DNA of 64,000 nucleotides from an uncultured delta proteobacterium. Lineage in GTDB: Bacteria > Desulfobacterota > Desulfomonilia > UBA1062. This document shows positions 1 to 64,000 of this stretch, in pieces (the first letter of the stretch is position 1; each line of letters opens with the position of its first letter). The notes beneath the pieces were generated by a model. That model did no database searches and was not told where the DNA came from. It saw nothing but the letters and a program-made list of their open reading frames with translations. The stretch covers positions 192,001 to 256,000 of the forward strand of contig CAWCTR010000014.1 of NCBI GenBank assembly GCA_963798485.1, given 5' to 3'. The translations under genes and the position numbers were made by a program.

Positions 1-192
1 ATTAAGACTGGTGTCATGAACAGTGAAGTGTTTCTGGTGAAAACCGCACGTCAGGGCAGGCTCAGCCCAGTTATAAATGCGTAAAGCCCCTTTGATTTTT
101 CCGCGTCTGAGTGTCTCGAAGAGTTCGAGGTCTCTTTCCATAGTATGCAGGGCAGGGCATCTTCCATCGTGTAGGAGCTGCCATGTGTTCAT
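1..192 (-). CDS. Lipoate-protein ligase A family protein (partial; runs off window start)
   Basis: Not in the ORF track. Manual translation from ATG 192 (ATGA overlap with the accB stop) gives MNTWQLLHDGRCPALHTMERDLELFETLRRGKIKGALRIYNWAEPALTCGFHQ, matching the LplA/LipM N-terminal pattern (W.L...M..D...LR.Y.W..P..T.G..Q). Confidence 0.7.
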   Translation of the reverse strand, partial: MNTWQLLHDGRCPALHTMERDLELFETLRRGKIKGALRIYNWAEPALTCGFHQKHFTVHDTSLN

Positions 193-602
193 AACTCCTC
201 AATAATGAAGAGCTGATCACCATATCCTACCCGTTCACCGTCACGTTTTAGTATGGCTGCAACAATCCCGTCAACATGGGACTCAATCTCATTCATGAGT
301 TTCATGGCCTCGATAACACACAAGGCTTGGTTTTTAGCTACCCGGTCACCCACCTGTACATACGGGGATGTCTCCGGCGATGGGGACCTGTAGAACGTAC
401 CCACCAGGGGCGAAGTCACGGTAACAGTGTGTTTTTCCTTCATGCCTATGCCGGTGCGGTCATTGTCTTGATGCCGTGAAGGGGTTGCTTCATACTGACT
501 GGATCTCCGGATAATATGGATACGCTCAGGTGTCCAATCCAACTCTACTACGTCGGTATCCTTTATGAGTTCAATGAGATCCTTGACATTTTTAATGTTC
601 AT
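189..602 (-). CDS. accB: Biotin carboxyl carrier protein
   Basis: SPLVGTFYRSPSP and biotinyl-Lys motif EAMKLMNEI; efp-accB order. Confidence 0.93.
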   Translation of the reverse strand: MNIKNVKDLIELIKDTDVVELDWTPERIHIIRRSSQYEATPSRHQDNDRTGIGMKEKHTVTVTSPLVGTFYRSPSPETSPYVQVGDRVAKNQALCVIEAMKLMNEIESHVDGIVAAILKRDGERVGYGDQLFIIEEL

Positions 603-1166
603 TCAGCTTACTCTCTCAATATAGTTCCCTGTCCTGGTGTCCACCTTGACCACTTCACCAGTGCTGACGAACAGGGGGACTTGAATGGTTGCACCGGTCT
701 CCAGTTTGGCAGGCTTCGATCCTCCGGAGGCGGTATTACCTTTCAGGCCCGGGTCGGTTTCCACAATCTCAAGATTGAGAAACATGGGGAGCTCGATGCC
801 GATGGCCTTGCCATTGTGGAGGAGAACCTCCACCTCAACGTTCTCCTTGAGATAACCGAGCGCCTCCTCCATTTGATCTTCCGTGAGCGTCATCTGTTCA
901 TAGGTCTGGGTGTCCATGAAACAGTATCCCGTTTCATCCTGGTAAAGAAAAGACATCTTCTTTTCTTCCAGGTCAGGGACATCCACCTTTTCACCGGAGC
1001 GGAAGGTTTTGTCCAAGACATTGCCCGTAATCAGGCTTTTCATCTTGGTCCTTACAAAAGCCCCGCCCTTGCCGGGCTTCACGTGCTGAAAATCCACTAT
1101 GGTAAAGGGTTCACCATCGATCTCAATCTTCAGGTTCTTCCTGAACTGTGCTGTTGAATACTGCAT
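603..1166 (-). CDS. efp: Elongation factor P
   Basis: HVKPGKGGAFVRTK loop; 187 aa. Confidence 0.97.
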   Translation of the reverse strand: MQYSTAQFRKNLKIEIDGEPFTIVDFQHVKPGKGGAFVRTKMKSLITGNVLDKTFRSGEKVDVPDLEEKKMSFLYQDETGYCFMDTQTYEQMTLTEDQMEEALGYLKENVEVEVLLHNGKAIGIELPMFLNLEIVETDPGLKGNTASGGSKPAKLETGATIQVPLFVSTGEVVKVDTRTGNYIERVS

Positions 1167-1178
1167 GTATCCTCACCT

Positions 1179-2240
1179 CTAGCTGATATTTCTCATGGTT
1201 TCCTTATCAAGATTTGTAAGAAGCTTGCAAGAATTATCTGTTATCAGTGCCATATCTTCCAGTCTGATGCCGAACCGGCCTGGTATATATACACCGGGCT
1301 CGATGGTGATGACCATACCTTTCTCCAGTATATCTTCAGACAGTGGTGATACTGAAGGGGCCTCATGGACCTCCATGCCCACCCCATGACCGAGCCCGTG
1401 GCCGAAAAAGGCACCCAGCCCGTGTGTGCCAAGGTAATCACGCGCTATCCGGTCGAGGTCCAATGCCTTAACACCGGACGTCAGTGCCTTGATGGAGCGG
1501 GCCTGTGCCTCTTTCACCCTCATGTATGATTCTTGAAAGTCTCCTTCAATGTTTCCGGTAGTTACCGTGATTGTCTGGTCCGAGCAATAGCCCTTATAGA
1601 CACATCCAAAGTCGATTATTACCACTTCATTCTTGCCGATAACCTTATCTGAGGCAGCGCCATGGGGCATAGCAGAGCGTGGCCCAGAGGCAATGATGAG
1701 CTCAAACGAGGAAGCGCTCGCACCACGGGTCTTCATCTCCCCTTCAAGGTCAAGGGCCACATCGAGTTCCTTGCGCCCGATAATTCCCTTGGCAAGTACG
1801 GATTGCAAGGCCGTTTCCGAAATACGGGCAGCCTTCATAATACTATCAACCTCTGCGGCATCCTTTATGGCGCGCAGTGTCTTGAGCTGTCCGCCCAGGG
1901 GTGTCATTTCGATGCCCTTGTAGAGATCCTTCATTTTAATAAAGCTATCGACGTCCAATATGTTTGACTCGACCCCCAAGGTCTTCACACCCTCTTCCTG
2001 CAGGATTGCATGTATGCCTTCCCATCGCCTGGTAATCTCATGGACTTGAGCCTGGGTTTCCTGCCGTGCCTGGAGGGTGTTTCGTGAATCCACGAACAGG
2101 AAATCCTTGTATTCAGTATAAACATACACGGCATCCGAGCCGGAATAACCACTCAGGTAGGTGATGCTGGGCCGGGACAACAGCAGGATGGCATCCAGGC
2201 CCTTGAGATAGTGGCGGGCCCTACTGAGCCTGCTTTCCAT
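1179..2240 (-). CDS. Xaa-Pro aminopeptidase (M24B)
   Basis: IDFG..Y.GYCSD, HGLGHGVG.EVHE, TIEPG, IRLED motifs; start moved to MESRL (2240). Confidence 0.92.
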   Translation of the reverse strand: MESRLSRARHYLKGLDAILLLSRPSITYLSGYSGSDAVYVYTEYKDFLFVDSRNTLQARQETQAQVHEITRRWEGIHAILQEEGVKTLGVESNILDVDSFIKMKDLYKGIEMTPLGGQLKTLRAIKDAAEVDSIMKAARISETALQSVLAKGIIGRKELDVALDLEGEMKTRGASASSFELIIASGPRSAMPHGAASDKVIGKNEVVIIDFGCVYKGYCSDQTITVTTGNIEGDFQESYMRVKEAQARSIKALTSGVKALDLDRIARDYLGTHGLGAFFGHGLGHGVGMEVHEAPSVSPLSEDILEKGMVITIEPGVYIPGRFGIRLEDMALITDNSCKLLTNLDKETMRNIS

Positions 2241-2667
2241 AGAGCCCCCATATAGCCTCAACAGCAAGCTCATAGCCAAGAGGACCAAATCCCGATATAC
2301 TGCCTGCTGCTATGTCGGAAAATAAATTGATCTGGCGGAATTGCTCCCTGGCCGCAACCTTGCTCAAATGCACCTCAATGAAAGGGAGACTTACCGCAAG
2401 CAGGGCGTCCCGTAAGGCCACCGAGGTATGGGTGTATCCACCCGGATTGAGTATGAACCCATGTATGCCCGATGCCGGGGCCTTATGGACCTTATCGATA
2501 AGATCACCTTCATGGTTGGATTGGAAAAAATCCACTTCAACCCCAACGGTAAAGGCCTTACGCCTGATGAGACCTTCAATGTCATCAAGCGTCGTGGTGC
2601 CGTAGATGGATGTTTCCCTGCGGCCAAGCATATTCAGATTGGGTCCGTTGATTACCATAATCTTCAT
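2221..2667 (-). CDS. aroQ: Type II 3-dehydroquinate dehydratase
   Basis: NGPNLNMLGRRE..IYG, NPGGYTHTS, EVHLS. Confidence 0.96.
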   Translation of the reverse strand: MKIMVINGPNLNMLGRRETSIYGTTTLDDIEGLIRRKAFTVGVEVDFFQSNHEGDLIDKVHKAPASGIHGFILNPGGYTHTSVALRDALLAVSLPFIEVHLSKVAAREQFRQINLFSDIAAGSISGFGPLGYELAVEAIWGLYGKQAQ

Positions 2668-3194
2668 TTCTTCAACCTCTCAAGCCAGCCATGCAGGGTT
2701 TTCATAATAAAGAGGTCCTGTGCGTTACCGGCTTCCTGCTGGGCTGTATCATCAAGTCCGGAAATTTTATCAACCTGAGCATAGATATCAAGTGCCTGCT
2801 CATAATGTCCCTGTTGAGCGTAAATCTTGGCAAGTTCAATGGAAGGCTCATTCATGAGCATCTCAGGGACCTCTTGTCGCTCAAGCAGGTCCCGGGCCTC
2901 ATCATCTTCAGGATGAAATGCAAGGTATTTTTGGAGGTATGCCTTGGCCTGTAGGACATCTTCTTTCTGATTATAGATAAGGGCAAGATAGTAGAATGAC
3001 TTTATTAAACCTTCGGCTTGATCTGCAATCTTACCTAAGACGTCCAGGGCCTCACCTTCTCTGCCGATCTTGAACAGGGAAATCCCTAGCAGAAGCCTGT
3101 CTTCAGGATTTCTACGGTATTTGGCTGCCCGGACAACGTCCAGAAACCTGCCCTCTTCAAAGGCTATCTTCACATTCTCTGACAAACCGGCCAT
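2664..3194 (-). CDS. Tetratricopeptide repeat protein
   Basis: TPR-like helices (YYLALIY..., LAKIYAQQGHYEQALDIY); overlaps neighbours in operon. Confidence 0.75.
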   Translation of the reverse strand: MAGLSENVKIAFEEGRFLDVVRAAKYRRNPEDRLLLGISLFKIGREGEALDVLGKIADQAEGLIKSFYYLALIYNQKEDVLQAKAYLQKYLAFHPEDDEARDLLERQEVPEMLMNEPSIELAKIYAQQGHYEQALDIYAQVDKISGLDDTAQQEAGNAQDLFIMKTLHGWLERLKK

Positions 3195-4716
3195 AAGCAC
3201 CTAATATTTGAGAACCAGTAAGCTTTTTAACGGTAGCATCACCGATTGATGGAGTCAATACAAAGTGAATCCCATCCTGCCCTGCTTTTTTGTCCATAGC
3301 AATGGCACTGCTTATCTCATCTGCTTGAGGATATTGAAGTTCTTGAAGAGAATAGGTCCATTTTTTAATCAGCCGGAATATCCTTTCCATGTCCTTGACC
3401 TCTATAAGGCCTAGCTCACGTGATAACCAGGAGGCAAAAAACATCCCCGCAGCCACGGCCCTGCCATGGCTTGCTTTATAGTTCCGGGAAAGCTCGATTG
3501 CATGTCCTAAGGTATGGCCGAAGTTGAGTATCCTCCGCAGACCCCCTTCCCTTTCATCCCGGCTTACAACAAATGCCTTATCGCGCGCACATAAAGCCAC
3601 GATCTTCTCATAATCAGGGGTATGAGTGGATTCAAGCTCATCAAAGAGATCCTTATCCATGATAATGCCGTATTTAATGACCTCGGCCATGGCATCTTGT
3701 ATATGAGCAGGTTCCAACGTAGAAAGAAATTCTATATCGCTGAGCACGAAAAGGGGCTGATGAAAGGTGCCTACAAGGTTCTTGCCATGCTTGACGTCAA
3801 TGGCGGTCTTGCCGCCGATACTCGAATCCACCTGGGCCAGCAGTGTGGTGGGGATCTGCACTACCGGGATGCCACGCATGTAGATACTCGACGCAAAGGC
3901 CGCCAAGTCACCGGTAACACCGCCTCCCACGGCAAGGCAAAGCCATTGCCTGTTTGCCTGGGCTGTGAACATCTCGTCCAATACCTTCATCAGGGAGGAA
4001 AATGACTTTGACGACTCGCCGGATGGTATTGTTATGATGTGGTGTTTCAATCCTGCAAGCGAAGAACGGATAAGCTTGCCATAGTGTATGAAGACTTGTT
4101 CATCTGCGAGCACCAAGACGCCCTCGGGATGGATGTGACGGGAAATATATTTCCGGAGGTCTTTGAAGATGCCCCGGCCGATGTAAATGGGATAAGGGTT
4201 TGCCAAGGCAAGGACTGCAACGGGTTCTATGGATGAGCTTGTCAGGCTGAAGATTTCCTGCACAACTTCCTGGGCAGTCCTTCCATCCGTGTCTTTTATG
4301 ATATCGGCATCTTCATAGGCGGGGGTCCTCTCAAGGAGAAGACTTCGCGCTTGCTCGTTCCACAATGGCCTTCCGGTATCTTCCGGGACCCGTTCCGCGA
4401 GAGTTTCAAAGGTAGAACGGAGATAAATGATATGGCCGCAGGCCTTCATAAGTGCCCTGTTCACAGGATTTACCGGGAGTCCGCCCCCGGTTGCCACAAC
4501 TGCGTTATGATCCTTGCCGGCAACATCGATCAGGGCCTCGCGCTCGAGGATTCTGAACACAGCCTCGCCTGCACATGCAAAGATCTCGCCCACAGTACTA
4601 CATGCCTTTGTGCTGACATGCTCGTCGAGATCGATGAATGGACGGCCGAGAAGTTCGGCGAGTCTTCTGCCTACGGTAGTCTTGCCTGAACCCATAAAGC
4701 CGGTGAGGAAGATCAT
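3157..4716 (-). CDS. aroKB: Bifunctional shikimate kinase / 3-dehydroquinate synthase
   Basis: N-terminal GFMGSGKT P-loop and ATGGG; C-terminal GGGVTGD, PTTLLAQVDSSIGGKT, LNFGHTLGHAIE. Confidence 0.95.
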   Translation of the reverse strand: MIFLTGFMGSGKTTVGRRLAELLGRPFIDLDEHVSTKACSTVGEIFACAGEAVFRILEREALIDVAGKDHNAVVATGGGLPVNPVNRALMKACGHIIYLRSTFETLAERVPEDTGRPLWNEQARSLLLERTPAYEDADIIKDTDGRTAQEVVQEIFSLTSSSIEPVAVLALANPYPIYIGRGIFKDLRKYISRHIHPEGVLVLADEQVFIHYGKLIRSSLAGLKHHIITIPSGESSKSFSSLMKVLDEMFTAQANRQWLCLAVGGGVTGDLAAFASSIYMRGIPVVQIPTTLLAQVDSSIGGKTAIDVKHGKNLVGTFHQPLFVLSDIEFLSTLEPAHIQDAMAEVIKYGIIMDKDLFDELESTHTPDYEKIVALCARDKAFVVSRDEREGGLRRILNFGHTLGHAIELSRNYKASHGRAVAAGMFFASWLSRELGLIEVKDMERIFRLIKKWTYSLQELQYPQADEISSAIAMDKKAGQDGIHFVLTPSIGDATVKKLTGSQILGAYGRFVRECEDSL

Positions 4717-5846
4717 AGGCCCTCCCAAAACTTCCTGTGTCTGTCAAACGCCTTCTTTAGCTCATCCATGTTGGGCTGGTTATAGCTCTCGATGATGGCG
4801 CAAGACACTGCAATAATAGCCATGGCCTCTCCTACCACAGATGCTGCAGGAACAGCGCACACGTCCGCACGTTCGTAGCTTGCCTGAACTGCCATACCGG
4901 TGCGCATGTCAAAGGTTGGCATACCTTTTTTGAGGGTGGGGATCGGCTTCATTGTGCATGTTATTACCACTGGTTCACCGTTGGTTACCCCTCCCTCCAG
5001 GCCGCCTGCGTTGTTGGATGACCTGGTCTTGGGCCGTGTGGGCAGGATGGGGTCATGAACCTTGGAGCCCGGCATTTCGCCGCACGCGATACCAGCACCG
5101 ATCTGGACGGCCTTTATGGCCGGGATGGACATGAGATGCATGGACAGCAGGGCATCCAAACGCTGTTCCCATTGCGTGTAAGAACCGATACCGGCTGGCA
5201 GGCCTTTAATCACAACCACGAATTCACCACCAATTGAGTCACCTGCTGAAGCTATCTGGTCGATGATATGCTCCATGTCCAGTGTAGACTTCTCATCGGG
5301 GCAGAATACGCTGGAGCTATCCCTCTTCAGCTGGTCGAAGGGACCATCATAGGTCGATGCACCGATCCTTCTCACCCATGAAGAGGCATTGATATCAAGG
5401 CAGGAAAGGAAAGAACGCAAGAGCCCCCCTGCTGCTACCCTTCCGGCGGTTTCACGGGCGCTGGAGCGCTCGAGCACATTCCTCAGATCCGTGTGCCTGA
5501 ACCTGGCGGCACCTGCAAGATCTGCATGACCTGGCCTGGGTGTATGGAGTTCCCTTCCGGGGATTATCTCCCATGGGTCCATGTATTCCTTCCAATCTTC
5601 AAAATCCCTGTTCCAGACAGCTATGAGCACCGGGCTTCCCAATGTGACCCCACCTCTGATGCCTGACAGCACATCCACCATGTCCAGTTCGATAGACATG
5701 CGTGGGCCCCTGCCATATCCCTTCTGGCGCCTAGCAAGATCGGCATTTATAGTGCCCCTGTCCACCCTAAGCCCTGCCGGCAACCCGTCAAGGAAGCAAA
5801 AGACACCCCTGCCGTGGGATTCACCTGCTGTATAAAAATGGAGCAT
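4713..5846 (-). CDS. aroC: Chorismate synthase
   Basis: TAGESHG, PRPGHAD, ERSSARETA, NNAGGLEGG. Confidence 0.97.
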   Translation of the reverse strand: MLHFYTAGESHGRGVFCFLDGLPAGLRVDRGTINADLARRQKGYGRGPRMSIELDMVDVLSGIRGGVTLGSPVLIAVWNRDFEDWKEYMDPWEIIPGRELHTPRPGHADLAGAARFRHTDLRNVLERSSARETAGRVAAGGLLRSFLSCLDINASSWVRRIGASTYDGPFDQLKRDSSSVFCPDEKSTLDMEHIIDQIASAGDSIGGEFVVVIKGLPAGIGSYTQWEQRLDALLSMHLMSIPAIKAVQIGAGIACGEMPGSKVHDPILPTRPKTRSSNNAGGLEGGVTNGEPVVITCTMKPIPTLKKGMPTFDMRTGMAVQASYERADVCAVPAASVVGEAMAIIAVSCAIIESYNQPNMDELKKAFDRHRKFWEGL

Positions 5847-5877
5847 GAAACCTCCGGACCAATTTCAATTGGATGCG

Positions 5878-5907
5878 ATTATCGTGGATGAAGGCAGGGT
5901 TTGTCAA
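5878..5907 (-). promoter_or_regulatory. Putative sigma70 promoter of the aroC operon
   Basis: TTGACA-18 bp-GATAAT on the minus strand just upstream of aroC. Confidence 0.5.
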
Positions 5908-5923
5908 CAGAGCTTAAAAGACA

Positions 5924-5982
5924 GGCTATCAGCAGTCGGCTGTCAGCTACCTGAAAAAGCTGAATGCTGATTGCTGATAGCC
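5924..5982. repeat. Imperfect palindrome built of about 7-nt GCTGAnn/nnTCAGC units
   Basis: ggctatcagcagtcggctgtcagct...agctgaatgctgattgctgatagcc between the btuB stop and the aroC promoter. Confidence 0.65.
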
Positions 5983-6002
5983 GAATGCCATGAGAGAAGG
6001 GG

Positions 6003-7904
6003 CTAGAAACTGATTTTTGCCGCAAACCGGTATGTTCTCCCTGAAACGGGATACCAGGCGTTCCCGAAAGATGATTTGTATACATACTCGGGTGACCGGT
6101 CATCCAGAAGATTGTCCACCTTGAAGGAGATCGTGGCATCCTTGCTCACATCGAGCAAGGCCCCGGCATTCACAAGATAACGGTTATCCGTGCGCTCTGT
6201 GTTGGCACTGTCCTCGTATGAGCCTTGACGGAACTGATACGAAAGAGAAAACGTTGCATTTCTACCTGCAATTTCCGGCAGGTAATCCGCCTGGATATTG
6301 AGCACTTGAGGGGGATCCTCTTCCAGGTGGTTCCCTTTGTATGGGCCGCTTTCATAGGTATTGCGGCTTAGGATATAATTAGTCGAAAATTTAACCATGC
6401 TTGTGGGTGCAACCCATGCATTTGTCTCGATGCCGGAAGACCCGGCCTTATCGACGTTTATATACGTAAATGTGTCGGCTGTCGGGTAATCCGTCTTGAT
6501 GAGGTCGCGATAGGTGGTGAGGAAATAATCGACACTGAAGCCATAGGTATTCATGGAAATGTAGGGACCGATGTCCCAGTTGAATGAATGTTCGGGCTTG
6601 AGGTCCGGATTGGCAATGAAGGTGCTGCCCGGGTATGAAGGGGAGTAAAGCTTGCCCATGTCGGGCACAAGATATCCGGTGCCTGCATTGGTCTTGAGCT
6701 GGACATGGTCGATCACCTTCCATGCAGCGCCTGCATGATATGACCACTGGCCATTGAAATCCGTGTTATTGTCATATCTTCCCGTTAACTCCAGAAAAAC
6801 CGGCTGAAGGTCCATACCGGCTGATAAGGAACCGGTTCCGGTGGAACGTGAGTGTACCCCGTAATCGTCGCTGCTCATTCTCTCATTGAGATATTCCGCA
6901 CCCGGGGTCAGTGTAACCAACCCGATCTTCCGGGAATAAGAGACTGAAAGATCCTTGTTGGACAGTATTGTCGTGTTATCACCCGAAGAGGGTCTCTCGT
7001 TATGGATCCTGTCGGTCAAGATCCATGCGCGGGCATTGAACGTTTGATCCTGGGTAAAAGCCTTTTTGGTTTCAAGAAGGATCGTGTTCTGGATAGTATC
7101 TGTCCTGTCATTGGGCGTAATGTAGCCGGGCTCGATCCCAGGAGACCCCTCTGTCTGGTCGATGAAGTTGCCCGTTACGGAACTCTGCCAGCCCTTTGCA
7201 TCAAAGACGGCCTTGATGAGGCCCGTGGTGTTTTCAATGTCGTTGTTTTCCCGACGGGTCCATGTGCCGTCATCTTTTTTGTAACGGAAGTCATTGTCTG
7301 CAAAGGCATGGGTAAGGTTTGCCAGGATACCCACCTGGCCTTCATGGGTGCTTACATGTCCGTGGTAGAGGCCGTAGTTATAGGTCCCCTGTGAAGAGTA
7401 TAGATTGTATTCATCAATGGGAGATGGGTTTTCTGTAACGAGGTTGATGACCCCCCCCATGGCCGAGTTGCCGAAGGCTGCGCTGTCACTGCCTTTGATA
7501 ATCTCGACCCGGTCCATGTCGGGAAGCATATACTCAGAGAGGTCTACCATATCCCCGGTCACCGGGTTGAGCGGTATGCCGTCAAGGGTGATGAGGGTCT
7601 GCCGATAGCTGGAACCACGGAGTGATACCGGTGATGTTGTGGCCCCGCCATAGTCACTGAGGTCAACGGATGATGCCTTGCGAAGTGCCTCGCTCGTATC
7701 GATGAGGCCTGTGGATTCGGGCCCCGGGATCACGATGTCGGAAAATGACGTGGGGGCCTTTTTCGTAACCGAATCCGTGGACGGACTTTCCATCGTGGGG
7801 GTGACAACGATAAGGATCTCTGAAGCTGCCTGGATGGTGCTGTTCGTTAATGCCAGGAGAATGAGGAGTGAAGCAAGGAGCCATAATACTTTGTGATGGT
7901 CCAT
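6003..7904 (-). CDS. btuB: TonB-dependent receptor, BtuB-like corrinoid transporter
   Basis: Plug motifs SLRGS, DRVEIIKG.DSA.FG..AMGGVINLVT; C-terminal F; upstream cobalamin riboswitch; start reassigned to ATG 7904 behind GGAGG. Confidence 0.85.
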   Translation of the reverse strand: MDHHKVLWLLASLLILLALTNSTIQAASEILIVVTPTMESPSTDSVTKKAPTSFSDIVIPGPESTGLIDTSEALRKASSVDLSDYGGATTSPVSLRGSSYRQTLITLDGIPLNPVTGDMVDLSEYMLPDMDRVEIIKGSDSAAFGNSAMGGVINLVTENPSPIDEYNLYSSQGTYNYGLYHGHVSTHEGQVGILANLTHAFADNDFRYKKDDGTWTRRENNDIENTTGLIKAVFDAKGWQSSVTGNFIDQTEGSPGIEPGYITPNDRTDTIQNTILLETKKAFTQDQTFNARAWILTDRIHNERPSSGDNTTILSNKDLSVSYSRKIGLVTLTPGAEYLNERMSSDDYGVHSRSTGTGSLSAGMDLQPVFLELTGRYDNNTDFNGQWSYHAGAAWKVIDHVQLKTNAGTGYLVPDMGKLYSPSYPGSTFIANPDLKPEHSFNWDIGPYISMNTYGFSVDYFLTTYRDLIKTDYPTADTFTYINVDKAGSSGIETNAWVAPTSMVKFSTNYILSRNTYESGPYKGNHLEEDPPQVLNIQADYLPEIAGRNATFSLSYQFRQGSYEDSANTERTDNRYLVNAGALLDVSKDATISFKVDNLLDDRSPEYVYKSSFGNAWYPVSGRTYRFAAKISF

Positions 7905-7971
7905 TTGGACACCTCCATGGAATATTCCCTTGGAGTCTCCACCCAGGCACGCAGGTGTAGTCCGGACCACG

Positions 7972-8110
7972 GATAGGTCTTCTGGCTTACGGATCATTAT
8001 GGCGGCCTTGCCTTCCCGCATTTGCAGTGGCATTTTAGCGGCCTGCCCTCCCCGTTCACAGCGGCGGCCCCACCCCGGAATTTCACCGGGTTCCCTTGAA
8101 TCCGCAGCAG
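7972..8110 (-). ncRNA. Cobalamin riboswitch
   Basis: Minus strand AAGGGAAcccGGTGaAAtTCCggg...GCCGCTGTGA...GCCACTG...GGGAAGGC...AGCCAGAAGACCT (B12 box); P1 TGCGGAT/ATCCGTA. Confidence 0.93.
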
Positions 8111-8159
8111 GGTTTGCAATAAATATCAGGTGGTATATGAACTGTCAATATGGCGTTTA

Positions 8160-8220
8160 AAATTGTAGGAGCGCCTTTAGGCGCGATGGATCATCGCGCC
8201 TAAAGGCGCTCCTACAATTT
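8160..8220. repeat. REPIN: inverted pair of GTAG-family REP sequences
   Basis: Perfect 29-bp arms AAATTGTAGGAGCGCCTTTAGGCGCGATG with a 3-nt loop; each arm has GTAG plus internal GCGCC-TTTA-GGCGC hairpin. Confidence 0.8.
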
Positions 8221-8260
8221 CTCTCTTGCCTTTTTGGGAATATTCTGTCATATATAGAGT

Positions 8261-8332
8261 ATGATTACCGTATCAGCACACATCTTTTTCGGCTATTATT
8301 TTTGGTTTAGGACGTGGCCGCCTGTGGGCTGA
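8261..8332 (+). CDS. aroF leader peptide MITVSAHIFFGYYFWFRTWPPVG (attenuator)
   Basis: 23-aa ORF with 4 Phe, 2 Tyr and 2 Trp codons within codons 9-19, directly upstream of a terminator and aroF. Confidence 0.85.
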   Translation: MITVSAHIFFGYYFWFRTWPPVG

Positions 8333-8351
8333 GCTGTTCGTAAACGAACGC

Positions 8352-8391
8352 AAAGGCTGTGGGTGGTCACCTTCCCACGGCCTTTTCATTT
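8352..8391 (+). terminator. Attenuator terminator upstream of aroF
   Basis: AAAGGCTGTGGG (8352-8363) pairs with CCCACGGCCTTT (8374-8385), ending in a T-rich tract (TTTTCATTT). Confidence 0.8.
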
Positions 8392-8443
8392 GTGGCCTTA
8401 AGGAAGTGAACACACACGGCACATAAAAGTAAAGGAGGCTAGT

Positions 8444-9463
8444 GTGATCATTTCTATGAAAAAAATTGCCACTCAAGAACAGATCGACCATGTCAAGACC
8501 CTTATCGAGTCCTTCGGATACCGGGTTCACGAGAGCATAGGGTCGGAAAGGGTTGTCTTTGGGGCTATCGGCGACGAGAGAGGGAAGGAGAGACTCACAT
8601 GCCTTGAGGCCCAGCCTGGGGTTGAAAAGGTTATCCGCATACTCACCCCGTACAAGCTCGCTTCCCGCGAAACCAAACCGGAGTCAACCATTGTCGACAT
8701 CGGGATGGGCGTAAAGGTGGGCAACCGCCGCATTACCATCTTTGCAGGACCATGCGCTGTAGAATCAAGGGAACAGATTATGGAAGTGGCGAAGACCATC
8801 AAGGAAAGCGGCGGTCATATATTAAGGGGCGGTGCCTTCAAGCCGCGGACGTCGCCCTACGCCTTCCAGGGTTTGAAGAATGACGGCCTTTTACTCTTGT
8901 CACAGGCAAGGCAAGAATACGGGATCCCGGTTGTGACCGAGGTCATGGACATTGCAAGCATCGAGGTTATCCTGGAGAACGCCGACTGCCTTCAGATCGG
9001 CGCCAGAAACATCCAGAATTTCCAACTCCTCAAGGAAGTGGGCAAGATAAACAAGCCGGTATTGCTCAAACGGGGCATGTCCACAACCATAGAAGAGTTC
9101 CTCATGTCAGCCGAATACGTGCTGGCCGGCGGCAACAGCCAGGTTATCCTCTGCGAGCGCGGAATCCGTACCTTTGAGACAGCAACACGCAATACACTTG
9201 ATCTCTCCGCCGTGCCTGTACTGAAGGAAAAGACCCATTTGCCTGTCATCGTAGACCCATCACACGGTACAGGACATGCCCGCTACGTGGAGGCCATGTC
9301 GTATGCCGCTATCGCCGCAGGTGCTGACGGGCTCATGATCGAGGTCCATCCGAAACCCGAAGAGGCCCTGTCCGACGGTCCCCAGTCCTTACGGCCCCAA
9401 GAGTTCAAGAAGGTCATGGATGGCATCAAGCGCATTGCACAGGCTGTGGGCAGGGATGTATGA
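8444..9463 (+). CDS. aroF: DAHP synthase type I-beta with N-terminal regulatory domain
   Basis: [40 protein letters not shown]; AAGGAGG RBS before GTG. Confidence 0.96.
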
Positions 9464-9507
9464 CAGGCTTGCTATTTGCCGGGTGAATAACTACTATAGT
9501 AATTACT

Positions 9508-10035
9508 ATGGCATATTTCATGCCCCAACATAGAAACACCCTGAGGTATGGATCGATCCTTGCGGAAGGTATTGTCCACAAGGAATTGGATTGGAATGTT
9601 GCAGGGGTGTACGACATCCAAACCCTGGCAGAGTCCCTGGCGCAAAAGGCGAAAGGCGGTGTCTTTGCCCAGCTCATGATGGTAAAGCCTGAGAAAGTTA
9701 CGGTCCCGCACCATTACCGGGTGTGCCTGCACGACTCTGAAATCTTAAGTTTTGTGGAGAAAAACCCTCACATCGACATGCTCTCGTTCATCACCTTCAT
9801 CATGACCCACGAGCTTGTGCATATACACCGTTTCGCCACGGGCAAGGCCGACTTCTATGGATCCCCTGATGAAGAGGAGGTGGTGGTGGATGCCTTGACC
9901 CGCCTCTTTCTTGCCAAGAACCCGGTGACCGGTCTGAAGAAGGTGCTCGCCGTCCTTGACAACATGGAGGCGGCGCCACTATATAACGAGCACATTGTAA
10001 ACAATCAAGGGAGGTTTATCCGTGCCTATCTATGA
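9508..10035 (+). CDS. Hypothetical protein with HExxH zinc-metallopeptidase motif
   Basis: THELVHIH; overlaps the next gene. Confidence 0.6.
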
Positions 10036-10297
10036 ATATAAGTGCTTGAAGTGCCGGGATGAATTCGAGGCCATGCAGAAGTTCAGCGATTCTCCTCTGA
10101 AAAAGTGCCCATCGTGTGGTGGGTTAGTCAAGAGGCTTATCTCCCGGTCTTCATTCCAGCTCAAGGGATCGGGCTGGTACCTTACGGACTATGCTAAAAA
10201 GGGTTCACCCCGAGATTCAAAGGAAAGTAAAAGCACTACTGAGTCATCTTCAGGAGAAACCCCGTCTCCTTCTCCGACAACGAAGAGTGAAGACTAG
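10022..10297 (+). CDS. FmdB-family zinc-ribbon protein
   Basis: MPIYEYKC..C...FE...CPSCGG...F.LKGSGWY.TDY. Confidence 0.9.
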
Positions 10298-10306
10298 GTT
10301 CTATCC

Positions 10307-10783
10307 TTGGCCCTGACACATCTGGATAAAAAAGGCCGTGTCACCATGGTGGACGTGGGTGGAAAAACTATCACAAGGCGCGTAGCCAAGGCCACCGGGG
10401 CTATCCGGATGAGCGCCATGGCCTTTACCGCCATCACAACTGATTCTGTTAAGAAGGGTAATGTCCTTGCCACTGCCAAGATCGCCGGTATTATGGCGGC
10501 AAAAAATACCTGTAACATTATACCACTTTGTCACCCTCTTCCCATTGATCATATAGAGATCGCATTTCACCTTGATAAGAAGACATCAACCATTAAGGCT
10601 GAGGCTACGGTGAAGGTCTCGGGCAAGACCGGTGTCGAGATGGAGGCCCTGCATGCCGTCGGCGTGGCCCTGCTCACTATTTATGATATGGTTAAAGCTA
10701 TTGATAAAACCATGGTCCTCGGCGAAATAAGGCTTGAAGAGAAGTCTGGCGGCAGGAGCGGTAAGTATAAAAGAGTGTTATGA
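10307..10783 (+). CDS. moaC: Cyclic pyranopterin monophosphate synthase
   Basis: LTHLD..G...MVDV, AGIMAAK.T..IIPLCH, TGVEMEAL, KSGG.SG. Confidence 0.96.
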   Translation: MALTHLDKKGRVTMVDVGGKTITRRVAKATGAIRMSAMAFTAITTDSVKKGNVLATAKIAGIMAAKNTCNIIPLCHPLPIDHIEIAFHLDKKTSTIKAEATVKVSGKTGVEMEALHAVGVALLTIYDMVKAIDKTMVLGEIRLEEKSGGRSGKYKRVL

Positions 10784-10791
10784 AAGCATAG

Positions 10792-10820
10792 AGGGGCGGG
10801 CTTTCAAAAAACCCGCCCCT
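10792..10820. terminator. Hairpin between convergent genes
   Basis: AGGGGCGGG / CCCGCCCCT stem. Confidence 0.55.
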
Positions 10821-10871
10821 ACATATCTCATCAATAAATCATTCAATTCTGGCCACTGGTCACTGAAGCAG

Positions 10872-11537
10872 TTACTGAGTCAGCGGGGCAAGCTGGATTT
10901 CTACGCGGCGGTTCTGGGAACGGCCTTCGGGTGTATCATTGCTCGCAATAGGACGTGACTTACCGAAACCCTGGGTCACGACTCGTCGTGCGTCGATCCC
11001 CTGGGATGTCAGGTAATTCCCCACACTGGCTGCCCTGCGCTCTGACAGCGGCTGATTGATGGCATCGCTGCCCGTGCTGTCGGTATGGCCTGCGATATCG
11101 ATGAGGGTCTTGTTATACTCTTTCACTACGAGCACCACCGAGTTGAGGACATTGTAGAAATTCGCATTAATGTCAGCGCTGTTGGTCTGGAAGGTTATGT
11201 TGCCGGGCATGTTCAGGATGATATTGTCACCCTGCCTGGTAACACTCACCCCTGATCCCTGGAGTTTCTGCCTGAGTGCGGCCTCCTGCTTATCCATGTA
11301 GTATCCTACCGTACCGCCCGCAAGGGCGCCGACGCCTGCACCGATGAGCATCCCCTTGCGGCGGTCCTTATGACCGGTTACCGCGGCGCCTAGTGCTGCA
11401 CCGCTCACAGCTCCTATCGCGCTCCCCCAAGCGGTCTTGCTGACTTTCTGTTCGCCGGTGTATGGATCAGTGGCACAACCCTCAGTTAAAAAGGCCATGG
11501 CCAGGATGATGACGATTCCCAAACTAAGATTGCGCAT
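10872..11537 (-). CDS. OmpA-family lipoprotein with glycine zipper (YiaD-like)
   Basis: Lipobox EGC, glycine zipper, GHTDSTG, LSERRA, NRRVEI. Confidence 0.92.
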   Translation of the reverse strand: MRNLSLGIVIILAMAFLTEGCATDPYTGEQKVSKTAWGSAIGAVSGAALGAAVTGHKDRRKGMLIGAGVGALAGGTVGYYMDKQEAALRQKLQGSGVSVTRQGDNIILNMPGNITFQTNSADINANFYNVLNSVVLVVKEYNKTLIDIAGHTDSTGSDAINQPLSERRAASVGNYLTSQGIDARRVVTQGFGKSRPIASNDTPEGRSQNRRVEIQLAPLTQ

Positions 11538-11644
11538 TGTCTTGCCTCCTTTTGTCTTAAAAGTTATCGGGTAATGATACTATCCAATTGTTCAGTATTC
11601 TACCAAATTCCTTTTGTACATATCATAACTCGCTTAAAAAATCC

Positions 11645-13402
11645 TTAACCGGTAGGTCGTATCGGAGGCGTTATGAGAAGCCTAAAATAATCGACATGAT
11701 ATCCCTTATGTGGTGACTTCAAGATCCTAACCTCGCCAGGAGGAATAAGGCCCATTATTTTTTTTAAATCCGAGGTCTCCACTATTACTGCAGAAGGTAA
11801 GCTTGGGGAACTTAAAAAACGGGCAACCTCATAAGGAGAATCGAGGATCTTGAATTTTCTATTTAGATAGAAAGTGAATATTCCTGTGTACCTTTCCTGA
11901 TCAAAGGCAAGGGCCAATTGCCTATTATCTTGAGTCTCAGTTTTTACCATGTCTGCGAAGGGCTTTAGTGTCCGTTGGTAGTCATAGATCGGCATAAGTA
12001 TGAAGATTATCATTATGAGAACCGCCGCGCAAACAGCAGGGAACCAGGAAATGCCCTGGACGGCCTTTGATTGCCTGAAAAGCCTCCGGAACGTAAAAGC
12101 CGCAAGCATTAAAAGCACTGCACAGAGAAGCAATGATATCCGAGCAAAAACTAGACCAGAAACAGTTATAACGTTAACACCACCAAAGAAACGATTGAAA
12201 AATGTCTGCGGCAGAAAATACATGATTATATAGATCACAGGAATTAAAAAGAGGATCATTGTTATAAATCCTGCGGTTAGGCCAATCACCCATCGTTCTA
12301 TTTTCGAAAAAGTTCTTTCAGCAGCATGCTGAAGCCATACCCCTGCCATGATAAACATGATCGGAAACATGGGTATGGCATAACGTGTGCTTTTAGCAGA
12401 TGAGGCGTGCAGGACAATGGCCATGCACACAACAGCTAAACGCAAGAATACACTTAAGGGATCGCTTAAGCCCCTGCCTTTTCTAAACCAGTGGATGAGT
12501 CCTGCCACAACAATGAGTGTGTAGGGAAGTATATTTTTAGGGATGGCTATAAGATAGTAATAGATAGGTTCTTTATGGACAAAATAAGGGTCCTTTTGAA
12601 GGGTTGGGTCACTCATTGTGAGAAATCGGCCGAACTGGTTTGCCCAGAATGCTGAATCAAGATATTCCTTTCCCCCTTTTTCATAGAGCGCCCATGCCCA
12701 AGGAGCCACGACAAGCATAAAAACAGGGATGAATATGGCCGGCAAAATAAGTGCGAGTTTCCACTCTCTGCGGTAGATGAGGAAGCACATTACGGTAACC
12801 CATATAAAGCCGGGCCCTAATAGACCTTTTGCATAAAAGGAAAAGGCTGAAACAAAGATGAAGGCCAGCCATAAGATACATCTCCTCGACAAGTAAGCAG
12901 ACCAGAAAACCCAGAGCGAGAGCATTACCATGAATGCAATACAGACATCGGTAAGTACAACCCGTGAATATTCCATGTACATGATGGATGTCGCACACAT
13001 GAATGCCCCTACCATTCCGGCTCGTTCATAACCTAAACGCCTGGCAAACAGATATGCCAGGAATATCGCCCCGAACCCATAAATGGCTGCTGGTAGACGC
13101 ACAAGACCTTCATTAACCCTGCCGGCGATAGTGCAGAAAAGCATTCCTGTCCAATGCAGCAGAGGGGGTTTTTCCAGATAAGGCGAGCCATTGAGTGTAG
13201 GCATTACCCAGTTCCCTGACCGGTACATTTCAGCAATCATTGCGCCTTCACGTGAATCGTTCGGCGCCCAAAGAGAATGATCAAAAACACCGCTGGTACA
13301 GAAAAGCACCAGTAATGAAATGAATACTATTCTCTCCCATTGCATAAGTTCTCGGGAATTATTAATGCAGCCGGTATTGGGGGATAATTTATTTATCTTC
13401 AC
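11645..13402 (-). CDS. ArnT/PMT-family (GT39/GT83-like) membrane glycosyltransferase
   Basis: EM..SG.W..P.LNG.PYLEKPPL, RLP.A, AKG motifs; many TM helices; start may be 13345. Confidence 0.85.
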   Translation of the reverse strand: MKINKLSPNTGCINNSRELMQWERIVFISLLVLFCTSGVFDHSLWAPNDSREGAMIAEMYRSGNWVMPTLNGSPYLEKPPLLHWTGMLFCTIAGRVNEGLVRLPAAIYGFGAIFLAYLFARRLGYERAGMVGAFMCATSIMYMEYSRVVLTDVCIAFMVMLSLWVFWSAYLSRRCILWLAFIFVSAFSFYAKGLLGPGFIWVTVMCFLIYRREWKLALILPAIFIPVFMLVVAPWAWALYEKGGKEYLDSAFWANQFGRFLTMSDPTLQKDPYFVHKEPIYYYLIAIPKNILPYTLIVVAGLIHWFRKGRGLSDPLSVFLRLAVVCMAIVLHASSAKSTRYAIPMFPIMFIMAGVWLQHAAERTFSKIERWVIGLTAGFITMILFLIPVIYIIMYFLPQTFFNRFFGGVNVITVSGLVFARISLLLCAVLLMLAAFTFRRLFRQSKAVQGISWFPAVCAAVLIMIIFILMPIYDYQRTLKPFADMVKTETQDNRQLALAFDQERYTGIFTFYLNRKFKILDSPYEVARFLSSPSLPSAVIVETSDLKKIMGLIPPGEVRILKSPHKGYHVDYFRLLITPPIRPTG

Positions 13403-13483
13403 CTTAGACTCTCATTAATGTAAGATTATCTTTATACATGAGCGGCCTTTTCTTCATGGGTCAATCAGGGTGAGAGTGAATTA

Positions 13484-14167
13484 TTATTCAAATTGACTAC
13501 TAAGACCTGCTGTAGGGAGACTTCGAGACACAGCATTATCCGCTTGAGATTTGAGTTTTTTCCAACGCGGCATATAATCAAGGAGAAACCATCCTTTTTC
13601 AATATCTCGATCAAAGCTCTCCATGCCCCCCAGGAGATTGGCCTCGCGTCGTGCACGTTCGTTGTCCCACCGCTGATATTCCATGCGATAAATGGCACTC
13701 ATCACCCCGGTCCTGCCGATCCCGTGTTTGCAATGAATGAGGACCGGATACGTGCCGGGATCGTCCATAAGCGCTAGATAGGCTGAAACTATCCTCTGTT
13801 CCGGGACCTGATTCATGGGTAGAGATACATGCCGGATACCGTTCCTCGTCAGGGCATCCCTTTCAAGGGGAACCCCTTCTTCTTGTTCCTTTCTCAGATC
13901 CACGACTGTTTTTATGCTATATTCCCTGCACTTACCTATCAATTCCTCCGGCGGCATAGCTGCTGATCGAAACACCCGCCCCGAATCAATCTCGGTGAAG
14001 CGGTGATCGAAAGACCTCCATTTGATATAGATCACACCCGGTGTCACGATGGCTGCCACAACAATGATGATTAATATTGAGGTGAAAACCCGCCTGGGGC
14101 GCGACATTTTCCTGTTTTGTGTAGTTTTATCTGAGCAGTCCGGATGAGCCTTCTGTTCATTATCCAT
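13484..14167 (-). CDS. Membrane-anchored dual-specificity/tyrosine phosphatase family protein
   Basis: CX5R motif HCKHGIGRTG, IKTVVDLR, N-terminal TM segment. Confidence 0.85.
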   Translation of the reverse strand: MDNEQKAHPDCSDKTTQNRKMSRPRRVFTSILIIIVVAAIVTPGVIYIKWRSFDHRFTEIDSGRVFRSAAMPPEELIGKCREYSIKTVVDLRKEQEEGVPLERDALTRNGIRHVSLPMNQVPEQRIVSAYLALMDDPGTYPVLIHCKHGIGRTGVMSAIYRMEYQRWDNERARREANLLGGMESFDRDIEKGWFLLDYMPRWKKLKSQADNAVSRSLPTAGLSSQFE

Positions 14168-14263
14168 GAATATTTCAGTCCTTTTTGCCTGGGTTCACCC
14201 TTTCAAAGGGAATTATCTATCATACCTGAGACAATCGTACAACACATATACCCCTTCTAAAAT

Positions 14264-16189
14264 TCAATGAATGATAAGCGGGGAGCTGTTCGGAGCCGAT
14301 ATGGTCCTGGTGAGGTCATGTAAATAAGAAGCCTTCTTTCTGCTTGAAAACGAGTTCTCCGATTCTTTCAGCAGGGCAATCTCCCGGTAATTGAACTCAT
14401 TATTCTTCTTCTTGATGTTATACAAATCAAAGCTGTCCAAGGTTATACCTTCAGAATAAACCGTATCATCAATTATGTAAGCCTTGTTTTTGTAGCTCAT
14501 CTCGATGAGGCTTCGGTGGCCCGGCAGGTTCAGGAGATCTTTCCCTGAGCTGTAGTCACAGATGCTGTTGACACAGCCGAAGGCATACCGCAGTAGCGTG
14601 GGCACCACATCAATATGTGAAGACCTCATTCTCACGACCTTCCCCTTTGTATCATCGGGGAGATACATAATGAGGGGAACCGAGGTCTGATATCGCGTGA
14701 AATTGCTTCCATGTCCCCAATATCCATCTCCCTTGTCGTTAAACTCTTCACCGTGATCGGATGAAATTATGATGATGGTCTTTGAATCAAGCCTGGCACC
14801 TTTCAGCGCCGTGAGCACTTCGCCAAAAAGAGAATCCATATTGTGCAATGAGTTTTTATATTTATTCATGAGTGGGGTAGGATCTCCATATTTGTTGAAA
14901 ATGAAAGAACCTGCTTTGGCTATGGGCTGGAATATCGCATGCTTGTCTGTATAGTCGTAGGGGTAATGTGATGATGTGACGAAGACAAATTTGAAGAAAG
15001 GCGAATCGGGTTTCTGTGCTTTGAGCGAATTGATGAGATCGGATATAAGATTGATATCATCCTGTATACTATTGTGATCCTCCCTAACAATATACTTACG
15101 TGCTGGGATGCCATGAAAAAACATTTCCTTCAAGGAAAATCCATCGAAATTTGAAGATGTATACACGCTGATATCATAGCCATTGTCCTTGAGAACATCC
15201 ATGAACACAGGGGGATATTTCACGGGGTCGGATGTGACATATTTCATGTATGTGGGATGCAGGCCGTACATAAGGCTGAACAGTCCGTATGGGGTACAAT
15301 TCCCCCCGCTTAAATGATTGGTGAAAAGATAGCTTTTTTTTGCAAAACCAGCCATGACAGGGGTGATCTTCTCGTTCATGCAATCGGATCGCCAGCTTTC
15401 CAGGAGGAAGAATAAGATATTGTACTTCTTCCCGGAGGGGACCCTGCATTCAATCTTCTTCAAGGGATACTTCAGACTGCCGGTATTGTCTGTATTCAAG
15501 TCCAGGTTGGGAACACTTCTCCCAGACCTTTCGGGGACGATGGCCGGGAAGTCTTTCGCCATTTTCTTCATGAAATCACTTGCCTTGGAGTCCATGAAGA
15601 AGGGAAAATACGGGTTATACCGTGTAATATAATTCTGATTGTATTCATTGCCCCAGGCAAGCAGCACCCTGCCTATGATGAAAAAGATCAATGCCGCGAA
15701 AGCAATCCTTGCGGTCCATCTCTTGAAACGTTCAGCTTTCCGGAAGATAAGGGCATTCACCAGGAGGATAACCGCAAATGCTGCAATTGCCAGCATGACG
15801 ATATACGTCGGTATTCCTATGCCATGGTAGTCATGGATCAGCATATTCATGAATATCATGTCAACATGGGACTGAAAGATATTGAATACAAAGAGATTGA
15901 TCAGCAGATACACATCGATAATGACCTTTGGCGCAATGACAAAGAACCGGGCATAAGGGACAAAGTACAGCGGGATCAAGAGATACAGGGATATCGTGAT
16001 TATCATATAGTAATAACAAGGGATCGTTGCTGCGTAGATCCAGGCAATGATATTTCCCGGATACCCGGTTCCCATGTAGTAAAACAACAAAAGAACGAGG
16101 GTGAAGGAGAAACTCAAGGTACTGAATCTGAGAATATGGCTTATTGCATTTATGGGAATAACTCTCGTTGTCGCCCAGTTTATTTTCAT
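14264..16189 (-). CDS. YejM/PbgA-like membrane sulfatase-fold protein
   Basis: About 5 N-terminal TM helices, LLESWRSD, H.SGGN.T..GLFSL.YG, SDHGEEFND...WGHGSNF. Confidence 0.8.
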   Translation of the reverse strand: MKINWATTRVIPINAISHILRFSTLSFSFTLVLLLFYYMGTGYPGNIIAWIYAATIPCYYYMIITISLYLLIPLYFVPYARFFVIAPKVIIDVYLLINLFVFNIFQSHVDMIFMNMLIHDYHGIGIPTYIVMLAIAAFAVILLVNALIFRKAERFKRWTARIAFAALIFFIIGRVLLAWGNEYNQNYITRYNPYFPFFMDSKASDFMKKMAKDFPAIVPERSGRSVPNLDLNTDNTGSLKYPLKKIECRVPSGKKYNILFFLLESWRSDCMNEKITPVMAGFAKKSYLFTNHLSGGNCTPYGLFSLMYGLHPTYMKYVTSDPVKYPPVFMDVLKDNGYDISVYTSSNFDGFSLKEMFFHGIPARKYIVREDHNSIQDDINLISDLINSLKAQKPDSPFFKFVFVTSSHYPYDYTDKHAIFQPIAKAGSFIFNKYGDPTPLMNKYKNSLHNMDSLFGEVLTALKGARLDSKTIIIISSDHGEEFNDKGDGYWGHGSNFTRYQTSVPLIMYLPDDTKGKVVRMRSSHIDVVPTLLRYAFGCVNSICDYSSGKDLLNLPGHRSLIEMSYKNKAYIIDDTVYSEGITLDSFDLYNIKKKNNEFNYREIALLKESENSFSSRKKASYLHDLTRTISAPNSSPLIIH

Positions 16190-16788
16190 GAAGTAGCTCC
16201 GATCTGACAGGCGGTATTTACCGCTTTAATGATCCTTTCGTGTACATGTTCCAGGCCGAGGCTTGTATCAATGATTCGATGACGATCATTGCGGGATATC
16301 CGGAGAAAGGCATCCCTGATCCTTTGATGATAATCCCGCCCCTTGTGCTCGAACCGGTCTGAAGGTTTTATCCGTGAAAGGCCCAGTTCAGGACTCACGT
16401 CCATCATGAAGGTAAGATCAGGCTCGATCCACGTCCCTGTCAGTTCCATGATTGCTTTTACCCTTTCATAGCCGAGTCCGCCTACAATGCCCTGGTAGAC
16501 CAGAGTGGAATCAACGAACCGGTCAATGATGATAATTGTGCCCTCTGCAAGGCCCGGTTTTATGATCCTGGAGATGTTCTGAGCGCGGGATGCGAGGATC
16601 AAGAGGAGCTCTGCCATGACATCCAGGTCCTGTCTCAGAAAAAGATCCCTTACCTCTTCAGAAAAAGAAGAGCCGCCGGGCTCTCTAAACGTAAGCCACG
16701 GCAACCCATTACTGGTCAGGTAAGAGCCGAGAGAGGCGGCATTGGTCGTCTTGCCGGCGCCCTCCCCTCCCTCAAAGCTTATGATCAC
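16186..16788 (-). CDS. tmk: Thymidylate kinase
   Basis: SFEGGEGAGKTT, REPGG, DRFVDST.VYQG. Confidence 0.95.
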   Translation of the reverse strand: MIISFEGGEGAGKTTNAASLGSYLTSNGLPWLTFREPGGSSFSEEVRDLFLRQDLDVMAELLLILASRAQNISRIIKPGLAEGTIIIIDRFVDSTLVYQGIVGGLGYERVKAIMELTGTWIEPDLTFMMDVSPELGLSRIKPSDRFEHKGRDYHQRIRDAFLRISRNDRHRIIDTSLGLEHVHERIIKAVNTACQIGATS

Positions 16789-19460
16789 TTCTTTTTTTTC
16801 TCGTCTGCAAGCGCTGCATGGGCAGCTGCGAGCCGCGCAATGGGAACTCGGTAGGGCGAGCAGCTCACATAGTTCATGCCGACCTTGTGGCAGAATTCGA
16901 TGGATGAAGGTTCTCCACCATGTTCGCCGCAGATACCCACCTTAAGCTTTTTGCGAATCTTTCTGCCCTTTTCGATACCGATGCGAACCAGCTCGCCCAC
17001 ACCTTCCTGGTCAAGGGCCTGGAACGGATCATTCGGCAGGATCTTTTTCTCAACGTAATCAGGCAAGAACTTCCCTGCATCATCACGGGAAAGGCCAAAG
17101 GTGGTCTGGGTGAGATCGTTTGTGCCGAATGAGAAGAACTCGGCATGCTCGGCGATCTTGTCGGCAGTGATAGCAGCCCTGGGGAGTTCGATCATGGTGC
17201 CTACCATATAGCTGAGTTTAACATTATACGATTTGATTATCTCGTCCGCCACCTGGATGGTCATATTCTTCAGTATCTCCAGTTCCTTGACGTGGCCCAC
17301 AAGCGGGATCATGATCTCGGGCTCTACGTCGATCTTTTCCTTTTTCACCTCACAGGCAGCCTCAACAATGGCCCTTACCTGCATCTCGTAGATCTCTGGG
17401 AAGGTTATACCGAGCCTGCAGCCCCTGTGCCCCAACATTGGATTGGCCTCATGGAGTGCCTCCCTCTTTGTCCTCACCTCTGCCACTGGTGTCTTGAGGG
17501 CCTTGGCAACCTCTGCTATCTCTGCTTCGGTATTGGGCAGGAATTCGTGCAGGGGGGGGTCCAGCAGCCTGATGGTTACCGGCAGGCCGTCCATAACCCG
17601 GAAGATCTCTTTGAAATCACCCTTCTGCATGGGTTTGATCTTATCAAGTGCCTTCCTTCTGCCCTTCACGTCGTTGGCAAGGATCATCTCGCGAACAGCA
17701 AGGATCCTGTCCGCCTCGAAAAACATATGCTCTGTGCGGCACAGACCTATGCCCTCGGCGCCGAATTCTCTGGCCACCTTGGCGTCTTTGGGCGTGTCTG
17801 CATTGGTGCGGACCCCGAGTTTGCGGTATTCATCAGCCCACTTCATCAGTGTCCCGAAGGCTCCCGAGAGCGAAGGCGGGGTTGTCTTGCATTCACCCAA
17901 AATGACCTCTCCCTTAGTCCCATCCAAAGATATGAAATCACCTTTCTTGACGGTTTGTCCGCCTAAGGTGAACTTCTGCTTGGCATAGTCCACAACCAGG
18001 TCCTGGACCCCGGACACACAGCATTTGCCCATACCGCGGGCAACGACTGCAGCATGTGAGGTCATACCTCCCCGTGCCGTGAGGATGCCCTGGGCCACAT
18101 TCATGCCGTGGATGTCTTCGGGGGAGGTCTCGACGCGAACCAGGATCACCTTCTTTCCCTTCTTCACCTCCACCTCGGCATCTTCAGCTGAGAAGACTAC
18201 ACTTCCTACGGCTGCGCCGGGTGAAGCAGGCAGGCCCTTGCCCATGATTTTCTTCTTGGCCTTGGGGTCGATCTGCGGGTGCAGAAGCTGGTCGATCTGC
18301 TCAGGGGTTACCCGCTGATGAACAGCCTCCTTTTTTGTAATGAGGCCCTCATTCACCATATCCACAGCAATCTGTACGGCAGCAGCAGCAGTACGTTTGC
18401 CGGTCCTGGTCTGGAGCATCCAGAGGTTACCCTCCTGGACCGTGAACTCAATGTCCTGCATGTCGCGATAATGTTTTTCCAGATTCTCATAGATATCCAC
18501 GAGCTGATGGTACTGCTCTGACAGGGCCTCTTCCATAGACACGTCTGACTTGCTTCTCTTGCCCTTCACATTGATGGGTTGCGGTGTCCGGATACCCGCC
18601 ACCACGTCCTCGCCCTGGGCGTTCTTCAGGTACTCTCCATAGAAGACATGTTCTCCGGTGGCAGGGTCGCGGGTGAATGCCACTCCTGTCGCAGAACCTT
18701 CTCCCATATTGCCGAAGACCATGGCCTGGCAGTTCACGGCAGTGCCCCATTCATCAGGGATATTGTTAAGCTTCCGGTACGTGATGGCACGCGGTGTGTT
18801 CCATGATTTGAACACGGCTTCAATACCGCCCCAGATCTGTTCCATGGGGTCTGACGGAAGGTCCATGCCGGTGAGCTTTTTAACCTTTTCTTTCATCGTT
18901 TCAACAAGTTTCTTCAGATCCTTGGCATCGAGATCCGTGTCGAGCCTTACCCCCTTTTTCTTTTTCATCTTTTCAAGTTCTTCTTCCAGCTCGTCTGAAT
19001 CGGCACCCATGACCACGTCCGAATACATCTGGATAAAGCGCCGGTAGCAATCCCATGCGAAACGTTCGTTGCCGCTCATCTTGATAAGGCCATGCACGGT
19101 TTCATCGTTGATGCCGAGGTTCAGCACCGTATCCATCATACCCGGCATGGATGCCCTGGCCCCTGAGCGAACAGAAAACAGAAGCGGGGCCTCTGTATCG
19201 CCAAAACCGAGTCCCATTGCCCTCTCAACCTTTTTAATAGCTTCTTTTACCTGCGTCTTTAAGTCTTTCGGAAGCCCATGCGTTTCATAATACACGGTGC
19301 ACATGTCGGTTGAGATGGTGAATCCCGGCGGAACCGGTATTCCAAGATTGGTCATTTCAGCAAGATTGGCCCCTTTTCCTCCAAGGACGGCCTTCATGTC
19401 AGCATTGCCCTCAGCCTTGGTTCCCCTGCCTCCAAAGAGATAAACATACTTTTTTGCCAT
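16785..19460 (-). CDS. ppdK: Pyruvate, phosphate dikinase
   Basis: GGKGANLAEM, SVRSGA..SMPGMMDT, GGMTSHAAVVAR, GLCRTEHMF. Confidence 0.98.
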   Translation of the reverse strand: MAKKYVYLFGGRGTKAEGNADMKAVLGGKGANLAEMTNLGIPVPPGFTISTDMCTVYYETHGLPKDLKTQVKEAIKKVERAMGLGFGDTEAPLLFSVRSGARASMPGMMDTVLNLGINDETVHGLIKMSGNERFAWDCYRRFIQMYSDVVMGADSDELEEELEKMKKKKGVRLDTDLDAKDLKKLVETMKEKVKKLTGMDLPSDPMEQIWGGIEAVFKSWNTPRAITYRKLNNIPDEWGTAVNCQAMVFGNMGEGSATGVAFTRDPATGEHVFYGEYLKNAQGEDVVAGIRTPQPINVKGKRSKSDVSMEEALSEQYHQLVDIYENLEKHYRDMQDIEFTVQEGNLWMLQTRTGKRTAAAAVQIAVDMVNEGLITKKEAVHQRVTPEQIDQLLHPQIDPKAKKKIMGKGLPASPGAAVGSVVFSAEDAEVEVKKGKKVILVRVETSPEDIHGMNVAQGILTARGGMTSHAAVVARGMGKCCVSGVQDLVVDYAKQKFTLGGQTVKKGDFISLDGTKGEVILGECKTTPPSLSGAFGTLMKWADEYRKLGVRTNADTPKDAKVAREFGAEGIGLCRTEHMFFEADRILAVREMILANDVKGRRKALDKIKPMQKGDFKEIFRVMDGLPVTIRLLDPPLHEFLPNTEAEIAEVAKALKTPVAEVRTKREALHEANPMLGHRGCRLGITFPEIYEMQVRAIVEAACEVKKEKIDVEPEIMIPLVGHVKELEILKNMTIQVADEIIKSYNVKLSYMVGTMIELPRAAITADKIAEHAEFFSFGTNDLTQTTFGLSRDDAGKFLPDYVEKKILPNDPFQALDQEGVGELVRIGIEKGRKIRKKLKVGICGEHGGEPSSIEFCHKVGMNYVSCSPYRVPIARLAAAHAALADEKKKK

Positions 19461-19670
19461 GAGAAGTCTCCCTTTTTATCAGATACTGATACTCGGTTGA
19501 AGCGTGCAAACAATAATATAAATGAAGAGTTCTGTTCAAGATAAAAATGGTGTTCACAGGCTTCTTTGGAAGAACGTAATTGTCAGATCTTATGTTGACT
19601 TTGGTGCTACTTCTGTATGATCAAATCTTGACTATTACAACTTAAGCGCTCAATTGCCTTATTGCGTTCT

Positions 19671-21140
19671 TCAAAACATCATTACGTGATATGCCCATGG
19701 CTCTAAGTCCACGTACAGGCCGATTTCAGCCATCTCATTACCGTGGCGCTCATAGACCTCATTCTTCATGATATCGGTCATCTTCACCATCATCCCGGCA
19801 AGATTTACACCGGTCAGGTGTACCCGTGCCTGGGAGCGCGTGTCTGAAAGGTTCACCACAGTCAGGCAGATCTCTTGACCCTTTTGCCAGCACCATGCCG
19901 CCATATTCATCCAACTCATATTTTCAGGCCACCCTGAAAGACTGCAGAGCCTCCACCTGCCCTCTCGAATTGTTTGTATGTTCATGACCTCCATCAGCCT
20001 GCCATAAAAGGCCTTCAGATCATAATCAACGTTCTCTCTGGGCCTGCGTTTCAGAAAAACCGGCAGTTTGACCCTCCTTCCCTCGAACTGACCATCATGA
20101 AAGAGCTTTGCCCCGGGCAGCGTTGCCAAGACCACGGCTGCCGCCCGTGCCTTGTCTTGCGAGAAAACCGAGGCCGCCCGTGGCTCGTCGTGGTTCTCGA
20201 TGAAGCGGATCAACCTTTCCTGATAAGGGGGCTCTGCCAGCAGGTGAAGCCGCACGCCCTCTGCGGTATCAGAAACAAGCCGATCATAGAGGCGCTTGTC
20301 ATAACAGTAGTCAAAACCTTGCTGCAGCAGTTCCCATTCCAGATCCCAGTAAGCCTCTGCTATAAACAGGGTGTCCGGGTGCACCTTTTTGACAGCAGGG
20401 ATCACCTCAGACCAGTATTCGGCAACCGGTCTCGCTCCTGCCTTTATAGGCCATGTCCTTGCAAACACATCGCACAAAAGGAGCATGGCCATGTCGCACC
20501 GCATACCATCACACTGCCCTGCAATGGATGATACCGTCTTGATGACCGCCTTCCGCAAGCCCGTAGAGAATGCATTAAGCTGGAGCACATCCTGCCATGC
20601 CGGGAAGTACGGGTCCCTTCCGCAGGCAAAGACCTTTCCATCAACATCCATGAATGATACCGGGTCATTTTCAAGGTCTTCAAAATCGCCCTGGATGAAA
20701 TACTCCGGGTATTCACTGACCCATGGGTGATCCGGGGCCACGTGGTTGGGCACATAATCAAGGATGAGGCTTAAGCCCCGTTTTGCAAGCTCTTTCCGCG
20801 CAATTGCAAGCCCGCCTTCCCCACCCAGATGTTCATCCACTTCATACCGGCGGATACAATAAGCAGAGCCGATCATATCCGCGGGTGTATAATCCGGCAA
20901 TACCTGCTGAAATTCGTCTTTGAGAACCGCGTTTTTCAAGGCTATATCAACACCAACCGGGCTCCGCTCCCAGACCCCCATGAACCAGACGGCATCCATG
21001 GAAAGCTCTGAGATGACATTCCAGGCTTCCTTCGGAACGGTAGCAAGTGTCACCTCAAATCCGGCTGCCTTGCTGAGTTCCTCAAGCCAAACCCATGTAT
21101 TGATCTCATAGATCCTGGGATGGTTCGACCTGTTTTTCAT
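19671..21140 (-). CDS. Alpha-amylase family (GH13) glycoside hydrolase
   Basis: LDYVPNH, DGMRCDMA, AEAYW, FIENHDEPR. Confidence 0.9.
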   Translation of the reverse strand: MKNRSNHPRIYEINTWVWLEELSKAAGFEVTLATVPKEAWNVISELSMDAVWFMGVWERSPVGVDIALKNAVLKDEFQQVLPDYTPADMIGSAYCIRRYEVDEHLGGEGGLAIARKELAKRGLSLILDYVPNHVAPDHPWVSEYPEYFIQGDFEDLENDPVSFMDVDGKVFACGRDPYFPAWQDVLQLNAFSTGLRKAVIKTVSSIAGQCDGMRCDMAMLLLCDVFARTWPIKAGARPVAEYWSEVIPAVKKVHPDTLFIAEAYWDLEWELLQQGFDYCYDKRLYDRLVSDTAEGVRLHLLAEPPYQERLIRFIENHDEPRAASVFSQDKARAAAVVLATLPGAKLFHDGQFEGRRVKLPVFLKRRPRENVDYDLKAFYGRLMEVMNIQTIREGRWRLCSLSGWPENMSWMNMAAWCWQKGQEICLTVVNLSDTRSQARVHLTGVNLAGMMVKMTDIMKNEVYERHGNEMAEIGLYVDLEPWAYHVMMF

Positions 21141-21195
21141 TTTTTATCCTCCGTGGTTGAGAAGCCCATGGATCATGAATTAATTGCTGCATTAC

Positions 21196-23562
21196 TCAGT
21201 GCAGAGAATTGAGCCTTCTCGCAATCTGATTGCGGTCTTTCTCTAAGAGACCTTCTACTGCAAGCCCCTGCTGATATATAGCCTTGGCCTCCCTTTTCTT
21301 TCCGCGATTTTCATAGATCTCACCCATAAGCAGGTATGCATCAACAAACGCCCGGTCTGAATTGATCACCTGTCTAAGCACCTCTATGGCCCCGTCCCCA
21401 TTGCCGTCTTTCCTCATGAGCGAGGCCAGCGAGTAGCCGTATTCTGTCTCAGGCTGCATCAGGTAGGCCTTCTGACCCCAGGCAATAGCCTCGTTGAGTC
21501 TTTCTTTTGCCAGTAAGATGCTCATGCTATAGGCTGCAGAGGCCATAGAAGGATCGTCATTCAGGGCAGCCCTGAAACTCTCTTCAGCCATCTTTGCATC
21601 GCCCTGGTCTATCTTGAGAAGACCCTTATGATAATTGGCCACTGCGTTATTCGGGTCAATTTGGAGGGCCTTATTCAGCAACACTTCGGCCCTGGCCATT
21701 TTCTTGAGCCTTGAATAAGCCAGTGATGAATTGACGTATGGTGGCACAGCGTTGGGCTCTATCTTTATGGCCTTCTCATATGCAAGAAGGGCGTCATTGT
21801 TCTCACCCCGGTCAAGAAAGTAATTACCCATGTTGTAGTGGGACATCCACTGGTCCGGCCGAACCAACAAGGATGCAAGATATTCGCCTGTTGCCCCGGC
21901 AAGGTTTGTGGCGCCGGTTTCAGCAAGATCCTGTGCAGGATACCGCGCCAATACGGAGGCAGCCTTAATGCGTACAAGCCTGACAGGGTCGGCTGTTGCT
22001 GCAAGCAGGGCCTGAATTACCTTGGGTGTTTTCACCCCCGAGAGGGCCTCTGCAGCTGTTGAACGCACCAATGGTGATGGGTCGCCTAATGCCTGGATGA
22101 ATACATGGATCTTATTTGAGTCAGGGCATTTGCTGAGCATGCGGATAAGGGAGGCGGCAAAAACCTCATCGCGGTCTTTGCCCTTGATATAGGAAAGCAT
22201 ATCGTTCAGCTTGCTCCAGTCACGGCTACGAGCAGCATCAATGAGGGCTGAGCGTTTAAGGAATGGTGCCTGATAGTCATCTTTGTACCATTGTCTCACA
22301 TATTTATCTGCCCAGGATGCTTCCTTGTTCGTATGACAAACGGTGCAGGCGTTTGGCGATTTGAAGGCGATTGTGGCAGCCGGTGTTGGTGGGAGCATGG
22401 AGTGGTCGCTACGCTGCATGCGATCAATGCCTGTCTTTGGCATATGGCAGGAGATACACATACTGCCGGGACTACCGGCTTTGTGATGAGAATGTCCGCT
22501 TGTGTTTTGAACCTGTTCGGCGTGGCAGGGCAAACATGCATCATTGACCTTTGCCTTGCCTGTGAATCGGAAGCCCCCACTGCCGGTATGGCACTTGAGA
22601 CAATGAAGCCGGCCGGACTTTACACATGGGCTCATGATCCAACGGGTATAGGTGTAGTTTTCACCCAGATCTTTGCCATCCGGAAAATAATCCGGGTCTT
22701 CCAGTGTCGTAAGGTCATAGTGGTCAAAGAAGCTTTCACCCGGGGTGTAGGAAGTAGTAATGGGCGCCATCTTGGCATGGCATGGCGCGCATGCCGAGTT
22801 GATCCGCTCTGAGGTTAATTCCTTGAAGCTGAGAACTTTTAGTGCCTTGGGTCTCATCCCCTTCCTGGCAGCCTCCTGGAATATTCCTGAATGGTCGGAG
22901 GAAGGGCCGTGGCATGTCTCGCAGTTGATGCCCGGTGAACTCAAAACACTCGTGTACATATCGGCCTTCATATCATAGTTCGAAGAAAGCTGGCTCACAT
23001 GACAGCTATAGCATGCAGTGCTGAAGGTATAGTTAGATTCCTTCCAATTAGGTTGTTTGTCTTTGGCATGGATGACCCCATTTGCCGTTATATCGAACCA
23101 CTCCTTTGTCCGGACATCGTAAGCCAGGGGCAGGATCTGCAACCGCCCTCTTTCAATGGGGGTAAGAAAGTAAAATACATTCTTCCCACCCAGGATGTTC
23201 ACAATTCGATATTTTGTGGTGTCCCATAGCCAGTTGCCTTTTTCGACTACATAACCTTCGCTTCCCCTTAGATCGGTAGTGTATCGGTTGTTGCCAATCC
23301 TGATCTCCTTTATAAGCGGTGTAAGCTTATTTATGGCAAGATCATGGGTATATGGTTGTATGGCAAGCCCGTGAAAGGATTTCGACCAGGATGTGTAGAA
23401 CTTGGCATGACACCCCTGGCAGTTTATCGGATCCGAATAACCTAAAGCCTTTACTGATGTCTTTTCTGCATGCACAACCTCGCGGGTATCCAGGCTCGTA
23501 CATATCAGCATACCGGTCAGTACTATCAGGGTAATAGTAAACATGAACAGCATCCTATTCAT
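21196..23562 (-). CDS. Multiheme cytochrome c with HEAT and TPR repeats
   Basis: Signal/TM segment, 8 CxxCH motifs, HEAT-like repeats (ALGDPSPLVRSTAA), C-terminal TPRs. Confidence 0.85.
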   Translation of the reverse strand: MNRMLFMFTITLIVLTGMLICTSLDTREVVHAEKTSVKALGYSDPINCQGCHAKFYTSWSKSFHGLAIQPYTHDLAINKLTPLIKEIRIGNNRYTTDLRGSEGYVVEKGNWLWDTTKYRIVNILGGKNVFYFLTPIERGRLQILPLAYDVRTKEWFDITANGVIHAKDKQPNWKESNYTFSTACYSCHVSQLSSNYDMKADMYTSVLSSPGINCETCHGPSSDHSGIFQEAARKGMRPKALKVLSFKELTSERINSACAPCHAKMAPITTSYTPGESFFDHYDLTTLEDPDYFPDGKDLGENYTYTRWIMSPCVKSGRLHCLKCHTGSGGFRFTGKAKVNDACLPCHAEQVQNTSGHSHHKAGSPGSMCISCHMPKTGIDRMQRSDHSMLPPTPAATIAFKSPNACTVCHTNKEASWADKYVRQWYKDDYQAPFLKRSALIDAARSRDWSKLNDMLSYIKGKDRDEVFAASLIRMLSKCPDSNKIHVFIQALGDPSPLVRSTAAEALSGVKTPKVIQALLAATADPVRLVRIKAASVLARYPAQDLAETGATNLAGATGEYLASLLVRPDQWMSHYNMGNYFLDRGENNDALLAYEKAIKIEPNAVPPYVNSSLAYSRLKKMARAEVLLNKALQIDPNNAVANYHKGLLKIDQGDAKMAEESFRAALNDDPSMASAAYSMSILLAKERLNEAIAWGQKAYLMQPETEYGYSLASLMRKDGNGDGAIEVLRQVINSDRAFVDAYLLMGEIYENRGKKREAKAIYQQGLAVEGLLEKDRNQIARRLNSLH

Positions 23563-23942
23563 GCCATAATTCTCCTCATAACTATCATTTCAATAGACCT
23601 TGAGTATATCAGAATGAACATATACTTTTATATAAGATACTTTCTGTAGAACGGCCCCTGGTGTGGCATAAATGTAAAATCGAGCGGATTTGGTCTGCTA
23701 TCTTTGATGTCGGGCTATTATTTTCTGATCTGCATCCTTTTTCTTGGATATGCATCCAAATATTAAGAAGTAAGATTTAACCTCCTCTTAAGGATGGCGC
23801 GTCCTATGCCCTAACCGCCATCCTATTTTTTAACAAAAAGAACTAGTACCTCGTTACATTCAGGATCGACAAGGTGCTTCCACTGATAGGATCGGGGGAA
23901 TGAACATAATGACCAGTGATTAGCCGTTAGTCATATTTCTGA

Positions 23943-24863
23943 TCACTGGTTATTGATCACTTTTAACTGATTTCCCCTCCTACCCGTAGTGAGCGCACTC
24001 AGCACTCCCCCGAAACCCAGGAATATTGCGATACCCTTGATGAACCACCCTGCAACGGGCATAAGGCCGATGGCATAAAGGGCGGCAAAGCCGATAATTG
24101 TCTCAACAAGAATATGCCTACCCGGCTTATTTAATATAATAGTAATTCTTTTTCCTATGAGTTGGGCCACAGCAATGTAGCCTAATATCAAGGCGCAGCC
24201 GAAGAGTATAAGCAAGACAGGGATTACGACGATTCCTGCGATGGATATGAAAAGAAAGAACCCAATGGGGAAGAAAAGGGCTGAGCCGAATATGCCCCAA
24301 AGGATTGCACGGGCAGTGTTATTCTCGATCTGGAAGGATATGAATCCTATACCTGCCGGCATTGCTGCCACAATAATGAGCGCAGCCAAGAAGAACCCCA
24401 GAGATGAAGGCCATCCAATCCCTTCCCACCGTTCTTTAATGCCGGCTATTCCCAACTTCGGCATCCTGGATAACCATGATTTCAAACCTGTAGCATCAAC
24501 AATAGTAACTTCACCACCTACACGAGAACCCGGTTCTCTCTCTACAGTGCCGCCGATGGATACCACATTTCCTTCAACATCCGCGTCCTGGCCGAGAAAG
24601 ACTGACCCGCCTACGGACACCGCATCTTTCCTGACATGGCCGTAGACCTTGACATTGCCCCCTATTGATACTGCCTTATTTACCTCAACACCCTCTTTGA
24701 CCACGACATCACTACCGATGGTTATCATGGAGCTACCCTCTGATACCGACCTGCTGTTCTGTGGCACAAAGGCAGCAAGGCAAGACCAAACCAAGGTGTA
24801 TAAAGTCACCTGAATTACTGTCATGATAGCAGTTTTATTCTTCATTTTCGTTTTATCCCTCAA
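23943..24863 (-). CDS. Membrane protein with N-terminal beta-helix (bactofilin-like) repeats
   Basis: Repeated VSIGG.V.V.G.V units followed by about 5 TM helices. Confidence 0.65.
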   Translation of the reverse strand: MRDKTKMKNKTAIMTVIQVTLYTLVWSCLAAFVPQNSRSVSEGSSMITIGSDVVVKEGVEVNKAVSIGGNVKVYGHVRKDAVSVGGSVFLGQDADVEGNVVSIGGTVEREPGSRVGGEVTIVDATGLKSWLSRMPKLGIAGIKERWEGIGWPSSLGFFLAALIIVAAMPAGIGFISFQIENNTARAILWGIFGSALFFPIGFFLFISIAGIVVIPVLLILFGCALILGYIAVAQLIGKRITIILNKPGRHILVETIIGFAALYAIGLMPVAGWFIKGIAIFLGFGGVLSALTTGRRGNQLKVINNQ

Positions 24864-24910
24864 AGATAGCCTTCTATGCTATTTCAACACGGATAATCCA
24901 TACAACGAAC

Positions 24911-25723
24911 CTACACCTTCATGGCCTTTCTGTACAATAAGGCCATTACAAAAAATGCCGCATTAATCAAAACAATCGTTGCACCTGCAGGAATATCCAA
25001 AAAGAAAGAGAGTGTTATCCCACACAAGACTGAAAGAAAAGCATCCATCATAGAGATCAGCATTGCAGCCTTGAACCCTCTGGCGAGCTGCAAGGCGGTA
25101 ACTGCCGGCAGGATGAGCAAAGCGGAAACCAGCATGATACCGACTACCTTGATTGCCAGTACGACCGTTATGGCGGTAAGAAAGGTCAATACCAGATTAA
25201 TGCGATCGGTTTTTACCCCGGTGAGCTTGGCAAATTCTTCATCAAAGGTGACTGAAAGCAGATCGTTGTAAAGCAATAAAATTATCAGCAGCACGAGGAT
25301 AGAGAGTCCCAGCGATAAATAAACCTCCTGGGTGCTTATTGCCAATATATCGCCGAACAAGTAGCTGAACAGATCAACATTAAACCCTTTTGACATGCTC
25401 GCCAGGATAACGCCGCTTGTAATTCCCACGGATGAGACAATTCCTATGGCGGCATCGCCATAGATCTTTGCCCGCTCGGTCAGCCGCAGGATGAAATAGG
25501 AACCGGCAACGACCACCGGGATCGCAACATAGAAAGGGTAAAAACCGAAAAAGAGCCCGAGTGCAATGGCCCCGAAACTGACATGGGCAAGGCCGTCACC
25601 GATTAATGATAATTTCCTTAACACCAGAAAAAGGCCAAGCATGGCGCAGAGCACAGCAATAAAAGTTCCGGCACAATATGCCTTCTGGATGAATGCGTAG
25701 CTGAGAAAATGAAGGAGTGTCAT
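24911..25723 (-). CDS. znuB: Zn/Mn ABC transporter permease
   Basis: LRKLSLIGDGLAHVSF.., YLFGDIL, VVGIMLVSALLILPA. Confidence 0.88.
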   Translation of the reverse strand: MTLLHFLSYAFIQKAYCAGTFIAVLCAMLGLFLVLRKLSLIGDGLAHVSFGAIALGLFFGFYPFYVAIPVVVAGSYFILRLTERAKIYGDAAIGIVSSVGITSGVILASMSKGFNVDLFSYLFGDILAISTQEVYLSLGLSILVLLIILLLYNDLLSVTFDEEFAKLTGVKTDRINLVLTFLTAITVVLAIKVVGIMLVSALLILPAVTALQLARGFKAAMLISMMDAFLSVLCGITLSFFLDIPAGATIVLINAAFFVMALLYRKAMKV

Positions 25724-25724
25724 A

Positions 25725-26477
25725 TCAGTTATGCTGATGGCAGATCAGGTGTTGAGAAAACCGCCCGAAGTAATGGCTCATTTCCTCTGAATGGCAGAAG
25801 TCGGCGAAGCTCCCATAAAACACAATCTTCTTGTCCAGGTATAACAGTTTATTTGCATATTCTCCAATCTGGGAAACGTCATGCGTGATGAGGATGATTG
25901 TAATCCTCTTGCTCTTGTTTAGTTTTTTCAACAGCTCGAAGAAACTCTCGCGCGATGGGGGGTCCAAGGCAGTGCCGGGTTCGTCCAAAATGAGGAGCTC
26001 CGGGTTGGACACCAGGGACCGGGCCAGGAATATCCTCTGTTGCTGTCCGCCGGAGAGCTCGCCTATGAGCTTGTCTTTAAGATCGGCCAAGTCCATTAGA
26101 TCGAGCGTCTGTCTGATTTTTGTCACATCATCCCTGGTAAATCTTTTCGGGAAGCGCTTCTGTGATAATAATCCCAACCCGACCACCTCTTTTACCGTGG
26201 CGGGAAAAAGCGGGTTAAAGGCATTCACTCTCTGGGGCAGGTAGCCGATACGGTCCCACCGTTCGTATCTTCTGATATCCTGGCCGAATATCTCTGCTAT
26301 TCCCGTATATCTATCCATGAGGCCAAGGAGTGTTTTTACAAGGGTGGTTTTACCGGCCCCGTTTGGTCCTGCCAGGGCGATATAGTCATCCTTCTCCACA
26401 ACAAAAGAAATATTGTGAAGTACTTCACCCTGCCCGTAGCCGGCACATAAATTATCTACTGATAAAATGGGGTTCAT
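25725..26477 (-). CDS. znuC: Zn/Mn ABC transporter ATPase
   Basis: GPNGAGKT, LSGGQQQR, LDEP, ITHD; C-terminal HLICHQH. Confidence 0.88.
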   Translation of the reverse strand: MNPILSVDNLCAGYGQGEVLHNISFVVEKDDYIALAGPNGAGKTTLVKTLLGLMDRYTGIAEIFGQDIRRYERWDRIGYLPQRVNAFNPLFPATVKEVVGLGLLSQKRFPKRFTRDDVTKIRQTLDLMDLADLKDKLIGELSGGQQQRIFLARSLVSNPELLILDEPGTALDPPSRESFFELLKKLNKSKRITIILITHDVSQIGEYANKLLYLDKKIVFYGSFADFCHSEEMSHYFGRFSQHLICHQHN

Positions 26478-26478
26478 A

Positions 26479-26541
26479 TTATGGGCATCCTAGTCCGACC
26501 TTCAGATTATCAAGATTGAGGGATATTAATTTTTTGCCCAT
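26479..26541 (-). pseudogene. Probable internally deleted znuA remnant (20 codons)
   Basis: MGKKLISLNLDNLKVGLGCP*: signal-peptide-like start joined to an NL.NL..GL.C end typical of metal-binding SBPs; stop lies 1 nt before znuC. Confidence 0.55.
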
Positions 26542-26613
26542 TCTTATCTCACATAGTCAAATTGTGCTGTTTCATCTTCGATTGCCATGTATAGAAGTTT
26601 ATTCACATGCCCT

Positions 26614-26868
26614 CTACCGGCCGCACCCGCATACCAGGTAGCTTTCCTGGCAATCATTGCAGGTCTGGACCCTATGGTTTGTTGCAAATTCATCCCAGTG
26701 CTGTTTCTGCTTTGCCGAAAGGATTCCCGTACCATTGCAGAGCGGGCAGATATTCCCGAGTGCGGACAGTACTGCATTCCTTATGAATTCCGATCTATTG
26801 GGCATGTTTTTGATGACCTCATAGAATCCCTCATCCACCTTAAAGGTGATGATCCCGGGTTTTTTCAT
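26614..26868 (-). CDS. CopG/ribbon-helix-helix regulator with Cys-rich C-terminal domain
   Basis: ITFKVD...NRSEFIRNAV RHH pattern; CPLC, H..H, CNDC, CGC; start 26868 after GGAGG. Confidence 0.75.
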   Translation of the reverse strand: MKKPGIITFKVDEGFYEVIKNMPNRSEFIRNAVLSALGNICPLCNGTGILSAKQKQHWDEFATNHRVQTCNDCQESYLVCGCGR

Positions 26869-26896
26869 AGATGAGAACCTCCTGTACCACACAATG

Positions 26897-26934
26897 GTAT
26901 TACCATGTAATACTTCCCAGCAGGCTCCTGTCAA
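26897..26934 (-). promoter_or_regulatory. Promoter with palindromic operator GTATTAC-CAT-GTAATAC
   Basis: TTGACA at 26934-26929 (minus strand); perfect 7-3-7 inverted repeat 26897-26913 over the -10 region. Confidence 0.6.
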
Positions 26935-27024
26935 GACCTCACAGAAAATATTTTTTAAGCTATACGATGAACCATCTTCAAGAAAACATTATTATGTGTG
27001 AACTAAGTCGGGTATAAACAACAT

Positions 27025-27882
27025 ATGGACAGCCACATAAAACGGATCATGGACCGGTCAAACTATCTTCAGGAAAATGCATCACAATTTCTCAAAACAA
27101 GGCATCTTCTCATACACTACCTCCATGCCGGTTCCGGGAAACCGGTTATCCTCATTCATGGGGGAGGGATGTGGCTCTATTCCTTCAGGCATAACCTCAT
27201 TCCTTTATCAAAGATATCATCCGTGCATGCCTTGGATATGCCGGGGTATGGATATACCGGCATAACCGACCCTTCTTTTCGCCTGGATACAGACACCATG
27301 CCGCTTGCCTTAAGGGAATTCATGGATGCGCTGCACATCGACAAGGCAACCCTTGTGGGTCATTCATGGGGCGGCGGTTGGGCCTTGGCCTATGCACAGG
27401 CGAATCCCGAAAGGGTGGACAGGATCGTGCTCATCAACTCCAGCGGTCTGGATGTGCGGGATGTCTTCGAATGGGAGCTTCTGAAGATGCCCCTTGTAGG
27501 GAGCTTGCTCCTGAGATTCCTGACCATTGATATGATCAAGAAGAGGCTGGAGCTTTCTTTTTTCAAAAAGGGCATTGTGGATGATGCCATGGCCCTTGAA
27601 GTTCACCTTCCCATGATGATACCCGCAAACCGAAATGCACAGGCATTGCTTGCCCGAAATCTCTCCTGGGCCGAGGTTGAGAGTCATCTGGGTGAGCTCG
27701 GGCATCAAGTCCTTCTCATCTGGGGTGAAAAAGACCGGTATCTTGATGTGGGGCTTACAAGCCGGTTCAAGGAAAAAATTAAAAATCTCAAGGTAGAGAT
27801 TATCGCGGATTGCGGCCATTCAGCCCATGAGGAAGTACCCGAGACAGTCAATCGTTTAATTACAGACTTCCTTTTCTGTTAA
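27025..27882 (+). CDS. Alpha/beta hydrolase
   Basis: LIHGGG, GHSWGG, WGEKD, CGHSAHEE. Confidence 0.9.
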   Translation: MDSHIKRIMDRSNYLQENASQFLKTRHLLIHYLHAGSGKPVILIHGGGMWLYSFRHNLIPLSKISSVHALDMPGYGYTGITDPSFRLDTDTMPLALREFMDALHIDKATLVGHSWGGGWALAYAQANPERVDRIVLINSSGLDVRDVFEWELLKMPLVGSLLLRFLTIDMIKKRLELSFFKKGIVDDAMALEVHLPMMIPANRNAQALLARNLSWAEVESHLGELGHQVLLIWGEKDRYLDVGLTSRFKEKIKNLKVEIIADCGHSAHEEVPETVNRLITDFLFC

Positions 27883-27888
27883 AACATC

Positions 27889-28437
27889 TTACGAGCTTGA
27901 ACAACTGTTGTACAGGGCTTCCATCTTCATGAGCATATCCTTTATACTGTCAATAAGTCTTTGCGGTTTGATGAGCCTTGCCTCATCTCCGAAAGATAGC
28001 AGCCAGGAGATCAGTTCTTTATCTGAGGACGCAGAGAATGTTATCCTCAGGGTTGAGTCGTCAATCCGGCGTATCCGTTGGCCAGGGCTCCACATCCGTT
28101 CAGCAACATAGCGAGCTGAGAGCCCGGTGAACTCGACCTCTGCTTGAAAGGCATTGTCCTTAATGATGCCGAAGTTACGGTTGTAGATCTGCTCAAAGTC
28201 GTAGTCTCCAGGAAATTCGAAAGACTGATCGGTCATCTCCACCCTCTTCAACCTGTGTATGGCAAGGAGCGGGTCATACTCCCGCCTGGTATCGGGCTTG
28301 CCCGGCTTTCCTGCAAACCTGGCGCGGAGGTACATGGAGTCGTTGTGAGAGAAAATCTTGAGCGGCATAATAAGAAAGGTCTTGGACTTGGTGGATAAGA
28401 GTGAGCGATAGATTACCTTGATGACAACAGAGACCAC
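27889..28437 (-). pseudogene. 5'-truncated WYL/WCX-domain transcription regulator
   Basis: YL.A...LAIHR, YVAERMWSPGQ, ELISWLLSFG.EA...KP; no N-terminal HTH and no RBS. Confidence 0.7.
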
Positions 28438-28536
28438 ATCAAGCTATCAGATGAAATACAAGAATGGGGAGAATTCCTTGCCATGGCAGCTTGATGCGGT
28501 GAGCATAGGAACTGTCCATACGCCGGCAGAAAAAGG

Positions 28537-30075
28537 CTAGATGTTCATCTGGATCAAGTGGGGTCCGTCCTCATCAAGTGCCTTTGAAAGCCTTTCTGCC
28601 AGCCCCTCGGCTGTGTTCACCGCAACAGAGGCCACGCCCATGGCCTTGCCGAGACAGACCCAGTCTATGCCTGCAAGGTCAGTCAGCCTTGAGGCTGCCG
28701 GGCCTAATGTGTGAATCCCAAAGCGTGCAAGCTCATATTTCAGGATGTCGTAGCTCCTGTTTGAGAAGATGAGCGTGGTTACATTCAGATGCTCTCGAGC
28801 CTGCGTCCAGAGCGCCTGCATGGTGTACATCGCTGATCCGTCCGCTTGTATATTGATTACCGGTCTGTCAGGGCAGGCTATGGCCGCCCCTACTGCGCAG
28901 GCAGGCCCCTGTCCCAATGATCCCCCGGTCAGCGTGAGCAAAGAGAAAGGCGGCACTGAAGCTGTGAGGGGGTAATACCAGATGCTGTTCGTAATAGACT
29001 CATCAACCACAATGGCGTGCTCGGGTTGGAGGGCTGCCAGCACCGCGCAGGCCTTATCACCGCTCAGGGTGCCTGTCGGCATGGAAGGCTTTATCGGTTG
29101 GGTTAGAATATTCTTTGATGGAGTCGCAGGCGCCCCAAGGACATCGGCAAGACAAACCAGGGACTTGGTGGCATCTTTGTGTGGGTCCACGATGTGCAGC
29201 CTCTTCTGGCCTACTTTAAGAAGATGGCCCGGCACACCATCATACCCAAAAAAGGCAACAGGTTCATCAGCACCTGCAAATATGAATGCCTCATACTGGC
29301 CAAGAACGTCCATGGCCGTTTCCGGCAGATAGGGTATCCGGGTCACATCAGGCAGCCCTGCGCCCCTTTCCATCCTGGCAGGAAAGCCTTCACAGAAGAG
29401 ATCACATCCCATACTCCCCTTGATGCGTGCGGCAGCGATGAGCCCTTCCCTCCTGAGTGCTTTTCCGCCGAGCACAAGGGCTGTCTTTTTATATACGTGT
29501 AGAAACCCGGCAGAATCTTCGATCCTTGCCTGATCGACAGTATGGAGTCCCTGAGCGCCCAGCTCGATTACTTTCTCATGGGTTTCCTTCATCTGGAGGT
29601 CATATGGTATGATCAAAACTGCGCCGTGGCCTTCATATGCCGCGGAGATCGCATCTGCCATGTCCTTCCCCAGACCATCTGTTGAACAACAGGTGCGCTG
29701 CCAGCCGGCCGTTGCTGATGCAATAGCTTCTATGTCCATGGCAAGGGGTGGGTCGAACGGGAGGTGCCAGGTTGAATGCTGACCTACAACAGTCAGAATA
29801 GGGGTATGGGCCCTGCGGGCATTGTGAAGATTGGATGTCCCGTTGGCGAGTCCGGGACCCAGGTGGAGCACTACCATGGCCGTTTTATCAAGCATCCTGG
29901 CATAGCCGTCTGCCGCACCTGTACACACGCCTTCATACAGACATAGGACTGGCCGGACTCCACCCACATTATCAAGGGCAGCAACAAGTGGTATCTCGGT
30001 AGTACCCGGGTTGGCAAAGCATACGCTAATCCCGTTCGCCTTTGCTGTTGATAGAATCAGTTCTGCTCCGTTCAT
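28537..30075 (-). CDS. ThDP-dependent enzyme (acetolactate synthase large subunit-like)
   Basis: CFANPGTTE, TGAADGYAR, LHLGPG, ADGSAMYT.QALWT...N. Confidence 0.9.
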   Translation of the reverse strand: MNGAELILSTAKANGISVCFANPGTTEIPLVAALDNVGGVRPVLCLYEGVCTGAADGYARMLDKTAMVVLHLGPGLANGTSNLHNARRAHTPILTVVGQHSTWHLPFDPPLAMDIEAIASATAGWQRTCCSTDGLGKDMADAISAAYEGHGAVLIIPYDLQMKETHEKVIELGAQGLHTVDQARIEDSAGFLHVYKKTALVLGGKALRREGLIAAARIKGSMGCDLFCEGFPARMERGAGLPDVTRIPYLPETAMDVLGQYEAFIFAGADEPVAFFGYDGVPGHLLKVGQKRLHIVDPHKDATKSLVCLADVLGAPATPSKNILTQPIKPSMPTGTLSGDKACAVLAALQPEHAIVVDESITNSIWYYPLTASVPPFSLLTLTGGSLGQGPACAVGAAIACPDRPVINIQADGSAMYTMQALWTQAREHLNVTTLIFSNRSYDILKYELARFGIHTLGPAASRLTDLAGIDWVCLGKAMGVASVAVNTAEGLAERLSKALDEDGPHLIQMNI

Positions 30076-30192
30076 GGTATCCTCATTATTATATAATTAT
30101 TTTAAAAAAGGCCAACCCTTTGCTTGAGAACCCAATGCAGGTATAATGTACAGGATTAACTCATAAACGCTTGCACCAGTACGGGGAGGAAT

Positions 30193-31383
30193 TTGACGAT
30201 GATATCACAGGCATCTATCGACGAGATGGCATCGTCCCTTTCCCACGAGGTAATCCGGCTTCGAAGGGATTTCCATCAGCACCCGGAACTTGGTTTTGAG
30301 GAAAAAAGGACCTCATATGTCATTGCGGAATATCTCAAGGGGCTTGGCCTAGAGGTGAGGACAGGTATTGCCGGTACCGGGGTTGTCGGGTTGCTCCATG
30401 GCGCCTCGCCGGGCAAGACCGTTATGTTAAGGGCTGATATGGATGCATTGCCTATTCTGGAATTGAATGAGACCGACTATCGTTCTGTCACCCCGGGGGT
30501 GATGCATGCGTGCGGGCATGACGGTCACATGGCAATCCTTCTGGGTACTGCCAAGCTCTTAAGCAGTTTTCGTGACTCCTTCAAAGGCCAGGTCAAGTTC
30601 GTGTTCCAGCCTGCAGAGGAAAATCTCGGCGGCGCAAAACTCATGATCGAAGAAGGTGTGTTGAGGAACCCGGATGTGGATGCAGCCTTCGGCCTGCACC
30701 TCATAAGCCCCTTGCCCTATGGTTATATTGGCTGCTGTAAAGGTGCCTTCATGGCATCCATAGACATCTTCACGATCAGGTTGCTCGGTCGTGCCGGCCA
30801 TTCGGCCATGCCTGGCGGCTCGGTGGATGCCATCGGCATGGGTGCCGAGGTTGTTTTGAATCTTCAGGATTACATTAAAAAGTCCTTGCCGGATGGATGC
30901 CAATTCATCATCAATATCGGCACCTTCCATGGAGGCACTGCCCCCAACATCGTTACCGACATGGTGGAGCTCACCGGCACGGTGAGGGTCCTGGACGAAA
31001 ACATCCGATCATCCATCAGGGGCATCATGGAGGTGTACCTCCGGGAAACAACAGCATCAAAAGGTGGAGCCTTTGAGCTGGACTATCCCCAGGGATATCC
31101 TGTTACCGTAAATGACGAGGACATGACAGACCTGGTCATGAGGATAGCAGCCGGCGTGACCGATAAATCAAACGTCATCCAGATGCCGCCATCCATGGCG
31201 AGCGAGGACATGTCGTTTTATCTAAAAGAGGTCTCCGGGTGCTTCTTTTTTTTAGGCGCTGGTAGCACAGACCCTGCACTGAACCAGCCGCATCACAACC
31301 CACATTTTTCCATTGACGAGCGCGCCCTTGAGGTGGGCTTAAAGATATTGGCTGCAATTGCCATTGATTATCTTGCGAATTGA
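30193..31383 (+). CDS. M20D amidohydrolase
   Basis: HQHPELGFEE, RADMDALP, MHACGHDGH, FQPAEE, SEDM. Confidence 0.92.
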   Translation: MTMISQASIDEMASSLSHEVIRLRRDFHQHPELGFEEKRTSYVIAEYLKGLGLEVRTGIAGTGVVGLLHGASPGKTVMLRADMDALPILELNETDYRSVTPGVMHACGHDGHMAILLGTAKLLSSFRDSFKGQVKFVFQPAEENLGGAKLMIEEGVLRNPDVDAAFGLHLISPLPYGYIGCCKGAFMASIDIFTIRLLGRAGHSAMPGGSVDAIGMGAEVVLNLQDYIKKSLPDGCQFIINIGTFHGGTAPNIVTDMVELTGTVRVLDENIRSSIRGIMEVYLRETTASKGGAFELDYPQGYPVTVNDEDMTDLVMRIAAGVTDKSNVIQMPPSMASEDMSFYLKEVSGCFFFLGAGSTDPALNQPHHNPHFSIDERALEVGLKILAAIAIDYLAN

Positions 31384-31398
31384 TGTTTATCAAGATCT

Positions 31399-32151
31399 AT
31401 GAATAAATGCGAACATTATTTTCTTGATATTATTAAAATCTTTTGGATAAGTTTCTGGGCTGCCTTTGCAACCCTCATTGTGTTCTTTCCCGTAACCATT
31501 GCATCCATGCTGAGCAAATCAGGCAACCTTGCATTCACCATCTCTAAGGTCTGGGCGCACATCATGCTGAAGGCCACCTATGTACACCCCGTAATCAGGG
31601 GCAGGGAGAAGATCATCAAGGGAAAGTCATACATTATTATCAGCAATCACCAATCAGAATACGATATCCTGGCCATTGTTACCACACTTGGCATACAGTT
31701 CCGCTGGATCATCAAGAAGGAGCTCCTTAAGGTACCTCTATTCGGCTATGCCCTGTATAAATCACGCAACATCTTCATAGACAGAGGGCAAGGAGAAGCG
31801 GCGATGAAGAGCATCCGGGAAGGCTTGGATCGTCTGCCCGAGGGGGTCAGTTTGATGTTCTTTGCCGAGGGCACGCGCTCGGATGACGGCACCATCCAAC
31901 CCTTCAAGAAGGGTGGGTTCGTTATGGCCGTGGAAAAGGGCATCCCTGTCCTGCCTGTAACGGTCAATGGCAGCCGTAAGGTTTTGCCAAAGAAAAGCCT
32001 TGTCTTTCACCCCGGCCCTATTGAGGTGGTGATCTCCGATCCTATTGAGACAAAAGGTTGTAGTATTGAAAACCTTCAGGATCTTGTGGAAAAGACGAGA
32101 GAGGTTATCATCTCGAATTTCAAACCGAATTTTCCCGAAGAAGCACGCTGA
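31399..32151 (+). CDS. plsC: 1-acyl-sn-glycerol-3-phosphate acyltransferase
   Basis: NHQSEYD, FIDR, FAEGTRS, FKKG. Confidence 0.88.
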   Translation: MNKCEHYFLDIIKIFWISFWAAFATLIVFFPVTIASMLSKSGNLAFTISKVWAHIMLKATYVHPVIRGREKIIKGKSYIIISNHQSEYDILAIVTTLGIQFRWIIKKELLKVPLFGYALYKSRNIFIDRGQGEAAMKSIREGLDRLPEGVSLMFFAEGTRSDDGTIQPFKKGGFVMAVEKGIPVLPVTVNGSRKVLPKKSLVFHPGPIEVVISDPIETKGCSIENLQDLVEKTREVIISNFKPNFPEEAR

Positions 32152-32306
32152 TCTAAAGATTATTCAAGGGTTTCGTCTGAGATCCCTCGCTATCAAAAAT
32201 TGTATGTAACCTGATGAATTTTCTGGTAGAGGGTAGTCATGGCGCTTGAGATCAACCCTTTAGAGGCCCGGTATGGTGCCCGGGTAAACGGGATAGAGAG
32301 ACGCAT

Positions 32307-35300
32307 ATGAATAGGGCACTGAAAATTCTGCTTATTGCTGCATGTACTGTGGCTACCCTTATGGTATGCCTTTTTGGTGCAGCTTATCTATACCTCCTCA
32401 CTGACCCGGGGAAGAACTTCTTGTTACACACGATAAACACCCTCTATCCAGGCAAGATATCCGGTACGAAAATCGAACTCTCCTTGCTTACCCAGGAGGT
32501 TGCGCTTGAAAATGCCATATTGTGCGGGCCTGACGGAAAGCAGGTCCTCAAGGCGAACCACGTGTACCTCAGGATGAACCTTCCCGCACTCCTCAGGTAT
32601 AAGCTCATATTTGAGACTATTGACATAAAAAGGCCCGTGTTCGTCCTTGAACTTGATAAGGACGGCCGGCTCAATATCGAGAGCGCCTTTGTGGGAAAAA
32701 CACCGGGCAATAGCCCGTTCAACGTGTATATCAACTCGCTCAACTGCGAGGGGGGGACATTTTCATACATCGGCCACGACAATAAGCCCATTATAAAGCT
32801 CGAGAACTTTGATCTTCTCATGAACTCCGCATTTGAAACAGACACAACCCTGCACCTGTCCGTTCCAAAGGCCGATATGTCTCTCTTTGTTGCGGACAAA
32901 AAGATCAATCTCGGGGCCGGCAAGGCATCATTCACCCTCTTCAATGACCGTATCAGGGATATCCATGTTACAACTAAAAATGGCTCTTCAACGGCCACAC
33001 TGACGGGTTCAGTAACCGATATGGCAAAAAAGGCGCAGCTTCACTGTAATCTTAACCTGAACACCGACATTGCAGACATAAGGGATGCCCTTGGGTTTGG
33101 CCCTGACAACACCGGCAGGATCACCGGCAGCATAACGGCAATCCATGACTATGACAACCCTGTAGTAACCGTTTCCCTTGGGTATGCCGGGGGTGATCTC
33201 AAGGGATTGAAGATCAACAAGGCTTTTCTTGATTGCAGTATGACCGACAGGGTGGCCGATATCAAAGATCTCCATGCTGCATACGCATCCGGTGTAATAG
33301 ATATCACAGGCATTGCGGATTTAAGAAAGGCCTTTTCTGAAGGCTATTTTGAAGGGATCAAGGAAGAAGATGCCATTACCTATGACCTCTCCATTACCGG
33401 TACCAGCCTTTTAATCTCGGATCTCCCCGGCATGCCCAAGGGATTAAGGGGGAAGCTGAGTCCAAGAATTGTCCTGAAGGGCTCCGGGGTCTCTGCGAAC
33501 TCTGTGCATCTTGATGCCCAATTTGCCGCACTTGTCCAGGGCATCACATCAGGCTCGTTCATGAAAGGTGATGAAGTCACCCTGGCAGGCAGGGTATCCT
33601 ACCGGAAGGATATGCTCAATATCAAGAGCCTCACTGCCCGGAACCGGGGCATATCAGCAACCTCTGAAGGAAATATCAACCTTGTCACCCGTGAATTAGA
33701 TGGAACAATTACCCTGGATGCATCACAGATTGGTGATTTGCTGAAAGGGTCAGGCATTGATGCAACCGGCGCGTTGAAGGCATCGTCACGCATCTCCGGG
33801 ACCTTGAAAAAGCCCCTTGCCGATATAACCGTGCATGTTGAAGGGACGAACATCAATGATATCACCCTTGGCACCATTGATCTGAAGGCCCTCCTGGGTC
33901 ACGATGGGAGGCTTGATGTCGGTTCCTGTTCCATAACCAACCGCACCTCAGCTATCCAGCTTAAGGGAAGCATCCAGGTCTTCAGTCAATTCCCCGCCAT
34001 GGTTTCCAACCCGGATATACTCATTGATTCGGACCTGCGCTCAGTAAACCCTTCGGATTTTTTCAAAAAGCTCCCGCTTTCAGGCATGGTAAATGGTCAT
34101 GTAAGCGCCAAAGGCCCTTTAAGCGACATTTCAGCAGACATGCGTCTGGACGGCAAGGAACTCTCCACATCGGATATACCACTTGGAGATGCCGTACTCA
34201 CCGGTTCCCTTTCACAAGGACTGCTCACTATATCACGCCTTGATTTTACCAATAAGCACTCGACAATGCTGATAACCGGCGATGCCGCTCTGTTCGACCC
34301 GGCACAGAAGCACCTGAACACGGACCCGGATATTCACCTCAAGGCCCAGGGTAACAACCTGCATGTTGAAGACTTCTTTGACAAGGCCACCGGCACATTC
34401 TCCATGAGTGCAATAATGGAAGGGTCCATGCTGCATCCCATCGGCGATATGGCGATTGCAGCAAAAAACCTCGACCTTGGCTTCCAGCGCTTCCAGAAGC
34501 TGGATATAAAGATTCAGGCAGACGGCGGCCGATTCTGGATAGACCCGGCAATACTGACCCTTTCAGGGGGTGAAAATCTGAATGCCACCGGTTGGCTCTC
34601 CACAGATGGGAAATATTCCTTTTCGCTCGGCACCCAGGGTTTAAGCCTGGAGAATCTCGACTTCATCAAAGGGCATGAGTCGGTGAAGGGAAAAATCTTT
34701 CTGAATGCCTCAGGTGAGGGGAACTTAAGCAACCCGACCCTAGCCGGGAGGATTGCTGCTACCAATATCATATTCGATGACAAACCTTTGGATGATCTGA
34801 CCTTCTCTTTTGAACTCAAGGACAATAAGGTGAGCATGCAGGGCAACTGGAACTTCTCTCTAAAGGCAGTGCATGACCTTTCCTCGGGCGATTTTTCCAC
34901 AACAGTCATTTTTGCCGAAACCGAGCTCGCCCCCTATTTCGTTATTACCGGCAGACCTACCTTCTCGGGAAGGCTTACCGGAAGGATAGATGCCCAGGGG
35001 AATTCAAGGTCACTTAAAAGTATTGATCTCATCGCCGACATTTCCACATTGGATATCCTTCAAAATAATAAAATGCTTATAATGGGCCGCACTATAAACG
35101 GATCATACAAACATGGTCTCCTCTCAATACCGCAAACAAGGTTCACCTTCGGGGATAAAGGCTGGTTCGACCTTAAGGGCTCCGGAGATAGCGTAAAGTC
35201 ATTGACCCTTGACGCCGAAGGGGTCATACCTGCTGAAGTCTTCGGTATGTTTGATGAAGATCTTTCAGACATATCGGGACTTATCCATGTGTCGTCCAAG

Positions 35301-36503
35301 ATCACCTCCCATGACAATAAACCTGAAGTCTCAGGGCTGCTCACCCTGGAGGATATCGCCTATACCATACCCATAAACGGACAGCGTTTGTACGCTATGA
35401 ATGGAAAGATCAGTATCCAGGATGACAAAATCTTCATCGAAGACCTAACCGGCAGGATCGATACAGGCTCTTTCAAGATGGAAGGTACTATAACTCGTCA
35501 AGGGTTTACACCAAGCTCAGTCGATCTGAAGACCCAGTTCACGGCATTGCCGATTTCGATCCCTGATATGATGGACTTCACCGTAGATGCCGAGGCCTCT
35601 CTTAATGCCTCTTCCGACCACTCCCAGCTCAAGTCCGATGTGATCATCCTTGATGGGACATATTATAAGGATGTACAAGTGAACCTACTGACCGGTGTTA
35701 TTGAACGCGTTCTACCAATACCCAAGCAGGGTAAGGAGCAGTTCATACCAACCCCGTTGCCCTTTATGAAGAATATGAACCTCGAAATCAACATCAAGCG
35801 CAGGGGTGATGTGAAGGTGGGAAACAATGTTGCAGATCTCTCTCTCAACCCGGATCTGAAGATTATCGGCACCCTGGTCAATCCTGTCCTGACCGGCAGG
35901 ATAGCAGTTACCGACGGCACCGTGAACTTTCAGAACAATGATTTCACGGTCTCACGCGGGGTCATTGATTTCCTCAACCCATACAAAACCCAGCCCACTG
36001 TGGACATTAAGGGCGAGGCCAAGGTCAGGGACTGGACTATTGACCTTGCTATTGAGGGACCGCTTGACAATATACAGTTCAATCTAACCTCGACACCCGC
36101 AGAGGAGCCTCCGGATATACTTTCCCTCCTGATCGTCGGGAAGACATCGCGTGAACTCACACAGAGCCAGACCGGGTTAACGGTTTCTCCGACAGCCATG
36201 GCCGCTGAGCTTCTAAACTCCACCTATGGCAGGCAGGTCAAGAAGGCCGCATCCCTTGACATCCTAGAGCTGAAGGCATCCGAATTCTCTACTTCGGATA
36301 AGGGAGAAAACCTCAAGCTGACCCTCGGCAAAGAGTTGTCCAGGAGGATGATCCTGGAATACCAGGTGGAAACCAGCAATACACAGACCGTTCAGAGGGG
36401 CATAGCTGAGTATAAGATCCTTGAGAATCTCATTGTTAACGGCTATCAGGGCACTGATGGAGTCTATGGTACGGATATCGAACTCAAATACGAGTTCCGC
36501 TGA
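32307..36503 (+). CDS. tamB: Translocation/assembly module TamB-like protein
   Basis: N-terminal TM anchor, long beta-rich body, C-terminal DUF490-like region; adjacent Omp85 gene. Confidence 0.8.
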   Translation: MNRALKILLIAACTVATLMVCLFGAAYLYLLTDPGKNFLLHTINTLYPGKISGTKIELSLLTQEVALENAILCGPDGKQVLKANHVYLRMNLPALLRYKLIFETIDIKRPVFVLELDKDGRLNIESAFVGKTPGNSPFNVYINSLNCEGGTFSYIGHDNKPIIKLENFDLLMNSAFETDTTLHLSVPKADMSLFVADKKINLGAGKASFTLFNDRIRDIHVTTKNGSSTATLTGSVTDMAKKAQLHCNLNLNTDIADIRDALGFGPDNTGRITGSITAIHDYDNPVVTVSLGYAGGDLKGLKINKAFLDCSMTDRVADIKDLHAAYASGVIDITGIADLRKAFSEGYFEGIKEEDAITYDLSITGTSLLISDLPGMPKGLRGKLSPRIVLKGSGVSANSVHLDAQFAALVQGITSGSFMKGDEVTLAGRVSYRKDMLNIKSLTARNRGISATSEGNINLVTRELDGTITLDASQIGDLLKGSGIDATGALKASSRISGTLKKPLADITVHVEGTNINDITLGTIDLKALLGHDGRLDVGSCSITNRTSAIQLKGSIQVFSQFPAMVSNPDILIDSDLRSVNPSDFFKKLPLSGMVNGHVSAKGPLSDISADMRLDGKELSTSDIPLGDAVLTGSLSQGLLTISRLDFTNKHSTMLITGDAALFDPAQKHLNTDPDIHLKAQGNNLHVEDFFDKATGTFSMSAIMEGSMLHPIGDMAIAAKNLDLGFQRFQKLDIKIQADGGRFWIDPAILTLSGGENLNATGWLSTDGKYSFSLGTQGLSLENLDFIKGHESVKGKIFLNASGEGNLSNPTLAGRIAATNIIFDDKPLDDLTFSFELKDNKVSMQGNWNFSLKAVHDLSSGDFSTTVIFAETELAPYFVITGRPTFSGRLTGRIDAQGNSRSLKSIDLIADISTLDILQNNKMLIMGRTINGSYKHGLLSIPQTRFTFGDKGWFDLKGSGDSVKSLTLDAEGVIPAEVFGMFDEDLSDISGLIHVSSKITSHDNKPEVSGLLTLEDIAYTIPINGQRLYAMNGKISIQDDKIFIEDLTGRIDTGSFKMEGTITRQGFTPSSVDLKTQFTALPISIPDMMDFTVDAEASLNASSDHSQLKSDVIILDGTYYKDVQVNLLTGVIERVLPIPKQGKEQFIPTPLPFMKNMNLEINIKRRGDVKVGNNVADLSLNPDLKIIGTLVNPVLTGRIAVTDGTVNFQNNDFTVSRGVIDFLNPYKTQPTVDIKGEAKVRDWTIDLAIEGPLDNIQFNLTSTPAEEPPDILSLLIVGKTSRELTQSQTGLTVSPTAMAAELLNSTYGRQVKKAASLDILELKASEFSTSDKGENLKLTLGKELSRRMILEYQVETSNTQTVQRGIAEYKILENLIVNGYQGTDGVYGTDIELKYEFR

Positions 36504-36507
36504 AAAT

Positions 36508-39333
36508 ATGCGCCCTGAAGCAAAACATCTCACTCTGTTACTATTCCTCATGCTCCTCTTGGCTACGCCCTGCCAGGGTCAGGAAGGTTCAAGCCAGGGT
36601 ATGCATATACCCAGTGAATATGCTGCCTTCGATGGCATGATTGTTAAGCTTATTCATATAGAGCTTATAGAATGCCCTTGGTGCACCAACACAATCGAAA
36701 ACCTGGCACGGGATCTTATCAATCTGCGTGTTGGAGAACCGTTTTCTAAGAAGCAGTATCAGCAGTCAATCGATGCCCTCATGCTCTCTAAGAGATTCGG
36801 AGCGGTGATCCCTGAAATAGAACGGGTTGAAGAAGGCATCAAAGTCACCTTCCTTCTCACTCCCTACAGAGAGATCAAGGACATTCAGATTCACGGTGAG
36901 TACCCTCTGTTCAAAAGCGATGTCTTAAAGTCCATGAACGTTTATCCTGGTGATGCACTGCTGCCTGATTCACCCGCAGTACTAGAGAAACTTATTGGTG
37001 ACCTGTATATAAAAGAAGGCTACAGAAACCCCCATATTTCCGTAACAGCAGGAAAAGACTTAAAAGGCGGGTTGGTAATCCTCGATGTGAGTATTAGACC
37101 CGGCCCATATTATTTTCTCGATTCCCTGAAGATAAGAGGAAACCATGCAATCATCTATGCCGAAATCAAGTCCCGCATGAACTCTTGGCGATCATCGTTT
37201 TTCATCAGGGAATCGGGCCGTTTCATAGAGAAGGAATTCACCCAGGATATAAAAGACCTCTTAGTCCTCTACTGGCAGCGGGGATACCCTGAATGCGAGA
37301 TACAAGAATCCGTCAATAAAAATGAGGCGACCGGCGAGGTGAAGGCCGAAGTTAACATTACGGAAGGGCCTTACTATGAACTATCCTTCTCCGGGAACAA
37401 GTGGTTCAAGTCATATACACTCAAGGATGATATACCGATCTTCATAAAAGGAAATAGGCGAGACAAGGGCATAAAAAACGGTATCAAGGAGATTAAGGAA
37501 CGATATCGAAAAGATGGTTTCCTTTTCACCGAAATCGAAATCCTTGAGGAGAAGGTAACCATAAAGGATGAAAAGATACGAAAACTCAATCTTTTAATCA
37601 AGGAGGGCCCCAGGACTCTTGTAGAATCCATACATTTTTCCGGCAACAGTTACTTCAGCGAGGAAGAACTGATAAATAAAATTCAGACAGGCAAGGCACC
37701 CTTCTATTCTCGGAAAATCTTTAATCCTGATATTTTGGAAAAGGACCTGGCATCTATTCGCGAGCTGTACCTTACCCGTGGATACAATGAAGTATCCGTA
37801 TCTCATGAACTGACCTGGAATAAAGATAAAACGGGTGTTTCAGTTCTTGTTAAGATCACCGAGGGTGTAAAGACCGCTGTCTCGTCTGTCAGGATATTGG
37901 GCCTTAAGACAATTCCCGAAAAAAAGGCCTTTAGTATCCTGCAACTTAAAGAAGGCAAGCCCTTCAGAAGTGATGTCATAAAGTCTGATGAGACCGCCCT
38001 TTCAGGGTTTATCTCGGAAAATGGCTACCCGTACGTGAGCGTGAAGACGGAAGTTGTCATGTCTAAAGATAATACCGAGGCTGCCATTACGTACGCTGTT
38101 GATGAAGGTCAGCGCATGACCATGGGAAACATCTATTACCGGGGCAACTTCAAGACAAGGACGAGTGTCATCAAGAAGGAACTGGGTATTGAGCCCGGAC
38201 AGCCGTTCTCGCTTAAAACCATGCTTGAAGGACAAAAAAATATCCGGAATATGGAGGTCTTTGATTCGGTACAATTTAAGACCTTCGGGATCAAAGAGGA
38301 GAAAGACCGCGTCACGCTGCTCATTGATATGGAGGAGACCGAACCCTACTATGTCCAGGCCGCTACCGGCTATGCTTCTGACCGCGGGTTGTATGGGAAC
38401 ACGCGTGTCGGCGACCACAACATCTTCGGATTGAACAAGGACGCATGGATCGGCGGCGAGCTGAGCCAAATCGGCTACCAAGGCGGGCTCAGCATCACCC
38501 AGCAGAGGATCTTTGATACCCCCGTTACCAACACCAATGCACTCTCCTATGAGAAAAAGGCAGAGTTTAACCAGATCTTCGGGACCTCGGTCTGGACTTC
38601 GTCATGTAACTTTTTGCGGGTATACAAACCGCATATAACAACATCGCTTGGCTTCAGGTATGAATGGAGAGATCAATTTCTCAAGGATAGATCATTTACA
38701 ATTCCGCCGGGAGATGAAGATTCTTACGAGCCCCGTGGTTCACTGATAACCACCCCATTCATCTCCTATGACACCAGGGATTCCTTCGTAAGGCCCAAAG
38801 AGGGGTTTTATTCCTCTTATTCAGTGGATATATCAAAGGGTTATCAGAATTCCCTGGATAATTTCTTAAAACATTATCTGAATCTCCGTTACTACTACAG
38901 CCCATTCCAGAGGCTCACCCTGGCCTGGCTTGGTCGTTCAGGCTATATCTACACCTATGGGAAGAAAGGTCAGCTCCCGGTGGACCAGCTCTTCTATTTG
39001 GGCGGGACTATGGATGTGAGGGGATATAATGAGAACATGCTCAGGTATGATACCAGCGGAAACCCGGTAGGCGGCCGCCTGTCGCTTGTGGGAAGCATGG
39101 AGGCGCGTATAGAAGTTTCACATAATTGGGAGACAGCCCTCTTCTATGATACGGGTTCGGTCAGGAAGGCGCTCGTGGATGCAGGGTCTGATATCTTCAG
39201 GTCCTCTGTCGGTATCGGGCTCAGGTATGTCACCCCCATCGGCCCAATGGGATTGCTCTATGGCTACAAGATTCATCCCAAAGAAGGCGAGAGCCCGGGC
39301 AGATTCCTTTTCTCGTTGGGATATACATTTTAA
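36508..39333 (+). CDS. Omp85-family outer membrane protein (BamA/TamA-like, multiple POTRA domains)
   Basis: POTRA repeats, F.LGG..DVRGY, GLRY.TPIGP, C-terminal GYTF; start likely ATG 36508. Confidence 0.88.
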   Translation: MRPEAKHLTLLLFLMLLLATPCQGQEGSSQGMHIPSEYAAFDGMIVKLIHIELIECPWCTNTIENLARDLINLRVGEPFSKKQYQQSIDALMLSKRFGAVIPEIERVEEGIKVTFLLTPYREIKDIQIHGEYPLFKSDVLKSMNVYPGDALLPDSPAVLEKLIGDLYIKEGYRNPHISVTAGKDLKGGLVILDVSIRPGPYYFLDSLKIRGNHAIIYAEIKSRMNSWRSSFFIRESGRFIEKEFTQDIKDLLVLYWQRGYPECEIQESVNKNEATGEVKAEVNITEGPYYELSFSGNKWFKSYTLKDDIPIFIKGNRRDKGIKNGIKEIKERYRKDGFLFTEIEILEEKVTIKDEKIRKLNLLIKEGPRTLVESIHFSGNSYFSEEELINKIQTGKAPFYSRKIFNPDILEKDLASIRELYLTRGYNEVSVSHELTWNKDKTGVSVLVKITEGVKTAVSSVRILGLKTIPEKKAFSILQLKEGKPFRSDVIKSDETALSGFISENGYPYVSVKTEVVMSKDNTEAAITYAVDEGQRMTMGNIYYRGNFKTRTSVIKKELGIEPGQPFSLKTMLEGQKNIRNMEVFDSVQFKTFGIKEEKDRVTLLIDMEETEPYYVQAATGYASDRGLYGNTRVGDHNIFGLNKDAWIGGELSQIGYQGGLSITQQRIFDTPVTNTNALSYEKKAEFNQIFGTSVWTSSCNFLRVYKPHITTSLGFRYEWRDQFLKDRSFTIPPGDEDSYEPRGSLITTPFISYDTRDSFVRPKEGFYSSYSVDISKGYQNSLDNFLKHYLNLRYYYSPFQRLTLAWLGRSGYIYTYGKKGQLPVDQLFYLGGTMDVRGYNENMLRYDTSGNPVGGRLSLVGSMEARIEVSHNWETALFYDTGSVRKALVDAGSDIFRSSVGIGLRYVTPIGPMGLLYGYKIHPKEGESPGRFLFSLGYTF

Positions 39334-39351
39334 AAAGGGGTATGTTCAAAC

Positions 39352-41043
39352 TCACTCCAGGTCAAGCCCCAGCTGCCCCCCGGGGTTCATGATGTTGTTC
39401 GGGTCAAAGTGTCTCTTGAGCGCCCTTAAAACTGCCATTTGCTCCGCTCCGAGATACGCCCCGATCCAAGGTGCGATCATGCGGCCGATACCGTGGTGAT
39501 GACTCAAGGAGCCTCCGCATTTGTCAATATGGTCTATAATCCCTCTTTGAAATGTCCTGAATTCATCAAGGTCATCCATCTTTGCCAGGAAGATAAAGTA
39601 GAGGTTCGTGCCCTGCGGGTAAAAATGGGATGCATGGGTCATACACATAGTATGAGGCCGTGACTTGATGTGTTCCCTTACGCCCTGGTGCACGGCATGC
39701 AGGTTATCCCATTTCACAGAGCACTCCAGCGTATCGATAACAACCCCGAAATCCATGAGGTCTTCCCGCATGTACGGTTCTTTATAGCGGGTATGTTCCC
39801 ATTTTTTCGCAGCATACCCGGTCAGTGAAATAGCCCCGAACTCTTTGCATATCCTCTTTGCCTGCCGTTCGATATTCCTGGTAAAGGTAGCCTCTCCTTC
39901 AGCGCTTCCCAGGCAGAGGCAGCGCTGCATGGGCCTGTACCCCCTGCCTTTGAGAAAGGCATCCACAAACCCGGGCATCCCGTAGAGTTTGAGGCCCCTT
40001 TCGGTCTCCTCAGGATCGGATATGCGAAAGATGGCAGGCATGCCGAATTCACCCTGGCAGATCTCCCTGCCGGCGTTCACGGCCGCCTCCCATGTAGGAA
40101 ACATGAAGCTGAAGCGCCTGGTATTCCCGGGCATAGAGCGGTAAATCTTCATGGTGGCTTCCACCAGTACCCCATAAGTCCCCTCGCTGCCCTTCATGAT
40201 GTCGTTTACCTTGGGTCCTGTTGCGCATGCAGGGAAATCATGAGTCTTGATGGTGCCCACGGGTGTTACGTACTCCTGGCTGATGACCAGGTCATAGGCA
40301 TCCCCATAGTAGGATGATGCCTGGCCTGAACCCAAGGTCACGATCCAGCCGCCCACGGTTGAATACTCAAAAGACTGGGGAAAGTGGCCGCAGGTGTACC
40401 TTTGATTCGTATGGAAGAGCTCCGGGGCCCTATGCAGGGCCTCTTCATAGGCAGGCCCGTATAATCCTGGTTGCACCCTGGCGGTCTGGTTGGCTTCATT
40501 GACTTCGAGAACCTTGTTCATATGGGTGCTCATGACGAGCGAGATACCTCCCTTTTCCGGTCTCACTCCAAAGTTCACCGAGCTGCCGGCCCCGAAGGCA
40601 TAGACAGGTATCCTGTTTTCATTGCAATAGGCAACGATATGCTGCACATCTTCGGCGGTGCGGGGGTGCACCACAAGGTCAGCCACCTGATTGATAATGC
40701 CCTTTCTGAGTTCCATCATCTCCTCGGTAGTTTTTCCCAGCGCGTATTTAACCCTGCTGTAATCGTCGGAGGTCACATTCTCCTTGCCCACAATGGCCTC
40801 AAACCACTCCATATGATGAGCTTCCAGGGCAGCCGGCCTGTTCAGAGCGACACTCCCCAGACCCTGATCTTTTTTGGTTCGGAAGTCCTCATCTTTCATG
40901 GAGAACTCTTCTTTTATCATCTCAAACCACTTTGCGCTCGGATGTTTGAAGATATGAGGGTCACCATATTTGAATATGGATCGGTAAGAACCTTTGGGCG
41001 GGGCAACTTCGGTCCATTTCGGCACGAACTTTTTCCTGATCAT
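39352..41043 (-). CDS. FAD-binding oxidoreductase, alkyl-DHAP synthase-like
   Basis: GHFPQSFEYSTVGGW, GSEG..GV, SH.YPQG, SHHHGIG, DPNNIMNPG. Confidence 0.85.
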   Translation of the reverse strand: MIRKKFVPKWTEVAPPKGSYRSIFKYGDPHIFKHPSAKWFEMIKEEFSMKDEDFRTKKDQGLGSVALNRPAALEAHHMEWFEAIVGKENVTSDDYSRVKYALGKTTEEMMELRKGIINQVADLVVHPRTAEDVQHIVAYCNENRIPVYAFGAGSSVNFGVRPEKGGISLVMSTHMNKVLEVNEANQTARVQPGLYGPAYEEALHRAPELFHTNQRYTCGHFPQSFEYSTVGGWIVTLGSGQASSYYGDAYDLVISQEYVTPVGTIKTHDFPACATGPKVNDIMKGSEGTYGVLVEATMKIYRSMPGNTRRFSFMFPTWEAAVNAGREICQGEFGMPAIFRISDPEETERGLKLYGMPGFVDAFLKGRGYRPMQRCLCLGSAEGEATFTRNIERQAKRICKEFGAISLTGYAAKKWEHTRYKEPYMREDLMDFGVVIDTLECSVKWDNLHAVHQGVREHIKSRPHTMCMTHASHFYPQGTNLYFIFLAKMDDLDEFRTFQRGIIDHIDKCGGSLSHHHGIGRMIAPWIGAYLGAEQMAVLRALKRHFDPNNIMNPGGQLGLDLE

Positions 41044-41059
41044 CTGCTACCTCTGATTT

Positions 41060-42697
41060 TTAATTTACAGGCACCCTGAGTGCCTCGGCCGTTTGGGTAA
41101 GCTCCTGGGCAACCCTTTTATCGTCCCATCCAAGCTCTTTTGCCGCACTGAGGGCAACCTTTTCCAGCACCTCGTTGCCTGGATTGCCCAACGTGGCGAT
41201 ACCGGTCCTGCGCAGCACGATATCGCTTAAGGTGCGCGCCATCTCGTAACGTGCTGCATAGACTGCCTGGGCCAGGATTTCACCGTCTTCATTGAGTACC
41301 TCCGCGAGTTGCCTGTCATGCCGGGCAAGCTCCAGAACCGGCTCGAACTCGTTTCCATAATTCTTGCCCAGGTACTCAAGCGTAGAGGTTTCAAAATCCT
41401 TGTTCTTGTGCTTGATGTCGAGCATAAAGGTCTTCATGTCCATGATCTGAGAGCCCCAGAGATAGCGCTTTGCCGTGGGCGACGACGTGTGCCTTCTTCC
41501 CAGCTTCTTCTCAGCCAGGTCGACGGCCTTCTCTGCCAGGTTCCTGCTGGTGGTGAATTTGCCGCCTTCAACGGTGATAAGGCCTTGCAGACCATCAATA
41601 GTATTGTCATGGATCTCATACCTGCGGGATGCACCGTACGTGTCTGCCGAATCATCCTCCACCAGCGGCCTGAGCCCGCCATAGGTGTGCAGGACATCAT
41701 CATAACTGAGTATATCACTGCCCAGGGTGGTATTTACATCCTCGATGAGCCCCTGGATGCTTTCCCTGGTCACGCGGTATTCATCCGGGTTGCCGATAAA
41801 CGGCTGGTCTGTCGTCCCGATAAGGTTGTGACCCCTCCAGGGTATCATGAAGAAGTGCCTGCCCTCTTTGGTCATGTAACTCACCACATGTGCATTTACG
41901 AACTTTTTGGTAATGATGTGGATACCCTCTGACCTCTTCAATATACCGGAAGAATTCCCCGGTTTCGCCAGGCCAAGAAGGATATCCGCCCATGGGCCTG
42001 CGCAGTTGATGATTAAGCTTGCCTTCAGTTCACTGGCAGATCCTCTCAAGAGGTCATATACCTTCACGCCTTCGACCTTTCCGGTGCTGTTTGTGATGAA
42101 CCCGTCAACCCTGGCGTAGTTGGCCACTTGGGCCTCATGGTGTACGGCTGATTTTATGAAGGCCAGGGTAAGCCGCTCCGGGAAGATGTTGGAACAGTCA
42201 TAGAAAACAGAGGCGCCCTTCATCCCCTGGGCAAAGATACCCGGCTCAAGCACAAGGGCCTCGGATGCGCTTATCTTCCTGTGGGAAGGGATCTTCTTGC
42301 TCTTGTCCCATGTACGATTTCTGTCGTAGGAAAGGGCATCATAGATCCTGAGCCCTATCCCGATCTCAAGGGAATTATTCTTGGGGCAGACCGTGTCATG
42401 CACCATCATCATGGGTATGGGGTAGACAAAATTAGGGGCAATATTCTCTAATGTCCTGCGCTCCTTGAGCGATTCCCTTACAAGGCCGAACTCTGCATTG
42501 GCCAGGTAGCGCAGCCCGCCGTGGATAAGCTTGGATGTTGCCGCCGATGTGGCGCAGGCAAAATCCTTCTTCTCCACAAGGGCTGTCTTCAGGCCCCTGC
42601 TTGCCGCCTCATAGGCCACTGCGGCGCCGGTAATGCCGCCGCCGATAATGATAATGTCGTGATCATGGTTCAAGGGCTCTTCGATGAACCTCTTCAT
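41060..42697 (-). CDS. glpD: FAD-dependent glycerol-3-phosphate dehydrogenase/oxidase
   Basis: IGGGITG, TSKLIHGGLRYL, GTTD, GLRPL, GGKFTT.R. Confidence 0.88.
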   Translation of the reverse strand: MKRFIEEPLNHDHDIIIIGGGITGAAVAYEAASRGLKTALVEKKDFACATSAATSKLIHGGLRYLANAEFGLVRESLKERRTLENIAPNFVYPIPMMMVHDTVCPKNNSLEIGIGLRIYDALSYDRNRTWDKSKKIPSHRKISASEALVLEPGIFAQGMKGASVFYDCSNIFPERLTLAFIKSAVHHEAQVANYARVDGFITNSTGKVEGVKVYDLLRGSASELKASLIINCAGPWADILLGLAKPGNSSGILKRSEGIHIITKKFVNAHVVSYMTKEGRHFFMIPWRGHNLIGTTDQPFIGNPDEYRVTRESIQGLIEDVNTTLGSDILSYDDVLHTYGGLRPLVEDDSADTYGASRRYEIHDNTIDGLQGLITVEGGKFTTSRNLAEKAVDLAEKKLGRRHTSSPTAKRYLWGSQIMDMKTFMLDIKHKNKDFETSTLEYLGKNYGNEFEPVLELARHDRQLAEVLNEDGEILAQAVYAARYEMARTLSDIVLRRTGIATLGNPGNEVLEKVALSAAKELGWDDKRVAQELTQTAEALRVPVN

Positions 42698-43428
42698 ACG
42701 CCCTCCCCCTTTTCATTCGAGGTCAGTATATACGCACGGATGGCCTGTTCGGCATAAATGAGCACATCAAGCATGACCTGCTTCGACCGCTCGGGGTCGG
42801 CGTTCTTGATAGACTCATAGATCTCCCTATGGAAGCGTTCCGACCGAACAGCATTGTCCGGGTTATCGAAATAGAGATGCCCGAAATCCACAAAGAAGCT
42901 GTTGAAAAAATTCAGTAGTATAAGATACAGGATATTGCCGCTGGCCAGTGCAATGGTGTGGTGGACCAACATGTCCCTGTGCATTACCGTGGACTTCCGG
43001 CTGTGAAACACAACCTCTTCCAGTGTCTTTATGTGGTCTTCAGACCTCTTCAGCGCCGCAATGGATGCCATCTCAGGGACGAGGATGCGCCTGACTTCAA
43101 GCAGGGTCATGAGGATGTCCTTGTCAAGGGTGTCATCGAGGTAAAACAGGGCATTGATGAGTTCGAGATTCGGGCTCTTCAGATAATTTTTCACATATAC
43201 CCCGTCACCGTGTCTGATCTCGATGACATCGAGCGACTCCAGCTTCTTGAGTGCCTCGCGCACGGTAGAACGGTTGACCTCCAAGGTCAGCGCCAGGTTT
43301 CTCTCGGTGGGAAGCTTTCCCCCCACCTTCATCTCTCCCTTGATAATCTTCTTCAGGAGCAGTGCTGCGATCTTTTCATAGAGCCTGCTCCTGCTAAGCA
43401 GCCTCAATCGTGATGCCGGCATGTTCAT
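42694..43428 (-). CDS. FadR/GntR-family transcriptional regulator
   Basis: LPTER.LA..L.VNRSTVREAL wHTH plus FCD domain. Confidence 0.92.
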   Translation of the reverse strand: MNMPASRLRLLSRSRLYEKIAALLLKKIIKGEMKVGGKLPTERNLALTLEVNRSTVREALKKLESLDVIEIRHGDGVYVKNYLKSPNLELINALFYLDDTLDKDILMTLLEVRRILVPEMASIAALKRSEDHIKTLEEVVFHSRKSTVMHRDMLVHHTIALASGNILYLILLNFFNSFFVDFGHLYFDNPDNAVRSERFHREIYESIKNADPERSKQVMLDVLIYAEQAIRAYILTSNEKGEGV

Positions 43429-43442
43429 GGCTGTTCTCCTGG

Positions 43443-43469
43443 TTATTGGTCGGGTGGTCCGACCAATAA
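43443..43469. promoter_or_regulatory. FadR-type operator
   Basis: TTATTGGTCGG-N5-CCGACCAATAA inverted repeat containing TGGTCCGACCA, about 15 bp upstream of the GntR start. Confidence 0.7.
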
Positions 43470-43619
43470 AGTGCTATATTATATCTTTCCTGTCAAGAGA
43501 TATTTTACGTAAGAAGGCAATTCGGGGAAGCTTATTACTTCTCCCACCCGCAGTGGTTCAAGGATGGCCACCCATGATGCTGCGTTGGAATCCGGTCATT
43601 TGCCTATAATTAACCGCGA

Positions 43620-44057
43620 TTATTCCAGAGTATAATCTATACTGTAGACATCGGATTTAGCGCCACTCGCATCCACAGCCTGAAGATCCATCCTGTACTT
43701 CCCTGGGGTTCCTGATAATGTAATCGGGCCAAGATCAGAATAACTCGGAGTGTCATTTCCTTGACCTTGTGCAGGTAAGGTGATCTCAAATGGGCCTCCA
43801 CCTTCAACAGGTGTCTCTGAACTAGCTGGAAATTCAGTTACCAAAAGAGTTGTCATACTTCCTTCATCTTTGGCACTCATTGTGAAAGTTACCTGATCGC
43901 CAGCTGTATATGCAGTAGCAAGAACATCACTATTGCCCATTGAAGCTTCAGTGATAGTAGGGATAAACCCTACACCCGGATGCCCCTTTCCTCCACTACA
44001 GCCATAAGCCATAAAGATAACACATAGTCCCACTATTGAGAGCTTAATATTTCTCAT
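43620..44057 (-). CDS. Hypothetical lipoprotein
   Basis: Lipobox AYGC; GAGG RBS; AT-rich upstream region. Confidence 0.7.
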   Translation of the reverse strand: MRNIKLSIVGLCVIFMAYGCSGGKGHPGVGFIPTITEASMGNSDVLATAYTAGDQVTFTMSAKDEGSMTTLLVTEFPASSETPVEGGGPFEITLPAQGQGNDTPSYSDLGPITLSGTPGKYRMDLQAVDASGAKSDVYSIDYTLE

Positions 44058-44247
44058 AACACCTCACTTAGTTATAGAAATAATTCTGATTAAATTTCAA
44101 TTTTAACAGTTATTCATTATTATATATAATTATGTCATCGTTATTTATCATATCATTTTTGTGAGTCAAGCGCATTAGCTATTAGTTGTCGAAGAATTCA
44201 AAAATGCCTCTGGAGAACGCCATAGGAAAAATCCTATCTATACTTGC

Positions 44248-44790
44248 TTACCCGTTCAGTTCCTCGATCCCTTCCTTGATGTTGTCTCTGATCAGGTTCA
44301 GGACCTCCATGTTGTTCAAGGGTACGTCGCCGAGGCCTTCCCGGAGTTCCCGGGTATCAAGGGTATAGGCATTCCCGTTCTTCTTGTGAGTGTATACGAT
44401 ATCAACATCGGGGTTCCCGAGGATAAGCATGGTAATGACGCCTGCAATGTCGCCCAGGGGTTGCCTGTCGATATGGGAGTGCTTGAATTCGGCATAAACA
44501 ACTGTTCCCTTGCCGATCTCCGAGGTGAGGGCAAACCTGCCTTGGGCCGTATATGTAGCCTGTTTGAGCATGGGCAGTCCAAGCCCGATGCGCCTGACCT
44601 TCTTGGTGGTGTAAAACGGGTCCAGGGCCTTCTCAATGGTCTGCTCATTCATGCCGTGGCCGTTGTCCTTGATCTCCAGGGAGAACATGTCCCTAGTAAG
44701 GTCTTCCTCGATGGTTATCTCGATAAGGCTCGCCTCGGCCCTCGATGAGTTCTCTGCTATGTCGAGTACGTGCAGTGCCAGTTCAAGCAT
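44248..44790 (-). CDS. Stand-alone HATPase_c protein
   Basis: DIAENS, DNGHGM, PFYTTK, GLGL; no HisKA domain. Confidence 0.85.
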   Translation of the reverse strand: MLELALHVLDIAENSSRAEASLIEITIEEDLTRDMFSLEIKDNGHGMNEQTIEKALDPFYTTKKVRRIGLGLPMLKQATYTAQGRFALTSEIGKGTVVYAEFKHSHIDRQPLGDIAGVITMLILGNPDVDIVYTHKKNGNAYTLDTRELREGLGDVPLNNMEVLNLIRDNIKEGIEELNG

Positions 44791-44793
44791 GAT

Positions 44794-45531
44794 CTACTCC
44801 AGGACATACCGGCCCATCTGCCTTGAGATCGCCAGAGCGATTTCCGGCAAGGCAGGGCTTTCCAGAAACATGCGCGTGCATGCCTTGCCGATATCCGCTA
44901 CGTAATGGGCATCCGATGAGGTTATGAGCTGATACCCCTTCAGCTCCGGGTATCGCTGCCGCGCCTCACGAATCCCCAGATTTGCAGATACCTCCAGTGC
45001 GTCAAAGGGGACATCCGGCGGGACAAACCCGAGCTGGCCGATTATGCCGAATGCTTGCCTGTCGATATGCGATGCTATTGCCAGCCCGTTAAGTGAGTGT
45101 ATCAGGTCAACCGCCTCGTTCAACGAGATGTCCGCGGCACCGATAAGAAGGCGTTCGTTGAAGCCTTCCACCTCGCCTGCCTCATTGACAATGGCCTGGA
45201 TGCCGAAGGCGTCTTCGTCGTTCTTGCCGGAAAGTTTTGCATACACGGCTTCCTGCAAAGAATAGAGCTCATGCAGGTGCTTGAACAGGGCGACAATGTG
45301 GACCTCCTCGCGGGTGGCCAGTTCCATGCCCGGGATGACCACCAGGTCGGTACCGAGCGCTGCCTTGAGAACGTACTGTACGTTTTCCGATGAGTTATGG
45401 TCGCAGATGGCGATCATATCAAGCCCCTGGGCAATGCATTCGTTCACGACAGATGCAGGATGCATATCGAGCTCGGCGCAGGGTGAAAGGCAGGTGTGCA
45501 TGTGAAGGCTGCAGCGGTATACCCTACCCAT
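44794..45531 (-). CDS. PHP-domain phosphoesterase
   Basis: LHMHTCLSPC, CDHNS, SHIDR, SSDAH. Confidence 0.88.
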   Translation of the reverse strand: MGRVYRCSLHMHTCLSPCAELDMHPASVVNECIAQGLDMIAICDHNSSENVQYVLKAALGTDLVVIPGMELATREEVHIVALFKHLHELYSLQEAVYAKLSGKNDEDAFGIQAIVNEAGEVEGFNERLLIGAADISLNEAVDLIHSLNGLAIASHIDRQAFGIIGQLGFVPPDVPFDALEVSANLGIREARQRYPELKGYQLITSSDAHYVADIGKACTRMFLESPALPEIALAISRQMGRYVLE

Positions 45532-45561
45532 GGCTTCAGGCCTGTTTCAGGTTGCAGACCT

Positions 45562-45909
45562 TCACGCCTGTTCCTGGTGCAGGATCTGGTAAAGTCTGCC
45601 CACTACCTCGAATTCGTTCATGTCGGCCACAAGGATGGGGATGCCCTCCTTGGCGGCCTTATCGAGGGTCTCGTTGCCGGGCGTAGCCCCCTGTACGACA
45701 ATGATGGCCGCGTGTTCCTTCAGGGAAGCTACGGCCACGATATTCTGGTGCACCTGCCTTGTCACCCAAACATTCCCGGCAGTACTGTTGGCCATGACAT
45801 CGCTCAACAGGTCACCTGCATAACCCCCGGAGATCTCCCGTGAAAGGTTCTCCCAACAGCATTTGCACTTCAAAGAAAGCCTTTCAGAAATGTTTTCCAG
45901 CGTAATCAT
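45562..45909 (-). CDS. DRTGG-domain protein
   Basis: GYAGDLLSDVM, VWVT.Q.H.NIVAVA. Confidence 0.82.
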   Translation of the reverse strand: MITLENISERLSLKCKCCWENLSREISGGYAGDLLSDVMANSTAGNVWVTRQVHQNIVAVASLKEHAAIIVVQGATPGNETLDKAAKEGIPILVADMNEFEVVGRLYQILHQEQA

Positions 45910-45910
45910 C

Positions 45911-46369
45911 TTAAGATTCCTCTCTCTGTACTCTTCCATTTATCATGATAACGCACTTCACACTGGTGCCTTTGCCGGGTTCAGAGGTGAGCTCGAAAAC
46001 ATCGGATGACCTCTTGATGTTCGCAAGCCCCATGCCCGCCCCGAAACCCATCTCGCGGATGGCATCATCAGCTGTTGAGTAGCCTTCCTGCATGGCCAGT
46101 TCGATATCAACAATCCCCGGGCCGACATCAATGGCCTCGATGATGATGGACTCCGGCAGGACATAATAGCTGATAGTGCCTTGCGTCGCATATGAGATAA
46201 TGTTCACTTCAGCCTCGAAGGTGAGTACAGCCACCCTTCTGATGACGTCCTCGTCAACTCCCATTGCTTTTAAACTTTTCTTGATCTGGCTCGACACCAG
46301 CCCGGCATCGACAAAGTCTCTGCCCTGGATCTCGTATCTGCCCTCAAGGTAGTTTTCGTTATCTTTCAT
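45911..46369 (-). CDS. Anti-sigma regulatory factor / RsbT-like Ser/Thr kinase
   Basis: EAEVNI, DVGPGI.DIELAMQEGYST, GFGAGMGL.NI. Confidence 0.87.
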   Translation of the reverse strand: MKDNENYLEGRYEIQGRDFVDAGLVSSQIKKSLKAMGVDEDVIRRVAVLTFEAEVNIISYATQGTISYYVLPESIIIEAIDVGPGIVDIELAMQEGYSTADDAIREMGFGAGMGLANIKRSSDVFELTSEPGKGTSVKCVIMINGRVQREES

Positions 46370-46757
46370 GTGCACTTATGTTGTCCTGGTCGAATATCTC
46401 TCTCACACACCCTGTCAGGCCTTCACGGTATAATCTGCCGCAGGCCTCAAACATAATGAACGGGGTCCACAGTACGGGGATGCCAAGCTCGCTCGCGATC
46501 TCCACAAACTTGTCATTCAACGCTTTGCCCCTGCATATCACGATGGCCGCTATATCAAGGGCATAGGCGGTCCTGATGGCCTGCACATTCGACAGCCCGG
46601 TAATAAGCAGACAACCGGAACGGGCAAAGGCCAGCACGTCACTCATAAGGTCTGCCCCGAAGGCTGTGCGGACAACAGTTTCGAGCTTTTCGTCACCTAC
46701 AACTATCTTCGCTTCAAGCAAATCCCTTACCTCGGCTAGCGTCACAGTGTTCTCCAT
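46359..46757 (-). CDS. DRTGG-domain protein
   Basis: GADLMSDVL, LLITGL.N.Q..RTA, MFEACGRLY. Confidence 0.82.
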   Translation of the reverse strand: MENTVTLAEVRDLLEAKIVVGDEKLETVVRTAFGADLMSDVLAFARSGCLLITGLSNVQAIRTAYALDIAAIVICRGKALNDKFVEIASELGIPVLWTPFIMFEACGRLYREGLTGCVREIFDQDNISAHER

Positions 46758-46805
46758 CGCCTCCTAAAAATTGTTATAGAATTAATCTCAATTGCCGCTG
46801 TCTGT

Positions 46806-47453
46806 TTACGCAACCAGATAGTTATTCAGATCCAGTCCGGCAAGCTGGGGCAGTGCCTTTATCTTCTTGGTTTCAGTGATGCCGTTTACACTGGTGATAA
46901 TGAGGCGACCATTACCCTTGCCCAAGGCATTCATAAAATCATAGATGGCGCCCACAACCGTAAGCCTTCCCTCATCTATGAGTGCTTTGTAGCGTTTCAT
47001 GGCCGAAGATACCTGGTGATCTACATTCTTCTTGATGTTCTTCAAAAGCTCTTCATCAAAGATCTCACATCCGGAGTTACCAAGGCACGCCTTCAAGTTG
47101 TCGAGCTCATATTTTATGGCATCATTCTCTTTTTCGTATCCCTTCATAAAGGCCCTGATAGCCCCGCAATCGGTATGTCCCATGATGAGCAGGACCGGCG
47201 TGTGGAGGTGCAGAACCCCGTAATCTACGGAGCCCTGGGCCGATGCCATCTGGTTGCCGATGGTTTCGATGGTGAAGATCTTGTCAATAGGATCGGGTTC
47301 TATGGCTCTATGCTGCACCCTTGAATCGCAGCAGGCGACCAGCGTGACCTTAGGGTGGTGGGCTGCCATGTGCGGCCTGAAGTATGCCTCGCTGTGGGAA
47401 GCGACGAACGAATCGTTATTCTCAATGATGCCCCTGATAATCTCGCCGACCAC
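46806..47453 (-). CDS. Beta-class carbonic anhydrase
   Basis: CCDSR and GHTDCGA zinc ligands. Confidence 0.9.
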   Translation of the reverse strand: MVGEIIRGIIENNDSFVASHSEAYFRPHMAAHHPKVTLVACCDSRVQHRAIEPDPIDKIFTIETIGNQMASAQGSVDYGVLHLHTPVLLIMGHTDCGAIRAFMKGYEKENDAIKYELDNLKACLGNSGCEIFDEELLKNIKKNVDHQVSSAMKRYKALIDEGRLTVVGAIYDFMNALGKGNGRLIITSVNGITETKKIKALPQLAGLDLNNYLVA

Positions 47454-47568
47454 TTCTACCCCCTTGATAGTGCGCTATATCCCTACGTTTATGGAGGAAA
47501 TCGTTCCTGTTGTAAAGTGGTTTCTCTCCTGGCCCTGCCTGCTTCCACTTGACAATAAACTTCCCGTT

Positions 47569-48537
47569 TCAATTGGGGGCATGTCTTTTCAAGAACGCCA
47601 TCTTCTTTTCATTTATCTCTGCTGCAACATCTGACAGGGCCAGGATATGAAATCCTCCTTCCACGATATGGATCTCGGCATTGGGTATCGATCCGGCTGC
47701 ATTTTGTGCATGATTAAGGGGTACGTCAAGATCATCGGTCCCATGGATTACCAATGCAGGGACGGCTACGTGTTCAAAGGGAAGGTTTTCTACCTTTATA
47801 AGCTGCCTCATATCGTTGTTCAGGCCCTTTGTCCGTAGTCTTGGAGGACTCATGCTCCTGATCAGGTCCATAAGTATCTTAAGGCGCTGCTCGTCTTTCA
47901 TGATTGCCCTCATGAGATTCATCACCTCCTCCTCACCTAGAGAGCTTTCCATCTCGGCCGTGGCCCAACCCACAAGCATTGGGGCATGATGCGCAATGAC
48001 ATCCGCCAGCCAGAGGGAAGGCCCGTTGAACATGAGGTGCCCGAAAAAGATGTTTTCACCAATGTTGTTATGATTTATCTCATATCTTTGGCTGACAGCG
48101 GATTCGAGGATTAATGCCCAGACCCGTTCAGGATAACGTGCGGCAAAATGGAGTGCAGAGGGGCCGCCTGCTGAATATGCAATGATTGCAGATCGATCTA
48201 TACCAAGTGCATCGAGAAGGGAGACAAAGGCATCGGCCTGCTCCTCAAATGTCCTTCCACTGTTCAAGGGGGTGCGGATATAACCCGGACGTGACCAGCT
48301 CAGTATGCGGTACCCCTTCCCGAACAGGTCGCTGAAAAGTGCCTCGGTCTGGTCATACCCGCCCGGCGCACCATGCATAACGGCAACAAAGGGGCCGCTT
48401 TCCCCATGGATGGTATATTCTATAAGTCCTTTATCGGTTTCAATCACCGTGCTGCCGGCTTTGAGCTCGGCAACGAGGTCTCTCTTCCAGCGGATATACG
48501 GACCATATTTTTCCCTTGCCCTTCTCAAGATGTTCAT
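47569..48537 (-). CDS. Alpha/beta hydrolase (paralog A)
   Basis: MHG.PGGYDQ, SRPGY, YSAGG, HGTDD.DVP, GFH. Confidence 0.88.
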   Translation of the reverse strand: MNILRRAREKYGPYIRWKRDLVAELKAGSTVIETDKGLIEYTIHGESGPFVAVMHGAPGGYDQTEALFSDLFGKGYRILSWSRPGYIRTPLNSGRTFEEQADAFVSLLDALGIDRSAIIAYSAGGPSALHFAARYPERVWALILESAVSQRYEINHNNIGENIFFGHLMFNGPSLWLADVIAHHAPMLVGWATAEMESSLGEEEVMNLMRAIMKDEQRLKILMDLIRSMSPPRLRTKGLNNDMRQLIKVENLPFEHVAVPALVIHGTDDLDVPLNHAQNAAGSIPNAEIHIVEGGFHILALSDVAAEINEKKMAFLKRHAPN

Positions 48538-48624
48538 GCCCCGATTATACCACTTTCAAGCAGGAAAAGAGAAATATCATTATCATATAACCTTTTCAAA
48601 ACATCCATGCAGGCAACCGGGGTA

Positions 48625-48654
48625 TTGACAGACACGTGGAAAGTGCTCTATAGA
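48625..48654 (+). promoter_or_regulatory. Putative sigma70 promoter for riboswitch 1 operon
   Basis: TTGACA at 48625, TATAGA 18 bp downstream. Confidence 0.45.
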
Positions 48655-48668
48655 GCATCCATAATTCC

Positions 48669-48716
48669 GGGGAAGGAGTCCCCCCTGTAACCGCCAGGCA
48701 GGCTGATGACTCCTAT
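48669..48716 (+). ncRNA. Fluoride riboswitch (crcB motif), copy 1
   Basis: GGGGAAGGAGTCCCC...AACCGCC..GGCTGATGACTCCTA; pseudoknot GGAGT/ACTCC; GAAGG in place of the usual GATGG. Confidence 0.82.
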
Positions 48717-48739
48717 CAGAGCAATCTGAAGGAGCGTAT

Positions 48740-50404
48740 ATGGAGTTTGTATCTAAAAGCCTACCCATCTCAGACACCAAGGAATTGGTCGGCAGGGTCA
48801 ACAAAGCAGCCTCCCGGTTTCACATCGTTTCCCTGAACCGCCAGATCGAAGTCTGCGAAAGCCTCCTCAAGGAAAACCCGCTTATCGATGTGGCCATACT
48901 CGGCCAGTTCAAGGCGGGCAAGAGCTCGTTCATCAACAGCCTTGTGGACCGGGAAATACTCCCAGTCGGAGTCATCCCGGTCACCACGGTGATCACCCGT
49001 CTTCAATACGGCCCGCAAGAACGCTCGGTGATCACATATATCGATGGTACAAGGTCTGAGATAGGTATCGAAGAGCTGGGGAAGTTCATTTCCGAGGCAC
49101 AGAACCCATCAAATTCCAAGAACGTCGATATCGTGGACATAGAGTTGCCTGCACTCGAAGCTTATCCCGGGCTCCGTCTGGTGGATACCCCGGGGCTGGG
49201 AAGCGTGTTCAAGTATCACAAGGAGGTGTCCGAGAACTGGCTCCCCGAGGTCGGGGCTGCCGTCCTTGCCATCAGTTCCGACCGCCCGCTCTCCGAGCAT
49301 GATCTCAATCTTATCGCAGACCTCTCCCATCATACCCCCATGATCGTCATCCTCCTCACCAAGGCCGACCTTTTGACCCCGGATCAGCAGAATGAGGTGG
49401 TGCAATTCTTCCAGCAGACATTAAAGCGGAAGCTGAACCGTGAGTATCCCATATTCCCCTATTCAACCCGATCCGGGATGGAATTCTTCAAGCACCGGAT
49501 CGAGTCGGAGCTCCTTTCCGGCTTGTCCAAGAACCGGGATCAGGAGTTTAACCGCATACTCAACTACAAAACCCAGTCACTGCTCAAAAGTTGTCTAACC
49601 TATCTCAATATCGCCATGAAGACTTCTGTCGAGGCCGATCAGGACCGGGAGGCGCTCCGCTCTCAGATCCTGAATGAAAAGGTCGGCTATGATCAGATCA
49701 GGGAAGAGATCGGCGTCATTACAAGAGAATGCCAGAGGCAGACCCGGGCCCTCCTGACGAATCATCTTGAAAAATTCAAGGATCCCCTCACGGAGAAGCT
49801 CAAGGCCGAGCTGTCCGGAGAGATGCCTTCCTGGAAAGGAAACCTGTGGAGGCTGACCAGAAGGTATGAAGCATGGGTGACCGAAACCATGGAAGAAGAG
49901 ATACGGCATATCTCCAAGACGGAAAACCATCACTTCTACGGCACCCTGAACAAGGCACATAACAGCCTCACCCGGTACCTTGAAACCTTCAGGATGCTGC
50001 TCAATGACAATATTGACAAGGTGCTGGGAATAAAGCTTGCGGAGGCGGACTGGAAGATCGAGTTGACAGAGCCTGATAATCCCGACATCGGGGTTCTCTA
50101 CACCTTTGATTTCAAATTCGATCTCCTCTGGTTCCTCATCCCCATGTTTATTTTCAGGAGGTTTTTTGAACAACATTATCTGGGAGAGATCCCCTGGGCG
50201 ACGGAGGTGAATATCTCCCGGCTCATTACCCAGTGGGAAACCAGGATCAACAAGGCCATCGACGAAATGCGCAAACAGGCGGAAGGCTATATCAAGGATG
50301 AGATATCCACGATCGATGCCCTATTGTCATCACAGGGACAGGAAAAGACCCATGAGCTTTATGAACTGATTTCAGAACTTCAGGGATTTGTAGTCAATGT
50401 TTGA
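48740..50404 (+). CDS. Bacterial dynamin-like GTPase
   Basis: G1 GQFKAGKSS, G2 PVT, G3 DTPGLG, G4 TKAD; helical stalk with hydrophobic LLWFLIPMFIF segment. Confidence 0.85.
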   Translation: MEFVSKSLPISDTKELVGRVNKAASRFHIVSLNRQIEVCESLLKENPLIDVAILGQFKAGKSSFINSLVDREILPVGVIPVTTVITRLQYGPQERSVITYIDGTRSEIGIEELGKFISEAQNPSNSKNVDIVDIELPALEAYPGLRLVDTPGLGSVFKYHKEVSENWLPEVGAAVLAISSDRPLSEHDLNLIADLSHHTPMIVILLTKADLLTPDQQNEVVQFFQQTLKRKLNREYPIFPYSTRSGMEFFKHRIESELLSGLSKNRDQEFNRILNYKTQSLLKSCLTYLNIAMKTSVEADQDREALRSQILNEKVGYDQIREEIGVITRECQRQTRALLTNHLEKFKDPLTEKLKAELSGEMPSWKGNLWRLTRRYEAWVTETMEEEIRHISKTENHHFYGTLNKAHNSLTRYLETFRMLLNDNIDKVLGIKLAEADWKIELTEPDNPDIGVLYTFDFKFDLLWFLIPMFIFRRFFEQHYLGEIPWATEVNISRLITQWETRINKAIDEMRKQAEGYIKDEISTIDALLSSQGQEKTHELYELISELQGFVVNV

Positions 50405-50450
50405 ACACCCTTACCCGGCATAGGCAAAAAACATCAAGACGGAGGATTCC

Positions 50451-51650
50451 ATGGAACTATCTTTTACTATCGCGACCCTGTGGGTCGGCCTAGCGGTCAT
50501 TGCAACCATTATTGCTTATCACATCCGCATCTCAATGGCCCTGGTCGAAATCTGTGTCGGTATGGTGGCAGGGGCGTTATGGGAACACTACTTCGGCAAG
50601 GAACTGCTGGGAGCAAACGTTGATTGGCTGCGCTTTCTCGCTTCCACGGGGGCCATTCTCCTGACCTTTCTGGCAGGCGCAGAACTGGACCCTGAGGTCA
50701 TCGGCTCGAAATGGAAAGAGGTTACCATTGTCGGGCTTATCGGCTTTCTAGCCCCTTTTTTAGGGTGTACCGCGCTTGCCCGCTATGCCCTGGGATGGAC
50801 CCCTTCAGCAAGCCTTCTTGCAGGAGTAGCCCTCTCGACCACGTCCATGGCGGTGGTCTATGCAGTGATGATCGAGACCGGCTTCAACAATACCGAGTTT
50901 GGCAAAGGGATCCTCGGCGCATGCTTTATAAATGACCTCGGAACCGTCATCGCCTTGGGACTCATCTTTGCCCCCTTCTCCTATAAGACCTTCATCTTTA
51001 TCGGGGTAACCGCTGCCGCGATTGCGTTGCTTCCGTTTATATCCAAGCGCATCACACGGAAATACGGACATCGGACAGCCGCCATCAGGGCCAAGTGGAT
51101 ACTGTTCGTTCTGTTCGGTCTCGGAGCGCTGGCGGTGTGGTCCGGCAGCGAAGCGGTATTGCCTGCCTACCTGGTAGGGATAGTGCTGGCCGAATTCGCC
51201 GGTAACGATCACTTATGGGTGAGGAGGATGCGAACCCTCACCATAGGATTTCTGACCCCGTTCTATTTTATCCGGGCAGGCTCCCTGGTTTCGCTTCCTG
51301 CCATCATGACTGCACCGCTGATCTTCATTCTCCTTCTGGCCGGGAAGGTTGTCAGTAAGATATTCGGACTCTATCCCGTGATCGGCTTTTTCAGAAAGGA
51401 AACCAATGAGCGCTGGTATTACACCCTGATGATGTCGACCGGGCTCACCTTCGGCACCATATCGTCACTCTATGGCTTCACCCATGGGATCATCACGCGC
51501 GGGCAGTATTCCTTTCTGGTTGCCGGTGTCATCGCAAGCGCCGTTATCCCCACGATAATCGCCAACCTTGCATTCATCCCCTATTCCCTCCTGCCCGACC
51601 GGCCCGAGCCTACGGTTGAAGAGGTGGAAGATGGCCTTGGGGATGAGTGA
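50451..51650 (+). CDS. Cation:proton antiporter (Na_H_Exchanger family)
   Basis: About 12 TM helices, FLAGAELD, LSTTS.AVV, FINDLG, PFYF..AG. Confidence 0.85.
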   Translation: MELSFTIATLWVGLAVIATIIAYHIRISMALVEICVGMVAGALWEHYFGKELLGANVDWLRFLASTGAILLTFLAGAELDPEVIGSKWKEVTIVGLIGFLAPFLGCTALARYALGWTPSASLLAGVALSTTSMAVVYAVMIETGFNNTEFGKGILGACFINDLGTVIALGLIFAPFSYKTFIFIGVTAAAIALLPFISKRITRKYGHRTAAIRAKWILFVLFGLGALAVWSGSEAVLPAYLVGIVLAEFAGNDHLWVRRMRTLTIGFLTPFYFIRAGSLVSLPAIMTAPLIFILLLAGKVVSKIFGLYPVIGFFRKETNERWYYTLMMSTGLTFGTISSLYGFTHGIITRGQYSFLVAGVIASAVIPTIIANLAFIPYSLLPDRPEPTVEEVEDGLGDE

Positions 51651-51902
51651 GATGAGTGATAGGAGAGAAAATGGGTTTCAGCTTGTTCCCTACACGTTGT
51701 GGAAACTATCATAGTTAAACAAGCATAATGGGGGCGGCATGGCATGTTCTGGAAAGGTTGGCAACATGTGAAGGGAGGCAAAGCATGACAGAAAAGACGG
51801 CCGTATCTCGTGAGGCTGTGCTCGATGTTCGCAAGCTGGACAATCCCTCCCGTTCGTGATTGACAGCTTTACCCTTAATACAGTACACATTTAACGAAGA
51901 TC

Positions 51903-51947
51903 GGGGATGGAGTCCCCCATAATTGCCGGGCAGGCTGATGACTCCTG
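51903..51947 (+). ncRNA. Fluoride riboswitch (crcB motif), copy 2
   Basis: GGGGATGGAGTCCCCCATAATTGCCGGGCAGGCTGATGACTCCT; TTGACA at 51860 upstream. Confidence 0.88.
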
Positions 51948-51971
51948 TCAGAGAAATCTGAAGGAGAAGGT

Positions 51972-52162
51972 ATGGAGCTTGCCCTCAAATGTCATCCGGC
52001 TTCAGGTATTATACAATTCCCCTCAAGAACACAGTTATCATTCGTTCAATGCGTGCAAAGGCACGCTCAAAGGCGGCTTCGCCGTATGACCAGTAGTTCA
52101 CCATTATTACAGCCGTTGTTCATGTTCCTCAGATTACCAGCTGACTACAAAAAGGAGGCACT

Positions 52163-52166
<4 letters not shown>
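51972..52166 (+). pseudogene. Probable remnant of a dynamin-like paralog 5' end
   Basis: Same riboswitch/RBS context as 48740; MELALKCHPAS resembles MEFVSKSLPIS, then similarity stops. Confidence 0.4.
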
Positions 52167-52979
<813 letters not shown>

Positions 52980-53054
52980 CGAATAGTACCAAAGCCTGAG
53001 GAGTCATTGTCATGCCGACTTAGATGATGGATATCATCAGGTCCGCAGATTATA

Positions 53055-53735
53055 TTATTGATCTTGGTTCATTTCAGGCCCGGTGGAAAATTTGACCCTG
53101 TAATCTTTCACCGCTCCCTGTTTGAATCTCTCGAATGTCTGCTCCACCTCTGCGCTGTAATCAATTCCGGATTCATATGTGCAAACCTTGATGCTGTTAT
53201 CCTTTATGAGCAGGCAATACTTTGCGGCGGATAAATCGGCTTTAAGCTTTTTCGTTTCAGCTAAAAGGGACGTAAAATGGCCGGATTCGGCATAGTTCGT
53301 TATATACTCGCGTAAGGCTAAAAAGCCTCGCGATTTTAAATCTGCAAGGGTTAACTCATGTACCAGGCGATGAACGGCTTCACAATAAATATCTATTGTT
53401 TCTAAAAACCATCCTTCCTTGTGGTATTTGTACTGAAGCTTTTCCACAAGGGCAAGATGCTGTCGCATTGTGCGCATTTCTTGTGCAAATGTTTTTATAT
53501 TCTCAAAGAGAATTTTATTTTCCAGGTCCTGCATTATTTCATGACGATACTTGATCGTGTCGATATCGGATAGGGAAGTGTAAAAAAACGGCTTTAGATT
53601 ATATTCCTGCCTGTGGGCCGTGATGGTATCGATAACCTGATCAAGATTCAAATCAACAAAAAAGGCGGGCGCTTCAAGCGATTCTTTTTTTGTGCCCTCT
53701 TCAGTTCTTTCAAATAATATGCTGTGGAAAGTCAT
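53055..53735 (-). pseudogene. 3'-truncated MutS-related protein (ATPase domain missing)
   Basis: MTFHSILF...PAFF.DLNLDQ...I.YRHEI.QDLE N-terminus of the short MutS-related family; ends after about 226 aa with no P-loop. Confidence 0.7.
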
Positions 53736-53793
53736 GAGACAAACACCTCCTGGGCCATGATGCGGACGCACCACTTCAACTCTACCGCCGCAT

Positions 53794-53845
53794 GGTAGGA
53801 GTTATCAGCCCGGCCCGGGCGTTTGTCAGGGGAACTCCATCCCTT
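53794..53845 (-). ncRNA. Fluoride riboswitch (crcB motif), copy 3
   Basis: Minus strand AAGGGATGGAGTTCCCCTGACAAACGCCCGGGCCGGGCTGATAACTCCTACC. Confidence 0.88.
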
Positions 53846-54113
53846 TGTAAGGGTCAAATGATAGGAATTTCTAGAAGTACAGTCAAGCTGGAAAACCGCA
53901 AAAATGCAGCGTGCACCAATACAGGGGTTGGCGTCGACAAACCGGACGTGTCGATATACCTGGGCTCCACATCTTGCTACGCTTAGCCCATCATGGCGGA
54001 TGAACCAAACGTCTAATCTTTCCGGGTTCATATAATGAATGAAATCATTAGAAAAATTTAATTCGTTTCTAATCTTCTTTTAATCATAATGCTGTATTGT
54101 AATCTTACCAAGA

Positions 54114-54538
54114 TGATGAAAAAAATTCTGATCATCCTATGCACCTTCGGGTTCATATCCTCTATCTGTCTAGCCGGACAGCCTGAATCGGCCCCCTCCA
54201 AGGAGGTACCGGCAAAGACCGGAGCGTCCAAGGAGATCAGAGGTAAGGTGGAGGGGGTAGTCCTTGAAGATCTGGCAAATGAGGTAAGGCCGAAGATCAC
54301 TATTATTACAGGGGATGGCCAGAAACACACCTTTGTCATACGACCGACCACAACTATCTATGATCCCGGGTGGAACCCCACGACATTGGATAAGATTACG
54401 AAAGGACAATTCGTGAGGATAAAATACAGGATTAATAAGGAAGGGTTCACAGTGGCCCTCTCCATCAAGCCTACCAAGATGGGTTCAGGCGCGGAGCATA
54501 TCTCGCAAAGTACAAATAAAGATGTGGAGCCAAAGTAA
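54114..54538 (+). CDS. Hypothetical exported protein (beta-rich, DUF5666/OB-fold-like)
   Basis: Signal peptide MKKILIIL...CLA; start approximate. Confidence 0.55.
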
Positions 54539-54551
54539 TAATAAACTGCAA

Positions 54552-54842
54552 ATGACGATGAAAAGGATATTGATACTCTCCTCTCTCTTGGTGCTCAGCG
54601 CCATCGTATGCCTTGCAACACAAAATGCTGATCCTGCAATGAAACAACCAACTGCTCATCTGTATTATAAGACCTTCCAGCTCAATTATGTGAAAGGCAG
54701 TATTGAGGAAGTACCACTAACCGATCATGCTCCGGAAATTAGAACAACAAAATTAATTACACAAAATGAACATATTTACCTTGTTTCATTACGGTCATTT
54801 CTGCCACCCTTCACCTTGTATGCAAGGCCTCCCCCTGAATAA
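54552..54842 (+). CDS. Hypothetical exported protein, possibly a degenerate paralog of the upstream gene
   Basis: MKRILILS...CLATQ signal peptide; KGSIEEV.L.D.A.EIR resembles RGKVEGV.L.D.A.EVR. Confidence 0.4.
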   Translation: MTMKRILILSSLLVLSAIVCLATQNADPAMKQPTAHLYYKTFQLNYVKGSIEEVPLTDHAPEIRTTKLITQNEHIYLVSLRSFLPPFTLYARPPPE

Positions 54843-55012
54843 TACCTTTAGAAAGGTATTGATAGGGGATACGTCATATCAATATTGCTCCAACATTTAG
54901 TCATCTTGATTTTTAGAAGATACTATGCTGCATAATGCCATTGCGGCATTATTTCAGAGCAATAAAAAGCCCATGCTTGTACATAATACGAATAACACAG
55001 CGGAGGAATACC

Positions 55013-55558
55013 ATGAAGAGAATGTGGTTAAATATAATCATTATCCTGTTTGTCGGAATAGGGTTTGCAACCAGTGGTTGCGCAAAGAAGAATATAGTTG
55101 AGAAGACTGAAGAGATGAAGCCCCCTGTTGCACAGACTGCACCTAAGGCCCCGGCCCTTACCCGGCCGAAAGAAGAGGCAAAGGTTGAGACGTCAGCACT
55201 TACCGCAAATGAAATAAAGGCATTCGAAGACAAGGATCTCCATTTTGGCTTTGATAAGTTCGACCTCACATCAGAGGCTATGGAGATACTGAACCGGAAG
55301 GCTTCTTTCCTTAAGGCCGATACGAATGTAACAATCCGGATTGAGGGCAATTGTGATGAAAGAGGCACAACAGAGTATAACCTTGCCCTTGGGGATAGGA
55401 GGGCTGATTCCGCCCTGAACTATCTACTTGAGCAGGGAATTGCAAAAGAAAGGATATCCACCGTCAGCTACGGCAAAGAGAGACCTCTCGATCCGGGTCA
55501 TAATGAAAAGGCCTGGGCAAAAAACCGAAGAGACCATTTTGTTATTGTGAAGAAATAA
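55013..55558 (+). CDS. pal: Peptidoglycan-associated lipoprotein
   Basis: Lipobox SGC, F.FDK, IEGNCDERGT.EYNLALGDRRA, SYGKERP, NRR. Confidence 0.9.
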   Translation: MKRMWLNIIIILFVGIGFATSGCAKKNIVEKTEEMKPPVAQTAPKAPALTRPKEEAKVETSALTANEIKAFEDKDLHFGFDKFDLTSEAMEILNRKASFLKADTNVTIRIEGNCDERGTTEYNLALGDRRADSALNYLLEQGIAKERISTVSYGKERPLDPGHNEKAWAKNRRDHFVIVKK

Positions 55559-55571
55559 CTATACCAATTAT

Positions 55572-55611
55572 GGGGTAGCTTTGCTAAGAACAATACAGGC
55601 AAGGCTGCCCC
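55572..55611 (+). terminator. Hairpin after pal
   Basis: GGGGTAGCTTTGC / GCAAGGCTGCCCC stem. Confidence 0.45.
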
Positions 55612-55651
55612 TGAATTTCAAAGGTTATAGTTCAGAGCAAAGGTATAACGT

Positions 55652-57373
55652 GTGAGTAGAGATTATCTGAATTTGATACGTTCCTTGTTAAGGGGTCTGC
55701 CGGAAAATACCCGCACCCTCATACTCACTATTATTTATGGTGTTATAGCCGGGTCGGCGGCAGTATGCTTCATGACCCTTCTTAACCTGGTTTATGAAAA
55801 TACCTTCATTGTCTTCTCCTCTCATTCCAAACTCTTCTTCCTGATTGCAAGTTTTATCTTGGTCGTGAGCACCTCACTCATGGCAGGTTTCCTGCTTTTT
55901 AAATTCGACCCGGATGCGGCAGGGAGTGGCATTCCACAGCTCAAGGCTGCTTATTGGAAAGAAGTAGGCTATGTGCCGTGGCGTCCGGTTCTCATCAAGT
56001 TTATAGCCGGCGTACTCAATATCGGCGGAGGCGCCAGCCTGGGCCGTGAGGGGCCCACCGTTTATATCGGCGGTGGTATAGCCTCAAATCTTGCAGGGTT
56101 CATGGGGGTTCCCATACGGAGGCGGCGAAGCGCGGTTGTTATCGGTGCATCTGCCGGATTGGCCGCTGCCTTTAATGCACCTCTTGCTGCCATAACATTC
56201 ATCCTCGAAGAGTTTGTCAGCGATATCGATAACCGTTTTATCGGCCGCGTCGTACTCTCTTCCCTGCTCGGGGCATTTGTCGTATACGCCTTTATAGGCA
56301 GGCAGCCGGCTTTCAAACTCCCATCCATCGAATCCGTATCCTGGTCGCACTACACGATTGTCCCTGTAGTCGCCGTCTTTGCCGCTCTTGCCGGCGTCAT
56401 CTTTCAGCAGGCAACGCTCTCCATAAGGTACCGTCTTAAGAGGCAGAAGGCAGTTCCTGCCTGGCTTTTACCCTGTTTCGGAGGACTCATTGTATGGGTC
56501 ATCGGCTCCGCCGTCTTTTGTACTACCGGAAAGCTCGGGGTCTTCAGCCTCGGGTATCATGATCTCTCAAGCGCCTTGGATAATAATTTTATCTGGTGGG
56601 TTGCAGGAATCATGGTGGTTGCCAAGCTGCTGGCGACTATATTGTCCTATAGTTTCGGAGGATGCGGGGGAATCTTTTCACCTCTGCTCTTCATCGGCGG
56701 TATGTGCGGGTATTTCATCGGAGGCCTCACCGGTCATTGGATCCCGGTAACACCGTCCGATAGAGTCGTTCTTTCAGCGGTCGGTATGAGCACCTGCCTT
56801 GGAGTGGTCGTCAGGGCGCCCCTCACCTCTTTATTGATTGTTTTTGAAATGACACACCAGTTCGACCTCATCCCGGGATTGATGATCGGCACTTTCATCG
56901 GCGTCATCATCTCTCATGCCTTCGGCAAAGAGAATTTCTATGATGCGTCGCTGCTTCAAGACGGGCATGAGCTTATAAAGATCAGACCGCCCTTGGACAT
57001 AAAGGGCTGGCAAAACCTCCCCATTTCCTCAATTGCCAATCCACACCCGATTGTCGTGGATAATCTTGATGAAAGCCATCTTCAGCCCATACTTGATAAC
57101 CACCCATACAATTGTTTCCCTATCCTTTTAGAAAATAATGAGGTCGGTGTTATAACCCGGGATCACATGGAGTCCATTATTGCCCATAAGACAGTACCGG
57201 AAATTCCCAAAGCCGTATTCTGTCACCCGGATCAGACTGTCAAGGATGTCGGCAATAAATTTATAGAATCGCCAAGCGGCGTCATCATTGTCATAGACGA
57301 AAAAACAGGAGACATAACCGGTATTGTAACCCTCCATGATCTTCTCCGCGCACAGGCTTCTATTTTAGGTTAA
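55652..57373 (+). CDS. ClC chloride channel/antiporter with CBS domains
   Basis: GSGIP, GREGP, GGIFSP, FY motifs; C-terminal CBS pair. Confidence 0.92.
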   Translation: MSRDYLNLIRSLLRGLPENTRTLILTIIYGVIAGSAAVCFMTLLNLVYENTFIVFSSHSKLFFLIASFILVVSTSLMAGFLLFKFDPDAAGSGIPQLKAAYWKEVGYVPWRPVLIKFIAGVLNIGGGASLGREGPTVYIGGGIASNLAGFMGVPIRRRRSAVVIGASAGLAAAFNAPLAAITFILEEFVSDIDNRFIGRVVLSSLLGAFVVYAFIGRQPAFKLPSIESVSWSHYTIVPVVAVFAALAGVIFQQATLSIRYRLKRQKAVPAWLLPCFGGLIVWVIGSAVFCTTGKLGVFSLGYHDLSSALDNNFIWWVAGIMVVAKLLATILSYSFGGCGGIFSPLLFIGGMCGYFIGGLTGHWIPVTPSDRVVLSAVGMSTCLGVVVRAPLTSLLIVFEMTHQFDLIPGLMIGTFIGVIISHAFGKENFYDASLLQDGHELIKIRPPLDIKGWQNLPISSIANPHPIVVDNLDESHLQPILDNHPYNCFPILLENNEVGVITRDHMESIIAHKTVPEIPKAVFCHPDQTVKDVGNKFIESPSGVIIVIDEKTGDITGIVTLHDLLRAQASILG

Positions 57374-57459
57374 ACCTGTTCAGGTGTGAAGTTTACTGAA
57401 TTACAATCTTTAAGTAAAAAACCCCTTTGCCCTCCAAATACGACTGGATTCTTAATTCA

Positions 57460-57915
57460 CTAAGCTCCTTGCCCAGGCTCTTTCTTTACCAGAAAAATAG
57501 AGCAGGGCATCTTCCGGATTATCGCATCATTACTGTTACCGACCAGAAAGTGTTCGATACGGCTTTCTTCATGGGAGCGCAAGACGACCAGATCAATCTT
57601 TTCTTTCCTGATAACCTTCAGAATTTCATCAACGGGATCGCCTTGCTTAATAATCTTTTTGATCTTTACGCCTTTCTTTTTCTCGCCGGCGATAATAGTA
57701 TCCAGTTCCACCTTGATTCTTTCCATACCCCTCTTGCGTTCTTCCTCCTGCGACACCTTGGGCAAAGATCAGCCTTGCAGCCAGAAGGTATCGACTACAT
57801 GGATCACGGTAAGTTCAGCGCCATACTTTGCGACCAGTGAAGTCGCGTAATGAACCGTCCTCTGACAATATTGAGTCATCCAGCTCACCGCAAGTATTCT
57901 TCTAATATCTTCCAT
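57460..57915 (-). pseudogene. Universal stress protein with in-frame TGA
   Basis: MEDIRRILAVS...AELTVIHVVDTFWLQG*SLP...GDP..EI...IDLVV; TGA at 57771-57769. Confidence 0.8.
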
Positions 57916-57930
57916 TATACACCTCCAATT

Positions 57931-58956
57931 TTATATTGTATCACCAGCTAACTTATCACCATTCAGAATCAACCCGAATGATGGAACCATAGGATCTTCA
58001 TGGTTCTTCATGAACATGATCCGCTTTTCATTCACTTCATCTGCTTCATCGGATAAAGCCAGGATGTGAAATCCTTTCTCAACGATATAGAGTTCAGAGC
58101 CGGGGATTGATTCCGCTGCATTCCGGGCATGCTCTAAGGGGACATCGGAATCATCGCTGCCATGGATGATGAGTGTCGGCGTGGCCACGTGTTCAAGAGG
58201 GAGAGGGTCGATCTCTCTGAGCTGCTTCAGGTCGTTGTTCAGGCCCCTTGTCCTCAGCTTTGAAGGGCTCATACTCCTGATGAGCTCCATCAGTATCTTC
58301 ACGCGGTGCTCGTCTTTCATGATATCTCGCATCAGGTGCATCACGTCTTCCTCTTCCAGGGTGCTTTCCATCTCTATGGTTGCCAGTCCAACGAGATACG
58401 GCGCATGTTTTGCAAAAACATCCGCCAGCCAGAGAGATGGATTGTTGAACATGAGATGCCTGAACAGGATGTTTTCGCCGATATTGTTGTGATTCATTTC
58501 ATAACGCTTGCTCACAGCGCATTCGAGAATCAGGGACCATATCCGCTCAGGATAGCGGGAGGCAAAGTGTATCGCCGGAGGTCCGCCTGCAGAATATGCA
58601 ACGAGTGCGGTCTTTTCGATGCCCAGAGTATCGAGAAGTGCCTTGAAGGCATCGGCCTGCTCCACAAATGTCCTTCCTGTTTTCAGTGGAGTGCGTAGAT
58701 AACCCGGGCGAGACCAGCTCAGGATGCGAAACCCTTTTTCGAATAAGCCGTTGAAGAGGGCCGCTGTCTGATCGTACCCCCCCGGACCTCCATGCATGAC
58801 AGAGACATAGGGGCCGCTATCGTCACGGATCGCATATTCCACCGGACCTTTTTCGGTTATGATCACCCGGCTGCCTGCTTCGAGCTCACTAATAAGGTCT
58901 TTTCTCCACCGGATATACGGCCCGTATTTTGCCCTTGCCTTTTTCAGGATATTCAT
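57931..58956 (-). CDS. Alpha/beta hydrolase (paralog B)
   Basis: Aligns end to end with 47569-48537; YSAGG nucleophile elbow. Confidence 0.88.
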   Translation of the reverse strand: MNILKKARAKYGPYIRWRKDLISELEAGSRVIITEKGPVEYAIRDDSGPYVSVMHGGPGGYDQTAALFNGLFEKGFRILSWSRPGYLRTPLKTGRTFVEQADAFKALLDTLGIEKTALVAYSAGGPPAIHFASRYPERIWSLILECAVSKRYEMNHNNIGENILFRHLMFNNPSLWLADVFAKHAPYLVGLATIEMESTLEEEDVMHLMRDIMKDEHRVKILMELIRSMSPSKLRTRGLNNDLKQLREIDPLPLEHVATPTLIIHGSDDSDVPLEHARNAAESIPGSELYIVEKGFHILALSDEADEVNEKRIMFMKNHEDPMVPSFGLILNGDKLAGDTI

Positions 58957-58997
58957 ATGGTAATCAATTTCCACCAGAGCCTATCTGTGACACCAAT

Positions 58998-59790
58998 CTA
59001 TTTCTTAGCCAACAATGGGGCCTTGGTCGGGTCGAAGATGCGGTATGCAATGAGTTTCACCCGGTCGTTGACGAGGAACCACGCCAGCGCATAGCCCCAG
59101 ATCAGAAACGCCCATTTCCAGCCGATGGGAACCATGAACCATCCGTAGACCGCGGCTACCGTCGCCAGCACCTTCGTGACCACCGCCGACCAGAAAAGCG
59201 CCGGTGCAGGCCGGATGGACCAGAAAGGCCCGCGTGTGCGCGTCACGAAGATCGTCAGATGGCCGGCCACCGCGAGCTTCAGGAACATGAACGTCTGCAG
59301 CAGGTCACGGCTGAGATGGAACGTCTGTTCGCCAAGGTAAAACAGACCGAACGAAGCGATCACGCCGGCCACACCCAACACGGTCGATATCCCCAGGACA
59401 AGCCTCATGTTCCATGCCTCGGGCCGGTCTGCATAGTGCACGTTGTCGTAGGCGATCGCGAGGATAGGGGCGTCGTTCATCAAAGCCAAGGAGGACGATC
59501 ATTACCGCGGTCACGGGATAGAAGTTGAAGACCAGGATCGCCAGTGTCATGAACAGCAGCACGCGGATGGTTTCGGCAATGCGATAGATCGCGTAGCTGT
59601 TCATGCGCTGGAAGGCCTTCCGACTCTCCTTGATGGCATCGATGATCACGGACAGGCCCGGGCTCATCAGCACTACATCAGCTGCCGCTCGGGCAGCATC
59701 GGTGGCGCCGGAAACGGCGATCCCGGCATCCGCCTTCTTCAGTGCTGGGGCGTCATTCACCCCGTCGCCGGTCATACCCACGATGTGGCC
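58998..59790 (-). pseudogene. Plasma-membrane H+-ATPase (P3A-type) C-terminal fragment, frameshifted
   Basis: [47 protein letters not shown]; frameshift near 59490; DKTGT domain absent. Confidence 0.88.
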
Positions 59791-60458
59791 GTCAGCGTGA
59801 TCTCGATCATCGGGTCATCCACCTGCTTGATGACTTGCGAAACAGCTAGGCCGACTCCCATCCCAATGAGCGCGCCGATGCCGACGATCTTGATAAAATC
59901 AAAGGCCAACCCGCCGGCCGTCACGCCTGTCCCTGTCACAAGCGCAAGGCTGAGCGTGAAGAAAACGATCGCGGTGCCGTCGTTGATGAGGCTCTCGCCT
60001 TCGAGCAACACAGAGAGACGTTTCGGGACACCCAGGTTTTTGAAGATCGCGACCACGGCGATGGGGTCGGTGGCGGAGATGATCGCGCCAAAGACCTGCG
60101 CGTGTTCCCAGGTAAAACCTTGAACGAAATTCAACGTGTTGGCGACCGGCGTCAAAATCAGGGCTGTCAGTGCGATCGCCGCAACCACGCCGGGCATGGC
60201 CAGCGAATTAATGGTGAGGCGGTTTCGCCAAAATTGCTTGAACTCGATGTAAAACGCGGCTTCAAAGAGCAGTCCTGGCAGAAAGATGTTGAACAATAAC
60301 GCCTTTGTCAGGTGGGGCGCTTCGAAGACATGCAGCAGCCCCAACACGAGGCCGGTGAAGACCAGGGCCACTGTGTAAGGAACGGACAGACGTTGCACCG
60401 CGATCGCTACGGCCGTGGCCACAACGAACAGCAAAATAAAGATTGTTTCTGTCTCCAT
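59772..60458 (-). pseudogene. CPA1 Na+/H+ antiporter N-terminal fragment
   Basis: FLPGLLFEAA, ISATDPIAV, EGESLINDG; cut after IEITLT and fused out of frame to the ATPase fragment. Confidence 0.85.
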
Positions 60459-60545
60459 TACAGTACGTTATCTCGTTTCAAGGTCTCCATCAGCTTGTCG
60501 AACGGCTTGTTAAATTTATCGACTCCTTGTTTTACACAATAGTAG
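60458..60545 (-). pseudogene. Probable transaldolase C-terminal remnant
   Basis: GVDKFNKPFDKLMETL resembles the EGV.KF..PFD.L end of long-form transaldolases. Confidence 0.45.
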
Positions 60546-60546
60546 G

Positions 60547-61104
60547 CTATTTCTGACCCGTCTGGTTCTCGGACAACACTGGCCAATTCCGGACTTGCTG
60601 CCAAGCCTGCTGTACCGCTGGCGGCAGCTTGTCCATGTGCTTCAGGAAAAGCGCAAGCGTCCAGATCTGCCGGTCGCTGAGGGAGTGCCGCCATGTAGGC
60701 ATGCCCGTCAGACGAATACCGTGCTTGATCTTCCAGAATGAAAAACCTTCCGGGTCGTCCTCAACCCCGTCGGTCGCCAATTGCGGTGGCTTTTGATAAA
60801 GACCTGTCGCTATCGGCGAGGCAGACGCGACCCCTTTCGCTGAACCATGGCAAACCGCGCAGTTCTGCGCAAAAAGACGGACTCCATCAAAGAGATTCTG
60901 CTCGGTCAGCGCCACCGGGTTTTGGCCCTTTGGGGCTTCGCGACGCAGTGTCGCATCCAGCGAAGTAGTGGCCATCCAGATTTCCAGCCGACTGGGGTTT
61001 GTATCCGCATTGGCCGGAATAAGCCCGCTCAACACCAGAAAGTAAGCGCCGATCAGGCCAACGGCAAGCGTTAATACGACTCCCCACACCATATTTTTTA
61101 CCAC
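60547..61104 (-). CDS. Membrane-anchored monoheme cytochrome c
   Basis: CAVCHG, GIRLTGMP; AGGAGG RBS. Confidence 0.87.
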   Translation of the reverse strand: MVKNMVWGVVLTLAVGLIGAYFLVLSGLIPANADTNPSRLEIWMATTSLDATLRREAPKGQNPVALTEQNLFDGVRLFAQNCAVCHGSAKGVASASPIATGLYQKPPQLATDGVEDDPEGFSFWKIKHGIRLTGMPTWRHSLSDRQIWTLALFLKHMDKLPPAVQQAWQQVRNWPVLSENQTGQK

Positions 61105-61297
61105 AACACCTCCTTGTCCAGTGACGGTACACCGCCGATATCCAGAAACACACAGGTGCGGCGTTTCCGATTGGCCGACAGGCGAAGCAGTCGCTCCGGA
61201 TGGAAAAATTTATTTTTCAATATGTTCAAAATATCCTTCCAGCAGGTCGACCTGCGCGGCGAAAAGCGCCAATGTTATCTGTTTGCACGGAGCCCCT

Positions 61298-63463
61298 TTA
61301 CGAAACGTGCAGGGCTTTGTTCATCTTGGACAGCACCGCCTTCTGGTAGGTCGATATGGCCGATTTTTTCACCACGATCTTCTTGGCAAGGACCAGGGCG
61401 CTCCTGCGGTCTTCAGGCTTTGGTATCATGGTTGCAAGCGATGTGAGGGCTTTGTCTTCATCGGTCTCAAGGATGCTCGACTGTTCATGGAACATGCGCA
61501 GAAAATCATCCCTTTTGATCCTCTTGAACCGTGCGCTCGACTCCAGGAGCCGTTCATCCTCATAGAGCGCATCCCGGTCGATGACATGATCCGCATCCTC
61601 CAGGGCCATGACCATGCGGATGACCCCTTCCTCGTAGCCGCCCTTGTTCATTGCGCCCTCCCAGCGCTGCCGTTCATTTTCCGCGTGTGCGTCTTCCCTT
61701 TTCTTCTCCTGTCTCGACATCCTTTGGTGCAGTTCCTTCTCCGACTGCACAGGGAACATAAGCTTCATCAGCGGGTTCTCATAGACGGTAAAGAACATGG
61801 CCTCATCAAGACTGTCACGTATGCTTTGATACCCGCCCAGAATGGCAACGATGCCTTCAGAGATTTGGTCCTGAAGGGCCAGAAAGGCATTGTCCTGGCT
61901 GACCGGTTTCCGGGACTTTTGCACCATGGGCGCCAGGAATCTGAAGGGCAGCATGAACGGATTGACCCTGTCCGAGAAGATATATTTGTTCACCCGGAGC
62001 GGATGAAGCTGCTTGAGGATCTCTGCGGTGGTCTCGTTGGAAAGCATCTTCACCCAGGGGCTTACAAAGGTGTTATACAACCAGTCGTTCATCTCTGAAA
62101 CGGCTGCGACCCTGCTGAAGTCCGCATCTTCCTCCTTCATCTCTTCCTTGCCCTCGTTCAGGGCCATGAGGTCCTTCATGTCGCGCTCCTCGAAGCGGAC
62201 ATCGTAATCACTCACCCCTTCCTTCTTGCCCTTATCGACTATGATCATCTCATAGAGACCCGGTGCTAGCGCCTCTATCACATCGATGCTCTTGATGATT
62301 TCATTGTGCTCCTTCTGGGCGATCTTTGAGCCGACGAAGATCCCCAGGTGGCCGACATCCGGGTGAATCATATAGATGATCACCTTGCCCAGGGCCTTGA
62401 TTTCCTCCACCGACGAGTATTCCTTTATGATCCAGTCCAGGGCCTGCTGGGGCGGTGTAATGTTATCCCCCTTGGAAGCGAACAACACTATCGGTTTTTT
62501 GATGTCTTTCAAGTTCAGGATCTTTTTCCTGTCCAGAGACAGCTTGCCTTTCTCCAGTTTGTCGCCCACAAAGAGGTTCTCTACGGTGGAGTGTATCTCC
62601 TCTTTGGTCATTTCGGAATATCCGTCCCACCATTTCTCAAAGGCGAGGTATCGTTCCTCATCGGTATCCACATTGGAATAGAGATTATACTGCTTTTTCC
62701 ATAGGGTATTCCCGGGGTTGAGGCTTTCAAAGTTCTCCTCGAGCCATGCACCGTCGAATGTGCCGTTGCCCAGGTCTGACAAGAGTGAGGTAAGCCAGAT
62801 CCCGCCAAGCAGTCCTCCCGCATATCGCATCGGGTTCTTACCCTGAACCCCTGACCAGTACGAGAGGGGTGAGCCGTTCAGTACCAGAGGGCCGGTCAAG
62901 TCAGGACGGTCGGCGCCAAGCAGTGCCACAGCCCAGCCTGCCTGGCAGTTGCCGATCACCGCCGGCTTTTCGGCCTTTGGATGAAGCCGGGCAACCTCCT
63001 CGATAAAGCGGATCTCCGCCTTTTCAACATCCCCCAGCGTCTGTCCGTCCACGGGCTCCGGATGGAAGAGGATGAAATAGACCGGGTGCCCCTGGGCCAA
63101 GGCATCTCCGATCTCGGAATCCCGCTTTGAGCCGCCGATGCCCGGGCCGTTTCCTGCCCTGGGGTCGATGACCACTATGGGTCGTTTTTCCGGATCTATA
63201 ACATCGGTCTTTCTCGGTAGGATGCGCGCCAGGTCGTAATTCACCGGCTTCTTGAAAGTCCGGCCCGAAAGGATGATCTCATAGTCGAAGACAAGAACCG
63301 GTGGTTCTCCTTTTTTAATCGTTTCAAAATAATTGTTTCCCCGTTTCCTGAGGATATCCATAAAAAGGATCCACCGCTGGATGGAATCGAGCCAATATTC
63401 GTGGGCCTCTTTCATCGCCTCGAATGCCATACTCGGGTTTTCAGGATTCTTTTTTTCATTCAT
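61298..63463 (-). CDS. DUF3141 protein (PHA synthase/depolymerase-like alpha/beta hydrolase)
   Basis: DPRAG.GPGIGG.K.DSEIG.AL, GNCQAGW, GDNITPPQQAL, VGHLGIFV. Confidence 0.85.
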   Translation of the reverse strand: MNEKKNPENPSMAFEAMKEAHEYWLDSIQRWILFMDILRKRGNNYFETIKKGEPPVLVFDYEIILSGRTFKKPVNYDLARILPRKTDVIDPEKRPIVVIDPRAGNGPGIGGSKRDSEIGDALAQGHPVYFILFHPEPVDGQTLGDVEKAEIRFIEEVARLHPKAEKPAVIGNCQAGWAVALLGADRPDLTGPLVLNGSPLSYWSGVQGKNPMRYAGGLLGGIWLTSLLSDLGNGTFDGAWLEENFESLNPGNTLWKKQYNLYSNVDTDEERYLAFEKWWDGYSEMTKEEIHSTVENLFVGDKLEKGKLSLDRKKILNLKDIKKPIVLFASKGDNITPPQQALDWIIKEYSSVEEIKALGKVIIYMIHPDVGHLGIFVGSKIAQKEHNEIIKSIDVIEALAPGLYEMIIVDKGKKEGVSDYDVRFEERDMKDLMALNEGKEEMKEEDADFSRVAAVSEMNDWLYNTFVSPWVKMLSNETTAEILKQLHPLRVNKYIFSDRVNPFMLPFRFLAPMVQKSRKPVSQDNAFLALQDQISEGIVAILGGYQSIRDSLDEAMFFTVYENPLMKLMFPVQSEKELHQRMSRQEKKREDAHAENERQRWEGAMNKGGYEEGVIRMVMALEDADHVIDRDALYEDERLLESSARFKRIKRDDFLRMFHEQSSILETDEDKALTSLATMIPKPEDRRSALVLAKKIVVKKSAISTYQKAVLSKMNKALHVS

Positions 63464-63466
63464 AGC

Positions 63467-64000
63467 TTACTCCATTCGGTGGCTCACCAGGGCGGCGAAT
63501 GCGCATGAGATCAGCCTTGCCCTGGGCGGGTCGGACCGGGATGTGAGGATGATCGGGACCTTTGTCCCTACGACGAAGCCGGCCATCTGCGCCCCGGCCA
63601 GATATTCAAGGTCCTTGCCCAGGATGTTGCCCGAAACCAGGTCCGGCACCACCAGGATGTCAACGTCGCCTGATACGGGGCTGTTGATCCCTTTGACCCT
63701 TGCCGACTCGGCTGAAATGGCATTGTCGAAGGCGAGCGGCCCATCCACGACGGCCCCTTCTATCTGCCCCCTGTCCGCCATCTTTGCCAGACATGCCGCA
63801 TCCATGGTGGAGGGGATGGACGGGTTGACGACCTCCACTGCCGACAGGGCGGCAACCTTCGGTTTTTCCACCCCCAGCAGACGGGCAATATCAACCGCAT
63901 TCTGCACGATGTGCATTTTGGTGGAGAGGTCCGGGCTGATGTTGATGGCGGCATCGGTAATGTACAGAATCTTGGGATAGGTCTTCAGGTCTGCCAGGAA
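63467..64000 (-). CDS. Phosphate acetyl/butyryltransferase (partial; starts beyond window)
   Basis: TDAAINI.P, DGPLAFDNA.S, P.LVSGN...K, PIILTSR. Confidence 0.9.
   Translation of the reverse strand, partial: FLADLKTYPKILYITDAAINISPDLSTKMHIVQNAVDIARLLGVEKPKVAALSAVEVVNPSIPSTMDAACLAKMADRGQIEGAVVDGPLAFDNAISAESARVKGINSPVSGDVDILVVPDLVSGNILGKDLEYLAGAQMAGFVVGTKVPIILTSRSDPPRARLISCAFAALVSHRME

Follow-up and report, generated by a model that had tools for sequence, protein, structure and literature searches.

Dynamin-like proteins are widespread in bacteria, and to our knowledge the trigger or the cellular job is known for few of them. We analyzed a 64,000-nucleotide stretch of DNA (the window) from an uncultured delta proteobacterium (Desulfobacterota; Desulfomonilia; UBA1062; contig CAWCTR010000014.1, positions 192,001 to 256,000). 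A reading made from the sequence alone had placed a fluoride riboswitch in it, directly before genes for a dynamin-like GTPase and a cation/proton antiporter. What does this switch control, and what would a dynamin do in a fluoride response? In the portion of PMC11139923 available to us, the listed genes of the fluoride riboswitch (crcB motif, RF01734) are crcB/Fluc, eriC-F/CLC-F, Na+/H+ antiporters, enolase, and pyrophosphatase. A dynamin-like GTPase was found neither in that portion nor in the other literature searched; the supplementary gene tables of Baker et al. 2012 might have an entry. The pairing suggests a component of the bacterial response to fluoride that is absent from the literature searched. 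We consider it probable that the riboswitch is a translational ON switch for the dynamin-like protein (DLP), with the antiporter gene co-transcribed behind it.

An RF01734 aptamer with a predicted ON switch precedes the DLP gene

The Rfam covariance model RF01734 matched positions 48660–48722 (+ strand) over its full length (model positions 1–64 of 64), with 47.1 bits against a cut-off of 34 (E 6.2e-10). The crcB-class aptamer proposed in the sequence-only reading was thus genuine. The 5' arm of P1 is GGGG (48669–48672). P2 pairs GCC (48693–48695) with GGC (48701–48703). The P1 loop forms a pseudoknot with the 3' tail, in which GGAGU (48675–48679) pairs with ACUCC (48709–48713). P1, P2, and the pseudoknot could all form in the window copy. 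Pair counts over 27 aptamers gave 95.2% paired cells, a value equalled by none of 500 shuffles, and both sides of the pair had changed in 18 cells.

The expression platform followed at 48710–48734 (+ strand). Folding gave a 10-bp hairpin composed of CUCCU.UCAGA (48710–48720), a GCAA loop, and UCUGAAGGAG (48725–48734), in which the anti-Shine–Dalgarno (anti-SD) strand CUCCU pairs with the SD sequence AGGAG. Folded in isolation, the platform reached −12.0 kcal/mol, with this hairpin as its minimum-free-energy structure. The pairing in the hairpin was the one that the sequence-only reading had described as hiding the SD. The SD (48730–48734) lies inside the hairpin, with the AUG 5 nt further on. 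The start codon is 17 nt past the end of the Rfam match and 25 nt past the last conserved CUCCUA. No U-tract was present 3' of the hairpin. In relatives, a hairpin on the same CUCC strand was retained while the inner stem varied. Many of them carried a U-run after the hairpin, with which the hairpin would act as a terminator too.

The 3' strand of the pseudoknot is at the same time the anti-SD, so a translational ON design, as had been proposed, fits the sequence and the fold. Without fluoride, CUCCU would pair with AGGAG in the hairpin, and the DLP would stay untranslated. A Mg-fluoride cluster would lock the GGAGU/ACUCC pseudoknot, keep the anti-SD within the aptamer, and open the SD for translation of the DLP. 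This predicted release of the SD follows from the sequence, the fold, and the comparison with relatives.

A promoter-like TTGACA, 18-nt spacer, and TATAGA were seen by eye at 48625–48654 (+ strand), about 6 nt before the aptamer match. They are weak evidence, because the −10 hexamer ends in A and the rule of the consensus scan was not passed. That scan gave 6 promoter-like sites in 48450–52200, where 2.9 were expected, and scanning of the same region gave no plus-strand terminator after the DLP or the antiporter gene.

The unit shares with known fluoride riboswitch operons its aptamer class, including every helix and the pseudoknot, and an ON logic that uses the 3' strand of the pseudoknot. 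Among the cargo of this region, antiporter, enolase, and MutS-like genes belong to classes already listed, and a link of the fluoride riboswitch with MutS is known. It differs in that the first gene encodes a dynamin-like GTPase, an A occupies an otherwise invariant T position, and the genome has no detected exporter gene.

One ligand-site base deviates in the window copy

This copy had been remarked to read GAAGG in place of GATGG. The remark was correct, and the deviation is graver than it implied. A48674 was the sole non-T in its column, and the other 98 of the 99 aptamer matches carried T. The otherwise invariant G-A-U-G-G stretch of the ligand site was broken by this base; the remaining invariant columns were all retained. 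A close relative (L004) scored 53.6 bits, compared with the 47.1 bits of the window aptamer. In the part of the preprint 10.1101/2022.05.19.492696 at hand, the position corresponds to U7, one of five nucleotides named for the ligand site. The same part describes fluoride and Mg2+ as contacting phosphates, not the base, so a base change at U7 may be tolerated. No data on the U7 nucleotide were found in the accessible portion of a high-throughput riboswitch preprint (PMC12667848). Judged by A48674, fluoride binding by the window copy may be poor.

A48674 could also be an assembly error of the metagenome-assembled genome. Seventeen DNA runs were listed as sharing window sequence, the best with 0.34 of sampled words, and no RNA run was listed. 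Contigs of four runs were aligned to 48500–49100. Among them, no same-strain contig covered 48563–48688, and the alignment of a relative's contig to the window began only at 48669.

The first gene encodes a single-chain bacterial dynamin-like GTPase

The DLP (P0001; 48740–50404, + strand) is a 554-aa protein that matched Dynamin_N with 85.4 bits (cut-off 27). The motifs G1 (GQFKAGKS), G3 (DTPG), and G4 (TKAD) were present and were invariant across 15 relatives. Profile matches in the PDB were the Campylobacter jejuni DLP (1.8e-17), BDLP (6e-16), and IniA (1.5e-15). The AlphaFold 2 model (pLDDT 77.8) showed long helices over residues 248 to 552, forming a helical stalk, and a low-confidence loop followed by a conserved aromatic stretch (about residues 430–475), with the conserved aromatic and hydrophobic tip around residues 455–475. 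Foldseek ranked IniA (6j72) first (E 6.3e-19), and the full-length fold matched IniA, BDLP, and the C. jejuni DLP. The stalk and tip of bacterial dynamin-like proteins were thus found in the model and the Foldseek matches. Identities were 15–16% and TM-scores 0.31–0.37; such low TM-scores are expected, because DLPs are hinged proteins. No other clear Dynamin_N gene was found in the genome. From its fold and family, the DLP is predicted to be a GTP-driven membrane-remodeling or repair protein of the IniA/BDLP type, produced under stress when fluoride damages or loads the membrane.

IniA is the isoniazid-inducible DLP of Mycobacterium and is reported to have membrane fission activity. It was the best structural match and, like the DLP, is a single-chain bacterial DLP of similar size induced by chemical stress. 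The two share only 16% identity (TM-score 0.33), and IniA is encoded in the iniBAC operon under protein regulators and responds to cell-wall drugs, whereas the DLP would respond to fluoride via RNA. The DLP also shares the order of Dynamin_N GTPase, helical stalk, and membrane-binding tip with BDLP of Nostoc punctiforme, DLP1/DLP2 of C. jejuni, LeoA, and SynDLP. We know of no inducing ligand for these proteins, several of which act as pairs. Unlike them, the DLP described here is a single gene per genome with a defined chemical signal.

The riboswitch–DLP link recurs in several phyla

The DLP clade comprised 1793 representatives at 50% identity (E ≤ 1e-30). Eighty DLP loci were fetched, of which 78, all from other species, were evaluable. 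An Rfam scan found the aptamer upstream of the DLP gene in all 17 loci scanned. A custom model (R1) was built from the 24 aptamers of these first 17 loci and three of the window, and was applied to all 80 loci; 63 of the 80 were scored by R1 alone. Its first tally for the 78 loci was 63 proximal (one weak, 30 bits), 7 distal, and 8 without. A later check moved L077 to the distal class and found a second DLP copy behind the switch in L063 and L074. Thus, 63 loci carried the aptamer 16–105 nt upstream of the DLP gene, 8 carried it farther upstream in the same operon, and 2 carried it before the second DLP copy. The link held in 73 of 78 loci, and no switch was found within the fetched flanks of the other five.

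By their record titles, the loci come from Desulfobacterota, Planctomycetota, Goldiibacteriota, Bacteroidales, Elusimicrobia, Verrucomicrobiota, and Syntrophomonas. Within the order of the window, the switch adjoined the DLP gene in 15 of 16 DLP genomes, and the sixteenth was interrupted by the end of its contig. In 10 of these genomes, the DLP-linked riboswitch was the only fluoride riboswitch found. A sister genome (G034) carried the same switch–DLP–antiporter unit. Uniqueness of the link to one genome, which would have refuted the proposal, clearly did not apply. At the level of gene neighborhood, the survey showed the DLP family to belong to the fluoride regulon, in which it is conserved and widespread.

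The companions of the DLP gene varied, and hence offered no single functional hint. Partner genes were crude longest-ORF calls, some of them wrong-strand shadows. Enolase was the commonest gene downstream, in 10 of the 34 loci with a close same-strand neighbor. It was an operon partner in 20 loci, and a His_Phos_1 phosphoglycerate-mutase-like gene was also among the partners. In other phyla, the DLP shared its riboswitch operon with CrcB and DUF190 (L064 and L071) or with CLC-F (L079), indicating that the DLP does not replace an exporter. The DLP family thus has a regulon, and in those phyla an operon, in common with Fluc (CrcB) and CLC-F, to neither of which it is homologous. DUF6062, a partner in other loci, had no match in this genome, nor in control genomes.

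The link ties an entire DLP clade to one defined chemical signal through an RNA sensor of known specificity, and addition of fluoride offers a direct experimental handle on these proteins. A membrane-remodeling branch would join export, pH and ion balance, and enzyme overproduction, the branches of the fluoride response covered in the available portion of PMC11139923.

The antiporter belongs to the fluoride regulon in its own right

As had been reported, an intact antiporter gene follows 46 bp after the DLP gene. The spacer (50405–50450, + strand) contains an SD (GGAGG, 50441–50445) and no aptamer or terminator-like site. The 399-aa product (P0002; 50451–51650, + strand) matched PF00999 Na_H_Exchanger with 108.6 bits (cut-off 26.2; profile positions 3–369 of 375) and has no regulatory C-terminal domain. 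The NCBIfam CPA2 model TIGR00932 gave 103.2 bits, below its cut-off of 238.3, and we therefore call this divergent member CPA2-like. An N-D pair in the central helix, which we take to be the cation-site signature of cation/proton antiporters, was kept in 12 of 13 orthologues; the remaining one had T-D.

Both ORFs were intact. Purifying selection was indicated by dN/dS values of 0.15 and 0.13 (DLP) and of 0.09 and 0.08 (antiporter).

Among the 29 best antiporter-family loci in 301 sampled genomes of the phylum, 26 carried the switch (24 proximal, 2 distal). Judged by these loci, the antiporter family belongs in its own right to the fluoride regulon. A homologue accompanied the DLP in only 16 of the 80 DLP loci, and in 11 of these 16 it had its own riboswitch. 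The two genes are therefore not a fixed module, contrary to the earlier proposal. In the window, the antiporter gene has its own SD and would most likely follow the DLP gene by polarity or mRNA stability. Its product would correct the cation and pH imbalance caused by HF influx. Riboswitch-controlled Na+/H+ antiporters have been published, and the part of PMC11139923 available to us reads them as serving pH homeostasis.

Exporter genes are scarce in the order

The sequence-only reading had found no Fluc or CLC-F gene in the window. This held, and extended to the genome as far as the 97.5% completeness of the draft assembly permits. No CRCB match was found in it. The single CLC gene of the genome, at 55652–57373, had been missed. 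Its product contains the GSGIP and GREGP motifs and matched ClcA at about 1e-39 to 1e-40; CLC-F chains gave no match at E ≤ 1e-10. The CLC of L079, used as a positive control, matched only CLC-F chains (2.8e-62). The window CLC was accordingly rejected as a CLC-F. A true CLC-F query found in the order only proteins of 28–36% identity, from ORFs of 449–656 aa, and none in this genus.

CRCB was present in 2 of the 52 genomes of the order and absent from 50. A riboswitch match was absent at E ≤ 0.001 from 28 of the 52, and a match over the cut-off from 32. With 28 of 52 genomes lacking a riboswitch match and 50 lacking CrcB, being without known exporters characterizes the order as a whole. These genomes prompt the question of how a lineage tolerates fluoride when it has neither Fluc nor CLC-F.

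Alternative explanations

The switch could be crippled in this genome. The U-to-A change at the ligand site would then weaken or abolish fluoride binding, and the unit would be locked off or leaky as the island erodes. The uniqueness of A48674, its place at U7, the score below that of L004, and the loss of most cargo from both adjoining riboswitch units relative to G034 (see below) argue for it. However, the phosphate contacts of fluoride and Mg2+ may make the base change tolerable, an assembly error could have produced it, and the aptamer otherwise retains its conserved positions along with both helices and the pseudoknot. Both downstream ORFs are intact under low dN/dS, a measure that covers a longer time span than a single point change in the aptamer. 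We regard a crippled switch as unlikely, and a working ON switch for the DLP as the preferred reading.

Other readings concern what the regulated proteins do. It seems very unlikely that the antiporter, alone or aided by the DLP, provides a route of fluoride export or tolerance in place of Fluc and CLC-F. The missing CRCB, the ClcA-like nature of the sole CLC, the fluoride riboswitches that the genus still keeps, and the tight link of the antiporter family to the switch are in line with such a route. The N-D pair, the published pH homeostasis reading, and the distribution of the lack of known exporters, which is general to the order rather than tied to riboswitch carriers, are against it, and the absence of exporters rests on draft genomes. 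Nothing favored the third exporter class suggested earlier. The DLP might instead be in the regulon through the action of fluoride on GTPases, either as extra protein that offsets metal-fluoride inhibition or with GDP-metal-fluoride as a membrane-locking signal. Dynamin G domains dimerize with GDP and aluminium fluoride, the GTPase motifs of the DLP are intact, and its partners are often fluoride-sensitive phosphoryl-transfer enzymes or glycolytic neighbors such as enolase and His_Phos_1. For enolase and pyrophosphatase, the logic in the available part of PMC11139923 is that the cell raises the amount of the target. Simple compensation does not fit, because the genome has no second clear dynamin gene to be backed up, and physiological fluoride complexes on the DLP may form but are purely hypothetical. 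We give this explanation little credence. It is also unlikely that the DLP family serves specifically in fluoride stress by a mechanism of its own, whether as a membrane-remodeling GTPase with assembly triggered or locked by GDP-Mg-fluoride or through tolerance with the CPA2-like antiporter in place of Fluc or CLC-F in lineages such as this genus.

Neighboring riboswitch units have lost most of their cargo

Rfam found two further fluoride riboswitches in the window, both missed by the sequence-only reading. The second (51894–51954, + strand) heads a 64-aa ORF, a HIT gene (52163–52630), and an enolase remnant (52704–52979). Compared with G034, about 1.0 kb of the enolase gene was deleted. The third (53789–53853, − strand) heads a truncated gene of the MutS-domain-V family (53055–53735, − strand), of which the N-terminal 226 aa are left. 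About 2.6 kb was deleted there relative to G034, comprising the rest of this MutS-like gene A and all of gene B. The DLP–antiporter pair is the intact remainder of a fluoride island in a genus without detectable CrcB or CLC-F.

The 64-aa ORF was considered as a DLP fragment and rejected, as it had no similarity to the DLP. Positions 51901–51981 were 83% identical to 48667–48749, and the duplication covered only the RNA leader, that is, aptamer and platform, and the start codon.

Fluoride riboswitches in the window

Rfam detected four RNAs in the window: a distant cobalamin riboswitch (RF00174, 7955-8120, minus strand, 87.5 bits) and three fluoride riboswitches (RF01734) clustered within 5.2 kb. 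Riboswitch 1 (48660-48722, plus strand, 47.1 bits), riboswitch 2 (51894-51954, plus strand, 48.5 bits) and riboswitch 3 (53789-53853, minus strand, 45.1 bits) all spanned the full model, whose cut-off is 34 bits. No further fluoride riboswitch was found in the 4.3-Mb assembly. The 554-aa ORF of the dynamin-like GTPase (DLP; 48740-50404, plus strand; Dynamin_N, 85.4 bits, cut-off 27) started 17 nt past the end of the riboswitch 1 match. After a 46-bp spacer, which contains the antiporter's own GGAGG, came the 399-aa antiporter ORF of the Na_H_Exchanger family (50451-51650, plus strand).

Riboswitch 1 contained both aptamer helices and the pseudoknot, in which GGAGU (48675-48679) pairs with ACUCC (48709-48713). 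In an alignment of 27 aptamers from the window and related loci, the pairing held in 95.2% of cells, a value that none of 500 shuffles reached. The minimum-free-energy fold was a platform hairpin with a GCAA loop, in which CUCCU.UCAGA (48710-48720) pairs with UCUGAAGGAG (48725-48734). The SD sequence AGGAG lay inside its 3' arm, and the AUG was 5 nt further on. Because the 5' arm of this hairpin is the pseudoknot strand, the SD-hiding hairpin and the ligand-locked pseudoknot are mutually exclusive. The hairpin was not followed by a U-run, so we read riboswitch 1 as a translational ON switch. The antiporter, with its own SD, would most likely be coupled to it via polarity or decay of untranslated mRNA. 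A sequence-only reading had described this aptamer, DLP and antiporter at the correct coordinates; its fluoride class agreed with the full-length Rfam match, and its SD-sequestering ON design was consistent with the fold.

The platforms of relatives used the same CUCC strand. In many of them, a U-run immediately 5' of the AUG formed a terminator that also held the SD, and others had a platform of two hairpins. The platform logic is conserved among relatives; its implementation differs.

The same reading had cautioned that riboswitch 1 carries GAAGG for the usual GATGG, which is correct for the assembled sequence. The middle base was T in 98 of 99 aptamer matches (96 from related loci and three from the window), and A occurred only in riboswitch 1 (A48674). 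An 88%-identical relative (L004) had T there in an otherwise near-identical aptamer. No same-strain contigs from sequencing runs covered A48674, and the base is given as read in the assembly. By position, in our own mapping of the motif to the published numbering, it corresponds to U7 of the solved fluoride aptamer. According to a preprint (10.1101/2022.05.19.492696), the three Mg2+ that surround fluoride are held by the phosphates of five nucleotides, one of them U7, whose base stacks on G39. An A may be tolerated because the contact runs through the backbone, but the near-invariance of T speaks against this.

Association of the riboswitch with DLP across genomes

Among 8000 candidates scored, 1591 were DLP relatives (E<=0.001), many of them full-length; those in Desulfomonilia and Syntrophales bins were annotated 'dynamin family protein'. 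One genome per species was scanned, and the best 80 of 148 encoding stretches were used as loci. Rfam analysis of the first 17 detected a same-strand fluoride aptamer upstream of DLP in all 17. Our own covariance model, built from 27 aptamers, was then run on all 80 loci and gave 96 matches. Two loci began within the DLP gene and were left out. In 63 of the 78 evaluable loci, an aptamer was located 16-105 nt ahead of the estimated DLP start (one was weak, 30 bits). In seven, it was separated from DLP by same-strand genes (enolase, CrcB plus DUF190, or CLC-F) and located 752-2261 nt upstream. The upstream aptamer was missing from the fetched flanks of eight loci at first count. In one of these (L077), it was just beyond the fetched flank, heading an antiporter...DLP unit, and in two (L063 and L074), a second DLP copy was behind a switch. 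For 5/78 loci, the model found a switch in the flanks for neither DLP nor a second copy.

The loci came from records labelled Desulfobacterota, Planctomycetota, Goldiibacteriota, Bacteroidales, Elusimicrobia, Verrucomicrobiota and cultured Syntrophomonas. In the window's own order, 16 of 52 genomes encoded DLP; the switch adjoined it in 15, and in the 16th the contig ended there. No other fluoride riboswitch was found in 10 of these DLP genomes. Since the riboswitch occurs just one to three times per genome, the association is too frequent for chance, and the link is not unique to this genome. The regulatory and comparative parts of this account very probably hold. Two other RNAs were observed at these loci. 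An nhaA-I RNA (RF03057, L005 3740-3785, minus strand, 45 bits, cut-off 37) diverged from the adjoining fluoride riboswitch of DLP, placing two ion-related RNA motifs back to back, and a group II intron domain (RF02001, L013 18-186, minus strand, 113 bits) was near another DLP locus.

The riboswitch and the antiporter are of already known kinds. Conserved fluoride control of DLP extends the fluoride-riboswitch regulon to the dynamin-like GTPase class of genes; this extension is well supported and, it appears, unpublished. Literature searches returned no paper joining fluoride riboswitches to dynamin, although the gene tables of Baker 2012 may contain such an entry. Judged by titles and abstract starts, they gave no riboswitch-controlled GTPase among fluoride-riboswitch papers and, among the papers listed, no bacterial dynamin-like protein with a fluoride response; crcB-dynamin searches gave unrelated papers only. 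Neither 'dynamin' nor 'GTP' occurs in the available part of a 2024 review (PMC11139923).

Neighbours of DLP and the antiporter family

Crude ORF calling on the 80 loci and the window gave 634 ORFs, which were clustered by BLAST and named with Pfam. The recurrent neighbours were enolase (20 loci), the antiporter and a HIT protein (13 loci each, including the window), a small AAA_16/STAND-like ATPase (about 220-235 aa; 12 loci, e.g., L006 5520-6221), a prenyltransferase-like protein (about 300 aa; 6 loci), MFS transporters (6 and 4 loci), DUF6062 (4 loci), CrcB and DUF190 (3 loci each), and a phosphoglycerate-mutase-like His_Phos_1 protein. His_Phos_1 and GGGtGRT-family genes were also observed in fluoride-switch units of relatives (L010 5654-6361, L041 6648-7646 and L117 10368-11360); the riboswitch cargo list, in the available part of the review (PMC11139923), contains neither family.

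At 34 of the 63 proximal loci, a same-strand gene followed DLP within 300 nt with no switch between, and this gene was enolase in 10 of them. At the others, the next gene was on the opposite strand (13), the sequence ended before it could be judged (7), the gap exceeded 300 nt (6), a second switch followed (2), or no ORF was called after DLP (1). By these counts, DLP usually leads its unit, often alone and with no fixed partner.

The sequence-only reading had treated DLP and the antiporter as one module, with the antiporter perhaps a third exporter class. By tblastn, an antiporter homologue was present in just 16 of the 80 DLP loci, and 11 of these had their own aptamer directly upstream of it, which speaks against a fixed module. 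In an independent survey, 49 of 301 sampled genomes of the phylum had a match at E<=1e-50. Among the best 29 loci outside this genome, a same-strand aptamer was within about 160 nt of the antiporter in 24 and at about 430-490 nt in two, and none was found nearby in three. These counts mark the antiporters as a dedicated fluoride-regulon family. The dN/dS of the window's antiporter was 0.08-0.09. In 12 of 13 orthologues, the central helix kept an N-D pair, which we take to mark the cation site in cation/proton antiporters; this argues against anion export. Membership in the regulon fits the published view that only exporters are more frequent riboswitch cargo than Na+/H+ antiporters (PMC11139923).

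Known fluoride exporters and the likely role of DLP

No CRCB match was found in this genome (97.5% complete, 6.96% contamination). Its single CLC gene (55652-57373, 573 aa; GSGIP, GREGP and a CBS domain) matched ClcA at about 1e-39 to 1e-40, and its matches at E<=1e-10 included no CLC-F chain. The riboswitch-controlled CLC of L079, used as a positive control, matched CLC-F chains only (2.8e-62). The claim that the window lacks Fluc and CLC-F genes could be extended to the genome, within the limits of its 97.5% completeness. The ClcA-like gene had no riboswitch. With the L079 protein as query, only 28-36% identical proteins (ORFs of 449-656 aa) were found in the order, and nothing in the window's genus. 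Among the 52 genomes of the order, CRCB occurred in just two and a clear CLC-F in none; a fluoride riboswitch scored over the cut-off in 20. The scarcity of known exporters characterises the order as a whole and is not specific to DLP carriers. Because of this, and because DLP occurs elsewhere in operons with CrcB or CLC-F, we read it as complementing export and not as substituting for it.

The G1, G3 and G4 motifs were present in DLP and invariant among 15 relatives. The family profile matched the C. jejuni DLP pair, Nostoc BDLP and IniA (E 1.8e-17 to 1.5e-15), and the family had 1793 representatives at 50% identity (E<=1e-30). The AF2 model (pLDDT 77.8) showed a GTPase domain followed by long helices; near residues 430-475, it had a loop of low model confidence and a conserved aromatic stretch. 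The best Foldseek hit was IniA (E 6.3e-19), and BDLP and C. jejuni DLP came next; TM-scores were low (0.31-0.37), as expected for hinged proteins. The genome had no other clear Dynamin_N gene, and DLP dN/dS was 0.15 and 0.13 against two relatives. For its function, we tentatively prefer a stress-induced role in remodelling or repairing membranes, like that of IniA.

Apparent erosion of the fluoride island

Riboswitch 2 partly duplicates riboswitch 1 (83% identity over 82 nt); the copy comprises aptamer, platform and start codon only. Its unit (51894-52979) contained a 64-aa ORF, a HIT gene and an enolase remnant of the last 91-128 codons; a full enolase was present elsewhere on the contig. The 64-aa ORF had no similarity to DLP and was rejected as a fragment of it. 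Riboswitch 3 (unit 53055-53853, minus strand) headed a MutS-domain-V family gene of which the first 226 codons remained; in L043, this gene encodes 519 aa. The sister genome (G034; DLP 90% identical) likewise had the switch-DLP-antiporter unit. It also had a GGGtGRT-like gene, HIT with a full 429-aa enolase in place of the remnant, and two MutS-like genes; an IS1595-family transposase interrupted the first, and the second, a paralogue, followed. Compared with G034, the window was missing about 1.0 kb of the enolase gene and, from the MutS-like pair, about 2.6 kb. The island in the window appears to be eroding, and the DLP-antiporter pair is the part that remains whole in both genomes.
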